Shown here: positions 1-64,000 of the stretch, piece after piece
How positions within the stretch are numbered: position 1 is the stretch's first letter
Layout of the letters: each line of letters begins with the position of its first letter
NCBI GenBank assembly: GCA_963677485.1
Contig: OY781964.1
Location: 1,120,001 to 1,184,000 of the forward strand
Source of the DNA: Armatimonadota bacterium
GTDB taxonomy: Bacteria > Armatimonadota > HRBIN16
Reading direction: 5' to 3'
DNA: 64,000 nucleotides
The notes under the pieces: generated by a model
What the model was told of the DNA's origin: nothing
The model's database searches: none
The model's input: the letters and a program-made list of their open reading frames with translations, nothing else
Program-made: the position numbers and the translations under genes

Positions 1-2039
1 ACGGTAACTATCAACCTCGAGGGGCTCTCGATGGAATCAAAGGATGCCGATATCTCGCCCAAGGTTGTCACACGGCCTGTCTTGATTAGCATCTCAGGCC
101 AGCTTCCATGAGCGATCAGCTTGCCATCGGGCCGCTTGATTGTCCACTCCGCGTGCGTTCGAATATCCTTAGGGGCGTAATGGGCGATTTCTGCAGTAGC
201 GGTGAATTTCTGATCTGTGCTCAGCACACGCTTCGGCATACGCAACAGACACACAGTCGGAGCGCAGAACCGGCGGAACTGTTCTGGCGTAACCAAACCT
301 TTGGAATCCCAGAAGGCATCTAGCCAGCCCACAATGGCTGTTCCCTGCCCCGGGTAGTCACGTGCTTCCAGTATCTGCAATCCACCGTATGGCCAGGTGC
401 GCAGACTTGCTTCGATTTCGTCCTTATACAACTCGACGCTCAACGCCCCACTGGCCTGATGGAACGCTTTGGCCTGATCGAGCATGTGATGTTGGGCCAG
501 CATCTCACGGTAGCTCTCGAAGTTATGAGCGCGTAAAGTGCCCGTGTATTTCCGTATCTCATCAAAATCGGGATACATCGACCACTGGCCAACCTCATGG
601 GCGAAGGTCGGAACGGTCACCCCCGAAGAGCGTGGCTTCTGTTCTCCACCCGCGATCCAGTCAGGGGCGTCTGACCAGCGGTCCCAGTCCGTCCGAGCTC
701 CGATGACTCCGCGCTGTCCGGTTTCGAAATAATCACCGTTCGCCTCCGTCGCTCCGCCTTCGCAACGGTATAGCAGCCGCGGGTCCTTCTGACGACTCTC
801 CTTCACCAGCGTGTCAAGCGACCCAGCCGATTCGTTCCCCATCGCCATGAAGCCGAATGACGGATGGTTACCGTAGGCTTCCAGAATCAGATTCAGTTCG
901 TCGCGAATCCACTGGTCCCGCGCCGGATGATCGCCGTAGTGAGGGGCATCCATTGTCCACAAGGGCAGTTCAATCTGGTATAGAAAGCCCATCTCATCGG
1001 CAGCCTCGAACGCGGCCTCAGGTGGGCACCACGAATGGAACCTCATGAAGTTGAAGCCGTAGGACTTGCATGTCTTCAGCACTCTGAGCCAGGCCGCCTT
1101 ATCCATAGGCGGATACCCGGTCAGCGGATACACGCATTCGTCAACGGCACCTCGCAGGAATATTGGGCGGCCATTCATCAAGAACTGCCGGTCCTTCGTC
1201 GTGATCTCACGGCGGCCATAACTTACCCGTTTCACTTCACTGTAGATGCCAGATTTTAGTGATACATCCACTGTTCGAATGGAAGGGGCAAACTCATCCC
1301 ACGCCGCATGATGGTCATGGAATGGCACATCCACCATACCGCCATCGGCTGGTATGACGTGCTGTTGTGCTTGAATCTGCACATCCGCAGCCTGGCCGGT
1401 TTGGTTGCCAACCTCCACCTTCAGCAGATCAGGGTAGACCTGCACCGACTTGATCCACACCGGATTCGTCGCCCGGAGCTCGATTTGGCCGATAATCCCA
1501 TTCCAGTTGCCCTGGGTATCCTCGGTGATGGCGCTTGACCACGTGCCGATCGGGATCTTGTAAGTGTTGTCTATGCACACCGTCAGGGTATGATGGCCAG
1601 GCGCGAGCACGCCCAGCTCATGCAGGTGTGGAACACTCAGGCTGTTTTTTATGTCGACAGGACGATCATCGACCCAGACCGTGCTCTCCCAATGGCAGCG
1701 CTCCAGGAAAAGCTCCACACGCTTTCCCTTCCAGCTCGCCGGGATGTTGATATCCCGCTGATACCAGGCGCGTCCTTCATACTTGATGATGCGGGTCAGC
1801 TTGCCGATGGCCGGTGCTTCGGACTTGACACCATAACCGCTCTGCTCCGTTGATCCGGGAAGCTTGATTAAATCTGGCAGCACTTTTGTGTGCCACGCCT
1901 CACTCAGGCCCCTGTTCTGAGCATCAAGCTGAAACCGCCACTGCCCGGATAACGGCATGGTGTGGCTTGTGGCTGCGCTACTGATGGTGTTGGTGCCAGC
2001 CAGAAGAGCCGTTGTCAGGGCAATACATTTGTTATTCAT
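1..2039 (-). CDS. Glycoside hydrolase family 2 protein, secreted; truncated by the window edge
   Basis: Missing from the ORF track because it runs off the edge. My translation from ATG 2039 gives MNNKCIALTTALLAG...LSGQWRFQLD...YEGRAWYQRDINIP...NGRPIFLRGAVDEC...GFNFMRFHSWCPPEAAFEAADEMG...NHPSFGFMAMGNE, which are GH2 sugar-binding and TIM-barrel motifs. Confidence 0.85.
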   Translation of the reverse strand, partial: MNNKCIALTTALLAGTNTISSAATSHTMPLSGQWRFQLDAQNRGLSEAWHTKVLPDLIKLPGSTEQSGYGVKSEAPAIGKLTRIIKYEGRAWYQRDINIPASWKGKRVELFLERCHWESTVWVDDRPVDIKNSLSVPHLHELGVLAPGHHTLTVCIDNTYKIPIGTWSSAITEDTQGNWNGIIGQIELRATNPVWIKSVQVYPDLLKVEVGNQTGQAADVQIQAQQHVIPADGGMVDVPFHDHHAAWDEFAPSIRTVDVSLKSGIYSEVKRVSYGRREITTKDRQFLMNGRPIFLRGAVDECVYPLTGYPPMDKAAWLRVLKTCKSYGFNFMRFHSWCPPEAAFEAADEMGFLYQIELPLWTMDAPHYGDHPARDQWIRDELNLILEAYGNHPSFGFMAMGNESAGSLDTLVKESRQKDPRLLYRCEGGATEANGDYFETGQRGVIGARTDWDRWSDAPDWIAGGEQKPRSSGVTVPTFAHEVGQWSMYPDFDEIRKYTGTLRAHNFESYREMLAQHHMLDQAKAFHQASGALSVELYKDEIEASLRTWPYGGLQILEARDYPGQGTAIVGWLDAFWDSKGLVTPEQFRRFCAPTVCLLRMPKRVLSTDQKFTATAEIAHYAPKDIRTHAEWTIKRPDGKLIAHGSWPEMLIKTGRVTTLGEISASFDSIESPSRLIVT

Positions 2040-2062
2040 TCTAGACTCCTGCGGTAAGCCTG

Positions 2063-3256
2063 TTATGCCAGTGTCGTTCCAGCCGCAGCCCGCAGCGCGG
2101 ATATGGTGGTATCAACCTGCTGCTCTGCCCAGTCAGGGTTGACCGGTATATACACGGTGCGCCGCAGCAGCTCCAGCGTCTTCGGACAGACATCCGCGGA
2201 GTAATCCGCGCGCAGCCCCTTGTTCGCTTCGAATAGGAACGGGTTCATGGCGGGATGATGCATGATTCGCTTCTCAACCAGCGGCGTCCACTCGGTGAAG
2301 ATGTGCTTGCCATGGTCGATACCCACGTAGCCGCCAAGACCGGATGCGGAGAGGAACCCTCTAGCCGCCGATTCGTTAGGCAGCCGGTAAGCCACCACCA
2401 CACCGCAGTCACCGTCGATGTCGTTGTTGGGCGCCACTTTCAACCCTGACACGCCCTCTGTCTCCGCTTCGATCCGTCGGGCGATGCGACGCAGATCTGC
2501 CAGGATGCCATCCAGCCTCTGCGCCTGCATGCGGATGATCGCTCCCATGATCTCATCGGCCCGATACTGCTGCGCCACGAAGATCGGAATATCCAGTTCC
2601 GCCGCATGCGGACGAAACGCGGTGCCCGAATCGGCATACGCGATGGCGGTTTCGTAGAGCTTGCGGTCGCTGGTGACCATGCAGCCGCCCTCACCGCTGG
2701 AGATGATCTTGAAGTGGTTGAAGCTGAACGCCCCCGCGTCGCCCCAGCTTCCGGTTCGCTTGCCTTTGTAACTTCCGCCGTTCATCTGGCAGGAGTCCTC
2801 TATCACCTTCAGACCATGTTTGCGGGCGATCTCCAGAATGCGTTCCATGTTCGCGGCCCGACCCAGCATATGTACGGGTATTACCGCTTTGGTGTTGGGG
2901 CCAATCCTGCGCTCGAACTCATCAGGATCGAGGGCCATCGTCTCATCCACTTCGGCCAAGACCGGGATGGCACCCACGGTCAGCACCGAGGTGGCGGTGG
3001 ACATCCAGGTATAGGCGGGCACGATCACCTCATCGCCTGGGCCAATACCCAGCCCGGCTAGTGCGCAGACCAGCGCAGCAGTACCACCCCCGCACATCAG
3101 CAGCGCATACTTGGTGCCAATTCGGCCTGCCCATTCCTTCTCAAAACGGTCGCACTCACCCAGGTGACCTGCTTCCGGACTACCCACCCGGAAAAGTTGG
3201 CCCGATTCGATGACTTTAGTCACTTCGTCGATCTCTGCTTGGCCTATTCTATACAT
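2063..3256 (-). CDS. DegT/DnrJ/EryC1/StrS family PLP-dependent aminotransferase
   Basis: GIGPGDEVIVPAYT, VIPVHMLG, IEDSCQ and FSFNHFKIISSGEGG (PLP lysine motif). Confidence 0.92.
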   Translation of the reverse strand: MYRIGQAEIDEVTKVIESGQLFRVGSPEAGHLGECDRFEKEWAGRIGTKYALLMCGGGTAALVCALAGLGIGPGDEVIVPAYTWMSTATSVLTVGAIPVLAEVDETMALDPDEFERRIGPNTKAVIPVHMLGRAANMERILEIARKHGLKVIEDSCQMNGGSYKGKRTGSWGDAGAFSFNHFKIISSGEGGCMVTSDRKLYETAIAYADSGTAFRPHAAELDIPIFVAQQYRADEIMGAIIRMQAQRLDGILADLRRIARRIEAETEGVSGLKVAPNNDIDGDCGVVVAYRLPNESAARGFLSASGLGGYVGIDHGKHIFTEWTPLVEKRIMHHPAMNPFLFEANKGLRADYSADVCPKTLELLRRTVYIPVNPDWAEQQVDTTISALRAAAGTTLA

Positions 3257-3266
3257 ATCTGTCTCC

Positions 3267-3881
3267 TTACTCGTACCACTTCTTGTTCAATCGCTGGTCG
3301 CGTTCCTGCTTGGTGCTCCAGACCACATCGTCAAATGCGATCTTGGCGGGTTTGGCTCCCCGGGCGAACCAGAAGGTGATGCGCATCTGATTCACCGTGT
3401 CCATCGTCGGCTTGCCTGCCCCTGCAGCCATCGTTTCGGTAGAGATCAGCACCCGCTGCCACCCTTTGACGTTGGCGATTATGCCAAACTTGGCGTAATG
3501 GTTGGCCCAAGTGGCATCCCCGATATGGATGCCCGACTGCACGACGTCCTGAGGGTTATCCATGTAGACCCAGAAGTTGACCTGCTTGACCAGCCTCATA
3601 GGCATTTCGGGGTAGATATCCAAGTCGAGGCGCGGGGCACCATCTGGACTGACTGCCGGCATGGATACCAGCAACGCCTTCTTGCCACTTTTCACGGTAG
3701 AGGTGCTCAGCTTCACCTCAGGCGCCTTTGGGAACCCAGATGTTTTAACTGACCATTTGGCCTGCATCTCGGTCATGCTTTTGTATTCGAAGCTGTCTGT
3801 AATCTTGTCCGCTGAACACGCCAGCGATGAGAAGAGGGCAGTGAGCGCCAAGCCTGCGTATACGAAACGTGTGTATTTCAT
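3267..3881 (-). CDS. Secreted hypothetical protein, possible carbohydrate-binding (galactose-binding-like) domain
   Basis: 204 aa with a signal peptide and beta-rich pattern (VNFWVYMD, GWQRVLI, IAFDDV). Tightly packed between neighbours, with an AGGAG RBS. Confidence 0.65.
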   Translation of the reverse strand: MKYTRFVYAGLALTALFSSLACSADKITDSFEYKSMTEMQAKWSVKTSGFPKAPEVKLSTSTVKSGKKALLVSMPAVSPDGAPRLDLDIYPEMPMRLVKQVNFWVYMDNPQDVVQSGIHIGDATWANHYAKFGIIANVKGWQRVLISTETMAAGAGKPTMDTVNQMRITFWFARGAKPAKIAFDDVVWSTKQERDQRLNKKWYE

Positions 3882-3884
3882 GAT

Positions 3885-6035
3885 TTACTCCTGTGCCGCC
3901 GAAATTGAGATGGCAAAGACGGCTAGCGACATCCCTGAGCTGTTCTGCGACTCAATGCTGATGTTCTTGATGCTCTTCCCGGGGTGTGGGTTTACCCAGT
4001 CCGTACGGATCAGTTGGATTCGACTGCCCGATTCCGTTTCGGCGGTGACGGCGATTCGCCCATCGAATACCCCGAATTTGCTGTTCCAATCCGTCACATT
4101 CCACCGATATCGGAACTCCAGATCAGCACTAGTGCCGTCGGTATATTCCAACCGGGCCTTCGCCACCAGCGGGTGAGAGGTGACCCTGCTCCAGTGAGCC
4201 AGGCTGTCTCGATCCAGCGGCAGGTTGCAGGTGATTAACAAGGCCAACCGTGAGGCCTTCTTGTTGAGCGCGATAGTAACAGGTCCTTTGGGCAGAGCAT
4301 CGTCTGGCTCAGCCGACAGCAGGATCACATTTTTCGCGGCGTCCTGACCAGCCAGCCGGAACCTCACCTGCCCGCTCTGGATATCACTGCCCAGCACTTT
4401 GTGAACTGCATTCTCTGCGCCGTATTTCGGCCAGGAATCCGCGCTGTTCGTGATGCGGTAGTTGTAGTATTTCGCTAGTGGCACACTGCTCCAGTCCGTC
4501 GGTTCTTTGTCAGGTCGAATGATTTTAGAGATTTGGTAAATAGGGTCATACCGTATCTCAGAGAGTTTGGGCGCAGCGGGGTTCCAGGCGTACTGCCCGG
4601 TCAGAAGCACCGCCGACCATGCCTCCGGTGCCACGTCCTGCGGGAGAGCCCACGAACCGACATATGACCAGAGGGTGTCGAATAGCCCCAGAGATGCCGG
4701 CTCCTTCGCGAGTGCCTGAGCAAAGCCCTGGATGGCCACCGGTGAGTAGAAGGTGGCACCGACCACCGGGAACCCCTTGTCTGTGAAGTACCTCAGACGC
4801 TTCTGCGATTCCGCGGTGTAGATTTCGTAATCCCAGTCCACCATCAAGATATCTTTAGGAAGCTTGTCGATGATCTCCCACCCTCGGGCTTTATCGGTCG
4901 TGCCGACCATATACTGGCCAGTTGGCAGCAGCGTGTCGTGCCACATCATGGTCTTCACGCCTTTGCTCGCGTTGATGTCGTACATCCGTTTAATGCTGCG
5001 ATACAGCAACTCCGAGGGGTTTTGTGTTTTGCATCGCTCACACATCGCATAAGGCCCGTAGTTGATCTCATCCATGCAGATATGCACATATTTGGGCTCG
5101 AAAATCTCGATGGTCTCTTCAAGAACATCCTTTACTAGTGCATCCACGCCGGGATGTGATGGGCACCAGTTTGTGGACCAGCCGTTGTCGTGCTCCGGGT
5201 CCTCCAGCAGAGGGAAGTTGGCCGGATTGGAGAGTATCCACACGCTATGGCTCAGCATCTGAAGGGCTGGGATCACCTCAAAGTGCAGCGACTTGGCGTA
5301 GTTCACCAGCTCTTTGGCCTGAGCTTTTGACAGAGCTTGATGCTCCATCGCCGGGAACTTCTGGCGGTCATAGATGATGTTGTCCGACAGTTCGAAAAAC
5401 AGCGTGTTCATCTTCAGGGCCGCGAAGCTGTTGATGAGGTTCTTCATCGACTGCATCGACTCCGGGCTGCGGTTGATGCTGCGCAGGTTGAGATACACCC
5501 CTCGCCAGGCCATGGCTGGCTCATCGGTGACCTGGCAGCCTTTGGCCAACAACTCGACACCGTGCTGAGATAGCAGTTGTTTTAGCGTCTGGATGCCGTA
5601 GAACACGCCTACCAAACCTCTGGAGGCCAGTGTGACGCCATTGTTGTTCACCGTCAGCGTGTACCCGTCGGTTTTTTGGGGCAATGCCTTGCCGGTCTTC
5701 GCTATATGCAGCGAAATTTGGTTTTTCGCCGTGGACGAACCAGCTTTCGTGATTTTGCATTCCAGTTGGTATAAACGCCGCAGCTCCGACTGAAGATACT
5801 CCGCATTGGCCAGGTTCGCTTCGTCGTAGCTGATGATGGTGCTGGTGTTGATCGGGAAGCTCTGCTTGTTGTAGCTTACCTGTTTGGGCTGCGGGATGAG
5901 CACGCCATCCGCCACATTGTTGATGACGCCTGGGCGTAGCGCCGCACTCACAGGCATGGTGCAGAACGCTGTCACCAGTGCTAACGCGACTATGAACGGA
6001 TGGCTAGCATTTCTACTAGTATGCGATAGGCTCAA
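3885..6035 (-). CDS. Beta-N-acetylhexosaminidase, GH20 family, secreted
   Basis: LIPQPKQV, DGYTLTV, GVFYGIQTLKQL, DEPAMAWRGVYL and catalytic HICMDE. Start placed at TTG 6035 after GGAGG, because the track's upstream extension lies in repeat DNA. Confidence 0.88.
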   Translation of the reverse strand: MSLSHTSRNASHPFIVALALVTAFCTMPVSAALRPGVINNVADGVLIPQPKQVSYNKQSFPINTSTIISYDEANLANAEYLQSELRRLYQLECKITKAGSSTAKNQISLHIAKTGKALPQKTDGYTLTVNNNGVTLASRGLVGVFYGIQTLKQLLSQHGVELLAKGCQVTDEPAMAWRGVYLNLRSINRSPESMQSMKNLINSFAALKMNTLFFELSDNIIYDRQKFPAMEHQALSKAQAKELVNYAKSLHFEVIPALQMLSHSVWILSNPANFPLLEDPEHDNGWSTNWCPSHPGVDALVKDVLEETIEIFEPKYVHICMDEINYGPYAMCERCKTQNPSELLYRSIKRMYDINASKGVKTMMWHDTLLPTGQYMVGTTDKARGWEIIDKLPKDILMVDWDYEIYTAESQKRLRYFTDKGFPVVGATFYSPVAIQGFAQALAKEPASLGLFDTLWSYVGSWALPQDVAPEAWSAVLLTGQYAWNPAAPKLSEIRYDPIYQISKIIRPDKEPTDWSSVPLAKYYNYRITNSADSWPKYGAENAVHKVLGSDIQSGQVRFRLAGQDAAKNVILLSAEPDDALPKGPVTIALNKKASRLALLITCNLPLDRDSLAHWSRVTSHPLVAKARLEYTDGTSADLEFRYRWNVTDWNSKFGVFDGRIAVTAETESGSRIQLIRTDWVNPHPGKSIKNISIESQNSSGMSLAVFAISISAAQE

Positions 6036-6099
6036 TGATATATACCTCCGGTAATGCTGAATCGTCGGTTCGTGGCTCCCATGCCACGCGCATGTGAAC

Positions 6100-6180
6100 A
6101 TGGCTATGACCCATAAATGTTGCAAGGCCAGTAGGTCACCGATTCCGCGACATAAATGTCTCGGCCATTGAACACCAAGC
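6100..6180. repeat. Partial copy of the REPIN-like element (CCGCGACATAAATGTCTCGG family)
   Basis: Reverse complement is closely similar to 27310-27390. Confidence 0.8.
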
Positions 6181-6226
6181 ACCTGCACGTGCTGAAACGG
6201 CAGCCCATACTGTAACTGATACGGTC

Positions 6227-6310
6227 GTAGGGGCCACCCTTATGGTGGCCCTAAACGTTGCTTATTCGATTGTTTTCGATTAGGGCGCCCACAAGAGGCG
6301 CCCCTACGAC
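6227..6310. repeat. Inverted pair of GTAG-type REP palindromes
   Basis: GTAGGGGCCACCCTTATGGTGGCCCT ... AGGGCGCCCACAAGAGGCGCCCCTAC. Related copies at 8953-8979, 25936-25961, about 33150-33173 and 59611-59640. Confidence 0.8.
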
Positions 6311-6321
6311 CAGCTACTTAC

Positions 6322-6425
6322 GAGCCTGCTGAAGCAGGCTACAGGGCTTCGTCCTGTAAGCACGGTGGATGCAGACGGCTTTAGCCGGCTTTCGGATAAT
6401 AAGCCGTGTCCTTCAGGGCGCGGCG
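6322..6425. repeat. REP-like element (AGCCGTGTCCTTCAGGGCGCGG family)
   Basis: Reverse complement resembles 36120-36178. Internal hairpin AGCCTGCTGAAGCAGGCT. Confidence 0.7.
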
Positions 6426-6642
6426 GTGAGTTTTTTAATTTGATGGGTAATAGACTGGGCCGTTCGGCTCGCGACCCAATCGGTCTTCTATCAACCGTCT
6501 GCTGGGCTTTGACTCTCGTATTAGTATTCGGGACCAGACCGTTTTATTCCTGCAACACGCCCATCGGCAAGCTGAATTCGCCACCGGTTCCGTATGGCGG
6601 AGTGGCAGTTCCTAAAAGAAGCGTTACAATATAAGATGGTAG

Positions 6643-7971
<1,329 letters not shown>

Positions 7972-8010
7972 TCTTCCACCAGGTATAACGGCATCAGCCG
8001 TTTCCGCCTT

Positions 8011-8042
8011 CACCCCCGCCTCCAGCGGGGGTGTTTTTTTTT
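8011..8042 (+). terminator. Intrinsic terminator of eno
   Basis: CACCCCCGC-loop-GCGGGGGTG followed by T9. Confidence 0.9.
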
Positions 8043-8174
8043 GGGGGGGGGCATCTGCAGTATGTCTTACTCGTCCTACTCATCCTACGCGTCCTCGGCT
8101 TTTCATAGGACATGTCAGACGATTAGGACAATATAACACTACCCAGGGCCGCAACCCCAATACTTTGCTGTATA

Positions 8175-8310
8175 CTACATCTGGTGCCTGGCTACGACCG
8201 ATGGCACCATATACGCACCATTCGGGGAAGATCCGGTGAGAACCCGGCACTGTGCCGCAACGGTGATGCCTTGCACGCCAAGGACAAGTCCGATTACCGA
8301 TGGTGATGTC
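8175..8310 (+). ncRNA. Cobalamin riboswitch
   Basis: GGGGAAG-ATCCGGTGAGAACCCGGCACTGTGCCGCAACGGTGA...AAGTCCGATTACC. Closing stem CACCATTCGG/CCGATGGTG. Lies directly upstream of cobO. Confidence 0.88.
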
Positions 8311-8419
8311 ACATCGCTCCCGCGATGGCCCTTCGAGCAAAGGGCGGCAGAGACCTCCCCAACCCTGTGTTGGCCATCTCACCGCTGCCCATAATAGGTA
8401 AGAATGAGGAGGCCCCGTA

Positions 8420-8938
8420 ATGGATCGTGGCTACGTTCAGGTTTATACAGGAAATGGTAAAGGCAAAACCACCGCGGCTCTCGGATTGGCACTGCGTGCC
8501 ATCGGCGCAGGTATGAAAGTGTTCATCGGGCAGTTCGCCAAAGGCCAACCCTACAGCGAGCTGAACAGCATCGCCCAACACCCACAACAGATCACACTGC
8601 GGCAATATGGCACCGAGCGGTTCATAGACGGCCAGGCGAGCAGTGAGGACATCCTCGCAGCCCTTTCCGGCTGGCAAGAGGTGCAGGCGGCTGTGAGCGG
8701 TGGAATCTACGACTTGGTGGTGCTGGATGAGATCAACATCGCGGTGTTGTATGGACTGGTGACGGTCGAAGAGCTTCTTATGCTGATGCGCAACAAGCCA
8801 GCGCATATCGAGCTGGTGCTCACCGGCCGCTACGCCCACCCGGAGATCACCATGGCAGCCGACCTGGTGACCGAAATGCGCGAAGTGAAGCACTACTATC
8901 ACCAGAGCGTCATGGCCAGAGTGGGGATCGAGAACTAG
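8420..8938 (+). CDS. cobO: Cob(I)yrinic acid a,c-diamide adenosyltransferase (CobO/BtuR/CobA family)
   Basis: VQVYTGNGKGKTTAALGLALRA, LVVLDEIN, ELVLTGR, ADLVTEM, KHYY, ARVGIE. Confidence 0.95.
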   Translation: MDRGYVQVYTGNGKGKTTAALGLALRAIGAGMKVFIGQFAKGQPYSELNSIAQHPQQITLRQYGTERFIDGQASSEDILAALSGWQEVQAAVSGGIYDLVVLDEINIAVLYGLVTVEELLMLMRNKPAHIELVLTGRYAHPEITMAADLVTEMREVKHYYHQSVMARVGIEN

Positions 8939-8952
8939 TTGTTGTGTGGCTG

Positions 8953-9190
8953 GTAGGGGCCGCCCCCAGTGGCGGCCCTCATTCCTGTGGCCGCCCATTC
9001 ATGTCTGAACCACGGATTACGCGGATGAAACGGATGGGGAGGATGGGAAGGGGCATGCATGCCGGAACCGCAGACAATGCGGAGGGTATACCGTCATATG
9101 CGCCAAATAACGACCACCCCTACCGGTAACGCCAGTACCTGATGGGTCCCACTCCCTCTCTATCCGTGTCATCCGCGGTTCAGAAAATTG
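8953..9190. repeat. Repeat mosaic: GTAG-REP plus inverted pair of ATCCGTGGTTCAGACAA-family modules
   Basis: GTCTGAACCACGGATTACGCGGATGAAACGGATG at about 9003 and the inverted ATCCGTGTCATCCGCGGTTCAGA at about 9162-9185. Confidence 0.75.
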
Positions 9191-9241
9191 CCCGGTGCGG
9201 TTGTTCGACAGCACCCGGTCAACCACATAGCAAGAAGGCAT

Positions 9242-9277
9242 AAAAACAGAAAGACCACGCTAAGCGTGGTCTTTCTG
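9242..9277 (-). terminator. Intrinsic terminator of the PEP-CTERM gene
   Basis: CAGAAAGACCACGC/GCGTGGTCTTTCTG perfect stem, followed by a T-run on the minus strand. Confidence 0.85.
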
Positions 9278-9302
9278 GTGCAAAGGGATGAATACGGATT
9301 AC

Positions 9303-10037
9303 TTAAGCCTTGCGGCGTCGAGCGAAGCCGACTAGACCGACTAAACCGGTGGCTAGTGCGACCATTGAACCAGGCTCAGGAACAGCATTAATGTTAACCG
9401 TGTAAGTACCAGGTCGAACAGTATTGTATGTGTTCGTTGTGCCATTCCATGAAATATAGTTGAAGACTGTGGTGTCCTGAGTGCCGGAACCGACGTCTAT
9501 CAACGATACTCTTGCACTCTCACCAGCACCCAGGGTGCTGTTTAAATGCAAGGTCATCACCTGTAGGTTCGTCCATACATCAGCTGCTGAGGGCTCCATT
9601 GTAGGATGAATCACTTTGCCTGTTTTTTTGCTGATGATGTTGTACGGGTTTTGGGTCTCGATGACTGAGGTGCCCCAAGCCATACGGCCGGTAAGTGCAT
9701 ATCCTGCTTGGGGTGTCCCTGCCTCTTTGGCTTTTAGGTCAGCGTCGCCGCTATCTGCGGGTTGGTTGAATTCGACAGCTGTGAAAAAATCACCAGCATA
9801 GCTGAGCTTAGAGTCAAGTGCCCAGCGGACCTCTAACAAGTTAACTGGTTTGTCAGTACTCATCCACACGGCGAGATCAATTGTGCTTCCTGGGGTGTAG
9901 TTGAGAGAAGTAATAGGGGTGCCTGTGGCATCGCTGGCTAAAGCGAGCCATACATCATAAGATGCCGCAGCGTTAGACGCTACTGAGAAGAGAGCGCCTA
10001 GAGCCACTAGGCCAGTTAATAAACCGGCTTTTTTCAT
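9303..10037 (-). CDS. PEP-CTERM sorting domain surface protein
   Basis: Signal peptide MKKAGLLTGLVALGALFSVASNA and C-terminal VPEPGSMVALATGLVGLVGFARRRKA. AGGAGG RBS before ATG 10037. Confidence 0.92.
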   Translation of the reverse strand: MKKAGLLTGLVALGALFSVASNAAASYDVWLALASDATGTPITSLNYTPGSTIDLAVWMSTDKPVNLLEVRWALDSKLSYAGDFFTAVEFNQPADSGDADLKAKEAGTPQAGYALTGRMAWGTSVIETQNPYNIISKKTGKVIHPTMEPSAADVWTNLQVMTLHLNSTLGAGESARVSLIDVGSGTQDTTVFNYISWNGTTNTYNTVRPGTYTVNINAVPEPGSMVALATGLVGLVGFARRRKA

Positions 10038-10462
10038 TGTGTTGCACGTGCCTCCTGTTAAGGTGGTTGTGGAGATTATAGTTAAGGGAGCGACCCTTAA
10101 CCGAAACACGACGGCAGTAATCGGCCGTCTTGGGCCAAGCAGCCTAAGCCACCCGACGTAATGCGAATACGTTTTCTTGCTATACACTCAATAGCAATAG
10201 GCCTTCGACCCGTATAGTGAAGCTGACAGCAACCTATAATAGCTAGATAAACAGGTCTACGCTTATCTAAAGTTTAGCATTCGCATACGAGCATGTCAAT
10301 ATGTTACCTCGATATTTCGGATATTTTCATGCTATTTAGTTGTTTATACCATAATGTACTGATAACAGGGAACAAATAACGGAATTCGGGGTTTGTCTCC
10401 TGACATCTGCTCCTGTCTCCTGCCTCCTGCCTCCACCGAAATAACAACAATAGGATATGTGA

Positions 10463-11110
10463 ATGCCGAAACCTAGACTTCGCATCCTTGTGGTCCGACA
10501 CGGGGAAACCGATTGGAACAAAAAACGGGTGTTTCAAGGCCAAACAGATACCCAGCTTAACCACGCTGGCCGAACTCAGGCCATCGCAGTGCAACAAGCA
10601 CTATCATCCCTCCAGCTTGCGGCCGTATATAGCAGCGACTTGAGCAGAGCCAGGGAAACCGCTGAGATCATCGCTCAACCGCATCACTTGGAAGTGCAGA
10701 CCGATCTGCGGCTTCGAGAGATAGGCTTTGGGGTCTTTGAGGGCAAATCTCATGAGCAGCTAATGGTCTCAGAATGGGCTGATCATTTCGCAAAATACAA
10801 ACAGGACCCCTTACGAAACCGTCCTCCGCAGGGAGAGCGGCCGGAGGAGGTGCTGGAGCGGGTGTCCACCTTTTATCGTGACCTCTGCACAAAACATCAA
10901 GCTGGTGAAACTGTGCTGGTAGCGGCGCATGGCGGGAGCTGTCGTATGTTGATATGTGCCGCCATGGAGGCTGCTGCCGAGTTAAACCGCCACATCCGGC
11001 TTGACAACTGCAGCATCAGCGAGCTTGAATATCACGATGGGTTCACCTGGGTCAATAGATTGAATGATACCCACCATCTGACCACCAGCCATGTCGCACC
11101 GGTGATCTAG
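10463..11110 (+). CDS. Histidine phosphatase family protein (CobC/GpmB-like)
   Basis: VVRHGETDWN, QGQTDTQLN, YSSDLSRARETA, LREIGFGVFEG, VAAHGG, LNDTHHL. Confidence 0.92.
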   Translation: MPKPRLRILVVRHGETDWNKKRVFQGQTDTQLNHAGRTQAIAVQQALSSLQLAAVYSSDLSRARETAEIIAQPHHLEVQTDLRLREIGFGVFEGKSHEQLMVSEWADHFAKYKQDPLRNRPPQGERPEEVLERVSTFYRDLCTKHQAGETVLVAAHGGSCRMLICAAMEAAAELNRHIRLDNCSISELEYHDGFTWVNRLNDTHHLTTSHVAPVI

Positions 11111-11123
11111 GACGCGGGTATGT

Positions 11124-11427
11124 GCCTTCGCGTCTTCGCGTGACACATCCGGAGGGAGGCCAACCGGGAGATGGACGTTCCCAGGGTGTCCATTCGTGTC
11201 CATTTGTGTCCATTCGTGGTTGCTTAAATTGTCCATATCTGTGCCATCTGTGTAATCTGTGGATGAACCCTCCCCCTCCGCGTCCTCCGCGTCCTCCGCG
11301 TCTCCGCGTGACACATCCGGACGGGAGGCCAATCGGGAGATTGGCGTTCCCAGGGTGTCCATTCGTGGTTGCATTAAAATGACCCAATCTGCGTAATCTG
11401 TGTAATCTGTGTAATCTGTGGATAAAC
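11124..11427. repeat. Tandemly duplicated composite repeat unit of about 150 bp
   Basis: Two copies of [CGCGTC periodic]-CGCGTGACACATCCGGA-GGGAGGCCAA..GTTCCCAGGGTGTCCATTCGTG-[ATCTGTGTA periodic]-GGAT(G/A)AAC. Confidence 0.8.
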
Positions 11428-11556
11428 ACTCCCTATTCGGCCCGATAAAACACCCGCGCGAACGGGTGAATGACATTCATCGTGCATCGTCGGGTATCCT
11501 TACTATATATGTGTCTCCGATATACCCATCAAACCCCATGAAGTGAGGTCTGTACA

Positions 11557-13005
11557 ATGTTTTTCACTGTCTGCCTGCCCGCTCTAGTAATCTGCCTGCC
11601 TGGTCTCGTGATAGCCGCAATCGCTGTCCGCAAAGATGGTCTTTCACGTGTGCTGCCTCACGGCTGGATCATCAGTGAATCTGCTGTGGCTCTGCTCATT
11701 GTGCTCTCACTGGCCACCAAAGGACCGGCATCCCCGGGCCAGGGACTTTGGGCTCCGCTGCTTCTGGGTGCGTTAGTGGGACGATTGATCACAAAACTGG
11801 CTCTCAATCTGAAGTCACCCAGCGTAGCCGCGAGCGCCATGTTGACTCTCCCAACCTTCGCTCTAGCCGCCCTTTGCCTGCTTCGGCCGGGCTACCCCAC
11901 GCCGGTGGTGCTGGGCTTCACCCTCGGTGCCCTGATCTGCATGGTGCCGATCGGTCTGCATACCGCCCCTGAAAGCTGGGAGCGGCGGCGCATCGAGATA
12001 TCGGCGATGGCATTGGTGCTTGGAGCCGCGGGCGTTTTACTGGGCATGGCCTACCACCCAAAACTGATTCCCGGTGATCCCGCCAGCCTTTTCTGGGGCT
12101 GGCCACTCATGCTGATCGCGCTTGGCGGAATGGCCATGCTGTTCAGCGACTCCCTGAAGGGGATGATCAGATGGAGTGCGGGGGTCACCCTGGTGGCCAC
12201 AGTGGCCTTCCAGCTAGTCAAAGGCAGTACGCTATCGCTCGCTGTTGGCATCGCGACCGCTCTGTTACCCATGCTTCTGTATTGCTGGCTCAATGAGGCT
12301 CAGAAGGGCCTCAGCCCGCGGCCGGTTCGCATCGACACCCCGGCTTTAGCGGGTGGACTGCTGGCGCTCGCTCTGGCTGCCATGGGATTCCGCGATGCCC
12401 GAGGGTATGGGCAGGTGATCGCGGCGGTTCCGCTGCTGATCGTGGCCACCCCCCTGCTGGCACGCTCCATCTCGGGAGCAGCCTTATTACAGCGTCTGCT
12501 TCACAGCATGGTTCTTGTGGTGGTGGCCTTAGCACTGATACGGGTGCCTTTACAGCAGATGCTGCTCTCAGAAAAGATGAACATGCAGTATTTCAATGAC
12601 CTGATCAGCCTGCTGATCGGCACATTCCTGATCACCGCGATGCCTGCCATCGACCTGGAACGCTGGGCGGAATCGGCGTTCGTCAGCCTGGTCACGGTGA
12701 CCATCTATCTCGCCACCCCGTTGGCGCTCATGCTGATCTGGGGTGACCGCGCGATGGTGGCCCTTCTTTCGGGCATGATCGTGGGTATGAGCTTCCGTGC
12801 GATGAAGCTGGAGTCGCTGGGCACATCGGTCGCCGTCTTCCTGGCCATCTTCAGTGCCGCGCTGTTTGGGCCCGTGCTCAGCTACCTGCCAGTCTCTCGA
12901 GGGGTCCAAATCGGATTGGTTGTGGCTATGGCGGTATGCCTGCTTGTGGCCCTTTGGCGCAGCCTGAGGGTGCCAGGAACAATCGGTGAGGAGGCTGCAA
13001 GATGA
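11557..13005 (+). CDS. Polytopic membrane protein of unknown function
   Basis: 482 aa of almost continuous hydrophobic segments. ATGA overlap with the next gene. Confidence 0.75.
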   Translation: MFFTVCLPALVICLPGLVIAAIAVRKDGLSRVLPHGWIISESAVALLIVLSLATKGPASPGQGLWAPLLLGALVGRLITKLALNLKSPSVAASAMLTLPTFALAALCLLRPGYPTPVVLGFTLGALICMVPIGLHTAPESWERRRIEISAMALVLGAAGVLLGMAYHPKLIPGDPASLFWGWPLMLIALGGMAMLFSDSLKGMIRWSAGVTLVATVAFQLVKGSTLSLAVGIATALLPMLLYCWLNEAQKGLSPRPVRIDTPALAGGLLALALAAMGFRDARGYGQVIAAVPLLIVATPLLARSISGAALLQRLLHSMVLVVVALALIRVPLQQMLLSEKMNMQYFNDLISLLIGTFLITAMPAIDLERWAESAFVSLVTVTIYLATPLALMLIWGDRAMVALLSGMIVGMSFRAMKLESLGTSVAVFLAIFSAALFGPVLSYLPVSRGVQIGLVVAMAVCLLVALWRSLRVPGTIGEEAAR

Positions 13006-16000
13006 ACCTTAGCCCCCTTGGCAAGCTACTCAGTCTGCTGCTGCTCATCTCATTCGCTGTCATCATGGCGGTGCTGGTGCAGAGTGAGCCCTCGCGCGGC
13101 AATCTAGACATCACCTTAATAGCCAGGGATACGAACGAACCGCTGGCTGATGCCAAGCTGATCATCTATTCCTCCAAAGACTACAGGCGTTTGGCCGCGA
13201 CCACCGACCAGCATGGCTGCTGCCGGTTCATCCGTATGTTACCCGACGACTATACGATGAATTTCGATGTCCAGGCAGGGTATGATGCTCCGACAGAGAA
13301 AGTCATTATTGAATCGGGCACAGAGAAGAGTTATACCTTCACCTTGAAACCGACGCAGCCAAACCTTTCTATCAGCAGTCCCAATGAGTGCTTCCTGCCG
13401 GACAAGAAGTTGCAACTGCGTATCAGCGGCATCACCGCAAAGCCTAAGGGCGAAATGGTGCTTTACCAACTGCAAGGCGATCTCCTGTACCAGTATTTGA
13501 AGCAAGGTCAGCGCATGAGCAATGTGCTGACAGAAGCGGCCAGGGGCTCTGACCCCTCCGCATCACCGTCATTAAAGGAGATCAGGCGCAGCAAGTTGCT
13601 TCTACACCAGCGAAGGGGTTCCGGAGCCGTCAACCAACGCCTGCCCATCGATGCTCTGGGTGCGGGCGTTTACCTGGTAGTGGCTAAAACGCCAGATGCC
13701 CGCAGCGCATTCATGATCACCGTGACACGCCTGGGCCTCGTCATGAAGCACGCACGCAACAGCCTGGTAGTATATTGCGTCGATCTGCAGAATGGCAAGC
13801 CTCTGCGTGATGTGGACATAGAGGTGCTGGACAACGGAAGCACACCCCCGCCCCATCTGCAGCCTATTGAGGGCACATCGAGGTCGGAGTTCGTCACCCC
13901 TCAGGACGTGCCGGTCGTCGCCTCTGGACAGAGTGACCGCAACGGGCTGTTTACAAAGTATTTGGCCCCGAGCAGCGAGCCCCGACGTTTTACCGTCAAC
14001 GCGTTTTATGAAGATCAGTTGGCGGTATGTACTCCCGATACCAGCATGGATGCCCCGCATGTCGATCCCACATTGCGTGGAAATGTGGTGTTTGACCGTC
14101 CCGTGTATCGGCCCGGTCAAAGGGTCTATTACAAGATGTTTGCGCGGCGAGTGGCGGATGGCCGCGGCACGTCCCCCGGCTCGCAGCCTGTCACGGTCAA
14201 AATCAGCGACTCGAACGATATGGAGATATGGAGCGGAACGAAAACACTGAGTGACTGGGGTACTCTGTCTGGCGATTTCGTGCTGCCAGAGTGGGCTCAG
14301 GCTGGAACTTACACCGTGGAGGTGCGGATGCGCGACGGCAGCTTCTCCAGCTCAATCGCAGTGTCCGAATACCGCAAACCGGAGATGACGGTGGCCTTGA
14401 TCCCACAGACGGAACGCGCGATTCAAGGGCAGCCGCTGACGGTGAAAGCTCAAGTGCGCAGCTTCTATGGCACTCCGATAGCCGGGGCAAAGGTGGATCT
14501 GTCATACAATGTGGAGCGTCAGGGGTTCTATGAGTTTGACAGGAACTCAAGCCTGTATCCAAGCGGCAATGATGGGTTGAATGAGACTCTCACCACCGAC
14601 GCCTCAGGTGACGCAGTTTTCAAGATAAGCACCGATGTCAGCTCCTTCTATTCATCAGGCACGCCTCCGAAGGCTGACTACGAGATGAGGCTTGGTGCCA
14701 GCGTGACCCAGGGTAACCAGATGGAGTTCGCCAGCAGCTCGGTGATGCTGGCCCAGGGCGAGTTTGATCTGCATGTAAATTGTGATCGGCTGTTCTGCGC
14801 CCGCAACGAGCCCATGGCTGCAGAAATCTCCGCACTGACACCGGATGGGAAGCCGATACTGGCTATGTCTGGTCAGGCCGAAATCATTCTCAACGAACTC
14901 ACAAATGACGGCCAGTCCCAGCCGAAGCTGCTTAATACGGTCAAGTGGGCGGCAGACAGCCGCGGTAAGGCGCAAATCAGCATCCCCACCAATAAACCGG
15001 GTGACATCATGCTGCGGGTCACCACCACAGATACCGAAGGTCGGCAAATCACATCCGAGCAGTGGCTTTATGTGCTGTCAAACGATGAAAACCTCTATGA
15101 ACCGTCTGTCACCCAACTTGAGGTGATGCTGGACAAACAGAAATACCTGCCTGGCGACACTGCCAGGGTGTTGGTGAAGGCCGCACCGTCCTGCCAGTAT
15201 GTGATGGCCACAGTCGAAGGGCGTGAGGTGAGTGACCCGCGCGTGATCGAGATGCATAACGGCGTCGGGAGCTTCACCCTGCCTGTCACCGCGGAGATGC
15301 TGCCCGGAGTGGTGATCGGTGCTGTGACGGTCGACAAGCAGCAGCTCATGCAGTCAAGCCAAAACCTGGTGGTTGACCGAAAGCAACAGACGATGCAGGT
15401 GACCGTCACCCCCACCAAGCCCGTCATGGCTCCTGGGGAGATGGCCAGCGTCCTGTTGCGGACAACGAACGCACAGGGTCAGCCGGTGCCGGCTGAGGTG
15501 TGCATCGGTGCCGTTGATGAGGCGATTTACAGCATCAGCGAAGACTACACCACTCCGATGGAGCAGGTGCTGTTCCCTGATGTCTACAGCGAGGTGAGCA
15601 CGACAAGCTCCTTCGACACCTACTACTACTCTGGTGACGGTAAGAGTGACCCCAACCGCCTTCGCCAGCGGTTCCGTGACACCGCCTACTGGAACCCGGC
15701 GGTGATGACAGACGAAAAAGGTGAGGCCACCATCAGCTTCCGGCTTCCCGATAACCTCACCACCTGGCGGCTGACCGCACGGGCCCTGTCTTACGACGCA
15801 CTGAGCGGACAAGGCGTGGGCCGGATCGAGGTGACTAAGAGCCTCATTACACGCCTGGACGCCCCTCGCTTTATGGTGCAGGGCGACACCGCGCGGCTGA
15901 TGGCTGTGGTTCAGAACAACAGTAAAGCGGCCATCAAGGCGAATCTGCGGGTGAATATCACCGGAGCCGCCAGCTATAGCAAGGATACCGAACTGTCCAT

Positions 16001-17642
16001 CAAGGCGGGTGAGGTGGGCATGATGCCAGTGGAACTGCGAGCTGACCGCAGCGGAGAACTCCGCATGGAGATATCGGCCACCGCCGGTGCCCATCATGAC
16101 GGCGTTCTGACCAGACTTGAGGTGATCCCTCGCGCGGTTTCCGAAGTTCAAGGCTTCAACCTTGGCCAAGGCAGCGCTGACCAGGTGACGCTCAAGCCGC
16201 CAGCGGGTTCCATTCTGCCTGACCATGCGCTCACTCTGAGGGTCAGCCCCAGCCTGGCAGGCAGCCTTACAGGTGGGCTTGAGTTCTTGAAAAACTATCC
16301 GTATGGGTGTGTGGAGCAGACCACCAGCTCCTTCCTGCCGGCTCTGGTGAGCCGCGATCTACAGCAAAAGATGGGTCTGCCTGAGGACCCGGAGCTAAAG
16401 CGCATCGGCATGATGGGGGTATCACGGCTCACCTCCCAAACCAGCGACTACACCTGGGGCTGGTGGGAATACGGCAGCAAGGATCCCTGGATGACGGCTT
16501 ATGCGCTGTTTGGGTTGATGGAGACCTACAAAGCCGGTTGGCATTTCAGTCGGCAAAACCCCACCGAATGGGGCGACGGACTGGTACAGCTCACAAATGA
16601 AAAAGGCTACGATGCCCGCGAAACACTGGTGGCGTATGTGCTGGCTTGTACCACCACCCACCGTGACCGCGCCAGGGAATTGCTTGATAAGCTGCCCTCG
16701 CTGAAGAAGCCACTGCCCGATGCCTCGCAGTGGGCCATCGCCTGCCTGGCTTACCTTGAACTGGGAGATAAGGCTAGAGCCCAGCAGGCTTTCGATTCGG
16801 CCAACAAGGCGTTACGGCGCGGCACGGACTGGAGCGGAAGCCGTGTGGAGGAGCTGGGCTGTATGCTCTGGGCTGGAAGCAATCTAGGCTTGCCGGTCAG
16901 CCAGATGCGGCCACTGCTTGATCAGCTCGCCATCGCGCGCAGAGGCGAGGGATGGTACAGCACCCGTGATACCGCCTTCGCGCTGATCGGGATCAGCCGA
17001 TACATGACGACCTATGAAGAGCTATCTGAGAACCGGGAAGCCACGATCAAGCTCAACGGGAAACAACTGTTCCAGAAGAGCTTCGGTCAGCAGGACCTCT
17101 TCCGTCCAGAGACGGTGTTCCAACCTGAGTCGCTCCGCTTAGCGGATGGTGTTGTAAAGCTGCAAGTGCAGCGGAAGGGCTCGGTTCACATCAGCGGATC
17201 GTTGAAGTATCTCAATACGCAGATGCAGCCCGAATCTATACCCGGCTTGAGCATCAAACGCAGCATCAAGCCCGTACAGGGTCAATCACTGCCTGGTGGA
17301 GTGTTGAAGCAGGGGCAGGTCTATCGCGTGACTATCCGCCTGACGGCGACAAAGACATTCCGCAACCTGATGGTGCAGTGTCCGGTGCCAGCCGGTTTGG
17401 AGCCAATAGACCGTGGGAAAATCACTAGCTGGGAGTGGGACAACTGGTGGGACACGCAGGTCACCGGTGAACGCGAGGTGGCGATGGCGGTTCGCTGGCT
17501 TGATAAGGGCACCCGCGAGATGAGCTTTGTGATGAAGGCCTCTACCTCCGGGCATTTCGACGCCTTGCCTGTGGTCGTCACCGATATGTATGAGCCGCAG
17601 ATACGGGCCACCACACCGGCCGATTGGGTGACCATCCGGTGA
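13002..17642 (+). CDS. Bacterial alpha-2-macroglobulin family protein (MG2 domains, thioester motif)
   Basis: FDRPVYRPGQ, VSEYRKPE, DKQKYLPGD, AVDEAIY, RFRDTAYWNP, LPDNLTTWRLTA, thioester YPYGCVEQ (16308-16319), W.STRDTA, DMYEP. Confidence 0.93.
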   Translation: MNLSPLGKLLSLLLLISFAVIMAVLVQSEPSRGNLDITLIARDTNEPLADAKLIIYSSKDYRRLAATTDQHGCCRFIRMLPDDYTMNFDVQAGYDAPTEKVIIESGTEKSYTFTLKPTQPNLSISSPNECFLPDKKLQLRISGITAKPKGEMVLYQLQGDLLYQYLKQGQRMSNVLTEAARGSDPSASPSLKEIRRSKLLLHQRRGSGAVNQRLPIDALGAGVYLVVAKTPDARSAFMITVTRLGLVMKHARNSLVVYCVDLQNGKPLRDVDIEVLDNGSTPPPHLQPIEGTSRSEFVTPQDVPVVASGQSDRNGLFTKYLAPSSEPRRFTVNAFYEDQLAVCTPDTSMDAPHVDPTLRGNVVFDRPVYRPGQRVYYKMFARRVADGRGTSPGSQPVTVKISDSNDMEIWSGTKTLSDWGTLSGDFVLPEWAQAGTYTVEVRMRDGSFSSSIAVSEYRKPEMTVALIPQTERAIQGQPLTVKAQVRSFYGTPIAGAKVDLSYNVERQGFYEFDRNSSLYPSGNDGLNETLTTDASGDAVFKISTDVSSFYSSGTPPKADYEMRLGASVTQGNQMEFASSSVMLAQGEFDLHVNCDRLFCARNEPMAAEISALTPDGKPILAMSGQAEIILNELTNDGQSQPKLLNTVKWAADSRGKAQISIPTNKPGDIMLRVTTTDTEGRQITSEQWLYVLSNDENLYEPSVTQLEVMLDKQKYLPGDTARVLVKAAPSCQYVMATVEGREVSDPRVIEMHNGVGSFTLPVTAEMLPGVVIGAVTVDKQQLMQSSQNLVVDRKQQTMQVTVTPTKPVMAPGEMASVLLRTTNAQGQPVPAEVCIGAVDEAIYSISEDYTTPMEQVLFPDVYSEVSTTSSFDTYYYSGDGKSDPNRLRQRFRDTAYWNPAVMTDEKGEATISFRLPDNLTTWRLTARALSYDALSGQGVGRIEVTKSLITRLDAPRFMVQGDTARLMAVVQNNSKAAIKANLRVNITGAASYSKDTELSIKAGEVGMMPVELRADRSGELRMEISATAGAHHDGVLTRLEVIPRAVSEVQGFNLGQGSADQVTLKPPAGSILPDHALTLRVSPSLAGSLTGGLEFLKNYPYGCVEQTTSSFLPALVSRDLQQKMGLPEDPELKRIGMMGVSRLTSQTSDYTWGWWEYGSKDPWMTAYALFGLMETYKAGWHFSRQNPTEWGDGLVQLTNEKGYDARETLVAYVLACTTTHRDRARELLDKLPSLKKPLPDASQWAIACLAYLELGDKARAQQAFDSANKALRRGTDWSGSRVEELGCMLWAGSNLGLPVSQMRPLLDQLAIARRGEGWYSTRDTAFALIGISRYMTTYEELSENREATIKLNGKQLFQKSFGQQDLFRPETVFQPESLRLADGVVKLQVQRKGSVHISGSLKYLNTQMQPESIPGLSIKRSIKPVQGQSLPGGVLKQGQVYRVTIRLTATKTFRNLMVQCPVPAGLEPIDRGKITSWEWDNWWDTQVTGEREVAMAVRWLDKGTREMSFVMKASTSGHFDALPVVVTDMYEPQIRATTPADWVTIR

Positions 17643-18415
17643 AATACCAAATTCCGATGGTGCTATCGGGCCTGTTGCTGGCGGGTGCATTGCTGGGCTG
17701 GGTGCTACATCCTGAGCCAGCAGCACCCACAGCCAGCGTGCTGGGGCAGTATTACACGCCGTTAACACAACGCACCGCAGGCCAGCGACTCAACTGCGTC
17801 AGGGCTGCCTCTGCACTGGAGGGCAAGCTGATACAACCGGGCGGCACGCTCTCCTTCAATCACACGGTGGGGCAATGGACGGCCTCACGCGGCTACGTTC
17901 AAGCCCCGGTAAGCTACGATGGGCAGATGGAGATCGACTGGGGAGGCGGCGTGTGCCAGACCAGCAGTGCGCTGTATAACGCCGCGCTGATAGCGGGTCT
18001 GGACATCGTGCAGCGGCACCCTCATAACTGGGCACCAACCTACGCACCGGTCGGCAGAGACGCGGCAGTGGCCCAACCCGGCGTCGACCTGGTGCTGCAT
18101 AACCCCCACCCTTACCCCGTGCGACTGCACTGCACCCAGCAACGCGATGGGCTGGTGATGCAGATACTTGGCAGGGAAGCCGGGCCGATGGCCAGTGTCA
18201 GCAGCGATGTGAGTGCCTGGGCCCAACCCAGCACGGTTCTTCGGTATAACCGGCACATCGCCACTGGCAGCCGGAAGGTGGTCAACAAAGGGATGCCCGG
18301 CCTGCGCGCATTTACCACGCGACGCTTCATCAAAGGCCCGCGGGCGGGCCAGACCGAGCGGCTGGGCCTGAGTGTGTACCCTGTCATGAACCGGCTGGTA
18401 CTTGAGGGTCGATAA
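17639..18415 (+). CDS. VanW family protein with C-terminal G5-like segment
   Basis: PGGTLSFNHTVG, GGGVCQTSSALYNAAL, RHPHN, GRDAAV. GTGA overlap with the A2M stop codon. Confidence 0.9.
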   Translation: MKYQIPMVLSGLLLAGALLGWVLHPEPAAPTASVLGQYYTPLTQRTAGQRLNCVRAASALEGKLIQPGGTLSFNHTVGQWTASRGYVQAPVSYDGQMEIDWGGGVCQTSSALYNAALIAGLDIVQRHPHNWAPTYAPVGRDAAVAQPGVDLVLHNPHPYPVRLHCTQQRDGLVMQILGREAGPMASVSSDVSAWAQPSTVLRYNRHIATGSRKVVNKGMPGLRAFTTRRFIKGPRAGQTERLGLSVYPVMNRLVLEGR

Positions 18416-18427
18416 GGGGTTTTTTTT

Positions 18428-18630
18428 CTCACGCGGAGACGCGGAGGTCGCGGAGGGGATTCAAACGCAAAGGGGTATCTCCTGGGCACGCCAATCGCCT
18501 GATTGGCCTCCCTTCCCATCCGAGCCCATCCGTGTCATCCGTGAAATCCGTGGTTCAGACAAATGACCGGTATATTCACATATCTTTGCTCTTTGCGTTG
18601 AATCCTATCCACCTACCCGTGGTTCAGATC
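18428..18630. repeat. Nested repeat mosaic between convergent genes
   Basis: CACGCGGAGACGCGGAGG; an AACGCAAAG...CTTTGCGTTGAATCC inverted pair; a GCCAATC..GATTGGC palindrome; and ATCCGTGGTTCAGACAA. Confidence 0.75.
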
Positions 18631-18661
18631 TATAGCCCGCGCCGGTTCTGGGTGCCGGGGC

Positions 18662-19804
18662 CTACTTCACCTTCATCACCGCCGGTGTGGTGGTGATGTC
18701 CAGCCGGTTCAGCTTCGGGTCGTAGCTGCACTTCACGCTCGGCAGCGACTTCAACGCCTGCCAGGGCAGATAGAGTGTGCCCGCCTTCGCCACCACCTTC
18801 GCAGGCAGGGCGATCCGCTTGCCGTCCATAATGAAGGCCTTCTCGCCCGCCGTCGCGCTGAGTTTGTGGGTTTTCGTCAGCGCCTTTAACCAGCCGATGG
18901 GCACATCAGTGCTCTGTCCTGTGCGCAGCATTTGTCCGTCACACATCACGCGCAATCCCACTTGTTTGCCAAACGCCGGTTTCGATTCCCCAGTGCCTCC
19001 AAGCCATTGATCACGATCGTCAAACACGCTGCCGTCTACCGCGTTGACATAGACGTTATACCCTTCACCCCATTGGTCCTCCGGGTTAGCGGCCACTGTT
19101 TGCACCTCATAGAAGAACTTCCATACCGGCTGCCAAACACCAAAATTATCTGGTTGCTGAATGAGTAATTGGTTTTGGTAAATCGTAGAAAGCGAATAAG
19201 TGATGGGTTCAGAGTAAAGCCCTGTCAGGTAGTTCTGGGCGATTGACAGAGCTTGTTTCTTGGCGATTGACGTGCTGCCTGTGTAGGCCGGGGTGGCAAT
19301 CTTCATTCTGTGGAAAATATGAGGTATTCCGTCAGAATTTACTATAACCTCTATGGTGTTGTAGTAATCCAGGAGCTCACTTGTTTGTTTACGGTAATAC
19401 CAGCCAGGCGCAATCTTCTGATACTGGGTAAGCAATGGTGTTAAGGCATGGTTGTTCAGAAACTGGCTAACAACCGACTCATACTGCGGTTTTGTTGGTA
19501 ACATCATGTCCATATTTTTCGTTCGCGGGGATCTCCAGATGACGGTATTATCAACTGCATCAACTCTATAGTTTACTCCGCCTTGTGTCGTGTATTCATG
19601 ATACGGATTAGCTACGCAACCGCCAATTGAATCAAGTAACCTGTGATCAGTTACTGTCTCAACGAATTGCAGCTCAAGTGTTGGGTCCTTCTCAAATGCT
19701 CGGATGGCACGCTCTGCACCGGGAAATGGGGCACATAATCCACAAACGCCTATGACGGTCAGACATGATATGGTGAGCAATAGCTTTATGATCTTCATTC
19801 CCAT
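18662..19804 (-). CDS. Secreted hypothetical protein with PepSY-like segment and C-terminal copper-amine-oxidase-N-like domain
   Basis: Signal peptide, SIAKKQALSIAQ...VYVNAVDGSV, and C-terminal MDGKRIALPAKVVAKAGTLYLP...SYD. GAGGAGG RBS. Confidence 0.65.
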   Translation of the reverse strand: MGMKIIKLLLTISCLTVIGVCGLCAPFPGAERAIRAFEKDPTLELQFVETVTDHRLLDSIGGCVANPYHEYTTQGGVNYRVDAVDNTVIWRSPRTKNMDMMLPTKPQYESVVSQFLNNHALTPLLTQYQKIAPGWYYRKQTSELLDYYNTIEVIVNSDGIPHIFHRMKIATPAYTGSTSIAKKQALSIAQNYLTGLYSEPITYSLSTIYQNQLLIQQPDNFGVWQPVWKFFYEVQTVAANPEDQWGEGYNVYVNAVDGSVFDDRDQWLGGTGESKPAFGKQVGLRVMCDGQMLRTGQSTDVPIGWLKALTKTHKLSATAGEKAFIMDGKRIALPAKVVAKAGTLYLPWQALKSLPSVKCSYDPKLNRLDITTTPAVMKVK

Positions 19805-19959
19805 TCCTCCTCGATTTAACCGGCTACCTGGCTTCAGATGCTGTCCATCACAGCTTGAAAACGCCCGCTATGTGCTCAGTGTACCCGATACGTTTTGCGA
19901 TTCAAGAGGTTTTGGGGACGAATTCTTGAAACGGATCTGGTTTTCTGGGTTTGGTGGGT

Positions 19960-20322
19960 GGGGGGATTCCAACGCAAAGGCGCAAGGGTGCAAAGACGCA
20001 AAGGGGGGAGCCGGTCCGGGAATGCCAATCGCATGATTGACCTCCCTCCCATCCGAACCCATCCATGTCATCCGTGGTTCAGACAAACCGGTGGAGCATG
20101 AACCTTAGCGCCATTGCCCCTTTGCGTCTTTGCGTTGGATCCCTCTGTGTCATCCGTGGTTCAAGCAACTACCGTGTCAAGTGACAACCACCGAAAAAAA
20201 GACCGGCGCGGTCTTGAGACATCCGCAGACGCTAACGTACCGCCAGACCGCCCCGGACATAGCCGATCAAGTTGTGAAGCGGTCAAGAACCCTTCGCGCC
20301 TTCGCGTCTTCGCGTGAGACTC
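19960..20322. repeat. Nested repeat mosaic
   Basis: AACGCAAAGGCGCAAG.. / ..CTTTGCGTCTTTGCGTTGG inverted pair; ATCCGTGGTTCAGACAA; AGACCGGCGCGGTCTTGA..CCAGACCGCCCCGGACATAG; CTTCGCGCCTTCGCGTCTTCGCGTGAG. Confidence 0.75.
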
Positions 20323-20327
20323 CCCCC

Positions 20328-21719
20328 CTACGTCAGCTTCCAGCCTAGCTGGAGCTGGTCGGCCGCCCAAGGGCTGTCGACCGTGGGCTCCTTGCGCTCG
20401 CGCAGATGGCGCAGCAGCTCTATGCGCAGCTCCTTCAGCACAGCCTCATGCGCCGGGTCGGCCACCAGGTTTTCCATCTCCCACGGGTCGGACGGCAGGT
20501 GGTATAGCTCGTCCACGTCGGTCAGGTTCCACACATATTTCCACTCGTGGTTGCACACCATGCGCTGGGTGAACAACCCAAATTGCTGGCCGTTGTAGGT
20601 GCCGTATGCGTATTTCCGCCAGTCATCGGGGGTCTCACCGTTGAATAGCGGCCGCAGGGAACGGCCATGCATCAACTCAGGCTCCGGCACACCTGACCAG
20701 TCGCACAGGCTGGCGGAGAGGTCCAGTGCATGCATCACGAACTGATCGCACACGCTGCCTGGCTTGGTGACCCCGGGCCAGCGGATGAGCAACGGCACAT
20801 GAACCAGCTCTTGATACTGCGTGTAGTGCTTGTCGATCATGCCATGGCTGCCGGCGGCGTCGCCGTGGTCTGTGCTATAGATCACAATGGTGTTCTCTGC
20901 TTCACCGCTGGCCTCCAAAGCTTGCAGCACCGTGCCGACGGCGTCATCGACCTGGCTGAGCATCGCGAAGTAGCGACGTAAATACCGCTGCCAGTCCGAC
21001 CACTGCATCTCCGTCAATCCCCAGGAAGCCAACTGCTGGCGATGGATATACGGCTTACCCGCGAAGCTGTCCGGGAAGTTGCCCCACTGCTCGATATCCT
21101 CCGCGTTATACATGTCCAGGAAATGCTGCGATGGCACGCACGGCAGATGCGGCTCGCTGAAGTCCAGACGCAGGTGCCAGGGCTGGTCGCCTTGCACATA
21201 CTGCTCCATTAGGCCGATCGCCTGACGGGCACGCCAGTGGGTCAGCGTCTGCTCTGGGGCAGCGGGGTCCTCGCCGCCGAACCACGCGTAGGCGTCCATG
21301 GTCGGCTCGCCCACGTTCTGCGATGCTCGGTAGGCGGCATAGCCTCCCTGGCCGATGGCATCCACGAAACCGCAATCCTGCGGCGTGGCGGGTGCCACTC
21401 CCCACTTGCCCACATGGCCCTGTCGGTAGCCGCTTTCGGCCATCAATGCGGTCACGGTCGGCGCGTCGAAACCCTTCGGTGGTATGCATCCGCCGGGGTT
21501 CCAGGTTCCGCCGTGGGTTTCGGGCCACAAGCCGCACAACAGGCTCTGGCGCGTGGGGCTGCACACGGGGCAAGGCGTATACGCGCTGCTGAAGCGTGTG
21601 CCCGATGCGGCCAGCTTATCGAGGTTCGGTGTGCGCACCATCGGATGACCGGTGTAGCCGTTGCAGTCGTATCGGTGTTGATCTGCCATGATGAACAGTA
21701 TATTAGGGCGACGAGACAT
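20328..21719 (-). CDS. Sulfatase (S1, formylglycine-dependent)
   Basis: RPNILFIMADQHR, RTPNLDKLA, CSPTR (CxPxR), VGKW, YSTDHGD, HVPLLIRWPG, ELYHL..DPWE..NL. Confidence 0.95.
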   Translation of the reverse strand: MSRRPNILFIMADQHRYDCNGYTGHPMVRTPNLDKLAASGTRFSSAYTPCPVCSPTRQSLLCGLWPETHGGTWNPGGCIPPKGFDAPTVTALMAESGYRQGHVGKWGVAPATPQDCGFVDAIGQGGYAAYRASQNVGEPTMDAYAWFGGEDPAAPEQTLTHWRARQAIGLMEQYVQGDQPWHLRLDFSEPHLPCVPSQHFLDMYNAEDIEQWGNFPDSFAGKPYIHRQQLASWGLTEMQWSDWQRYLRRYFAMLSQVDDAVGTVLQALEASGEAENTIVIYSTDHGDAAGSHGMIDKHYTQYQELVHVPLLIRWPGVTKPGSVCDQFVMHALDLSASLCDWSGVPEPELMHGRSLRPLFNGETPDDWRKYAYGTYNGQQFGLFTQRMVCNHEWKYVWNLTDVDELYHLPSDPWEMENLVADPAHEAVLKELRIELLRHLRERKEPTVDSPWAADQLQLGWKLT

Positions 21720-21753
21720 GAATGAGACCTCCGGGTAAGCTATTGAAACCAGA

Positions 21754-22785
21754 TTAACTGCCGGCACCTGTCAACCGGCAAAACAATCCATGCGGGTTCG
21801 GCTTCGCGATGGCCCAGCCGATGACCGCAGATATCCCAAGACAGAGTATCACGAATACGGCGATTTTGAGATACGGCCATTGGCCATACCAGCCCAGGGA
21901 TTGGCTTATCTGCCCCAAACGATGCAAAACAAACGCGTGGGTCAGGTAGGCGAAAAAGCTGTTGCGGCCTAACCAGACCAGCCAGCGCGGGGCTGTTTCC
22001 AGCCACTCTTTGTGCTGCATCAGCCACCAGATCAGGCAGTAACTATACAGGGCGCTGTCCCAACGCAGGCTGGAGGTGCTGAGCACAAACATGCCTTGAT
22101 TCCAACACTGCAAGGATATGACGCTGCTGATCAAGACAGCAACCACAGTTCCTAGCAGCGACAGTTGACGGCTCCAGTGGAATTGCGGAACCCCGTGCCG
22201 ACGCCACACCACTCCCAGCACGAAGAACATCAGCCAGCTCCCAGCCATCACCATATACCACCATGGCGGGGTGACCTGCCAATAGTATCCCCATAACCCT
22301 CCGCTGATCAGCAGCGCCGAGGCGAGACTCAGCCATCGCCATCGGTTCAGCCACGCCCACACCGGCAGACTGATATAGAGTTGCATGATCATGGGCACAA
22401 AATAGAATGGCACCATCATTTGGCCATACAACAGAGCATGGGTCAGCTCCATGCGCTCCCATGACCTGCCGTGCGCTGTGTCGATCCCCACCGCGACCAA
22501 GCTCCAAAAAAGGTAGGGAGGGATCAGACGGAGTATCCGCTTGCGGAGGAACCGAGCATAGTCCGCCCAGCACTGGAAATCATGCCGGCCCAGCAGGTAA
22601 CCGGACAGAAACACAAATAACGGCACCGCAAATCCAAAAATCTGGCGGGTGACCAGATAGGGTATCAGCACACTGGAATCCTCTTTCGGGTTCCAGGCGA
22701 AGCCGCAGGAGTGAATCACACCCACGGCGATAATCGCCAACCCGCGCATCGTGTCATAAGCTCGAACCCGTGTGCTGCCCGGCAT
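21754..22785 (-). CDS. Acyltransferase family 3 membrane protein
   Basis: DTMRGLAIIAV..IH, FAVPLFVFLSGYL, KRILRLIPPYLFWS, LGRNSF.AYLTH. Confidence 0.92.
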   Translation of the reverse strand: MPGSTRVRAYDTMRGLAIIAVGVIHSCGFAWNPKEDSSVLIPYLVTRQIFGFAVPLFVFLSGYLLGRHDFQCWADYARFLRKRILRLIPPYLFWSLVAVGIDTAHGRSWERMELTHALLYGQMMVPFYFVPMIMQLYISLPVWAWLNRWRWLSLASALLISGGLWGYYWQVTPPWWYMVMAGSWLMFFVLGVVWRRHGVPQFHWSRQLSLLGTVVAVLISSVISLQCWNQGMFVLSTSSLRWDSALYSYCLIWWLMQHKEWLETAPRWLVWLGRNSFFAYLTHAFVLHRLGQISQSLGWYGQWPYLKIAVFVILCLGISAVIGWAIAKPNPHGLFCRLTGAGS

Positions 22786-22787
22786 CG

Positions 22788-24812
22788 CTACAGGGCTTTC
22801 GCCAGGTTCTCATACCGAACCGTCCAACTGCCATCCGCAGGGAACCCAGGCGCGTGGCCTTCAGGGGCGCCATCCCAGCCGGCTGCCATCATCGCCACGG
22901 CATAGAGAAGGCCCCCATTGCCAGGAAGGTAGAGGCACGGTCCGCCGGTATTTACACCAATTTCGTTGAACTGGTTGCGTGCGGAATCACGCAGCAGAGC
23001 GTCGACCGCCATCTGAGGTTCGCCCACCCTGGCGGCTGCCATCGCAAACCAGGGGCAGTCCCAACCCCAGCAGTTGTTCCAGTCCCATTTGGCACCGATC
23101 GCCTTCACGGTTCGGTGCGCCGTCTCAAAATCCACACCTGGCAGCTCAGGCAGCATCCCAAAAACGCCCACCGGGTCGGGGTGTTCAAAGGCGCGCTTAC
23201 TATAAGTCTGCTCAGCCCATTCTGGGGAATGCACATACAGCCCATCGTGCGTCGGCAGCGGAGCGAGCTTATCCAGCACCACTTTCCACTTGCCCGGGGT
23301 GGAGATGCCCATCCGCTTGCACCAGTTCGAGGCGGTGATCAGCCCAAAACGCCAGTAGGCTAGATCAAACACCGTATCGTATGTGATCCCCTGCTCGCTG
23401 GGAGGCATGATCGGGTCCAACGAAAGACGGTCAGAGCCATCCCTATGCGTGGGGAAATCCGCCAGGTAGTGCGCGCTCTCGATCACGATGGTGCCCCACT
23501 TCTTGAGGGTGTCCGCCGTGGGTTTCAGCCGATATTCCAGCTCCGCAAAGAAGATGGGGTGCGGCTGCTGCCACTGCAGCACAAAGCTCCCCACCCAGGG
23601 TGCGGTACGGCCTTCCGGGCCCATCATCTTGCCCCACTTCGCCCCCTCGTAGCCAAACTGGTGCGCCAACTGCTTCGCCAAAGGCAGATCGCGGTCATAA
23701 CAAGCAAGTGCGGGCTGAGCCATGTTCCAGCGGCCCCACAGCGCATAGTGGGCCATATGCCACCAGGTCATCTCCATGTGCCACTGCCCGCGCCAGGGGT
23801 CGGTGCCCATCAAGCCCACTTCGGCGGGCGGATAGCTTCCGGCGCTGTTCACAGCCATGAGGTATTGCGACAACACCACGCGCCGTTCCAGCTCATGCGC
23901 CCGAGGATCGGTGCTGCCTGCGAACTCTATCGCCCCGCCCGACGACCAGAACTGCTTCCAGTGCCGTCGACAGGCGTTCTCGCAAGCCGCGAACGCGGGT
24001 GCTGGCCGAGTGTTGCGATGCGGTGTCAGCCAGATGGTGAACACCATCTCGGAGCTGCCGTCTGCTGCGATCACCACACTGTGCGGCCGACTGCCAAGCG
24101 ACATCTTGCCGTGTTCGCACAGCAGATGGAGTTCATATTTCGTGTCGCCAAGCTCACGCACCAGCCTGAGCTGGTGTGAATCCTGCTTGAGCACAGTTGT
24201 TCGATGGGAGTCAGGCTGGTTCCCGTCGCCCACGACCGGCGTGTTATTCAAAGAGGGGTATGGAAACTCCACGCTGACTTGCAGTTTCGACATCCGTAAA
24301 GCTGGTGAGCTGATATGCACCGCGACTACGTCCATATCGGGATGCACGCAGGTTCGCACCTTCACCGGAGTTCCATCCAGCTCAAACTGGCTGTCCAACA
24401 TCCCTTTATATAAATCCAAATCGCGTTGGCATGATTTGATCTCTTCGGGTTGGACTGCCGATCCGTCACCCCGGGTCAGCTTGATGTTCATCAGGTTCAG
24501 TATGTGCGGGTTGTCAAACATCCATTCGCGCAGCTCCGGCTTGGCGGCAGCCTGTTTCATGCCGCCGGTCAGCCGCCCTGTGTCGATGGTGCCCGTGGCG
24601 GGCACATCGGATGGCTGGCATCCGGCGGGCAGCGGGAAGGAGTGCCATCCCCAGTGCGCCATCGTGTTACCCGAGAAGCTCTGCAGGCCTGTGCCGTCCG
24701 CAGTGAAGGCGAACTCGCCATTTCCGAGGGGCAGTATGGAGCTGACGTCGCTGCTGATGATATTGTGGCGGGTGACCAGTGCTTTACGGTCTATGGCTGC
24801 TTGGGTGGGCAT
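22788..24812 (-). CDS. Six-hairpin glycoside hydrolase (GH65/GH95-like)
   Basis: IDRKALVTRHN, LGNGEFAFTADGTGLQ, ELERRVVLSQYL, WRGQWHMEM.WWH, WQQPHPI, WGWD, YLPGNGGLL.AVAMMAAGWDG. Confidence 0.75.
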   Translation of the reverse strand: MPTQAAIDRKALVTRHNIISSDVSSILPLGNGEFAFTADGTGLQSFSGNTMAHWGWHSFPLPAGCQPSDVPATGTIDTGRLTGGMKQAAAKPELREWMFDNPHILNLMNIKLTRGDGSAVQPEEIKSCQRDLDLYKGMLDSQFELDGTPVKVRTCVHPDMDVVAVHISSPALRMSKLQVSVEFPYPSLNNTPVVGDGNQPDSHRTTVLKQDSHQLRLVRELGDTKYELHLLCEHGKMSLGSRPHSVVIAADGSSEMVFTIWLTPHRNTRPAPAFAACENACRRHWKQFWSSGGAIEFAGSTDPRAHELERRVVLSQYLMAVNSAGSYPPAEVGLMGTDPWRGQWHMEMTWWHMAHYALWGRWNMAQPALACYDRDLPLAKQLAHQFGYEGAKWGKMMGPEGRTAPWVGSFVLQWQQPHPIFFAELEYRLKPTADTLKKWGTIVIESAHYLADFPTHRDGSDRLSLDPIMPPSEQGITYDTVFDLAYWRFGLITASNWCKRMGISTPGKWKVVLDKLAPLPTHDGLYVHSPEWAEQTYSKRAFEHPDPVGVFGMLPELPGVDFETAHRTVKAIGAKWDWNNCWGWDCPWFAMAAARVGEPQMAVDALLRDSARNQFNEIGVNTGGPCLYLPGNGGLLYAVAMMAAGWDGAPEGHAPGFPADGSWTVRYENLAKAL

Positions 24813-24937
24813 GTGTGCGTTCTCCTGTGTTGTCGCCTGCTGGAATGACGCGGATGAGGCGATTTTGCAGACAAATACATGTTAACATGTTAGGCCATCA
24901 CCCCCCGGGGCGGACGGCGGTTGACACATAGGGAAAT

Positions 24938-25108
24938 CTCAATCCACAGATTACACAGATTACGCAGATGAGGTTCCGTTGTCTCTCCATCCGATCCCAT
25001 CCGTGTCATCCGCGTAATCCGTGGTTCAGACAATCCAGGGCACGGCACGCCATGCCCCTTCGGACGCCTCCTGTTCTCCTGCTCTTCTATCTCCTCCTCT
25101 CCCTCCAT
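24938..25108. repeat. Repeat mosaic
   Basis: ATCCACAGATTACACAGATTACGCAGAT; CCATCCGATCCCATCCGTGTCATCCGCGTAATCCGTGGTTCAGACAA; a GGGCACGGCACGCCATGCCC palindrome; and CTCCT periodic repeats. Confidence 0.75.
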
Positions 25109-25145
25109 ACAAGCAACAAAGCTAAAATCATCTTATAATAAAGGC

Positions 25146-25853
25146 ATGAAACAACTCACGCTGCTCCTGTGCATATTTATGCTGGCCGGATGCGCCAAGT
25201 TCCCGGACACCCCCGTTGCGGGTGGAAAACGGCTGATCGTGGAGTTCACCGTGGCGGGGAACATCCGATCTGACTACCTCTACTTTTTGTGCATCAACAA
25301 CTCTGGCGATACTATCGGCAGTAACGGCCCGATACCGGTGTTGACACCTCCATGGGGCAACGGCTACGCCGCCGGCCGATTCACGCATGTGGCGGAATAT
25401 GCAGTGGGGCAGACCTACGGCGTGTCGACGCTATACCAAATCATCGACCCGGCTAACCCCATTAACCGGCGCCCCATCGGTACCCCATTAGCCACCGAGC
25501 TCAGCGCGAATGGCAAAACCCTGCGCTTTACCATCGATATGAGCACCATTCTCAATGTCGGGCAAACGCTGGATGACATCAAGGCGCTGCAGCTCAACAT
25601 CATCGCCACCAACCGCGCCCCGCTAAATCCCAACGACAACAACTCAAAATTCTGGGATGCTCTCGGTGACGGTAATGACAGCACCACCATCAACGCCTAC
25701 CTGAACATCCGCACCGAGCAAGACGGCACCTGGCAAAACCAGTCTGGCTCCCTTAACTACGAGCCTCAAGGCGACGTGCTGGACCGCGACCGTCCCGCCG
25801 CCGTAGACCCCGATCTGGACATCGTCGACTGGCGAGTAGATGTGCGCAGTTAG
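25146..25853 (+). CDS. Hypothetical lipoprotein
   Basis: Lipobox MKQLTLLLCIFMLAG-C; 235 aa. Confidence 0.75.
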   Translation: MKQLTLLLCIFMLAGCAKFPDTPVAGGKRLIVEFTVAGNIRSDYLYFLCINNSGDTIGSNGPIPVLTPPWGNGYAAGRFTHVAEYAVGQTYGVSTLYQIIDPANPINRRPIGTPLATELSANGKTLRFTIDMSTILNVGQTLDDIKALQLNIIATNRAPLNPNDNNSKFWDALGDGNDSTTINAYLNIRTEQDGTWQNQSGSLNYEPQGDVLDRDRPAAVDPDLDIVDWRVDVRS

Positions 25854-26022
25854 CCGAATCATCACCACAACTAGCCGGATTATGCTGTAATACGGGCGGA
25901 AACTCTGCTATCTTTGTAGTGTGACAGATGCTGTCGTAGGGGCCACCCTTGTGGTGGCCCTTGGGCGACCGCCGGTCGCATCTAGTACGACCAGTTATTT
26001 ATAAATGACCGACAGGAGGCAG

Positions 26023-27144
26023 ATGATGCAGCAGTGGGTGAAAGAGGCCCTGGACCAGATTGATGAGTTATACCCGCCGGAGCGGCTGCAGAAGAGCATC
26101 ACCCGCTATGAAGCGTTGTGGAACCCAGACGACTACCCCGCGGAGTATCCGCTGCAGCTCAGCGCCTGCACGGTAGACTACTACAATGGTGTCCACACGC
26201 CTGAGCAAAGACTGCGCAAATGCATGGATGAATGCATCCTGCATGGCATGATCGGCGATGATTTCCTTCCTAGCCTGTTCCCAGGATGCCGGCAGTCCAC
26301 CATCCCGAATATGTTCGGCGCGCCAGAGATCATCGCCGGTGAGGACACCACCTGCAACCCGCTGGTGTTTCAGCCTGAGGATGTGTTCCGCCTGCCTGAG
26401 CCCTGCATCGCCTCTGACAGCGTGGCGCAGCAGTAGTTGAACATGCAGAGCTACTTGATGAACGAGACAGATGGCCGCATCCCCATTCACGTGGCCGATA
26501 TGCAGGGGCCGATGGATGTATGCGGGAAGCTCTGGGGTTATGACGGCATGCTGGCGGCGGCTTACGAGGATCCCGAGGCGTTTGAGCGAATTCTCGGGCT
26601 GGCCACACAGGCGTTTATTCTGCTGTGGAAGGCCCAAAAAGAGCTGCTTGGTGAGCTGTTTGTGCCAACCCACCTTTATGGATGGAGCTACGCACCCAAA
26701 CACATGGGCGCCACCGTTTCTGTAGACAGTCTGGTGATGATCAGCCCCAGCTTTTACAAAAAGTATTTCCGGCCATCGCTGGAGACCATCGGCCGCGAGC
26801 TAGGCCCCACCGCGATTCACAGTTGCGGCGACTGGAGTGCGGTGGTCGCTGAGGTCTGCCAGACCGAGGGTGTGATCGGCTTGAACGTCAGCCAGATGGA
26901 GCTTCAGCAACTGGTGGAGGCGGGGATGCCGCAACATATCGTGGCCACCGAGAACGTATGGTCGCACCAGTTGGCCGATCAAGCCGATATCATCAAACGG
27001 CACAGGCTTCGCGCTGAAGTCAACATTATTGACCCTCCGACAGCCCCCTTCTACAACCAGCCGAAGGAGAACTGGCCGGACGAGAACATCTGCCAGCTCC
27101 GCGAGAACATGCTGCGCTACCGCGAGCTATTCGCGGCGAAGTGA
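26023..27144 (+). pseudogene. Uroporphyrinogen decarboxylase / MtaA-CmuA family protein interrupted by an in-frame TAG (26434-26436)
   Basis: The two track ORFs are contiguous in one frame. Motifs DMQGPMD, MISP..Y.KYF.P and IHSCG. AGGAGG RBS before ATG 26023; no RBS before 26437. Confidence 0.7.
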
Positions 27145-27206
27145 GTATCGGCGGGGGGTGGGTAGCAATTACCCACAGTAATAATGTAAGTTCGTGCACC
27201 TGGCAT

Positions 27207-27344
27207 GCCGCGACATAAATGTCTCGGCTGCTGATCAACAAGCCCGGTAAACCGGGTTGCGGAGCTCCTTGCCGATAAAGATAACGTTAATAAAGACTGC
27301 TTCAGCAGTCTTGGTGTTCAGTAGCCGAGACATTTATGTCGCGG
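27207..27344. repeat. REPIN/MITE-like element of about 140 bp bounded by inverted CCGCGACATAAATGTCTCGGC palindromes
   Basis: Inverted homologue at 55462-55599, with the same two internal hairpins. Confidence 0.85.
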
Positions 27345-27443
27345 AATCGGTGACCTACTGGCCACGCGATATTTATGGGTAATAAACTGACATAAATGTC
27401 TCGGAATCAGATTCATGCAGGTATCTACATTACCCACCCCGCC

Positions 27444-28577
27444 TTAAAACTGCTGGGCGAGCCGCACCATGGTGCTGTAGTTCGCCAGTGTCAGCGGCGT
27501 GACCTCACGACCGTAAACCGCCGATGAAGGCATCAGTACAAACCCACGGCCCTCGCCTTGAGTGCCATCGGCCAGCGACTTCGCCACGACCTTCTCAAAC
27601 TGCGAAGGCTCCATGTTCTCAATGTCGCGGATCTCGATATTGCCGAACAGCACCAGCTTGTCGCCGTATTCACGCCGCATGTCAGCCAGCTCCACATCGC
27701 CAAGCGGTGGGGGCTCAATCGGGTCAATCGCATCAGCTCCCATCTCGATGATGTAGGGCAGCGAGCTTTTGATGCGTCCATGACTGTGGATGCGGGCGAA
27801 CCCGCCGTGCGCGTGGATCATATCGACCATCGGCTTGGTGTATCCCACCACATACTCGTTATACAGTGAAGGCGGCAGATAGGGCTCGGTGGCGTATTCC
27901 GGCCCGTAGATGCGCCACAAATGGCCAGGAAACAGCTCTGAGGTCTTCGTGGTGTATCTGTGCAGCCAGCGTGATATCTGAGCTAACAACTCGTGAAACA
28001 GCTCCCGCTCGGTGAAGGCCATCACAGTGTAATCTTCCATCGAAAACAGCGAAGCGGCCATGCAGATCGGGTCGGCGGTGTCCACCATCACGATGCCGGC
28101 ATCACCAAGCTCCTGTTCGGCAGTGACCATCGGGGTGACGTCCTGATCGTAGTCAAACACCTCATCCGGAAGCTGCAGGTAGGCCTTCATGTCATCCGCG
28201 TCCTTCAGCAGATGCTCGATATTCCAGATCGTGGCCACATCGGGGTCCTGCCGTGTCAGAGAGCTGAGGGTGCGGCCAGCCACCTGAATGGTGGTCCGAC
28301 TGAAACGCGAACCGTTCTCGATGTAGCTCTCGCCCTTGATGTAGGATGACGCGCGGTTGCTGCGACTCGGCGTCATCGCGGGAGCCACAAAGCGGATGAT
28401 ATCGGTCTGCTCATACGCCAGCTCCAGCAGAGGCTGCCAGGAGGGTGAGGTATACACGTTGAAGGGGTCGTTGAGGTCGCTGTTCGGTGTAAACCCGCCC
28501 AGTTCGTAGAAGCTGACGGCGGGACGGTCGACCTTTTCTCCGCGGATGGTGGCATTGAGGCGTTCGCGTCTGTTCAT
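27444..28577 (-). CDS. Uroporphyrinogen decarboxylase family protein
   Basis: MNRRERLNATIRGEKVDRPAV, IHSHG, MGADAIDPIEPPP.GDV.L, LVLFGNI, GFVLMPS. Confidence 0.85.
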   Translation of the reverse strand: MNRRERLNATIRGEKVDRPAVSFYELGGFTPNSDLNDPFNVYTSPSWQPLLELAYEQTDIIRFVAPAMTPSRSNRASSYIKGESYIENGSRFSRTTIQVAGRTLSSLTRQDPDVATIWNIEHLLKDADDMKAYLQLPDEVFDYDQDVTPMVTAEQELGDAGIVMVDTADPICMAASLFSMEDYTVMAFTERELFHELLAQISRWLHRYTTKTSELFPGHLWRIYGPEYATEPYLPPSLYNEYVVGYTKPMVDMIHAHGGFARIHSHGRIKSSLPYIIEMGADAIDPIEPPPLGDVELADMRREYGDKLVLFGNIEIRDIENMEPSQFEKVVAKSLADGTQGEGRGFVLMPSSAVYGREVTPLTLANYSTMVRLAQQF

Positions 28578-28736
28578 CTGTGGTGTCTCCTGGGATGCTG
28601 GTTTGGCTTATTTTACCACGTACCGGCTACAGGCGGGGGTCATCCTGCCATGCCACACGCTAAAGCCTTGCAGGAATCCCCCTTCCGGGAAGTGAACCTG
28701 AACTCAAAGCACCATCATCACACGAGGTCTGCCACA

Positions 28737-31061
28737 ATGCCTGAATTCCCGCTGAAGGGGCTCACCGAAAAGCCCAGATACGAGCAACTGCCCAGCTTCG
28801 CGACCGGTAATGCGCGGCGCGACTCCTTTCTGAACGAATACTTTATGCGCCACCTTTCGGTAGACGGTCACGGCATCTACTGGGAACTTGGGCCTATCCC
28901 CGGCACGACCCCGTTTACCTGGGTGCTGCAGTGGGATACGCTCTGCCTGGCCCCCATTGACCGCTCCGCGATGGGCCATCGCCGCTGGCAAGGCGTGACC
29001 GAAGATTCACTCATGCGCTTCTTCGGGTTACTGCCGGTCGACCGCTTCGGCTACGTCTGGGGCGGACCCGTTCGTGTGGAAGCCACCGACCAGTGGGCGG
29101 GCTCCATCCAGCCCCACATCGGATGGCCCTGGCCGTTCTACATGCACAACCGCGAGGCCAAGACCGCCGTGGCCTGGGAGTTCAACCACAAGCCAGGCGA
29201 GGTTTCAGCAGAACGCGATAGCTGGAGTGCAGAGGGCATCACGCTGGAGCCCAACTGCGTGGACAACAGCCTGGCGGGCACCGTCAGCTCCGAAACCGGC
29301 GGCTTCATCGCACCCAAGATGTATACACCAGCTTTTCAGACCCCAATATTGGATGTGGACATCTGCTTTAAATGCGACGAAAAACTGGACGCCTCGCAGA
29401 TGATCCACGGCACGCGCATCTACTGGACCACCGACAAGCAGCCGGAGTGGAGCGAGGCCAACTCGGTCGACGCCTCCTTCGCGCTGATGCCGCCGAAGGA
29501 GCTGCCGGACTACTTCCTGCCATCCATCAGTCCGGTCTACGCCCGGTACGTGCTCTTCCTGCCGATGTATATGCACCCTGGCTGGGGCAAGAGCGATGAC
29601 ACCATCATCACCGGCCTGAAGATCGTGCCGGGAGCAAAGGCGAAGGGCGCGCAGGTGTTGCTTGACCACGTGCGCACCGCCTATGACACGCGCTGCATCG
29701 ACACCAACGCGACTCTCATCAACGGCACCGCCGACACACTACTGTGGAATTACGATGCGGAGTTCTTGAAATACATGCTGCCCCATCTGCGAAGATCCTG
29801 GATTTTCCTGAAGGTGCATATGCAGCTCGAAAAATACGGCATCCCCTGCACCGACTGGATGGTGGGCAAAGACGGCATCGGCAACAAAACCGGACACGGT
29901 GTGCTGGGCAGCTACTGGGATCTGATGCCTTGCGGACGGTTCTGCCTGGAGAGCTCCATCGGAGCCTTTCAAGCCGCCACCAAGCTGGCGATCATCGAGG
30001 AGATGGCAGCCAAAGAGGGCATACACGTGCCGGATGTCAGCGTGGACGGACCCGACGGCAAAACACCGGTCGGCTACCACGAGACCCCTGCCACACTGCG
30101 TGCCGCCGCGAAGCGCGTGAAGTCGACCGTTGAGAAGCGGTTCTGGGTAGCCGATAAGGGCCGGTTCGCTCGCAACATTGACATCAATGGAAAACTTATC
30201 GACTACGGCTTCCTGCACTTCAACCTGTGGGCTCTCGCTGTGGGCATCGGAACACCCGCACAGCGCAAGTCGGTGCTCTCCTGGTGCGATGGCCGGGTGA
30301 TTCCCGGCGATACCTCCATCGGCCCAGATATCTATAAATGGCGGTTTGGACCCCGAATCACCACCAAACGCAACGGCGACTGGTATTACTGGCCCTGGCA
30401 GGAGTTGATGGACAAGGATCCTGAGAACCCGCAGTTTACCTGGGGCAACCAGATGCAGGACGGCGGTGCGGTGCCCTTCACTAACCTGTTCGACATCATG
30501 ACCCGTGTGGAAGAGAACACGCCTCAACAGCGTCGCCGTGTGGCACAACGCATACAGGAAATGATGGCCTGGTTTGAGGATGTGAAGTCTGCAGGCGGTG
30601 ATGGCTCCTATTTCTATCGGAAGTATTACGACGGTCATCCCGAACGCGGCCGGCAGCAAGGTGGCGGTCCTGCAGGCGGATTAGGACTGGACCGCGAGTT
30701 CCTTGGCGATGCCGCTTCGGGAACATTTGTGCCGATCTGGGCACTGATGGGCCTAAAACCTGAGAAGTATAGGGAGCTGACCGTTCGTCCCTTCCTGCCT
30801 GACGGCTGGCCCTTCGTCGAAGTGAACAACATCTACTGGCATGGCAACCACATCTCACTTAAAGCAGACAAAAACAGCTTGGTTGTCGATGGTAACCTGC
30901 CAAACACCAAGGGCATGACACTAAAGGTGGTGCTTCGCGAGCTGCCACAGCTGCCCACCATCAGCTTCAACGGTAAACCGGTACGAACCACGCGAGACAG
31001 CAAGGGGTTAACGTGCCATATACCATTGAAGGCCGGCACGCTCACCTGGAGTGCGAGCTAA
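28737..31061 (+). CDS. Putative (alpha/alpha)6-barrel glycoside hydrolase-like protein
   Basis: SYWDLMPCG, F..RFW....GRF, IDYGFLHFN, WRFGPR.TT, QMQDGGA. GAGG RBS before ATG 28737. Confidence 0.6.
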   Translation: MPEFPLKGLTEKPRYEQLPSFATGNARRDSFLNEYFMRHLSVDGHGIYWELGPIPGTTPFTWVLQWDTLCLAPIDRSAMGHRRWQGVTEDSLMRFFGLLPVDRFGYVWGGPVRVEATDQWAGSIQPHIGWPWPFYMHNREAKTAVAWEFNHKPGEVSAERDSWSAEGITLEPNCVDNSLAGTVSSETGGFIAPKMYTPAFQTPILDVDICFKCDEKLDASQMIHGTRIYWTTDKQPEWSEANSVDASFALMPPKELPDYFLPSISPVYARYVLFLPMYMHPGWGKSDDTIITGLKIVPGAKAKGAQVLLDHVRTAYDTRCIDTNATLINGTADTLLWNYDAEFLKYMLPHLRRSWIFLKVHMQLEKYGIPCTDWMVGKDGIGNKTGHGVLGSYWDLMPCGRFCLESSIGAFQAATKLAIIEEMAAKEGIHVPDVSVDGPDGKTPVGYHETPATLRAAAKRVKSTVEKRFWVADKGRFARNIDINGKLIDYGFLHFNLWALAVGIGTPAQRKSVLSWCDGRVIPGDTSIGPDIYKWRFGPRITTKRNGDWYYWPWQELMDKDPENPQFTWGNQMQDGGAVPFTNLFDIMTRVEENTPQQRRRVAQRIQEMMAWFEDVKSAGGDGSYFYRKYYDGHPERGRQQGGGPAGGLGLDREFLGDAASGTFVPIWALMGLKPEKYRELTVRPFLPDGWPFVEVNNIYWHGNHISLKADKNSLVVDGNLPNTKGMTLKVVLRELPQLPTISFNGKPVRTTRDSKGLTCHIPLKAGTLTWSAS

Positions 31062-33139
31062 TGACAATGAAACTGGCTGCATTGATAGGTGTCGCTTGCT
31101 TATCATCGGCACCCTTATTTGCGCAAACAGCACTCTCCGTGAGAGCGGTCGCCAACCGACCCTCGCTGCTGTTCACCGAAGGCGAGCAGCTGAGGGTATC
31201 CGCCCGCGTGGAGGGTGGCGATGGGGCCGCTCTGGTCGATTATGCTGTGCAGGAAACAGCGGGTGCTTTGAGCCTCAAAGGAAGCATCACCGTCAAGCGC
31301 AAGGGCAGCGAAGCTGCCTCGGTCGCACTCCCTCTAGCCATCTCGGCGCGCGGCCACTACACGCTGAAACTCACCGCCCGCTGCGGCCAGCAAACCGCAG
31401 AGCACAATACGACGCTGGCGATTGTGATGAAGCCGCTGCCCACGGACATCAACTCGCCTTGGGGCATGTTTTGGATACCCACTGGAGCACCTGGCTCATC
31501 GCCAGACAAGGTCCCCACTGAGATGGCCCAGAACATGCGCATGCTGGGTGCCTCCTGGGTGCGGTTCAACTTCTGGGAGAGCGTGTATAAAGCCTCGGGG
31601 GAGCGCGGAAAAGTCTGGCTGGACATCCGCGATATGAAGCGGCAGGCCGCCGCGTTCCACAAAGCGGGGCTGCACATCTACGGTGAGTTTGCGCAGATGC
31701 CCAAAGCTCTCTCCTCCTCAACCAGCACCGCCGAAACAGGCGATGCCGGCCCGTTCTACAGCCGCGTGAAACCCAAGGACTACTCCCTGTGGGACCAGAT
31801 GGTGGAGCAGATCGCCCGCGAGTTCAGGAACGAAATCGGCGTGTGGGAAGTCTGGAACGAGGTCGATATGACCAATATCTACTGGTCAGGAACTCCAGAG
31901 GAGTATGTCGATCTGGTGGAACACACCGCCCGCGCCATCAAGAAAGGCAACCCGAACGCGCTGGTCGCCGCAGGCGGATTCACCTCCATGGCACTGGTCA
32001 ATCCCGAGTGGAAAGTGCGCACGCAGCGCATGTTCGAACTGGGACTGGGCAAGTTGATTGACATCTTCAGCATCCACTACAGCGACAGTGCGGCAACACT
32101 GGATGCATGGCAGCAGTTCCGTAGAAGCTTCAGCCTGAACCAGCCGATTTGGAACAGCGAAGAGATATCTGTGGTACCGCTGGAGAACCTCAAGCGCGGT
32201 ATCCGCTCCTTCAAGTTCCTGCATGTGGATGCGGGCTATCCGCAATACCGTGCGATGCTGCAGAAGGACTGGAGCATCACCGCAGCCGGTGTGGGATACG
32301 CCACGGCCGCACGTCTGATCGGCTCCAAGCCGTTCGAGAGTGAAAAGACCATCGGACCGTTTAGTGTGTTCACCTTCGGCAAAGATCAACCCGTGTCGGT
32401 GATCCGCCAGAACGCCAATGCACCCGGGAGGGCGAAGTTGCTGGACAACTCCACGCTGTTTGAGAAGATCGCCGTCACCGCTACACCAGCATCCGGCCAG
32501 ACCGCCCAGGTTTTCGACATACTGGGGCGCAGCACAGCACTGACCAACGGACAAGCCATCGCCGCATTCAACTACGCCGAGGCCAACCCCGAACTTTATC
32601 GTAATGTCCCGGTGTCGGAACCCTGCGTGTTCGTCACGGGTGTCAGCCAGATCACCGGCGTCATGGGCATTGCACCAGCAAAGGGGTCAAAAGCGATCGT
32701 GGCCGAGGCTGAAGATGGCCGTTTCAGCTCCCAGTGGCAGCTGAGTAACGCATCTGGCTGGTCTGGAGGGAGTTATCTGTCGCTTTTTACAGACGATGAA
32801 CCTGACAGCCAGGGGTATACCGTGATCCTTAGCTTCGACATCAGGGAAAAAGGCGAATATGAGCTATTCTTCTCCGGCAATGCGCTCTCGCGGCTGAGCA
32901 CCCCGCGCTCGCTATCGCCATTCACCTGGCAGATCGATGCCGGTGAGCAGCACCTCGCCGACAACGGCCTGCCCATGAGCGCCACCACCGGCGCACCGGA
33001 GGGGTTGAGCAAGCTGGGCCGAGTGTCACTCGACGCCGGTTCACATAGCTTCACGCTGCGCCTGACGGGGCGTCGCGATGTGCCGGATACCCACTACGCG
33101 CCCTGGTTCGACGCCATCGGGCTGGTGAAGGCGGATTGA
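31061..33139 (+). CDS. Secreted clan GH-A glycoside hydrolase (GH39/GH5-like) with C-terminal carbohydrate-binding-like domain
   Basis: Signal peptide, LGASWVR, WEVWNE (acid/base), DIFSIHY and PIWNSE (nucleophile). TAATG coupling to the upstream gene. Confidence 0.8.
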   Translation: MTMKLAALIGVACLSSAPLFAQTALSVRAVANRPSLLFTEGEQLRVSARVEGGDGAALVDYAVQETAGALSLKGSITVKRKGSEAASVALPLAISARGHYTLKLTARCGQQTAEHNTTLAIVMKPLPTDINSPWGMFWIPTGAPGSSPDKVPTEMAQNMRMLGASWVRFNFWESVYKASGERGKVWLDIRDMKRQAAAFHKAGLHIYGEFAQMPKALSSSTSTAETGDAGPFYSRVKPKDYSLWDQMVEQIAREFRNEIGVWEVWNEVDMTNIYWSGTPEEYVDLVEHTARAIKKGNPNALVAAGGFTSMALVNPEWKVRTQRMFELGLGKLIDIFSIHYSDSAATLDAWQQFRRSFSLNQPIWNSEEISVVPLENLKRGIRSFKFLHVDAGYPQYRAMLQKDWSITAAGVGYATAARLIGSKPFESEKTIGPFSVFTFGKDQPVSVIRQNANAPGRAKLLDNSTLFEKIAVTATPASGQTAQVFDILGRSTALTNGQAIAAFNYAEANPELYRNVPVSEPCVFVTGVSQITGVMGIAPAKGSKAIVAEAEDGRFSSQWQLSNASGWSGGSYLSLFTDDEPDSQGYTVILSFDIREKGEYELFFSGNALSRLSTPRSLSPFTWQIDAGEQHLADNGLPMSATTGAPEGLSKLGRVSLDAGSHSFTLRLTGRRDVPDTHYAPWFDAIGLVKAD

Positions 33140-33207
33140 GGCCGATTCAAGGGGCAGCCCCCTGTGGCTGCCCACGAAGGTTACAGGCCGCGGTTTCCGT
33201 GCCCCTC

Positions 33208-35967
33208 TCACTCCGCTGTCGGTTTGCAGTATATCCGCCAACGCACCATTTCAGAGGCATCACCCCACAGACCACCCTTCTGTATCTCCAGGCGTAAGTA
33301 GCGTGTGGTGACCGTGGGCAGCGGGTCCTGGGCGTCGAAATTGGTCTTACCTTCGCGGTGGATATCAGAAATGGCCCTCCATGCCTGCCCATCATCTGAG
33401 ATCAGATACCGGTATATCTGCGGGGTATACACGTCCCCGAAGTAGTTGGCACACCGCAACGCGCTGGTGTTGAATGTCTGGGGGGTAGACCAGGAATACT
33501 GCACCCAACGCGGCTTATCATCCCATCGGAGGGTGTAGCTCCCACCGGCGGTCCTGTTGAGCACCTTCGCCTCAGCACTCCGCACAGAACCGGTCACGAC
33601 CGCATCGGGGGCCAGATCAAGTGACGCCAGATCCGGCAGCGCGAGCATATCCTGCAGCACGCCCTCACGATACAGCTTCAGTACCGCAAGGTATTTGCCG
33701 TTCGATGTGGCCTCAGCAAGGCTAAAACCCTCGGTTCTGGGTTTGAAAAGTCGGCTCTCACGCGCGATCCCGTTACCGTCGACCAGGTTAAGGTATAACT
33801 GCTCCGCACCAACCGTGCTGGGTGAAGTCAGCCACACCCGCTCTCCGACCCGCCTCAGCTTGAGCAGCGAGGGCAAAGCCGCGATCACCGCCACATCGCA
33901 AGGCGCGATCTGCATGACGGCCTGTGCACCCTGCCTGGTCTGATCTACCCTGAGAGCGGTGAGGTTCAACAGGTCGACCCAGTGGCGATTAGCCAAAGCC
34001 GGAAGCGCAAGCATCTGCCCCGAAACGGGGTAGTCGTTGTTGTTAAACAGCGTGAAGACGGTCTTCATAGTGCTGGTAAAGCGGTTGCAGTAGACCCCGT
34101 TAGCCAGGGTAGTAACAAGTGGCTTCGGATGCGACTCTGTGAACGCATCGCGGTTATCCCGTTGAATCGAATGGATTCGACCGAGCCAGCTTTCCGGACG
34201 CCCAGCACCCTGCGTTGAAACCATATATCCCGTGCCGTTGAACAGGCAGAGCTTCAACTGGGTGTCGATCTCGCTCTGAGTGCCATCGGGTATGTCCGCG
34301 AATTTAAATTCCGGAAATACAAACCGCATGAAATGCACCGGAATTCGGTGAGCCTCCGGGGAATTCTTCAACTGGACACAGGTGTAGTCTTCCACACCGT
34401 CAAGGTAAGGAAGCAGGCCGTCAACAGCGGGACCTTCTGTATACATGGTAATGTCAGGGTTCACAGTATCAAGGCCGGCCCGCACCTTGCGCAGCAGTTC
34501 GCGGGCACCGTTCATCGCGCCATCCTGCTGAAACCGGCCGGGATTGTGTGCCGGGTTGTCTGATGTGCTTTTGTCGCCTGTTCCCCATCCCACTTCATCC
34601 AGATAGATGGAATCCAGCTTCAGATCCCTCGCCAGGCGGGTGGTTTCGCCTACCAGCCACTTGTGCCAGCCTGGGCTGCACAGCCACATGCACTGGTTGG
34701 CAAACCCCACTTGGAACTCTTTGCCCTGCATCTGCCCCCACTCGGTGCCGTGATCCTTCCAGACCTGCGTGGTCTTGGCGGCAATGTATCCCTCCACATA
34801 GTGGTTTGTCGCAATCCCTCTGCGCTTGCACTCGCTCACGAACCTCTGCAGCTCTGCCAGGCTCCAGTCATCACGGTAACCATAATCACCCAGGATGCGG
34901 TTCTTTTGCACCATGAACTGCATGTAATCGGGGGTGGGCTGTTTGTCCAGTTCGGCCAGCGCGGCATCGCAGTTCGGCTGCGCGAACAGGTCGAAGGAGC
35001 TGTGCAGGAAGCTCAACTTGGCACCTCTGTCGCGGGGTTTATACCATGTGTCGACCCAGTTACGGTAGCTCCTCAACGCATCACGCCAGTCACCGGCTCC
35101 GATACCAATCACCACCGAGGGCACAGAATAGGACTTGCCGGTCTGAAGCGGTATACGCATCCAGTTCACGGCCATGCCGATCCCTTCAGTCGCTTTGAGC
35201 GAGTTCGAAAACGGAAAGCCGTAGTCATCACGCAGTTTGATGGGGTTCACGCCCCTCTCGCGCTTGGTCAGCTCGTAGGATTTCCGCATCATGCTGCAGT
35301 CATGAGTGACCACATAGATACCGGCGGGGCGGTTCACGCCAGCCCCAGATGGATGATAAACATCCATTACCTGCATCCTGGCATACTGGCCGTAGGTTGT
35401 TGCCAATTCGATAGGTATGTCGTTCAACAGACCGCTGAACCGCGGGTGGAAATAGTATGCTTCCTCTGGCTTCGGGCCGATCTTGAGACCATCCAATACC
35501 GGAAACGCGAAGGTGGCGTCGAGTTCGCCGTTTGACTTGAGGGAGAAACACCACGTGCTTTCGAGGGTCGCATTCGTATCAATGAGCAGGTTTACCTCAA
35601 GCAGACGGTTGTCGGACTTCCAGAGCATATTCCAGGTTGTGGTGCTTCCTTTCGCCGTTCGGACGGTCTTGATGCTCCGAGTGGTGAAGTCCAGCGAGCT
35701 GATGTTCCGATTTCTGGCCTTCTGCTGGGGCGAAGGTTTGGCCTCGCGAAGTGTCGCGGCGAAGAACGGCTGAGGCACGCGCGGTTGGTAGATCGTGCTG
35801 AAGCGTCCCATGCTGCGATTTTCGATCGAGGCCACGCTGGGTTTCGTGCTGTCCAGAGTGATCTTGTAGTGCGCGTTGGACAGTTCGGTATTCGGTGTGG
35901 CGGTTACTGAGACCGAGGCAAGTGTGACAAGTGCGGTGATAATAATTACGATGGTGTGGGTTCGCAT
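33208..35967 (-). CDS. Secreted putative glycoside hydrolase (DUF6259-like) with C-terminal F5/8 type C (discoidin) domain
   Basis: Signal peptide, GDWRDAL..YR.W, DSIYLDEVG, TEGP, and C-terminal ISDDGQAW...TRYLRLEI. Confidence 0.7.
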   Translation of the reverse strand: MRTHTIVIIITALVTLASVSVTATPNTELSNAHYKITLDSTKPSVASIENRSMGRFSTIYQPRVPQPFFAATLREAKPSPQQKARNRNISSLDFTTRSIKTVRTAKGSTTTWNMLWKSDNRLLEVNLLIDTNATLESTWCFSLKSNGELDATFAFPVLDGLKIGPKPEEAYYFHPRFSGLLNDIPIELATTYGQYARMQVMDVYHPSGAGVNRPAGIYVVTHDCSMMRKSYELTKRERGVNPIKLRDDYGFPFSNSLKATEGIGMAVNWMRIPLQTGKSYSVPSVVIGIGAGDWRDALRSYRNWVDTWYKPRDRGAKLSFLHSSFDLFAQPNCDAALAELDKQPTPDYMQFMVQKNRILGDYGYRDDWSLAELQRFVSECKRRGIATNHYVEGYIAAKTTQVWKDHGTEWGQMQGKEFQVGFANQCMWLCSPGWHKWLVGETTRLARDLKLDSIYLDEVGWGTGDKSTSDNPAHNPGRFQQDGAMNGARELLRKVRAGLDTVNPDITMYTEGPAVDGLLPYLDGVEDYTCVQLKNSPEAHRIPVHFMRFVFPEFKFADIPDGTQSEIDTQLKLCLFNGTGYMVSTQGAGRPESWLGRIHSIQRDNRDAFTESHPKPLVTTLANGVYCNRFTSTMKTVFTLFNNNDYPVSGQMLALPALANRHWVDLLNLTALRVDQTRQGAQAVMQIAPCDVAVIAALPSLLKLRRVGERVWLTSPSTVGAEQLYLNLVDGNGIARESRLFKPRTEGFSLAEATSNGKYLAVLKLYREGVLQDMLALPDLASLDLAPDAVVTGSVRSAEAKVLNRTAGGSYTLRWDDKPRWVQYSWSTPQTFNTSALRCANYFGDVYTPQIYRYLISDDGQAWRAISDIHREGKTNFDAQDPLPTVTTRYLRLEIQKGGLWGDASEMVRWRIYCKPTAE

Positions 35968-36117
35968 AGCTGCTCCTGCATATGACGGATTGGATGATAC
36001 ATCATTTTACCCGTTTCGCCGCTGTGTGGGGTTGGGTTGATAGCGGGGCGGGTATTTGCAGGTGGTGTGATCCTGTCGCGTCATCAATGCCAATCTATGA
36101 CACACATATCAGCCCCC

Positions 36118-36278
36118 GTCCCGCGCCCTAAAGGACACGGCTTCTTACCCGAAAAGCCGGCTAGAAGCCGGCTGCAGGGCATCCCCCAGTCAGTGTGCGG
36201 CTGATGTATGGTGGCGGCACCCTGACTGCTTCAGCAATTTTTTTCAACAATAGCCGAGATATTTATGTCGCGGAATCG
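36118..36278. repeat. REP-like elements of two families between genes
   Basis: CCGCGCCCTAAAGGACACGGCT and AGCCGAGATATTTATGTCGCGG. Confidence 0.75.
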
Positions 36279-36364
36279 GGTAACGGATGCCCCTATTATA
36301 GTGCAATCGTATTTAGTATAATAGTCCGTCGCCTTATTATACGATGCGATAATAACGCCCCCGC

Positions 36365-37780
36365 TCACGCCGTGGCGGGCACGCCAGTCCCCACCCTGCG
36401 CCCAATGGCGTAGCACACGGCCGCAACGATCAGCCCGGGGTACATCGGCTGGATGTCCGCTGGGAACACCGGCCAGGTCGACGAGCCATGCGCAATGCCC
36501 ACCCCCAGCCAGATGCTGGAGACCACCGGACCTAAAACCATAGCTGCAAGCACCCACTTGCTATGGGCCCGCCCCGTCTGCCAGTAGCTGCCCAGCAGTG
36601 GGATCAACAGCCCGGGGATACACACCGTGCCCAGCAGATACCACAATCCGATCACGCTCTGCACTTTCCACGCCAGGAATATCGCCAGAGTGCTGACCAC
36701 CGCGATGCTCCACTTCGTCCATAGCTGCGCCACGTCCTCATTGTTGCCCTTGCGGATGCGCCACACCAGGTCGCGTCCAAAAGTCACCGCCGACATAAAG
36801 GTAAAGCTCACCACCGTGCTCATGACCGTGGCGAACATCCCCGCATAAAAGGCACCCTTGGCGCCAGATGGCAGCACCTTCTGAGCCAGCAGAGGGTAGG
36901 CGTACATCGGCTGGTCGATATGCCCCAGAATCGCCCGGCTGTAGAGGCCTGCTGTGGTGGTCATGAAGTCAAACAGAATCCAGAACAGGATACTCACCAG
37001 AATGCCTCGCTGGGCCACTTGCGGGCTTTTGGCGGCGGCACAGCGTTGGTGAAAGCCCGGATCGACCAGTGTCTGCATGGCGATGAAGAACCACACGATG
37101 GCATACGACAGGCTGTTACCGCCCAGCCAGGTGAGGTGCAGCGGGGGTAGATGCGCTTTCAGGTAGCCGTATCCGCCGTAGGTATGGAAAAGGAACGGAA
37201 GGATCACAGCGAATCCCGCGAACATGAAGATGAACTGCAGGATGTTCACCCGCACATCGCTGAGGAAACCGCCCTTGAATATGGTCAGAACGCTCAGAAG
37301 GGTGCCGCACGCCAGGCAAACCAGCATCGGCCAGCCAAACACCAGTTTGAACAGCACACCGATGATCAGCACATAAGGAGCCGGGTTGACCAGCAGAAAA
37401 GTAAGTATGGCGCCCGCCAGCCCGCAGCGTTCGCCAAACGCCTTGCGCAACTGATCGGGGATGGTCACCGCTCCGCCTGTCCGCACCTTCGGTGCCAGCC
37501 ATGCCGCGTAGATCAGCGCGAAGATGTAATAGGGCACGCCCATCACAGTCCAGTTGCTCAAGCCAGAGCCGTAGCTCCACTCCCCCACCCCAAGGATACC
37601 GCCATACCATGTAGCCACCAGTGTAGCCACAAACGCCGGCATGGTGAGAGCGCGTCCGGCCAGCAGATAGCCCTCGGAATCGTGTTTGCGTAACTGCCTC
37701 TGAGCCAGCCAGCCCACCAGCACCGCGCTGAGCATAAACAAAGTGATGACGGCGATATCTACCGCACTAAAAGTTACCAT
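36365..37780 (-). CDS. Sodium:solute symporter (SSS/SLC5) family protein, predicted thiamine transporter
   Basis: YLLAGRALT, ATLVATWYGG, TIPDQL, GG..SDV, DPGFHQRC.AAKS, A..MST. Lies in the TPP-riboswitch operon with thiN. Confidence 0.88.
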   Translation of the reverse strand: MVTFSAVDIAVITLFMLSAVLVGWLAQRQLRKHDSEGYLLAGRALTMPAFVATLVATWYGGILGVGEWSYGSGLSNWTVMGVPYYIFALIYAAWLAPKVRTGGAVTIPDQLRKAFGERCGLAGAILTFLLVNPAPYVLIIGVLFKLVFGWPMLVCLACGTLLSVLTIFKGGFLSDVRVNILQFIFMFAGFAVILPFLFHTYGGYGYLKAHLPPLHLTWLGGNSLSYAIVWFFIAMQTLVDPGFHQRCAAAKSPQVAQRGILVSILFWILFDFMTTTAGLYSRAILGHIDQPMYAYPLLAQKVLPSGAKGAFYAGMFATVMSTVVSFTFMSAVTFGRDLVWRIRKGNNEDVAQLWTKWSIAVVSTLAIFLAWKVQSVIGLWYLLGTVCIPGLLIPLLGSYWQTGRAHSKWVLAAMVLGPVVSSIWLGVGIAHGSSTWPVFPADIQPMYPGLIVAAVCYAIGRRVGTGVPATA

Positions 37781-38424
37781 TCCCAGTCAATACCTTCCAT
37801 TTCGGTGTGCATGTGTACCACAATCAATCGACCTGCGCGAAATACTACGGTGACCCGCTCTTGCGTCGCTTCGTTGCTAACTCCGCGTGTGCCCATGGGC
37901 AGAGTCTCATCGCACAACGGCCACTTCAAACCGGATGTGCAGACACCCTCCGCCTGCGGCAGGCCAAACAGCGACACAGTCTGTCCCGCTATCGTATGCA
38001 GCTCCAACGGTTCGGAAGCACAAGGAACGTAGATGCCTTCGTTGTCTGACACCATGCGAAGTGATAGCTGATCGGCCCAGTTGGACGCACAAAGCAGGTT
38101 CCCCAGCTCATGATCCAGCCGTCGGCCGGTGCCACCAAGGATGGTGACACGGGCCGACGGGTAAGACGAATAGATCGCGGTAAGGGATTTCTCAAGGTCG
38201 GTGTTCTCTTGAGTCTCCACTTTACAGAGGCAGTGCCGATACATCGTCGCGAGACCGGGGGAGAGTGAGTCGATGTCTCCCACGATCAGGTTTGGCTCCA
38301 CTCCGGCATCCAGCAGGTGGCGGGCGCCGTTGTCGGCAGCCACTACCAACTCGGAATACCTGGCACAGCGTTGGGTCAGCTCCACAGATGGAGGCTGACC
38401 GTTGAGCATCAGCAGCACTCGCAT
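37774..38424 (-). CDS. thiN: Thiamine diphosphokinase
   Basis: VVAADNGA, IVGDIDS, NTDLEKSL, GGTGRRLDH..GNL, GLKWPL, RGVSNE. Confidence 0.95.
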   Translation of the reverse strand: MRVLLMLNGQPPSVELTQRCARYSELVVAADNGARHLLDAGVEPNLIVGDIDSLSPGLATMYRHCLCKVETQENTDLEKSLTAIYSSYPSARVTILGGTGRRLDHELGNLLCASNWADQLSLRMVSDNEGIYVPCASEPLELHTIAGQTVSLFGLPQAEGVCTSGLKWPLCDETLPMGTRGVSNEATQERVTVVFRAGRLIVVHMHTEMEGIDWEW

Positions 38425-39171
38425 CTAGTCACACGCCCAGAAGTCGTCACCGCTGACCATACCCTCGACGCTGGTGCGGGAAGCATCAAATGCGCCGGAA
38501 CTCGTGATGAACTTGGCATGACCGTCGGCGAATATCATCGTGCCGCCCATGGGGTGCCACATGCTGTAGTAGTCGTAGGGATAGTCGCCGTCATAGCCAT
38601 ATTTATCACTGCCAGGCGAGGTGCGGCTGAAGAAGGGGAATATCTCGTCGCGGATGATCCGCGTCTCAGATGGGTAGGCGAAGCTGTCCAGGCTGACATC
38701 CCGCGCCTGCCAACCGGCCCCGGTGCAGACGTCCGCATTGTTCTGCGTCGACTCGCCGCAGACTATCGAATAGGCGCAGTGGCTGAAGCGGTAGCTGGAG
38801 CCGTAGGCTTGGAGATAGCTGTGCGATCCAGGCACATCGCGTCCCTGGAACGGGGTGCCCCTGTCACTGGGACAGCCGAATACATTCTTGGCTTTGCAGT
38901 AAGGCAGCAGCTCCACCTCAATGCCCTTATGGCCACTCTTGCCTGGGCCTGGATCACTGTTATATGCGTAGAAGATGGGCATCACACCATCTGAGTCTTC
39001 TGCGTACATCATAACGGCTAGACCTATCTGCTTGCCGTTACTCAGGCAGGCGGTCGCTTTGGCTTTTTCTCGTGCTTGTGCGAATACAGGGAAAAGTATG
39101 GCCGCCAGGATTGCGATGATCGCGATCACCACCAGCAGCTCTATCAATGTGAAAGCTGAGTTCCGTTTCAT
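38425..39171 (-). CDS. Prepilin-type N-terminal cleavage/methylation, DUF1559 and H-X9-DG domain protein
   Basis: [76 protein letters not shown] before ATG 39171. Confidence 0.93.
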
Positions 39172-39189
39172 GTTAGTATATACCTCCAG

Positions 39190-39233
39190 AAAGCGAAAAC
39201 ACCACCACGCTCCTGAAGGAAGCGTCGGTGGTG
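39190..39233 (-). terminator. Riboswitch-controlled intrinsic terminator
   Basis: Minus strand reads CACCACCGACGCT-loop-AGCGTGGTGGTG then TTTTCGCTTT. The 5' arm (CGACGCTTCCT) is complementary to the aptamer 3' end (AGGAAGGCGGTCG), forming an antiterminator. Confidence 0.8.
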
Positions 39234-39248
39234 AGAACTCAACCATGC

Positions 39249-39335
39249 GACCGCCTTCCTACACCGGTACTGACCGGGTCAGGTTCCAAGGGTTTTCCCA
39301 ATTGGGATCTCAGCCGGATGGCTCCCCTGGCGGCT
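39249..39335 (-). ncRNA. TPP riboswitch (THI element)
   Basis: Minus strand reads CCGCC-AGGGGAGCC-ATCC-GGCTGAGA-TCCCAATTGGGA-AAACCCTTGGAACCTGA-CCCGGTCAGTACCGGT-GTAGGAA-GGCGG, containing the canonical GCTGAGA, ACCTGA and GTAGGAA motifs. Confidence 0.95.
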
Positions 39336-39368
39336 CACTCCATTGCGGGGGTGAACTTCGCTACTTCC

Positions 39369-39377
39369 ATTATACCA
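39369..39377 (-). promoter_or_regulatory. Extended -10 promoter of the thiamine operon
   Basis: TGGTATAAT on the minus strand about 35 nt upstream of the aptamer. Confidence 0.6.
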
Positions 39378-39400
39378 TTTCGGAACTTATCAATCCTCCG

Positions 39401-40804
39401 TTAGTGGGTGTTTCGGCCTGATGACATGCGGTTCGTGCGCCACTCGTTGAGTGCGTAAACTGCGAATATCGCAAGCAATGGCTCAATGGCCATGCGATAC
39501 CGCCACTGCCCTTGAGATAACACTGACAGGTTAGCAAACAGAATCACACTAACCACCAGGGCAGCCATATTACGCATCACCGGCTTTTTCAATGCACACA
39601 CCAAACCCCACAGCCCGCATAACACCATGACCGCCCAATATATCACTGACGCCAGTATAAACAGATATCTCCCGATCACAGGCGCATCGGCCGGTACGAC
39701 CTTGGGATAGATAGTGGCATATGGAGGCACCCAGAAGCGGGCTATACCGCAGGCCACTCCAAAGGCCCAGTCCAGAGGATAGTCTTTGATGATCGCTTTG
39801 CCTATACTTTGGTAATATTCTGCTTGTGCGAACCCATCCATTTCGGCCCCGTTGACTACCGGTGGTGCGGGATCCACCAGCCAGGCGGATGTCGATGTGC
39901 TGTCATTTCCTCTATACATCCAGGAAGGAGCACCATGCTTGCGATTGAGTTCTGCCCAGAAACTAGCCGGCATGGGATACGCTCGGGTATACATATGTGA
40001 TGGCTTAAGCTGGCCGTGAGTTCGGCTCCAATGTATTGCCGCGGCAGTCTTGGCTTCGTAGTTATATGTTTGAATTGCAGGCAGGGAGCTTAACTGTGGC
40101 GTTTTGAAAACAACGTAGTTGCGGATCATCCAACCTGCAGAACCCATGATGGTCAAAATTAACCATGCAACGATGTGGATAGGAACGATACCCATCGGTC
40201 GTTTCTGCACCCAAATATAGATCAAGATCGGAATAACTAACGACAGCATGGAGGGCCGTACTAGAATCGCAAAATCCAGCAGGATGGCACTGATGAACAA
40301 AAGTCGCCAGCCTTTAACCCTGAGCAATAGGAGCAGAGACCATAGAAATAGGAATACGCCGAGGGTCTCAGAAAATAACATCTTTGAGGTGATGATGAAG
40401 GTGGGCGATACGCCTGCTAGCAGTGCCGCAGCGATCGCTTCATTTCTCCCCATCTTATGCAGGGCTAGTAAATACACCAGGTATGAGATGCCGAAGAACA
40501 ACACAGTCTGGATCGAAATGACCGCAAGCACGCTGCCATTGGTCATCGCATATATGGCCGCGACAAATGCAGGATAACCGGGCGTTCGCTTGCATTCGGG
40601 CACCAAAGGCGCAGATAAACAGTAGGAATATGCTCCGTTGTACACCATATTTCGGGCGATACGGTTGTATCCGTCTGCGTCATCATCAAGGGCTGAATGT
40701 TGCAGCATCACACCATACCCCGCAAGCAGATTCAAACCTATTAGTAATAATGCCAGTACAACCCACAACCGCTTAACATGATGTGATTTAACTAATTCTG
40801 CCAT
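39401..40804 (-). CDS. Glycosyltransferase family 39 (ArnT/PMT-like) membrane protein
   Basis: DADGY..IA.N, RTPGYP.F.A, SETL, LVRP, W.IRNY, WRYR...EP; multiple TM segments. Confidence 0.85.
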   Translation of the reverse strand: MAELVKSHHVKRLWVVLALLLIGLNLLAGYGVMLQHSALDDDADGYNRIARNMVYNGAYSYCLSAPLVPECKRTPGYPAFVAAIYAMTNGSVLAVISIQTVLFFGISYLVYLLALHKMGRNEAIAAALLAGVSPTFIITSKMLFSETLGVFLFLWSLLLLLRVKGWRLLFISAILLDFAILVRPSMLSLVIPILIYIWVQKRPMGIVPIHIVAWLILTIMGSAGWMIRNYVVFKTPQLSSLPAIQTYNYEAKTAAAIHWSRTHGQLKPSHMYTRAYPMPASFWAELNRKHGAPSWMYRGNDSTSTSAWLVDPAPPVVNGAEMDGFAQAEYYQSIGKAIIKDYPLDWAFGVACGIARFWVPPYATIYPKVVPADAPVIGRYLFILASVIYWAVMVLCGLWGLVCALKKPVMRNMAALVVSVILFANLSVLSQGQWRYRMAIEPLLAIFAVYALNEWRTNRMSSGRNTH

Positions 40805-40914
40805 ATTTATCTCCTATAGAAAAACAAAAAAACAGGATGGCTGCGGATGCGTGGAAGAACCTGACCATGGCAGTGGGCAAAGCTGCTTCGCCCACCACCT
40901 AACCTCATAGTTGC

Positions 40915-42264
40915 TTACAAAGCAGCGAGCACTTGCGTGGCACTCATCGCGGTGGTGAACTTCACGCCAGCCAGCTTGCTGGGGGTCAACGCCTTGCCAA
41001 GCTTGGCATAGAAGGCGTTCTTCGCCTTGCGGTCGGCGAACTGCGCATTGGCCCAAGTGCTGTTGAAGCCCATGCCGTAATAGCGGTTCATGAGGGTATG
41101 GCCCCAGATGAATTCGGCCCCTTCGACAAACTCGGCCACATAAGGGGCCAGTTCCGGTGCGTGGAAGTTATCCACAAAAGGCAGACCAGCCTTGTTCATC
41201 TCGGTGCCCACGATGATCGGCAGATCAAGCGTGCGGGCGGCCTCCATGCAGAGGCGCAGGTTCGCAACCTTGGTGGCCTTCTCTTCGGCCTTTTTGATGT
41301 TCCAGTTGCGGTCGGGGATGATGTTCAATGCCACCACGCCCTTCTTCACGCACAGTGCCAGCAGATCGGGCATGTCGGCCTCACCGGCGTTGGTGCCGTC
41401 CAGATAGGCCATGGTGGGCAATGCGCCGATGGCGTTCATCATCTCAATCGCCTTCTCCACGCTGGGGAAGGTGTCGGGTCCTGGGGCAATGTAGCCCACC
41501 CCACCGAACTTCATCAGCTTACCGCGGATTTTATCATGGAAGCTGGGGGCGTCGAGGATGAGTGCTTTGGCAGCTTCTACATCCATGCCAAGGATGCCCG
41601 CCCAATATTCGGCTTCAGCTTGAGTGTCATCGCCAAACACCTTCTTGGACTTTTGCTCAAAAGCGGCCAGCATATGGCGTTCAGTGGCGTTGCCTGCGGG
41701 GGTGAGGGGTTTCACATCGGCTTCGTAGTCGAGTTGCACTTTGCCCAGGCTGGCGTTGATCAGCTCCAGCATCTGCACATTGCGGCTGCCGGCCATATCG
41801 CGGAAGGCCTGCAGGGTGGCGGCTGCCTCGGTGCCGGCAACGGGAAGCTGGGTCACGCCGGTCATCATGAAGTATGCGATGCCCGGTTCATTCGGCGAGG
41901 TGATCACCTTGTCGGAGTATTCGGAGATCAGCACGCGGGTCTCCATCGCAACATCGGTGCGCAGGTCCAGCAACTCGCAGGCGGCGATGAACTCATCCAT
42001 GCCGTCCAGCACGTCGAAGTCCACGATGCCGGTGGCCATCAGTCCGTATTTTTTTGATTCCCAGGCGATGCGGCTTGGGCTCCATCCCTCGGCGTTGTAA
42101 CTAAAGAAGGTGTGGTAATGCAGGTTCACTTCGGGTTTTTCGGCGGGCAGGGATATCTCACCCGCCTTCGCCAAGGCGAGAAGTTCCGCCAGCGCAGATT
42201 GTCGTTCGGAGAGGTTGAAGGAGTTAAGCTGTTCCTCCAGCTTGGTCACTTTGCAGCAGGCCAT
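40915..42264 (-). CDS. PHP domain-containing protein
   Basis: VNLHYHTFFSY, GIVDFD.LDG, TERH, IIPDRNWN, GTEMN. Confidence 0.75.
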   Translation of the reverse strand: MACCKVTKLEEQLNSFNLSERQSALAELLALAKAGEISLPAEKPEVNLHYHTFFSYNAEGWSPSRIAWESKKYGLMATGIVDFDVLDGMDEFIAACELLDLRTDVAMETRVLISEYSDKVITSPNEPGIAYFMMTGVTQLPVAGTEAAATLQAFRDMAGSRNVQMLELINASLGKVQLDYEADVKPLTPAGNATERHMLAAFEQKSKKVFGDDTQAEAEYWAGILGMDVEAAKALILDAPSFHDKIRGKLMKFGGVGYIAPGPDTFPSVEKAIEMMNAIGALPTMAYLDGTNAGEADMPDLLALCVKKGVVALNIIPDRNWNIKKAEEKATKVANLRLCMEAARTLDLPIIVGTEMNKAGLPFVDNFHAPELAPYVAEFVEGAEFIWGHTLMNRYYGMGFNSTWANAQFADRKAKNAFYAKLGKALTPSKLAGVKFTTAMSATQVLAAL

Positions 42265-42364
42265 CTATATCTGTCTCCTAGTTAGCGTATTCATGCAATT
42301 ACAGGATACTAGCTTCGGTTAGTGGCTTCAAGCGAGCGAGGGGCATTCAGGGGCGGGGTGGATG

Positions 42365-42790
42365 GGGTTCAACGCAATGACGCAAAAGGGCAAAGGACGC
42401 AAAGGCAACCGTATTGCCTATGTCCGGGGCGGTCTGGCGGATGTATAACGGTGGTAGAAGGCTCAAGACCGCGCCGGTCTGGTTGCTTGACGGAAGGCGG
42501 TTGGCCCAGATGCGGAATAACAATCCGCAGATTACACAGATTACACAGATCAGGTAATGACCGCGCCGGCCTCCCTTGCGTCTTTGCGTTTTGTCCCCTC
42601 CGGGCCAATCGCCGCCTGCCAGGAACCAGACCGGCGCGGTCTTGAACCCTCAGAAGCCGCCAACCAACCGCCAGACCGCCCCGGACATAGCCAAACGGGT
42701 TGGGGTGGAGCATCCCATCCGCGTAATCCAAGCAATCTGGTCAATCCGAGGTACAGACAATAAGGCTATCCGCCAGACCGCACCAGTAAT
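42365..42790. repeat. Nested repeat mosaic
   Basis: AACGCAA..GCAAAG module; inverted pair of CTATGTCCGGGGCGGTCTGG..CAAGACCGCGCCGGTCT elements (42418-42480 and 42628-42692); CAGATTACA repeats; ATCCGAGGTACAGACAA. Confidence 0.75.
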
Positions 42791-42876
42791 CTACTGCATC
42801 GCGATTGCCAGTCTAATTGCATAACGGCACGGAGTCAAGCTCCCATCCGCTCAAACCCAGCCTCGCCCCAGTCGGC

Positions 42877-44643
42877 TTACAGACCCTCGCGGTCAATGGG
42901 GCGTGAGGCACCGGCCTGGAGTGTGCTGCGGCGGCCCACGATCAGCACCGAGTTCTTGGCCCGCGTGATGCCGGTATACAACACCTCGCGGCTGAGCATC
43001 GCATGGTCATGGGGCACAGAGAGAATCAGCATCACGCAGCCGTATTCGCTGCCCTGACTTTTGTGTACGGTGTGCGCAAAGGCCGGCTCCCAGTGGGCCA
43101 GCGACTCCAGCGGGTAGCTGATGTCGCCATCGGTCTTGCGGAACACCACCTGCCGGTCACCATCAGTACCGCGCATCAACACGCCCACTTCGCCGTTACT
43201 AAGCTCACGCAGAGCGTCATTCTGGGTGACCATCACAGGCATACCAATCGGATAACCGGCGGAACCACCTGATGTATGCTCACGCAGCAGGTTCGTCATC
43301 ACATGGTTGATACCTGCCACTCCGGTAAGCCCGCTGCGGGTCAGGCAGAGCACCCTGCCCGCATTCAACCCTTCGAAGACCGCATCAAGCTGCTGCTGGT
43401 GTACTTCGAGATGGTCGAAATCCAGGTTCTGGCGTAGCTTCTGCAGCATCGGCTGCGGATAGATCATCTCAAACCAGGGATTCAACAGAGCATGAAGCAC
43501 ATCAGGTCGGTGTGGGTCACAGTCCAGCAGCAAACAGCCCTGCTGGCCCATCTGACCGGGTGTGCCCGCAGGCAACAGGCTGTGATCCAACGGCAGTCCC
43601 TGGTTGACGGCGAGTGCGAGCTGTAAGATGCTTCGCACACTGCGGAAGGAGGTGCTGAGGGAAGCGATTGGCCACTCATTCTCTTGAAGCAATGTGGTCA
43701 AAGGAACCCCTGCCTCCACCGAGGGCAACTGGTCACGGTCGCCCAGCATGATCACCCTGCACTCTGACGGTGTCGCCTCCAGCAGGTTTGCCATCAACCG
43801 GATATCCACCATACTCAGTTCATCCAGAACCAGCGTGTCCGCAGCCAGCGGGTTATCTTGGTTGTGTTTGAACCGGCCATATCGGTCTATACGTAAGACA
43901 CTATGTATGGTGTGGGCCTGAAGGCTGCGCAGCCATTCGGCCTCGGATGGGTCACTCAAAAACGAAGCCTGTTGGTGCAGCGACTCGGTCATGCGCTGCG
44001 CAGCACGGCCGGTCGGAGCGACCAGCACCACCCGCCCAGCCTGCCCCGCCGGCTGTAAACAGCGCAGGATGTTGACCACAATAGATGTCTTGCCTGTGCC
44101 TGGTCCACCGCTGATGATACTGAGCTGGTTATCCAACGCGAGACGCAGGGCCTTGTGCTGGTCCTCGCTGAGCTGCTGGTTGTTTCCCGATAGCACCACC
44201 TTGACGGCATCTTCAAGCACGGGCTGATCACTCTGTCTATTGAGATGGTTCAAGCCATCCAGCACCGAGTGTGCTGCATGGACCACCCCTTGGAAGCCGA
44301 TGGTTTCGTCTCCCAGCACCAGCGGGCAGAGGCAGTCGGCATCGCGCGTGAGCAGCTCAGGGTAGAGCTGGTCTAGCTGCTGCCACTGTGATAAGAGTTC
44401 CGGTATACGCACATGCAGGCACTCTGGCAGCCGCCGGTACAAGGTATCTGTGTTGGCGTGCAGACAGATGCTACCGCCCTCAAAACTCTTGAACAAGGCA
44501 ACCAGTATGGGCAACAGCGGTTCGTCAGCCCGGGGCAGGGTGGACGATAGCTCCAACAAATCACAAATCGACTGACGGCTTAATGGGCTTATCCATGCGG
44601 AGTATTCCCTGCTGATATGCATATACAGTGCGTGTTTAGCCAT
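42877..44643 (-). CDS. recD: Exodeoxyribonuclease V subunit alpha
   Basis: ISGGPGTGKT, APTGRAAQR, TIH..L, LDELSMVD, LGDRDQLPSV, GMPVMVTQND, TVHKSQGSEY, LYTGITRA. Confidence 0.95.
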   Translation of the reverse strand: MAKHALYMHISREYSAWISPLSRQSICDLLELSSTLPRADEPLLPILVALFKSFEGGSICLHANTDTLYRRLPECLHVRIPELLSQWQQLDQLYPELLTRDADCLCPLVLGDETIGFQGVVHAAHSVLDGLNHLNRQSDQPVLEDAVKVVLSGNNQQLSEDQHKALRLALDNQLSIISGGPGTGKTSIVVNILRCLQPAGQAGRVVLVAPTGRAAQRMTESLHQQASFLSDPSEAEWLRSLQAHTIHSVLRIDRYGRFKHNQDNPLAADTLVLDELSMVDIRLMANLLEATPSECRVIMLGDRDQLPSVEAGVPLTTLLQENEWPIASLSTSFRSVRSILQLALAVNQGLPLDHSLLPAGTPGQMGQQGCLLLDCDPHRPDVLHALLNPWFEMIYPQPMLQKLRQNLDFDHLEVHQQQLDAVFEGLNAGRVLCLTRSGLTGVAGINHVMTNLLREHTSGGSAGYPIGMPVMVTQNDALRELSNGEVGVLMRGTDGDRQVVFRKTDGDISYPLESLAHWEPAFAHTVHKSQGSEYGCVMLILSVPHDHAMLSREVLYTGITRAKNSVLIVGRRSTLQAGASRPIDREGL

Positions 44644-47600
44644 GCGATACCTGCTGCCTCATATAAGACATATATTGCCTCAGATGAGCTCCAAACTGCT
44701 CAATTTCTGCAGAGCAAAGATCCGTCCTGACGCAGAACCCTTCGTCGCTGCCCACATGCACGCCGCGCAAGAACACATAACAGATGCCGCCAAATCGGCT
44801 CCAGAAGTCCGTCATCCCCCAGGCCTCGTATAACCTCTGAAGGGCCAGTGTGTAGGTGCGGTATTGGCCATGGTATCCGCCATGCTCCATCATCTCGCCG
44901 ATGGCTTCCGCACCGTAGCCTGACGGTGAACTGTTGCTCTTCCAGTCTAGAATGTATATCTTCCCATTTTGTTCGAACACGAGGTCGATGATCCCGAACA
45001 GGTCATCCACCACGCCTCCCTGCTGAGCCATGCACACATGAAACGGCAGTTCGGCCCGTCTTGATGCCATCGGGATATCTCCCAGCGGTGTGCCGGTCAT
45101 CGGACACACGGCATGAAGTGTGTGCCAGATTCTGTCGGCGAACTCCGGCAGCCACGCTGGCTCACCCTCTTCTACCACCAATCCGCTTAACGGAATGGCA
45201 TCAAGCACAAGCTGGCGGAATGCGGCTATCTCATACAACTGCTGAGCATCGGTGCATTGGCGAACCATCTCAAAGTCGATCGCCTGCAACACCGAGTGAA
45301 ACAGAGTTCCGCTCTCAGCTCCTGTGGGTATACCGGCTTCTTCGGACTCATATGATATTTCATCATCCGAGCGGAGACCGCTTAACCCATCGCCTTCGGT
45401 CGATGCGAGCTGCCAGAATGTGTGATCTGGCGGTGGCAACGAGTTTGCGCCTGAAGCTGAAGAAGGATCATTACGGGTCAGCTCAATGGGAAGGCTGGAG
45501 AATGAGTGTATCCAGCTCTGTCTGCTGCGCATATGAGCGGGTGCGGCTCGGAACTCGCGCAGACCGCCCGCTAGTGTCGTGGAGGCGGGCATGAACAGCC
45601 TGCTTCCGTCTGTGTTACGGCTGTAGTCGATCTGCTGCACATGGCTTAGTTCACGGTCCGCAACCATATTAGTCAAACACTTGGCCATGGCGGAGCTACT
45701 CTTCTCATGCATGGGCATATACAACCGGCATCGGGCACGGGTCATGGCCACATACAGCAGCCTCTGCTGCTCCTCCGCAAACTGGATGTCAGCCGCTTTG
45801 ATACCGGCATCATCACGATCACTCTGGCACAGGAACTCCATATGGTCCGCATAACACAACGTGCGGTAGTCGCTGGGGGCATCCTTCTGGCCCAGCAGAA
45901 GGAACACCACACCATACTCCAGCCCCTTCGAGGCGTGCATAGTCACGACCTGTACCTTGGGCTGATCGACCTCTTTACGAAGCTGCCCGGTCTGCTCGTC
46001 AGTTCCTCCGCCGTCCATCAGGCACTGCAGCCGTCGGATCAATGACGCCAGGTCATCATGGTTGTCTACTGCCATCGTGGTCAGCTCTTGACTAAGATGC
46101 AGCCAGTTCGCGGCCCGGCGATCGCCGTCTGATGCTATGATCTCGCGATGCAGCAGCTCCGTTTGATGGCACAGCACTCGGAAGAGGCCATCCCAGCGGC
46201 GGCGTTCTGCCAAGTCACCGGCTTGCTGCATCAGACGTTGCGCATGGCGTACCGCCAGCTGGTCATGCAGCTTCATGGGATGGATGCCAAACACACGGGT
46301 CAGCAGCGCATTCTGCATCAGACCGTGGTCTTCGGGTTCGAGCAGAGCCTTGAGAACCAGCAGCAACTGGGCGGCCTCAGCCGTTTGATAGATATTGCTT
46401 GAACGTCCGTTGCTGTATGGAATACCCGCATCAGCCAGTTTCAAGCCCATGCGGTTCGCCTGGTGATGGCTCTTGCATAGGATACAGATGTCATCCAGCT
46501 TGAGGGGTCGCTGCTCACCCCCGCGGAGGGCGACTGTGGGCGACTGGCCCATCAACCCGATGATCTCCTCCACAATAAACTGCATGTAACTGGTGGCACT
46601 GTGCCTGTCATCAGCACCGGTCTTGACGATCACGATCGGCTTACGGCCCTCCCAACCGGAGCCCAGAACCGTGCCTGGCTCAAGGGGCGCGCTCACCGGC
46701 AGATACTGAAGCCTGCCTGGCTCCGGTTCACCGAAGAGGCGGTTGTCACCGCAGAGCTGGTTGATGGCCTCTATAAACTGCGCTGACGAACGGTAGTTGG
46801 TGTCGAGGCTGGTCACCATGCCCCCGCGTTCACGCAGAGTCTCTTTAGCCGCCAGGTAGGTCTGCACGTTCGCTCCACGGAAGGTGTAGATGGCCTGCTT
46901 GGGATCGCCCACCAGCACCAGGTGCTTCGGGGCAGATGCCTCTTGCAGGAACAGGCTCTTGATGATATGCCACTGCAGGGGATCGGTATCCTGAAACTCG
47001 TCCACCAGTGCCGCCTGATACTGGGATGCGATCTGCTGGCACAGAGTAGGGTTGCCGTGCAGCGCATCTGCGAGGCCTTGCACCATATCGTTGAAGCTGA
47101 CCACACCACGCTCCGCGCGGTTGTTTCGGGCCGCTGAAGCCAAGTCACTGGCTACAGCGGCCATGATGCCGGGGCTGATACGGGTTTTGAATACCGCAGA
47201 AGGACTGAGCTGCCCTTTTAGGTCTCTCAGGTAATCGCGTAACTGAACCACCAACGGAAGCGAGTTCGCCCTCACCCGCCGCCAGATGCTGTTGTAGACA
47301 TCGGTCATGACCCGATCCGATTCGTCTATGGGCTGGTCGTAGATGTGGGCCAGTAACTGCTGAAGGGGCTCGATGACACGTGTTTGCGCATCGAACTCAC
47401 CCTTCCTCACCGCTTTCTCAAACTGCACATTGATATCCAATTCAAGCTCGCTCCAATTGCTGTCCAGGAACTCAAGAAATGGGTGGGTGAGCTGTTCCAG
47501 CCACTGCGGCACTGACAGCGTCAGCAGGCCTAGCAACTCATCGAGGTTGCCGGGCTGCACCAGATCATCGCTCTGCATGGAGCCGGCGATGCGACGGCAG

Positions 47601-48085
47601 GTGGCACCACGACCCCCCACCAGGCTGGCTACGAAACTCAGCATCTCGGCCCGGAGCATCCCCGCAGAGTTGGCGATCGGCATCCATTTGTCGCGGATGA
47701 GCTGCAACAGCAGTTTTTGGGCCCACACAGGGTCATTCTCTATCGCTAGATCGAGGGGCAACAGACACTCGAAGCCATACCGAACCATCGTCATCTGGCA
47801 GAAGCCGTGGAAGGTGGTGATCTGCGCCGTGTCGAAGTTGGCCAATGCCTCTGCAGCCCGCTGGCTCTGCTCAGGGGAATACAGCTCTCCCTGTTCTATG
47901 TCGGTCAGAAATTGCCGCAGCCTGTCCTGCATCTCACTGGCCGCTTTGTTGGTGAAGGTGACCATCAGCAACTGGTGGATGGGCACGCCATGTTTCACAA
48001 CCAAATCGGCCGCCTTACTACAGATGGTGTATGTCTTGCCCGTACCGGCAGAGGCTTCGATCAGCTCAAGTTGGGGTGCAAGCAT
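44636..48085 (-). CDS. recB: Exodeoxyribonuclease V subunit beta
   Basis: LIEASAGTGKT, VTFTNKAA, VDEFQDTDPLQW, VGDPKQAIY.FRGA, TMHASKGLEY, LLYVAMTRA and nuclease motif GIIDLVF...ILDWKSN. ATG 48085 follows GGAGG. Confidence 0.95.
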   Translation of the reverse strand: MLAPQLELIEASAGTGKTYTICSKAADLVVKHGVPIHQLLMVTFTNKAASEMQDRLRQFLTDIEQGELYSPEQSQRAAEALANFDTAQITTFHGFCQMTMVRYGFECLLPLDLAIENDPVWAQKLLLQLIRDKWMPIANSAGMLRAEMLSFVASLVGGRGATCRRIAGSMQSDDLVQPGNLDELLGLLTLSVPQWLEQLTHPFLEFLDSNWSELELDINVQFEKAVRKGEFDAQTRVIEPLQQLLAHIYDQPIDESDRVMTDVYNSIWRRVRANSLPLVVQLRDYLRDLKGQLSPSAVFKTRISPGIMAAVASDLASAARNNRAERGVVSFNDMVQGLADALHGNPTLCQQIASQYQAALVDEFQDTDPLQWHIIKSLFLQEASAPKHLVLVGDPKQAIYTFRGANVQTYLAAKETLRERGGMVTSLDTNYRSSAQFIEAINQLCGDNRLFGEPEPGRLQYLPVSAPLEPGTVLGSGWEGRKPIVIVKTGADDRHSATSYMQFIVEEIIGLMGQSPTVALRGGEQRPLKLDDICILCKSHHQANRMGLKLADAGIPYSNGRSSNIYQTAEAAQLLLVLKALLEPEDHGLMQNALLTRVFGIHPMKLHDQLAVRHAQRLMQQAGDLAERRRWDGLFRVLCHQTELLHREIIASDGDRRAANWLHLSQELTTMAVDNHDDLASLIRRLQCLMDGGGTDEQTGQLRKEVDQPKVQVVTMHASKGLEYGVVFLLLGQKDAPSDYRTLCYADHMEFLCQSDRDDAGIKAADIQFAEEQQRLLYVAMTRARCRLYMPMHEKSSSAMAKCLTNMVADRELSHVQQIDYSRNTDGSRLFMPASTTLAGGLREFRAAPAHMRSRQSWIHSFSSLPIELTRNDPSSASGANSLPPPDHTFWQLASTEGDGLSGLRSDDEISYESEEAGIPTGAESGTLFHSVLQAIDFEMVRQCTDAQQLYEIAAFRQLVLDAIPLSGLVVEEGEPAWLPEFADRIWHTLHAVCPMTGTPLGDIPMASRRAELPFHVCMAQQGGVVDDLFGIIDLVFEQNGKIYILDWKSNSSPSGYGAEAIGEMMEHGGYHGQYRTYTLALQRLYEAWGMTDFWSRFGGICYVFLRGVHVGSDEGFCVRTDLCSAEIEQFGAHLRQYMSYMRQQVSHG

Positions 48086-48086
48086 C

Positions 48087-51000
48087 TCAGTGATCGTCCT
48101 CCTGGCTCTTCTGAGGGACAACGAACGGGGCGAACCGCTGATATAGCGCAGACCTCAACAGCTCATCAGATTCGGGTTGTGTGATGCCCTCAACCCAGCT
48201 CAGTGGGTCGACAGAATCGCCGTATTCAGCATCCAGCTCCTCTGCGATCTCCTGCATACCGGTCTCTATCCCTGTCTTCAGTATCAACGGGTAAGGGAGA
48301 TGCCACAGACTGCCGGCCAAGGTGCTGTTCACCAGCAACGCAAGATAGTCATCCTCAAACGAGATGGTAAACTGCTCGGAACGAGGTTCGCCGCTCCAGC
48401 AGACCCACACGCTAACTTCAAGCGGTGTGATCTGGTGCTGGAGCTTGTATACCAGCAAAGCCAACGCAGGTTGCACTATGGCGAAGGGATGCAGTTTCCC
48501 GCTGTTCTTTTTCCCCTGAGCCATCTTGACGGCCACCAAATCGCCCTGCTCATTGCACACGCACAGAGGCCAGTCGGCTGTGACCGTGATGCCCTCGACA
48601 TCGATCAGCGCTTGCACAGGACACAAATCCCCCAACGGCATCTGTGCTGCTAGCTCCTCTGATTTCTGTTGGATTGAGGCGATCAACACCGGCTCCATGG
48701 GGGCCACTGGCAGCAAGCCGCGATGCGAGCCCGCATGGTATAACTCTGCCGTGATGGCACGGACCGGCCGACCAGTTTGTTTGTTCAGCAGCACGGCTTG
48801 GGTGACCATACGGCTGATCTGCTGAGCCGTCAACTCCAATGGCTCGGTATCGGCCGTATCCTCCGGCGCGGACTCCCAGATACGGCCAGCCAGCCGTTCA
48901 AGTGTTGAGGTAATCGGATCATACAGGAACGAACTCAGTTGCCTCACGCTGAGTTCACGTGGAGCTTCTGGCAAGCTTAGCGGGGCCTCTTCACGGCTTT
49001 CGATGTCTACCATCTTATCGAGAGCCGTGGTGGCTTGAGCTGCCAACTCCGGGCTGGCCAACTCGCTGTGACTAAGCTGCTTGAGCGCGATGAGCCAGTC
49101 CGACAGGCTGTAGTTCGGCCACACAGGCAGCTTCCCATCTGGAGCTACCAGCAGATGCTCTATACTGTAGGGCATTAAGGGCACGTGCCGCGTGACAGTG
49201 CTGACATCGGGTATACCGAGATACTCCAGCAACTGCCGAAGCTGGTTACTGAGGTAGCCAGGCGTATCGGTGACAGGATCCAGCTCCTGGTAGCTCAGTG
49301 TGATGCTGTCACTGGCACTGAGCAGTGCCGTGAGAAGCGACTGCCGGGCGATGTCCTCCGCCTGGCCACCGGTATCTGTGCGGATATCGAGGCTTGACGC
49401 ACGCACCCGCAGCGGGAAGCGGCCTTCATTCAGCCCGCAGACGATGACATGGCGGAACGGAACCCCGCCAAGCTGGTTCAAGGTGCCCACATTCACACCG
49501 CCCAACACAGGCACCCCGATATGCCAACTGTCAGGACGGATACACCCGGTCAACAGTTGCTTGAATTCGGCAGCAGGCAGTACCTGCGTGGAGATCATCT
49601 CCTCGCCGTCGGCCATCTGACGCAACGTCTGCTGCATCTGCATATGACCGCGCCGGTCGGGGGCATCATCAGGCTGCGGCTCTATCAACAAAGGCAGCAG
49701 CCTGGCCAAAGCCTCCGCCCAGGCCCCTGCGGCCCGTTCGGCTCCACTCAGCAGCTCACTGAGCTCATTCATGCGCTCCAGGCAAATCCCTAAGCTCTCC
49801 AGTTCCTGCGCACTCGTGCGGAAGGTGGCCTCTGGGATGCGGTGCTGCCAGTGGTCAGCCTGTTGTTCGTTTGGTATCTGCAGGAGCCGTCCTAGCCGGT
49901 ACCGCTGCATCATCTGCTTGAAGCTGAAAGGCTGCTCCTCGATGCCAGCATAGGCGGTCTCAAGCTGATCGTAGCCGCGCCAGGCTCCCGAATTGGCCAT
50001 CAGCTCCTGCCAGTTATCCACCACACTGTGTGTGATACCCTGCGCCTGCATGAAACAAGGGTTACGCATGACGGCCAGCAGTTGGCTCCGGGTGAAGTTG
50101 TCAGAGCTTAAGGCTAGTAAGGCCTGCAGAGCCTGAATATACAGGCTGTCACCAGCCCTCACACCCAAAACGCAATACGGCAAGCTGGCCTGGTGCTTAT
50201 CGAATGCCGCACACAGCAAACTCTTGACCTCGGAGACGTCTGAACACAATACCGCGATCTGCTGAGGCAACAGGCTTGGGTCATCCTCCAGCATCTGCAG
50301 GATACGGTTGGCCACCGCATCGTATTCGCGGTCAGTGCCTTTGGCTGCCAAGACCGACAGGTGGCCGGACTGCAGCATCTTCTGGAGTGATGCCAGGGTC
50401 TGGCTCGAATCCGGAGCCATCTGTGGCCCGCTCCAACCCACGGATTGCAGAAACTGCTGGGTGGGACGGTCCCAGGATGCGAGTTCGTCAGGGCAGACTC
50501 TCAACGGATGGTGCAGCAGAAGCTCCACATTCATGACTTGGGCGGCCCAGTTCAACATCTGCCACTGACCATCTAGTACCGAGGGAAACCCGAACAACAC
50601 CGTCAATCCCGGCTCTGCTGGTGCCTGAGGAACGGATTGGCAGATCTGCGTAAAGGCGTGTGCAAGGCTGCATGGCGAACCACCGCAACTGTGCAGGTAG
50701 AGTTCGCGTTCCGCCTGAGCCAGCGGCGTTTCAGGCCAATCCGCCAGTAGACTGGGGTTTCGCTGTTCGTAGTCTTGAAACAGCAGCAACAATGATTGTG
50801 CCAAGCCAACCTTCTTGCTGGTGGCGCCATTTTGATTCGGGCTGTTTTGCAGGTAATTCTGAATGGGAGCCATCACCGACTGGGACATGAATGTGTCATC
50901 TGACAGCAAGCTGACCAAGCGCATGAGCCACTGTTGAAACTTGATGGCTGGGGGCAAGGCGATTGGCGATACCTCGCGAAACATGTCCCACAAACCGTCT

Positions 51001-51203
51001 TCCATCAAATGACACGGGATATCAAGCGTAGCTCCATAGGTCTGCACGATGTGGTAATTCACCCAGCGGTTAATCGGCTGAGACAATGTGATGAGACGTG
51101 GCTGTACACCGAACAGTTGGGCTTTTTGCTGCTGAAGAAAGAACCTGTGCAAGTGGTCGGACATCTCATCGTGTGTCTCGTACGTGTGTATGATCAGTGC
51201 CAA
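48087..51203 (-). CDS. recC: Exodeoxyribonuclease V subunit gamma
   Basis: LFQDYEQ, IAVLC.D, VPFRHVIVCGLNEGRFP, ALLSA...ITLSY, L.SFL.DP; 1038 aa directly upstream of recB. Confidence 0.88.
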   Translation of the reverse strand: MALIIHTYETHDEMSDHLHRFFLQQQKAQLFGVQPRLITLSQPINRWVNYHIVQTYGATLDIPCHLMEDGLWDMFREVSPIALPPAIKFQQWLMRLVSLLSDDTFMSQSVMAPIQNYLQNSPNQNGATSKKVGLAQSLLLLFQDYEQRNPSLLADWPETPLAQAERELYLHSCGGSPCSLAHAFTQICQSVPQAPAEPGLTVLFGFPSVLDGQWQMLNWAAQVMNVELLLHHPLRVCPDELASWDRPTQQFLQSVGWSGPQMAPDSSQTLASLQKMLQSGHLSVLAAKGTDREYDAVANRILQMLEDDPSLLPQQIAVLCSDVSEVKSLLCAAFDKHQASLPYCVLGVRAGDSLYIQALQALLALSSDNFTRSQLLAVMRNPCFMQAQGITHSVVDNWQELMANSGAWRGYDQLETAYAGIEEQPFSFKQMMQRYRLGRLLQIPNEQQADHWQHRIPEATFRTSAQELESLGICLERMNELSELLSGAERAAGAWAEALARLLPLLIEPQPDDAPDRRGHMQMQQTLRQMADGEEMISTQVLPAAEFKQLLTGCIRPDSWHIGVPVLGGVNVGTLNQLGGVPFRHVIVCGLNEGRFPLRVRASSLDIRTDTGGQAEDIARQSLLTALLSASDSITLSYQELDPVTDTPGYLSNQLRQLLEYLGIPDVSTVTRHVPLMPYSIEHLLVAPDGKLPVWPNYSLSDWLIALKQLSHSELASPELAAQATTALDKMVDIESREEAPLSLPEAPRELSVRQLSSFLYDPITSTLERLAGRIWESAPEDTADTEPLELTAQQISRMVTQAVLLNKQTGRPVRAITAELYHAGSHRGLLPVAPMEPVLIASIQQKSEELAAQMPLGDLCPVQALIDVEGITVTADWPLCVCNEQGDLVAVKMAQGKKNSGKLHPFAIVQPALALLVYKLQHQITPLEVSVWVCWSGEPRSEQFTISFEDDYLALLVNSTLAGSLWHLPYPLILKTGIETGMQEIAEELDAEYGDSVDPLSWVEGITQPESDELLRSALYQRFAPFVVPQKSQEDDH

Positions 51204-51515
51204 CCGACTCTCCTATTCAAATGCGCCTTATATTAGAATGATACACCGGAATCAGGCTGGTACAGACATGATGACGAAGGTTTATTCCGGTCCACCAAGA
51301 CGCCGGATTTGAGGGTCGGTTCAGATGATACCGTAAACTGATGCATTTATGATATTATCGATAATCTGGCTAAATTTGGAGGAATTAGGTGCAATAACGT
51401 CCAGCAATAAAGTAAAATCACAAGAATAGTGGCCATAATGTCGAATTTCACTTGAATATGCGAAAATAAACAGATATTGTATACACGAAACACTATTCCT
51501 TAGGAGTGACCGTTT

Positions 51516-54167
51516 ATGAAATTTAACATGCATTCAAGAAGCTCTGTCACCACAGGGCTGTTAGTAAATGCTCTGGCTGAGCCGCTTGGGATCGACACCC
51601 GTGAGCCGATGCTGAGCTGGCATATGACTAACTGCGCCCGCGGTGCCGAACAATATGCGTATTGCGTGCAGATGGCCACTTCTGTTGCTGCGCTGCGGCG
51701 TGGTGAGTGTGACATGTGGGATACCGACATGATCCGCGAATCCAGTCAGTGCGTGCCATATGGTGGTGCTCCATTGAAAAGTGCCACCCGCTATTTCTGG
51801 CGTGTTCGGGTATGGGATCACAGGGGGGTTTCCAGTGCTTGGAGTGACCCCGTCTTGTTTGAAACCGCCATGCTGGAACCTGACGACTGGCATGCGAAAT
51901 GGATACGGATGCCCGCGGAAATGCGCGCGACCCACCCCACTTCGGTGCCCGTTTTCCGAAAAGACTTCCTGATGGTCCGCCGCATACGCTGGGCAGCGAT
52001 GTACATCTCGGGAGTGGGTTACCAAGAGGTATATGTCAACGGTGTGAAGGTAGGCGATAATCTGCTGGATCCAAACAACGGCAACCTCGAAAAAACCGTA
52101 TCTTACTCCACGCACGATGTGACGGAGATGTTCCACCTCGGCCGAAACTGTATCACCGCGATGGTAGGGCAAGGCTGGTGGTCAGGTGAGCCTTCATTAA
52201 TTGTTAAACTTCACATCATCTACACCAACGACTCGGAAGAGATCGTGGGTACTGATGAGACATGGGATTGCCGTCCCAGCCATATCATAAGCAGTAGTGT
52301 TTACCAGGGCGAAGAGGCTGATGCCCGCTTGATAGATGACGAGTGGTACACCCCAGTGCTGCATATCAACGAAGAATGGATGGCCGCTGAGGTATCCGAT
52401 ATCACCAGCCGTCTGGTGGCGCAAACCCAGCCTGCTATCGAATGCATTGAGACCATTGCTCCAAAGCTGATCACACAACCGCAGCCGGACATCTGGATAT
52501 TCGACTTTGGTCAGAATATCTCGGGCCGTTGCAAGCTGCGAGTCGAGATGCCGGGTGGAACCAGGCTGGTGATGAAACACGCCGAGTTACTCAACTTCGA
52601 CGGCACACTGAATGCAGAGAACCTGCGTACCGCGGCTGCCACTGACGTATACACCTGCCGCGGACACGGCACCGAAGAGTGGGAACCCAAGTTTACTTAC
52701 CACGGCTTCCGGTATGTGCAGATAGAGAACTACCTTGGGATGCCTACTCAGCGAACCCTCACTGCGAATGTCATTCACACACGACTGGAACCCAGCGGCT
52801 ACTTCTACTGCAGTGACCCGTTACTGAATAAAATATACGCAAACAGCATTTGGGGATACCGCGACAACTACCATAGTATCCCGACCGACTGCCCCCAGCG
52901 TGATGAGCGTATGGGCTGGATGGCCGATGCGCACATCACCGCAGATATGGCCTTCCACAACTTCAAGATGGAAGCCCCCTTCTGTAAATGGCTTGATGAT
53001 ATCGCAGAAACCATGACCGACGAAGGCGCGCTGCCTGACACGGTGCCCACCTATCATGGCACACAGCCTGGTGACGTCATGTGGACGATCGCCTACCACA
53101 TCATCGCCTGGGACATCTACCGCCATACTGGGCATGTTCATGTGCTGAAGAAGCACTACGACAAGCTGCGGCTGCATGTCACGGACCTGCTGTCCCGATA
53201 CGACAGGTGCTTGCTGCCTGATTGTAAGTACGGTGACTGGATAGCCCCTGAAGAAACACCCAAGGACTTCATCAATATGTGCGGGTTGTTACAGATGATC
53301 AATATTCAAAAGATGATGTCGACCGCTGTAGGCAACGAACAAGACACCGCATACTTCACTGAACAATCCCAGCAGTTAGGGCAAGACATCAACAAGCGGT
53401 TCTACAACATGAACCGCTGCACATATGCGAACGGCAGCGAACTGAGTTACGCACTGCCTATCATGTTGGGTATAGTGCCCGAAATTGATTTCGAAAAGCT
53501 GGAAAAGAACTTCGTGCGACAGATCAAGCGGATGCAGAACGGGCATCTCAGCACCGGTTTTGTGGGCACCAGGCCGTTGATGGAAGCACTGCTAAAAGTC
53601 GGAGAAGTCGATCTGGCTCTCGAGATGGTGACTGACATCGACTGCCCAAGCTGGGCCTATCAAGTTGCCATGGGTGCCACCACCATCTGGGAGCTGTGGA
53701 ATTACGCCACAGGCAACGATATGAATAGCCATAACCACCCTGCGCAGGGCTTTATCGCCGCTTATTTAATGCAGACCATCGGTGGGATCAAGCTGGATGA
53801 AAATACCGCTGGCTGGGAGCACTTTACGGTGAAACCCCACATCTGGGGTAATCTCACCAATGCCGAGGCAGTCGTAGAAACATCGAGGGGGCGGGTGAGC
53901 TGTAAGTGGGAACTGCTGGACAGATGCTTCCCTGATAAGCAGCTGAAGGGTATGAACATGACCGTTCAGATACCCATCGGAACCACAGCCACCGTGTACA
54001 TTCCGAAATACGGACGCCGACGCCCAGAGATCCGGCTGGATGGCAAGCGAGCATTCCGAGCCGGCCGTGTGATGGCCAGTCAGAAGGACATCATCAGGGG
54101 ATGCGATGCTGGTAACTACGTCTGCCTGGAGTTAGTGAACGGGACATACGAGTTCGAGGTTATCTAG
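51516..54167 (+). CDS. Alpha-L-rhamnosidase, GH78
   Basis: EPLGID..P.LSW, RYFWRVRVWD, FDFGQN, FTYHGFRYV, IPTDCPQRDERMGWMADA, YGDW, GATTIWELWN, MNSHNHP. Confidence 0.95.
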   Translation: MKFNMHSRSSVTTGLLVNALAEPLGIDTREPMLSWHMTNCARGAEQYAYCVQMATSVAALRRGECDMWDTDMIRESSQCVPYGGAPLKSATRYFWRVRVWDHRGVSSAWSDPVLFETAMLEPDDWHAKWIRMPAEMRATHPTSVPVFRKDFLMVRRIRWAAMYISGVGYQEVYVNGVKVGDNLLDPNNGNLEKTVSYSTHDVTEMFHLGRNCITAMVGQGWWSGEPSLIVKLHIIYTNDSEEIVGTDETWDCRPSHIISSSVYQGEEADARLIDDEWYTPVLHINEEWMAAEVSDITSRLVAQTQPAIECIETIAPKLITQPQPDIWIFDFGQNISGRCKLRVEMPGGTRLVMKHAELLNFDGTLNAENLRTAAATDVYTCRGHGTEEWEPKFTYHGFRYVQIENYLGMPTQRTLTANVIHTRLEPSGYFYCSDPLLNKIYANSIWGYRDNYHSIPTDCPQRDERMGWMADAHITADMAFHNFKMEAPFCKWLDDIAETMTDEGALPDTVPTYHGTQPGDVMWTIAYHIIAWDIYRHTGHVHVLKKHYDKLRLHVTDLLSRYDRCLLPDCKYGDWIAPEETPKDFINMCGLLQMINIQKMMSTAVGNEQDTAYFTEQSQQLGQDINKRFYNMNRCTYANGSELSYALPIMLGIVPEIDFEKLEKNFVRQIKRMQNGHLSTGFVGTRPLMEALLKVGEVDLALEMVTDIDCPSWAYQVAMGATTIWELWNYATGNDMNSHNHPAQGFIAAYLMQTIGGIKLDENTAGWEHFTVKPHIWGNLTNAEAVVETSRGRVSCKWELLDRCFPDKQLKGMNMTVQIPIGTTATVYIPKYGRRRPEIRLDGKRAFRAGRVMASQKDIIRGCDAGNYVCLELVNGTYEFEVI

Positions 54168-54192
54168 CTCTCGGGAGGATCAGTAAGTTGAG

Positions 54193-54237
54193 CAGAGGTC
54201 GCCTGTGGGGCATATCCCCGAGGCGATCTCTGTTTTT
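54193..54237 (+). terminator. Intrinsic terminator after the GH78 gene
   Basis: CAGAGGTCGCCT...AGGCGATCTCTG followed by TTTTT. Confidence 0.75.
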
Positions 54238-54315
54238 GTGTATTTCGCACCAAATGATGGATGCAAGTGACTGACCAACCATCGGATTCCATCCAACTAC
54301 CAAGTGAGGACAAAT

Positions 54316-55422
54316 GTGAAAAATCGCCGTGTGATCTCTCTGTGTTCGGCAGCGTTCGTCGTGATCATTTGTGTGGTGTGGTATGCCGTATCCGCTTACA
54401 GAACAGCCCATGCCGACCCGAATATGAAGCCCATTGTATGGGTGGAGTTTGGCGACTGGAAAGGCGTGTGGTGCCGTGCGGAGTATATGGATCGCATCCG
54501 CAAATCCTGGGAGGTGGTGCCCTGGGATGCCAAGACCAAAGGGATCAGCCGGCGATCGCAGCAGTATAAGGCCATTAACAGCGATGCTCTTCCTAAGGCG
54601 GGCAAGATCCGCGCCACCATCAACGGCGGGGAGTTCATGTGTGATGACGCCAACGACGCGGCGGCTCACTCTATGGGGGCGGTGCTGACGCATGGCGCAG
54701 TGGTGGTCGGCAGCAGTGTTATCAAGAACCCACTGATGACCGAGGGGATTGTGGCGTTCAACACCACAGGCTCAGATATCTATATGGATACGCTGAACGG
54801 CTGGAAGAATGATCCGACCAAAGGGCCGTATGCCGACACTACCTTCAAGCGATATTACACCCCTTACCTGAGCCTCATCCGGGGCAAGAGTGAGCTGCAG
54901 AAGCAAAAGCTGATCCAGCCGCTGTTCGGGTCCTACCAGCATGGCAAACTGGCGCACTTCATGCTGATGCACGATGGCCAGGTGATACCCAAGGCGGGTG
55001 GAAACACCACTGGACATGCCAGCTCACGCACTATCATGGTGCTGGGCAAACCTAGCCTGTGTGTGTTCAAGGAGAAGGACGGTAAGCAGGTCACCAGGCG
55101 CGGCAGGGACATGCTGCTGCTGGTGAACCACAACACCGACACGGGCTGCCTGATCGATGAGGTTCGTCAGTTTATCGACAACCGCACTGGTCCAAAGGGT
55201 TCCTCGCGTGGAGTGCTACGACAAGAGGTGAACAAGATGCTGCGGGCAGGTGGCCGAAACTTCAGCATCGATTCGGTGATGATGCTGGACGGCGGCAGCA
55301 GCTCGCAAGTGCATTACTGCGACCACCTCACCAGCCACCACTATGGGAATATCACAGACGATGTCCGTCTCTCCCCCCGGCCGATCCCGGATTACATCCG
55401 CCTGGAGGCCGATTGGGAGTGA
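54316..55422 (+). CDS. Membrane-anchored hypothetical protein, possible phosphodiester glycosidase (NAGPA-like)
   Basis: N-terminal TM segment, ATINGGEF, SRT and MMLDGGSSSQ, which resembles the LDGGGSS motif. Start codon uncertain (54304 or 54316). Confidence 0.55.
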   Translation: MKNRRVISLCSAAFVVIICVVWYAVSAYRTAHADPNMKPIVWVEFGDWKGVWCRAEYMDRIRKSWEVVPWDAKTKGISRRSQQYKAINSDALPKAGKIRATINGGEFMCDDANDAAAHSMGAVLTHGAVVVGSSVIKNPLMTEGIVAFNTTGSDIYMDTLNGWKNDPTKGPYADTTFKRYYTPYLSLIRGKSELQKQKLIQPLFGSYQHGKLAHFMLMHDGQVIPKAGGNTTGHASSRTIMVLGKPSLCVFKEKDGKQVTRRGRDMLLLVNHNTDTGCLIDEVRQFIDNRTGPKGSSRGVLRQEVNKMLRAGGRNFSIDSVMMLDGGSSSQVHYCDHLTSHHYGNITDDVRLSPRPIPDYIRLEADWE

Positions 55423-55461
55423 GGGGGGGTATATAGGAACTTACAAACCGATTGCATGACC

Positions 55462-55599
55462 GCCGCGACATAAATGTCTCGGCTATTGAACAACAAGGCT
55501 GCTGAAGCAGCCTGCAACGACGTTATCACACTCGGCACGAAGGTCCCCAGCCCGTTTCAACGGGCTTGCTGGTCAGTAGCCGAGACATTGATGTCGCGG
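55462..55599. repeat. REPIN/MITE-like element of about 140 bp
   Basis: Inverted homologue of 27207-27344. Confidence 0.85.
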
Positions 55600-55864
55600 A
55601 ATGAGAGGTATTCAGTTATTTTCTGTGCAGACGTGTAGGTTCCTCCGAGCACCACGTCGTGGATCTTCTGCGATTACAATATGGTTCGACCCACTTCGGG
55701 TATGATGGGCGTAACCTTTACCAGGGGTATCGCTTCGCTCACCCCTGGCTATAATGAATCCTACCCACTCCGTGGGTGCCGGACCATCTTTGCATGTGGT
55801 TTTATCTGCATATAGGATTACCTACAATCCAAATATGAATATGAGCAATGGTTCAGGCCCTCTT

Positions 55865-55962
55865 GCCCTTCGCGCCTTCGCGCCTTCGCGTCTTCGTGTG
55901 GGAATCCCTCCCTCTCCACCCTTCGCGCCTTCGCGTCGTCACCTGTGGTGTCGCGTGAGAAT
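55865..55962. repeat. CTTCGCGC 8-nt periodic repeat modules
   Basis: CCTTCGCGCCTTCGCGCCTTCGCGTCTTCG, the same family as 11126 and 20292. Confidence 0.7.
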
Positions 55963-56061
55963 CCCTCCCCACCCCACCCGCCAGTTTCCGGAAATCCCGG
56001 AAACGCGATACGGTACAATACTCTTGATGGTCTACCACCAAATTCGCAGCATGAGGTCATT

Positions 56062-56982
56062 ATGCACCCAATATTCCAACAGCCGGTTTTGATATTCGAC
56101 GGGGCGTGCGGCACCAACCTGCAGAACATGGAAATCCCCTCCAGCGCCTGGCAAGGATGCGAGGGCTGCAACGAGCTGCTGAACGTCACCGCGCCTGAGG
56201 TGATCCAGAGCCTCCACCGCTCGTTTGTGCAGGCGGGGGCACAGTTGCTGGAGACCAACAGTTTTGGTGCGAACAGCATCGTGTTAGCGGAGTATGGGCT
56301 GCAAGATCAGGTATCGCAAATCTGCCAGGCTGCGGTGGCGAACGCAAAGGCGGTGGCTGGTGAGCAGTCACTGGTGATCGGCAGCATGGGACCCGGCACG
56401 AAGCTGCCCTCGTTGGGGCATATCAGCGTGCAGGATTTGGCGGCGGCATATCGGCAGCAGGCGGAGGCGCTTTTGGTGGCAGGAGCCGACGGGTTGATCT
56501 TGGAAACATGCCAGGATCTGCTGCAGCTCAAAACTGCTCTGGTGAGCTGCCTGGATGTGCTGGGCGCAGATGCTGGCAGCATCCCCCTGTTTGTTTCGGT
56601 GACCATCGAGGCGACCGGTACCATGCTGGTCGGCAGTGACATCGCCGCGGTCGCCACTACAGTGGAACCCTACCCCGTGTTCAGCCTGGGCCTGAACTGC
56701 GCCACCGGACCGCGCGACATGCGCTCGCACCTTCAGTGGCTGAGCCACAACTGGGAGGGCCGCTTGAGCTGCATCCCCAACCAGGGACTGCCTGAGGTGG
56801 TGAATGGCCTCACAAAATACCCCATGAACCCCACAGACTATGCGCAGCAGATGAAAGAGTTTGTGCAGGAGCTGGGCGTGAGCGTGCTGGGCGGATGCTG
56901 CGGCACCACCCCCGAGCACATCCAAGAGTTGGTCAAGACAGTCGCAGGCGTGGCCCCCGGCACGCGGGAGGTCGCACGATGA
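56062..56982 (+). CDS. metH: Methionine synthase, stand-alone homocysteine-binding module (split MetH, N part)
   Basis: FDGACGT, NELLN, ETNSFGAN, GSMGPGTKLPSLGH, ETCQDLLQ, GLNCATGP, PNQGLP, GGCCGTTPEHI. Confidence 0.88.
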   Translation: MHPIFQQPVLIFDGACGTNLQNMEIPSSAWQGCEGCNELLNVTAPEVIQSLHRSFVQAGAQLLETNSFGANSIVLAEYGLQDQVSQICQAAVANAKAVAGEQSLVIGSMGPGTKLPSLGHISVQDLAAAYRQQAEALLVAGADGLILETCQDLLQLKTALVSCLDVLGADAGSIPLFVSVTIEATGTMLVGSDIAAVATTVEPYPVFSLGLNCATGPRDMRSHLQWLSHNWEGRLSCIPNQGLPEVVNGLTKYPMNPTDYAQQMKEFVQELGVSVLGGCCGTTPEHIQELVKTVAGVAPGTREVAR

Positions 56983-59417
56983 AACCAAGCCTGAGCAGTC
57001 TCTACCAGTCGGTCGACATCCGGCAGGATATCCCACCGCTGCTGATCGGTGAGCGGTGCAACGCAAACGGCAGCAAGAAGTTCCGCGCGCGCCTGCTGGC
57101 TGAGGACGACGACGGCTGTGTGCGCATGGCGCTCGAGCAAGAGGCGCAAGGTGCGCAAGTGCTGGACCTCTGCACCGCCTATGCCGGTCGCAATGAGATG
57201 GACGACCTCTGCCGTCTGGTGCCGCTGTTTGCGAACCAGTGCCGGTCGGTATTGATGATCGACAGCACCACGCCGGACTGCATCGAGGCCTGCCTCAAGC
57301 TATATCCGGGACGGTGCATCGTCAACTCCATCAACCTGGAGGATGGCGGCAAGAACCTACACCGCATCTGCACGCTGGCCAAAAAGTATGGTGCCGCGGT
57401 GGTGGCTTTGACCATTGGGCCCGAGGGCATGGCGATGACCGCCGATGAGAAACTGCGCGTCGCGAAGATGATCTACCACGAGGCGGTGGAGGTTAACGGT
57501 CTGCGGCCCAGTGATCTGCTGTTTGATGCACTCACCTTCACGGTGGGTTCCGGCGACGAAACTCTGCGTGACGCCGCCGTGCAGACCGTTGAGGCGATCC
57601 GCATGATCAAAGCGGAGCTGCCCGGTGTGAACACCGTGTTGGGCGTGAGCAACATCTCGTTCGGGCTGCGTCCGGCGGGCCGCAAGGTGCTCAACAGCGT
57701 GTTCCTGCATGAGGCGGTGCAGGCGGGTCTTGATGCCGCGATCGTGGATGCCGTCAAGGTGCTGCCCTACGCCAGCATTGATGAGCAGGAGCGTGAGCTG
57801 AGCTTGAACCTGCTGCACAACCTCGGTGAGACGCCGCTGATGAGCTTCATTGAGCACTTCGAGAAAGCGCAGCCTGAGAAAAGCGCAGAGGAGCTTGATA
57901 ACACACACAACCTGACCGAACAGAGCCTGGCTGAGCAGTTGATCAAGGGCAACAAGGACGGTCTTGAGGACCTGTTGTCCATCCTCATCCGCCGTATGCC
58001 ACCGCTCAGCATCATCAACAACGTGCTGGTTCCGGCTATGCGTCAGGTTGGCGAGCTGTTCGGACGCGGCGAAATTCTGCTGCCGTTTGTGCTGCAGTCG
58101 GCCGAAGTGATGAAACGCTCCGTGAACTACCTGGAGCCATACATGGACCGCTCGCAGCAGAAGGCGGGACTGAAGATCCTGCTGGCCACCGTGCAGGGCG
58201 ATGTACATGACATCGGAAAGAACCTGGTTGACATCATCCTGAGCAACAACGGTTATCAAGTGGTGAACATCGGCATCAAAGTGCCCGCTGAGACGATCAT
58301 CGCGAAGGCGAAAGAGCACAAAGTAGACATGGTGGGGCTGTCTGGCCTGCTGGTGAAAAGTGCGATCGTGATGAAAGAGAGCATGGTGCAGTACCGTGAA
58401 GCCGGTCTGAATGTGCCGATCCTGCTGGGCGGTGCGGCGTTGACCCAGAAATTCGTGGCCGAAGAGGTCGTGCCCGGTTACGACCATCAGGTGGTCTACT
58501 GTGCAGATGCCTTCGCCGGTCTGAAGGCGGTGCGCGACTTCGAAGCTGGTCGGCTGCACAGCACCGAGTGGAACCGCGGCTCCGGCCGGGTATCGACACC
58601 TCATGCCGCTGAGCTGGATGTGGAGGTTCTCTCTGAGGTCCCTACCCCGCCATTCTGGGGCAGTGCCATCGAACAGCAGATCAACTCCGTAGATATCTTC
58701 CCGTATATGAACCTGCAGGCGCTCTACCGCGGTCGATGGGGATACCGCCGTGCCAAACTCAGTGCGGAGCAGTATGATGAATTGTTAAAAAACACCGTGA
58801 ATCCGCTATACGAACGGCTGAAGAATCAGGCACTGGCGGAGGGATGGCTGCAGCCGAAAGTGGCCTACGGCTATTTCCCGTGTTACCGCGACGGCGACCG
58901 CGTGATGGTGCAGCATGGCGATTCCTGGCTGCCGTTCGCCTTCCCGAGGCGCAGCACAGCCCCGAAAATCTGCATCGCCGACTACTTCCGCACCCAGCAA
59001 GAGGGCGGTGATGTGGCGGCGTTCTTTGTGGTCACCATTGGTGAACGGCTTGCAGAAGAGGTGAAACGGCTGTTCGAGCAGAACTCCTACCATGACTACC
59101 TGATGTGGCACGGCTTCGGCGTGGAAGTGACCGACGCGCTGGCGGAGCTCTGGCATGAGCGGATGCGCCGTCAGATGGGCATCGGCGAGGAGCGCAGCCT
59201 GGACACAGCCGGTCTGGTGGCCCAGGAGTATCGCGGATCACGCTACGGATTTGGATATCCTAGTTGCCCCGACATGGAGGCGCACATCCCGATGTGGCAG
59301 ATGCTGCAGCCGGAGCGCATCGGGGTCAACCTCACTGAAAACATGGAGATGGTGCCAGAGATGAGCACCTCGGCGATTATCGTTCATCACCCACAGGCGA
59401 AGTATTTCGCGGTTTAG
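56979..59417 (+). CDS. metH: Methionine synthase pterin-binding, B12-binding and AdoMet reactivation modules (split MetH, C part)
   Basis: IGERCNANGSKKF, IDST, VNSINLEDG, GVSNISFG, ATVQGDVHDIGKNLV (DxHxxG), SGLLVKS, GSRYGFGYPSCPD, HHPQAKYF. Has its own GGAGG RBS and an ATGA overlap. Confidence 0.92.
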   Translation: MKPSLSSLYQSVDIRQDIPPLLIGERCNANGSKKFRARLLAEDDDGCVRMALEQEAQGAQVLDLCTAYAGRNEMDDLCRLVPLFANQCRSVLMIDSTTPDCIEACLKLYPGRCIVNSINLEDGGKNLHRICTLAKKYGAAVVALTIGPEGMAMTADEKLRVAKMIYHEAVEVNGLRPSDLLFDALTFTVGSGDETLRDAAVQTVEAIRMIKAELPGVNTVLGVSNISFGLRPAGRKVLNSVFLHEAVQAGLDAAIVDAVKVLPYASIDEQERELSLNLLHNLGETPLMSFIEHFEKAQPEKSAEELDNTHNLTEQSLAEQLIKGNKDGLEDLLSILIRRMPPLSIINNVLVPAMRQVGELFGRGEILLPFVLQSAEVMKRSVNYLEPYMDRSQQKAGLKILLATVQGDVHDIGKNLVDIILSNNGYQVVNIGIKVPAETIIAKAKEHKVDMVGLSGLLVKSAIVMKESMVQYREAGLNVPILLGGAALTQKFVAEEVVPGYDHQVVYCADAFAGLKAVRDFEAGRLHSTEWNRGSGRVSTPHAAELDVEVLSEVPTPPFWGSAIEQQINSVDIFPYMNLQALYRGRWGYRRAKLSAEQYDELLKNTVNPLYERLKNQALAEGWLQPKVAYGYFPCYRDGDRVMVQHGDSWLPFAFPRRSTAPKICIADYFRTQQEGGDVAAFFVVTIGERLAEEVKRLFEQNSYHDYLMWHGFGVEVTDALAELWHERMRRQMGIGEERSLDTAGLVAQEYRGSRYGFGYPSCPDMEAHIPMWQMLQPERIGVNLTENMEMVPEMSTSAIIVHHPQAKYFAV

Positions 59418-59426
59418 GAGATATCA

Positions 59427-59600
59427 TTGGCACCTGATACTGGAAAGTTTATTTGCATCCATTGCGGCTATGTGTACGACCCCGAGCTAGGCGACCCTGA
59501 CAACGGCATCGCACCCGGCACCGCGTTTTACGACCTGCCTGCGGACTGGATCTGCCCCACCTGTTACGTGCCCAAAAGCGAGTTCGACCCGCTGGATTAG
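59427..59600 (+). CDS. Rubredoxin (not in the ORF track)
   Basis: AGGAG RBS and TTG start. [57 protein letters not shown] has two CxxC motifs. Confidence 0.92.
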
Positions 59601-59688
59601 GCGATCAATCGTATGGGCAACCCCCCGTGGTTGCCCATACGATCCGTCCGGTTCGTCCGACCAATTTTCACACCACAGGAGCACACCC

Positions 59689-61521
59689 ATGACATCCGCA
59701 GAAATCATCAGCCGAATCAAGCAGGCACCGCTCGTGTTCGACGGTGCAATGGGCACGATGCTGTACCAGCGCGGGGTGTTCCTGAACAAGTGCTTTGACG
59801 AGATATGCCTGAGCAACCCGGGTTTGATCGCGAAGATACACCGCGCGTATGTGAAGGCGGGTGCGGACGTGATCACCACCAACAGTTTTGGTGCGAACCG
59901 CATCAAGCTGGCGGAGTTCGGACTGGCGGAGCGGTGCGTCGACATCTGCCATGAGGCGGTGCGTATCGCCCGTCAGGAGCTGGGTGTGGAGGGTCTGGTC
60001 GCCGCCTCGGTGGGACCCTGCCTTCGGCCCGGGCAGTATCTGGGAGCTGATAACCGGACCGATGTGCTGGCAGCTTTTCAGGAAAGCATTCAGGCTCTTG
60101 CTGAGGCCGGGGCGGATTTCATCTTGCTGGAGACATTCAGCGACTGGGATGAAGCACTGCTCGCGCTGCAGGCGGCAGAGGGTCTGGATATCGCGGTGAT
60201 GCTCTCCTTCGCCTACGATGAGCACGGCGAAACCGCGCGCGGCAGCACTATCGAGCAGATCACCACGCAGATGGACGCGCATCCTGGCGTAAGTATCGTG
60301 GGCATGAACTGCGGCAGCGGACCGGCGGCTTTGACCGACCTGCTAAAGCGCGTGATGGCCTGCACCTCCAAGCCGGTGGTGGTGATGCCCAACGCGGGCA
60401 GCCCACGTCAGGTTGAGGGGCGGATGCTATATCTGACCAGCCCAGAGTATTTCACCTCGTATGCCAAACGCATGGTGCAGATGGGTGCGCGCGGGGTGGG
60501 CGGCTGCTGCGGCACCACGCCGGAGCATATCGCCGAGATGAGCAGGGCGGTGAAGGCGGTCAGCACCGTTCGCCGTGCCGCAGTCGTGAAGCCGGTTGAG
60601 CAAAAATCACCCGATGTGCAGCCGCTCACCATGGCACAAAAGAGCCGGATGGGCGCCAAGCTCAGCCGCGGGGAGCGCGTCTCCAGCGTGGAAATCCTGC
60701 CGCCGAAGTCCAGCGACCTTCGCTCGATGCTGCAGAAGGCGCAGACCTGCTACCTGGCCGGAGTGGATGCCATCAACATCCCAGATGGCCCCCGGGCCAG
60801 CGCGCGGATTTCGCCGATGATGGCCGCGGTGGCGATCAAACAGCAGGTGGGCATCGAGCCGGTGCTGCACTACTGCTGCCGTGACCGCAACCTGATCGGG
60901 ATGCAGAGCGACCTGCTGGGCGGGTTTAGCGCGGGCTTGACCAACTTCCTGCTGATCACCGGCGACCCTCCCAAACTTGGCGACTACCCCGATGTGACCG
61001 GTGTGTTCGATGTCGACTCCATCGGCCTGGCGCAACTCGCCAGCAACCTGAATGCCGGCGTCGACCTTGGCGGAAACCCGCTGGTGCCCCCCACGGGCAT
61101 CTTGATCGGTGTGGGGTTGAACCCATGCGCGGTGGAGCTGAACCGCGAGCTGGAGCGGTTCCGTCGGAAGATCGACGCGGGGGCTGAGTATGCCATCACA
61201 CAGCCGGTGTTTGATAGTGAGGCTCTGCTGCGCATCATCGAGCAGATACGAACCTTCTCCGACATCCCGATTGTGGCCGGTGTGTGGCCCTTTGCCAGCT
61301 TTAAGAACGCGGAGTTCATGTGCAACGAGGTTCCCGGCGTAGTGGTGCCCGATGAGTTGATGGAGCGGATGCGCCGCTGCCACACCAAGCAGGATGGTGC
61401 TGAGACGGGCATTGAGATCGCCCGCGAGATGTGCCGGCAGATCGGCGATGTGGTGGCAGGCTTCCAGGTCAGCGCGCCGTTTGGCAATGTGAACACCGCT
61501 ATTAAGGTGCTGCAGGGGTAA
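59689..61521 (+). CDS. yitJ: Bifunctional homocysteine S-methyltransferase / 5,10-methylenetetrahydrofolate reductase
   Basis: FDGAMGT, TNSFGANR, GMNC, PNAG.P and GGCCGTTPEHI, then the MTHFR part INIPDGPRA, CRDRNLIG.QS.LLG, ITGDPP, ITQPVFD, NEVPG. Confidence 0.93.
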   Translation: MTSAEIISRIKQAPLVFDGAMGTMLYQRGVFLNKCFDEICLSNPGLIAKIHRAYVKAGADVITTNSFGANRIKLAEFGLAERCVDICHEAVRIARQELGVEGLVAASVGPCLRPGQYLGADNRTDVLAAFQESIQALAEAGADFILLETFSDWDEALLALQAAEGLDIAVMLSFAYDEHGETARGSTIEQITTQMDAHPGVSIVGMNCGSGPAALTDLLKRVMACTSKPVVVMPNAGSPRQVEGRMLYLTSPEYFTSYAKRMVQMGARGVGGCCGTTPEHIAEMSRAVKAVSTVRRAAVVKPVEQKSPDVQPLTMAQKSRMGAKLSRGERVSSVEILPPKSSDLRSMLQKAQTCYLAGVDAINIPDGPRASARISPMMAAVAIKQQVGIEPVLHYCCRDRNLIGMQSDLLGGFSAGLTNFLLITGDPPKLGDYPDVTGVFDVDSIGLAQLASNLNAGVDLGGNPLVPPTGILIGVGLNPCAVELNRELERFRRKIDAGAEYAITQPVFDSEALLRIIEQIRTFSDIPIVAGVWPFASFKNAEFMCNEVPGVVVPDELMERMRRCHTKQDGAETGIEIAREMCRQIGDVVAGFQVSAPFGNVNTAIKVLQG

Positions 61522-61628
61522 AGGCGGGCAGTGGAGCCGGTTGGTGCCGTGGTGCCGTCAGTGGGCACCGTCCTACTCGTCCTACTCATCTTACCCGTCG
61601 TGTTGCAACGCTTGACCGCCACCACCCC

Positions 61629-61657
61629 TTGCACGAAAAACGTGAATGGTATATGAT
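61629..61657 (+). promoter_or_regulatory. Sigma70-type promoter of the XRE gene
   Basis: TTGCAC-N17-TATGAT. Confidence 0.55.
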
Positions 61658-61702
61658 GGAACCAGAACCACCACAGGCCAAGGCTGGAGAGTAACACAAA
61701 CT

Positions 61703-62053
61703 ATGAGCAACAGTTCCAAGATAACCGGATCCTCCGGTAATGTGTTCGAAGACATCGGTCTGCAACACGCCGAGGAAGCACTCGCACGGGCTGATCTGGC
61801 GTTGCGGATTAGCGACATTATCACCGAACGTGGAATAACCCAAGCGACGGCAGCTCATATACTGGGGATTGACCAGCCGAAGGTGTCGGCGCTTGTACGT
61901 GGTCGCCTCGAGGGATTTTCCACATACCGGCTGTTCCGGTTTCTCAACGCGCTTGGCAGTGATGTGCAGATAGTCATCAATCCCAAACGCCCTGGCACTG
62001 ACCGAGGACGAATCCAGGTCTTTGGTGGAGCACGCACCAATCCAGTGGTTTGA
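61703..62053 (+). CDS. XRE-family HTH protein (HigA-like antitoxin, HTH_37 type)
   Basis: SSGNVFEDIGL, ITQATAAHILGIDQPKVSAL.RGRL.GFS..RL.RFL.ALG.DV.I. GGAG RBS. Confidence 0.88.
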   Translation: MSNSSKITGSSGNVFEDIGLQHAEEALARADLALRISDIITERGITQATAAHILGIDQPKVSALVRGRLEGFSTYRLFRFLNALGSDVQIVINPKRPGTDRGRIQVFGGARTNPVV

Positions 62054-62351
62054 TTTATCATGACAATCTACAATGCGTTAGTAATCCCCCACCCTCACCC
62101 GCTTCAGCAGCATATAGACGTTATTAATCTAGCTCCGCCATACAATCGACATGCACGGAGCGAACATTTCTAGTGATAACAGGCCATTCGTGCCTTCCCA
62201 GTAAAAAGAACCACCGTCAGCCACGATATCTGCATTAATCCTCTTGAATATCTAACCGTAATATGCTACGATTACATCGCGAACGAAAAATCGAACACGT
62301 TGAGATACACTTTGTCCTCCGGCATCGACCTACACTAAGGAGGTTTTGACC

Positions 62352-63041
62352 ATGAAACGGCTCATCTTTTTCATTTTCCTGGTGCTGATATTCAATGTGG
62401 CAGCACAAAGCAAGCCACATAGCGCGTTTTACTACAAACAGAAATATGGGCTGGTACTAGAAACAGATGGATGCGGATGCACTCAAAGGATAAACACTCC
62501 GGGGAAGTCGTGGAAGGACGGTTATGACCTTGGGATACTTATTAGACGCTTTGAGGTGATCTGGCTCCCATATAAACACACCAAGATAAAGAGCTGGATG
62601 ATATATGGGGACGGTGGCACAACAATGCGACTCGAGGTTGTCACGCGCGATAAGAGTGGCCGTATAAAAGAGTTATATAGCGCGTCTACTGACTGGATAC
62701 TTATAGATCGATGGAAACAGGGAATATTTACTGTTCAAAGAATTAACAGAGACGATGGTTTCATCGTCTCGGATCAACATGCAGTGTGGAATAAAGATAC
62801 AGGTACATTCGTAGAGGGGCGTGTGCATCAAGCAACCGATGTGCTAAACAAGATGAGTTTGTATGATATATTTAATTCGGTTCGTATTTGCGCCACGCTG
62901 GACAAAGGCAGGTGGGGCTTGATCGATAAATACATGCTGATCCGGTTCAAACCATCAGGATATATCAGCAGCCGTCTTCCACGAAAATACAGAGATGCCC
63001 CATGCGTTCAAGCCAAGTTTGAAGAATGGAAAGGAAAATGA
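62352..63041 (+). CDS. Secreted hypothetical protein, paralogue 1 (probably truncated by a premature TGA; homology continues to 63125)
   Basis: Signal peptide and AAGGAGG RBS. Shares EVIWLPY, NRDDGFI, SVRIC and PSGYI.SRLPR.YRD.PCVQAK with the next gene. Confidence 0.75.
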   Translation: MKRLIFFIFLVLIFNVAAQSKPHSAFYYKQKYGLVLETDGCGCTQRINTPGKSWKDGYDLGILIRRFEVIWLPYKHTKIKSWMIYGDGGTTMRLEVVTRDKSGRIKELYSASTDWILIDRWKQGIFTVQRINRDDGFIVSDQHAVWNKDTGTFVEGRVHQATDVLNKMSLYDIFNSVRICATLDKGRWGLIDKYMLIRFKPSGYISSRLPRKYRDAPCVQAKFEEWKGK

Positions 63042-63160
63042 CACCATAAGCCCGTCTACGTGAGCCGATGTAATCCCAAGCAAGAAGATAAGTCAGAATG
63101 GATGGACTGCCATCAATACGACTGATATGATGTGAACAGATCATAACTCGGAGGCATACC

Positions 63161-63922
63161 GTGAAACGCAAATTCTTCATGCTCATCTGCTTGGCTTTCA
63201 TATGCACCCATGCACAAGCGCAGTATGTGAAAAACAAACAAGGATTGAACCTCTGGATTGATGGCGATTACGTGATCCAAAGGGTGTATACGCCTGGTAC
63301 GCCTTGGAAGGGTGCCTATGAGCTGGGTATGGCGGTACGCCAGTGTGAGGTCATATGGCTTCCTTATCACGGTCGCTCCATTAAGTGTTGGTTGTTCTAC
63401 GATAATTCCGGGAGCCGCAACCAAATGTGCGTGTTAACGACGGATAAGTCGGATCGTGTGAAGTGTATATTAGATACAGCAGCCGATGATATAGATATGT
63501 CACGGTGGCGACAACACCGGTTCGTATTGGGACAGGTTAATCGCGATGACGGCTTCATATTATCGAAACAGCGCATAACTTGGGACCGTACTAAAGGTGT
63601 GTTTACATATGGACCTGTCACAATAGACAAACAAGGCTTGCGCAGCATGAGTCTAGCTGAGATACTGGATTCAGTTCGTATCTGCTTCACATTGAAAAAC
63701 GCGAGGTGGCGCGATAAAGGCAGAGACCATATCATCAGGTTTACCCCATCAGGCTACATCAACAGCCGTCTTCCCAGACAGTACCGCGACAAACCTTGTG
63801 TACAGGCAAAACTGGTGAATTGTAACACCATAAATGGCCCAGCCAATGTTAATGGTAAGCTTTTGCTAACACCGTGCAAGCCCATCGATGTAGACCCAGA
63901 AATGTGGAAATATGGACATTAA
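63161..63922 (+). CDS. Secreted hypothetical protein, paralogue 2
   Basis: GGAGG RBS, GTG start and signal peptide. Clear paralogue of 62352-63041. Confidence 0.8.
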   Translation: MKRKFFMLICLAFICTHAQAQYVKNKQGLNLWIDGDYVIQRVYTPGTPWKGAYELGMAVRQCEVIWLPYHGRSIKCWLFYDNSGSRNQMCVLTTDKSDRVKCILDTAADDIDMSRWRQHRFVLGQVNRDDGFILSKQRITWDRTKGVFTYGPVTIDKQGLRSMSLAEILDSVRICFTLKNARWRDKGRDHIIRFTPSGYINSRLPRQYRDKPCVQAKLVNCNTINGPANVNGKLLLTPCKPIDVDPEMWKYGH

Positions 63923-64000
63923 GGCGACTAACTCACACCACTAGATACGAAGGGTGGCGGTTATTAGGAGACATCGATGACCGAGGATGCATATAGGATT

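Follow-up and report, generated by a model that had tools for sequence, protein, structure and literature searches.

Why should a TPP riboswitch stand in front of a gene for a pilin-like protein? In the window (the whole 64-kb stretch of DNA analysed here), such a gene, referred to below as PIL1, opens an operon that continues with thiN and a sodium:solute symporter. The original prediction was that PIL1 may be a thiamine-binding receptor, displayed on the membrane or on a pilus, which feeds the symporter and the kinase. The features of the operon are as follows.

39369..39377, minus strand: extended -10 promoter TGGTATAAT, read from the sequence
39239..39338, minus strand: TPP riboswitch aptamer (RF00059), 65.1 bits, model positions 1-105 of 105
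39189..39233, minus strand: expression platform, terminator hairpin and U-tract, from the leader MFE fold and a terminator-like site
39183..39187, minus strand: Shine-Dalgarno GGAGG, 11 nt before the PIL1 ATG
38425..39171, minus strand: PIL1, prepilin-type DUF1559-like protein with H-X9-DG, 248 aa (PF07963, PF07596)
37774..38424, minus strand: thiN, thiamine pyrophosphokinase (TIGR01378, PF04263, PF04265)
36365..37780, minus strand: sodium:solute symporter, candidate thiamine importer (PF00474, 102.3 bits)

The extended -10, the aptamer and the terminator all lie where they had originally been placed. The aptamer matches the full-length RF00059 model (E 1.6e-10) above the gathering score of 54.3, and is the sole above-threshold Rfam element in the window. 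No two-hexamer promoter was found in the leader by a consensus scan, because a -35 element is absent at standard spacing. The leader folds at -70.0 kcal/mol (z -2.49), with a 14-bp terminator hairpin at 39233-39200 followed by UUUUCGCUUUC, and a separate signal scan flagged a terminator-like site at 39225-39207. Before the 3' arm is made, the computed folding prefers a structure that sequesters the terminator 5' arm over the P1 form (-49.0 vs -43.6 kcal/mol). This competing fold makes the previously proposed complementary antiterminator plausible, and the expression platform is predicted to be able to couple ligand binding to expression.

The PIL1 reading frame runs from the ATG at 39171 to the TAG at 38425. 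The thiN ATG (38424) abuts this stop codon and thiN overlaps the symporter by 7 nt, both junctions being as first described. ThiN is recognised at 132.4 bits by the TIGR01378 equivalog (cut-off 76.4), with matches to both its catalytic (PF04263) and B1-binding (PF04265) domains. The third gene belongs to the sodium:solute symporter family and is a candidate ThiV-like carrier by its context, namely TPP control and the recurrence of the thiN-symporter gene pair in the phylum. Complex prediction of the symporter with PIL1, each entered as an alignment, scored 0.00 against a mark of 0.32, which carries no weight for or against binding. Two metatranscriptome runs match the stretch in part (shares 0.07 and 0.06), through contigs that are 90-98% alike and that cross from the leader into PIL1 (39058-39363; 38931-39262) and over the PIL1/thiN junction (38370-38501); these contigs are given no weight, since DNA carry-over is possible, contigs are not transcripts, and uncovered parts are uninformative.

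PIL1 is, as proposed, a prepilin-type DUF1559 protein with an exact H-X9-DG motif (H206-X9-D216-G217). Its N-terminal methylation motif scores 35.9 bits with PF07963 (cut-off 21.2) and 29.3 bits with TIGR02532 (cut-off 16.3), and the prepilin site has Ala rather than Gly at -1, either A or G being found in the orthologues. The DUF1559 match (PF07596, 35.1 bits, cut-off 23.3) covers residues 32-92 and profile positions 2-60 of 268 only, and the H-X9-DG-CTERM model TIGR04294 stays below its cut-off (16.2 bits vs 19). Protein-language-model neighbours of PIL1 are DUF1559 clusters, with scores of 0.96-0.97. Across 13 aligned orthologues D216, G217 and H218 never vary, while H206 reaches at least 90% conservation. 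An aromatic and acidic stretch that had been put forward as the binding site is present at residues 190-206, but it is only partly conserved, its middle (DGDYPYD) being deleted in 4 of the 13.

The AF2 model of PIL1 has a pLDDT of 95.4. In VIA-align its best match is Thermus PilA4 (6xxd; Z 5.2, rmsd 3.8 over 123 residues), followed by Vibrio EpsG (4lw9, Z 4.2) and Klebsiella PulG (5wda, Z 3.7); nearly all of the top rows are pilins or pseudopilins, at modest Z values of 3.5-5.2. Foldseek of the model against the PDB gave no match at E <= 0.001, the weaker ones covering the helix only, and a PDB profile search with PIL1 returned pilin N-terminal helices only, with no solved relative of the head domain. 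The two-lobed fold of periplasmic binding proteins, to which the Pfam name of PF07596 (SBP_bac_10) alludes, is absent from the best VIA-align and Foldseek matches, although PIL1 may resemble a family that these do not list. At these modest Z values the model suggests a type IV pilin whose head is enlarged, rather than a binding-protein fold.

The pairing of riboswitch and PIL1 was followed through 151 genomes of Armatimonadota (phylum taken from source names). Orthologues of PIL1, defined by sequence alone at E <= 1e-57, number 54 in 52 of the genomes, with no match between 1e-57 and 1e-40; in a set of 41 genomes the next-best paralogues lie at about 1e-33. RF00059 occurs upstream of PIL1 in all 52 genomes, on the same contig and strand and at 39-234 nt (median 102 nt), so that the linkage of orthologues to the TPP riboswitch, a test set beforehand, holds throughout the sample. 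Scanning of loci with cmscan found the TPP riboswitch at 16/16 orthologues vs 0/13 paralogues. A search beyond the phylum sample used generic N-terminal patterns, covered at least one orthologue and at least 79 paralogue loci, and is uninformative on the range of PIL1; among the matches listed, a custom TPP model recognised the single orthologue (in a Chthonomonadales MAG) and none of the 79 other DUF1559-like loci. The reverse approach, from riboswitch to gene, gives 38 TPP matches in 41 relatives, 17 before PIL1 and one before a second pilin-like gene, PIL2; the other 20 precede ThiC, ThiG, Thi4, ThiE, ThiM or ThiD, so the pilin-like genes are the sole non-biosynthetic first genes. The PIL1 riboswitch is the genome's single TPP match in 47 of the 52 PIL1 genomes.

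The rest of the operon is less constant. ThiN is adjacent to PIL1 in 23/52 genomes and the symporter in 17/52; one or the other is joined to PIL1 in 24, and neither is adjacent in 28. The DUF1559-thiN-symporter order expected as a conserved unit thus does not hold across the phylum. At E <= 1e-60 no symporter orthologue was found in 21/52 PIL1 genomes. Since the symporter is missing or non-adjacent in so many, feeding the symporter, as originally envisaged, is not the general mechanism. The riboswitch-PIL1 pair is the only constant unit, far beyond chance.

The distribution of thiamine genes follows the same line. Comparing the 60 genomes with PIL1 or PIL2 to the 91 others, ThiC is present in 3/60 vs 82/91, the ThiE family in 10/60 vs 87/91, and ThiN (thiamine pyrophosphokinase, above cut-off) in 57/60 vs 5/91, cross-tabulations that overstate significance because related genomes are not independent. 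Close relatives show the same split: in a genus of six genomes (g57) the lone PIL1 genome, G084, is the lone one without ThiC, and in family f28 five genomes have PIL1 without ThiC and two have ThiC without PIL1. The pairing is found almost only in species unable to make thiamine, which points to a role in thiamine capture. The host genome is atypical, as it has in addition a second TPP riboswitch that is followed by ThiC, ThiD and ThiE. In genus g2, four genomes (G003, G010, G012 and G013, 93-99% complete) carry the thiN-symporter pair with no ThiC match and no PIL1; being equipped for salvage without PIL1, they indicate that PIL1 is dispensable for salvage.

PIL1 has counterparts in two further pilin-like clades. 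PIL2 occurs in eight genomes at E <= 8.6e-80 (next match 9.1e-47) and stands behind a TPP match in 7/7 testable genomes, one of them below the Rfam cut-off at 47.9 bits; in five genomes it is followed by a symporter, or by thiN and a symporter. A quick IQ-TREE analysis (56 rows, the N-terminal 45 columns dropped) supports the PIL1 and PIL2 clades at 99 each and leaves their branching without resolution, so one origin or two recruitments are possible. Members of the third clade stand behind matches to the cobalamin riboswitch in 6/6 genomes, three above the cut-off (101.1, 37.2 and 33.7 bits) and three just below it (30.4, 30.1 and 29.1 bits).

DUF1559/H-X9-DG proteins rank among the largest groups of paralogues in Armatimonadota, Planctomycetota and Verrucomicrobiota. 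The literature searched, in which subscription journals are mostly uncovered, yielded no assigned function for DUF1559 and no link to a riboswitch or vitamin. The suggestion that DUF1559 paralogues are solute-capture modules gains support for at least one more vitamin from the cobalamin-linked clade, but in the host genome an Rfam match of any kind (E <= 0.1) lies upstream of only 2/20 prepilin-like genes. The latter count led us to reject riboswitch control of all DUF1559 paralogues.

The original prediction further raised the question whether ThiB and TonB-dependent receptors are lacking. This is so in the host genome, where ThiB, ThiT, PnuT and TonB-dependent receptors are all without a match; TonB-dependent receptors are likewise absent from g1 and g3. 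Phylum-wide it is not so, TonB-dependent receptors being present in 89/151 genomes. A pilin that replaces a missing receptor was considered and rejected: 28/52 PIL1 genomes have TonB-dependent receptors, and PIL1 is therefore not simply their substitute. As to export and assembly, the host genome encodes three secretins, eight T2SSE-type ATPases and one prepilin peptidase (Peptidase_A24), and thus, judging by sequence, a peptidase and assembly machinery by which PIL1 is predicted to be processed.

Taken together, the TPP linkage and the tracking of auxotrophy and thiN bear out part of the earlier interpretation, while fixed synteny, general feeding of the symporter and conservation of the full stretch fall away from it. 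We consider the chances slightly better than even that this is a TPP-repressed thiamine-salvage operon in which PIL1 is a pilin-like, extracytoplasmic protein that acts in thiamine acquisition; from these data we infer its location, direct binding of thiamine and hand-over of the vitamin. At low TPP the aptamer would be unliganded, the terminator would not form, and transcription would proceed into PIL1, thiN and the symporter. PIL1 would either stay tethered through its N-terminal helix or be assembled, with the help of type IV pilus or type II secretion-like machinery, into a short pilus or pseudopilus. Its enlarged, cysteine- and aromatic-rich head would capture thiamine at the cell surface or within the periplasm. 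An inner-membrane carrier, which at the host locus would be the symporter, would then import the thiamine, and ThiN would turn it into TPP, switching the operon off. We know of no sodium:solute symporter that uses a binding protein. A bolder and, in our view, unlikely version would make DUF1559/H-X9-DG proteins ligand-specific minor pilins on a retractile pilus or pseudopilus, hauling thiamine (PIL1, PIL2) and cobalamin (the third clade) over the outer membrane through secretins and independently of TonB, with the large paralogue expansions of Armatimonadota and the PVC phyla as a repertoire of substrate-specific capture modules. DNA uptake by the pilus is an established principle in competence.

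Other roles for PIL1 have to be set against thiamine capture. The genomic tie to thiamine acquisition would also fit if PIL1 were an envelope-anchored enzyme on thiamine vitamers, dephosphorylating external TMP or TPP or processing degraded thiamine, with the product then imported. The clade-invariant residues H81, D103, R128, R171, R174, E176, D216 and H218 would offer a possible active site, and in 28/52 genomes PIL1 stands by itself, with no transporter next to it. However, the H-X9-DG and CPSD motifs are common to the whole paralogous family and hence unlikely to be vitamin-specific catalysts, the fold suggested by VIA-align is that of a pilin, with no enzyme match there or in Foldseek, and binding accounts for the cobalamin-linked clade more readily than catalysis does; we regard an enzyme as quite unlikely. 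Alternatively, PIL1 might be a pilin with a structural or adhesive task that is produced when thiamine runs short, attaching cells to vitamin producers or surfaces with no binding of thiamine; this is suggested by its probable pilin fold and its class III signal peptide and by the type IV pilus machinery encoded in the host genome. There is also a precedent in the DUF1559-rich Planctomycetes, where dextran is reported to be bound by pili-like fibres, showing nutrient foraging by fibres (PMC5394234). We judge this very unlikely for PIL1, as separate clades for TPP (PIL1 and PIL2) and cobalamin suggest ligand-specific heads, and the operon with thiN or the symporter in 24/52 genomes fits a step in an uptake pathway.

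Abundance and mobility of DUF1559-like genes within genomes (37 matches in the host, with tandem copies at C1:1441340-1444543) could in principle have placed PIL1 between a riboswitch and a thiN-symporter pair by chance, with no role in thiamine use. This is scarcely credible, since the riboswitch keeps to PIL1 in 52/52 genomes, including the 28 with no adjacent thiN or symporter, and since in genus g2 the thiN-symporter pair lies elsewhere, either on a different contig or, in G011, roughly 60 kb off, and has no neighbouring TPP match.

A riboswitch names its ligand, and so a TPP-linked, ThiC-poor, thiN-associated clade gives the DUF1559 family a candidate small molecule, with a soluble PIL1 domain of about 220 residues usable for a binding assay. 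If PIL1 does bind thiamine, bacterial thiamine uptake would gain a new component, thiamine scavenging by many auxotrophic Armatimonadota would be explained and, together with the cobalamin-linked clade, pilin-like nutrient capture would be opened to experiment. To our knowledge none of the described thiamine uptake systems (ThiBPQ, ThiT/ECF, PnuT, TonB-dependent receptors and ThiV) has a pilin-like component.

The nearest parallel in gene content is provided by TPP-controlled operons for thiamine salvage and transport, among them those with ThiV-type sodium:solute symporters. ThiV/SSSP homologues, with SAR11 thiV as an example, are reported to import thiamin or HMP (PMC11452348), and the likeness consists of an aptamer with a terminator, one switch that governs both an SSS-family carrier and a salvage kinase. 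In PIL1 genomes, however, the constant target of the riboswitch is the pilin-like gene and not the carrier, and the symporter is likened to ThiV by context. For the proposed mode of action the parallel is the bindosome of Sulfolobus, in which sugar-binding proteins that bear pilin-type (class III) signal peptides are reported to be assembled by the Bas system (PMC3047682). It shares with PIL1 the pilin-type signal peptide and, as proposed for PIL1, extracytoplasmic nutrient capture and a pilus-like assembly. The bindosome is archaeal and consists of ordinary substrate-binding domains that feed ABC transporters, whereas PIL1 appears to be a pilin fold as a whole and its neighbouring carrier, where there is one, is a secondary symporter.

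With the pilins and pseudopilins (6xxd, 4lw9 and 5wda) PIL1 has in common the N-terminal methylation motif and, as the model suggests, the long helix and a beta-sheet head; it differs in a head about twice as large, in having no sequence similarity past the helix and in its control by a vitamin riboswitch. Its closest kin are the DUF1559/H-X9-DG prepilin-like proteins, with which it shares PF07596 above cut-off, the exact H-X9-DG and the same N-terminus. The PF07596 match of PIL1 is partial and TIGR04294 falls short, and what sets the PIL1 clade apart from its paralogues is a fixed regulatory partner.

The TPP aptamer and the extended -10 of the original prediction were both confirmed, and the riboswitch is the sole Rfam match above threshold within the 64-kb window. 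The features of the leader and of the genes behind it, the first of which is the prepilin-type gene PIL1, are as follows.

39377-39369, minus strand: extended -10, TGGTATAAT, read from the sequence
39239-39338, minus strand: TPP riboswitch (RF00059), full-length, 65.1 bits against a gathering score of 54.3
39233-39200, minus strand: predicted 14-bp hairpin, then UUUUCGCUUUC, 3' of the aptamer in the minimum-energy leader fold
11 nt 5' of the ATG at 39171, minus strand: Shine-Dalgarno GGAGG, from the sequence
38425-39171, minus strand: PIL1, a 248-aa prepilin-type protein (PF07963, 35.9 bits; PF07596, 35.1 bits, residues 32-92 only)
37774-38424, minus strand: thiN (TIGR01378, 132.4 bits)
36365-37780, minus strand: sodium:solute symporter (PF00474, 102.3 bits)

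A two-hexamer promoter scan found no promoter, and TGGTATAAT is therefore read as an extended -10 that lacks a standard -35. The leader's minimum-energy fold comes out at -70.0 kcal/mol (z -2.49), and a terminator-like site was flagged there separately. Before the 3' arm of the hairpin is made, a fold that breaks P1 and sequesters the 5' arm is favoured (-49.0 vs -43.6 kcal/mol). The leader is plausibly a transcriptional OFF switch; the proposed terminator corresponds to the predicted hairpin with UUUUCGCUUUC, while the antiterminator is plausible, being predicted from the competing fold only. The gene order had been described correctly, with the thiN start abutting the PIL1 stop and a 7-nt overlap of symporter and thiN, and the H-X9-DG motif of PIL1 is exact (H206...D216-G217), although the TIGR04294 model scores it at 16.2 bits, under its cut-off of 19. 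The operon neighbours, a 919-aa DUF6259 and F5/8 type C protein (33208-35967, minus strand) and a 467-aa PMT_2-type glycosyltransferase (39401-40804, minus strand), have no evident link to thiamine.

Orthologues of PIL1 were defined by sequence alone, independently of any riboswitch. Full-length matches at E ≤ 8.4e-65 are present in 17 of 41 related genomes, with paralogues beginning at 7.3e-33, and RF00059 lies just 5' of the gene at all 16 orthologue loci outside the window's own genome and at none of 13 paralogue loci. Across an evenly drawn phylum sample of 151 genomes, 52 carry a PIL1 orthologue (54 genes, all at E ≤ 1e-57, and no match between 1e-57 and 1e-40), and 127 TPP matches occur in 104 genomes. 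The TPP linkage seen in the window holds in all 52 PIL1 genomes, with the match 39-234 nt (median 102) 5' of PIL1 on the same contig and strand; 47 of them have no other TPP match anywhere. Among the matches listed in a wider search for DUF1559-like loci, a TPP model of our own matched the one PIL1 orthologue locus, from a named Chthonomonadales MAG; the 79 others, drawn from several phyla, gave no match. The homologues present in a large protein collection bear generic names only, and their sources are Armatimonadetes, Fimbriimonadaceae and Chthonomonas MAGs. Tandem PIL1 pairs behind one TPP riboswitch were seen twice (G042:C3:37325-38799 and G055:C264:3593-5068), and in two genomes of genus g2 (G009 and G011) a 246-aa prepilin-like DUF1559 gene directly 3' of PIL1 shares its riboswitch (L011:2335-3075, plus strand; likewise L037/L038).

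The DUF1559-thiN-symporter synteny, whose conservation the original prediction proposed to check, varies among genomes. Symporter orthologues (E ≤ 1e-60) occur in 43 of the 151 genomes; within the 52 PIL1 genomes the symporter adjoins PIL1 in 17, lies elsewhere in 14 and was not found in 21. The thiN gene is immediately 3' of PIL1 in 23 of the 52, and one or other gene adjoins it in 24. When away from PIL1, thiN and the symporter are mostly paired with each other (G005, G007, G008, G009, G011, G061, G085 and others). Given these adjacencies, the conserved unit is the riboswitch plus the pilin-like gene, not a three-gene operon.

The 41 relatives contain 38 TPP matches, 17 of them 5' of PIL1 and one 5' of a divergent prepilin-like gene in G031; the other 20 precede ThiC (9), Thi4 (4), ThiG (3), ThiE (2), ThiM (1) and ThiD (1), and no other transporter type was found behind these 38 switches. 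The gene in G031 is a member of a separate clade, PIL2 (231-243 aa), which a protein search recovered in 8 of the 151 genomes at E ≤ 8.6e-80 (next match, 9.1e-47). A TPP match lies directly 5' of PIL2 in seven of the eight, that of G154 being under the cut-off at 47.9 bits, and the eighth gene is cut by the contig start. Behind PIL2 lies the symporter in G057, G069 and G093; G068 and G154 have both thiN and the symporter there.

A third clade is represented in the window's genome by a paralogue at C1:3436857-3437582, with orthologues in six of the 41 relatives. A cobalamin riboswitch match sits just 5' of the gene in six of six genomes, three of the matches scoring above the cut-off of 31.5 bits (101.1, 37.2 and 33.7) and three just under it (30.4, 30.1 and 29.1). 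The paralogue is solitary, its neighbour being convergent. In a quick tree the PIL1, PIL2 and cobalamin clades each have support of 99, without resolution of the branching among them. Only PIL1 and this paralogue, of 20 prepilin-like genes in the genome, have an upstream Rfam match at E ≤ 0.1. The same genome has a tandem array of three almost identical prepilin-like H-X9-DG genes, each encoding 269 aa (C1:1441340-1444543, minus strand), 5' of which no Rfam element was found. At another locus outside the window (C1:2996755-2998023, L045:369-1637), its strong cobalamin riboswitch (51.2 bits) precedes a 327-aa PEP-CTERM-motif protein (PF07589, 27 bits), behind which comes a secreted one of 375 aa whose family is unknown, and a 16S rRNA gene begins about 400 nt to the other side.

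The 60 genomes with PIL1 or PIL2 differ from the other 91 in their thiamine genes: ThiC (PF01964) is found in 3 and 82, respectively, the ThiE/TenI family (PF02581) in 10 and 87, and ThiN above its cut-off in 57 and 5, these counts being over related, hence non-independent, genomes, with which within-lineage contrasts agree. Several of the ten ThiE-family matches are weak or fragmented. In genus g57 (six genomes), G084 is alone in having PIL1 and alone in lacking a ThiC match, and family f28 has five genomes with PIL1 but no ThiC and two with ThiC but no PIL1. Because neither ThiC nor ThiE is seen in them, most PIL genomes most likely need intact thiamine, and this favours thiamine over HMP as the ligand that matters. 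In four g2 genomes thiN-symporter occurs with no ThiC match and no PIL1, so PIL1 is accessory rather than required.

ThiC occurs in three PIL genomes: the window's own, G038 and G118. The first is atypical in that thiD-thiC, with thiE nearby, follows a second TPP riboswitch (64.2 bits) at C1:980023-983760 (L002); since ThiC and ThiE matches are absent from the two sister genomes of its genus, it alone in the genus appears to have kept or regained synthesis. In G038 thiE is split over two frames (C1:1958539-1959085), and G118 has a thiC in two pieces and a stop codon in thiE (C10:72979-74814); the broken-looking genes of these two genomes could reflect decay or assembly error. The expected absence of other receptors was seen in the window's genome, which has no ThiB, ThiT, PnuT or TonB-dependent receptor match, but TonB-dependent receptors are present in 89 of the 151 genomes, including 28 of the 52 with PIL1. 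The idea that the pilin replaces such a receptor was accordingly set aside, as it holds in the window's genome only.

An AlphaFold2 model of PIL1 from an 81-sequence alignment (pLDDT 95.4, pTM 0.87) predicts an N-terminal helix of 50 residues and a mixed head. Foldseek matched the pilin helix only (best E 0.39), and VIA-align against 48,161 chains placed pilins and pseudopilins on top with modest Z (6xxd, Z 5.2, rmsd 3.8 over 123 residues; 9iuf, Z 4.7; EpsG 4lw9, Z 4.2; PulG 5wda, Z 3.7). No sequence relative of the head was found in the PDB, and language-model neighbours are DUF1559 clusters. Clade-invariant residues include Y70, Y119, Y123, Y127, F129, Y191, Y193, Y201, W205 and C42, with C100, C132 and C247 conserved at 90% or above; such aromatic- and cysteine-rich conservation would fit an extracytoplasmic ligand-binding head. 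The genome encodes one prepilin peptidase, three secretins and eight T2SSE-type ATPases.

That the PIL1 clade works somehow in thiamine acquisition is very probable. On balance we favour the reading that PIL1 is an envelope pilin-like capture protein: TPP shortage would induce it, it would capture thiamine and pass it to a carrier in the inner membrane (in this genome the symporter), and ThiN would convert the imported thiamine to TPP. The uptake system originally proposed is partly supported: its tie to thiamine is both strong and conserved; the three-gene unit with the symporter is not constant. PIL1 might instead be an enzyme, anchored in the envelope, with thiamine vitamers as its substrates, which the TPP linkage would also accommodate but which we think unlikely, or a starvation-induced structural or adhesive pilin, which the pilin-like matches of the model would allow and which we rate slightly lower still. 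Chance insertion is highly improbable and is contradicted by the riboswitch and PIL1 staying paired while adjacency of thiN and the symporter varies.

The system is best described as a riboswitch-controlled vitamin acquisition unit with the pilin-like protein as an accessory component in a putative binding role. In a literature set with few subscription journals, no paper was found that connects DUF1559 or H-X9-DG proteins with riboswitches or vitamins. TPP-controlled symporters are already known: one study describes TPP-controlled thiV symporters, SAR11 thiV being the likely HMP carrier, and reports thiamin and HMP uptake for ThiV/SSSP homologues (PMC11452348). Pili-like fibres of Planctomycetes bind dextran (PMC5394234), and the nearest precedent for a nutrient-capture protein with a pilin-type signal is the Sulfolobus bindosome (PMC3047682).
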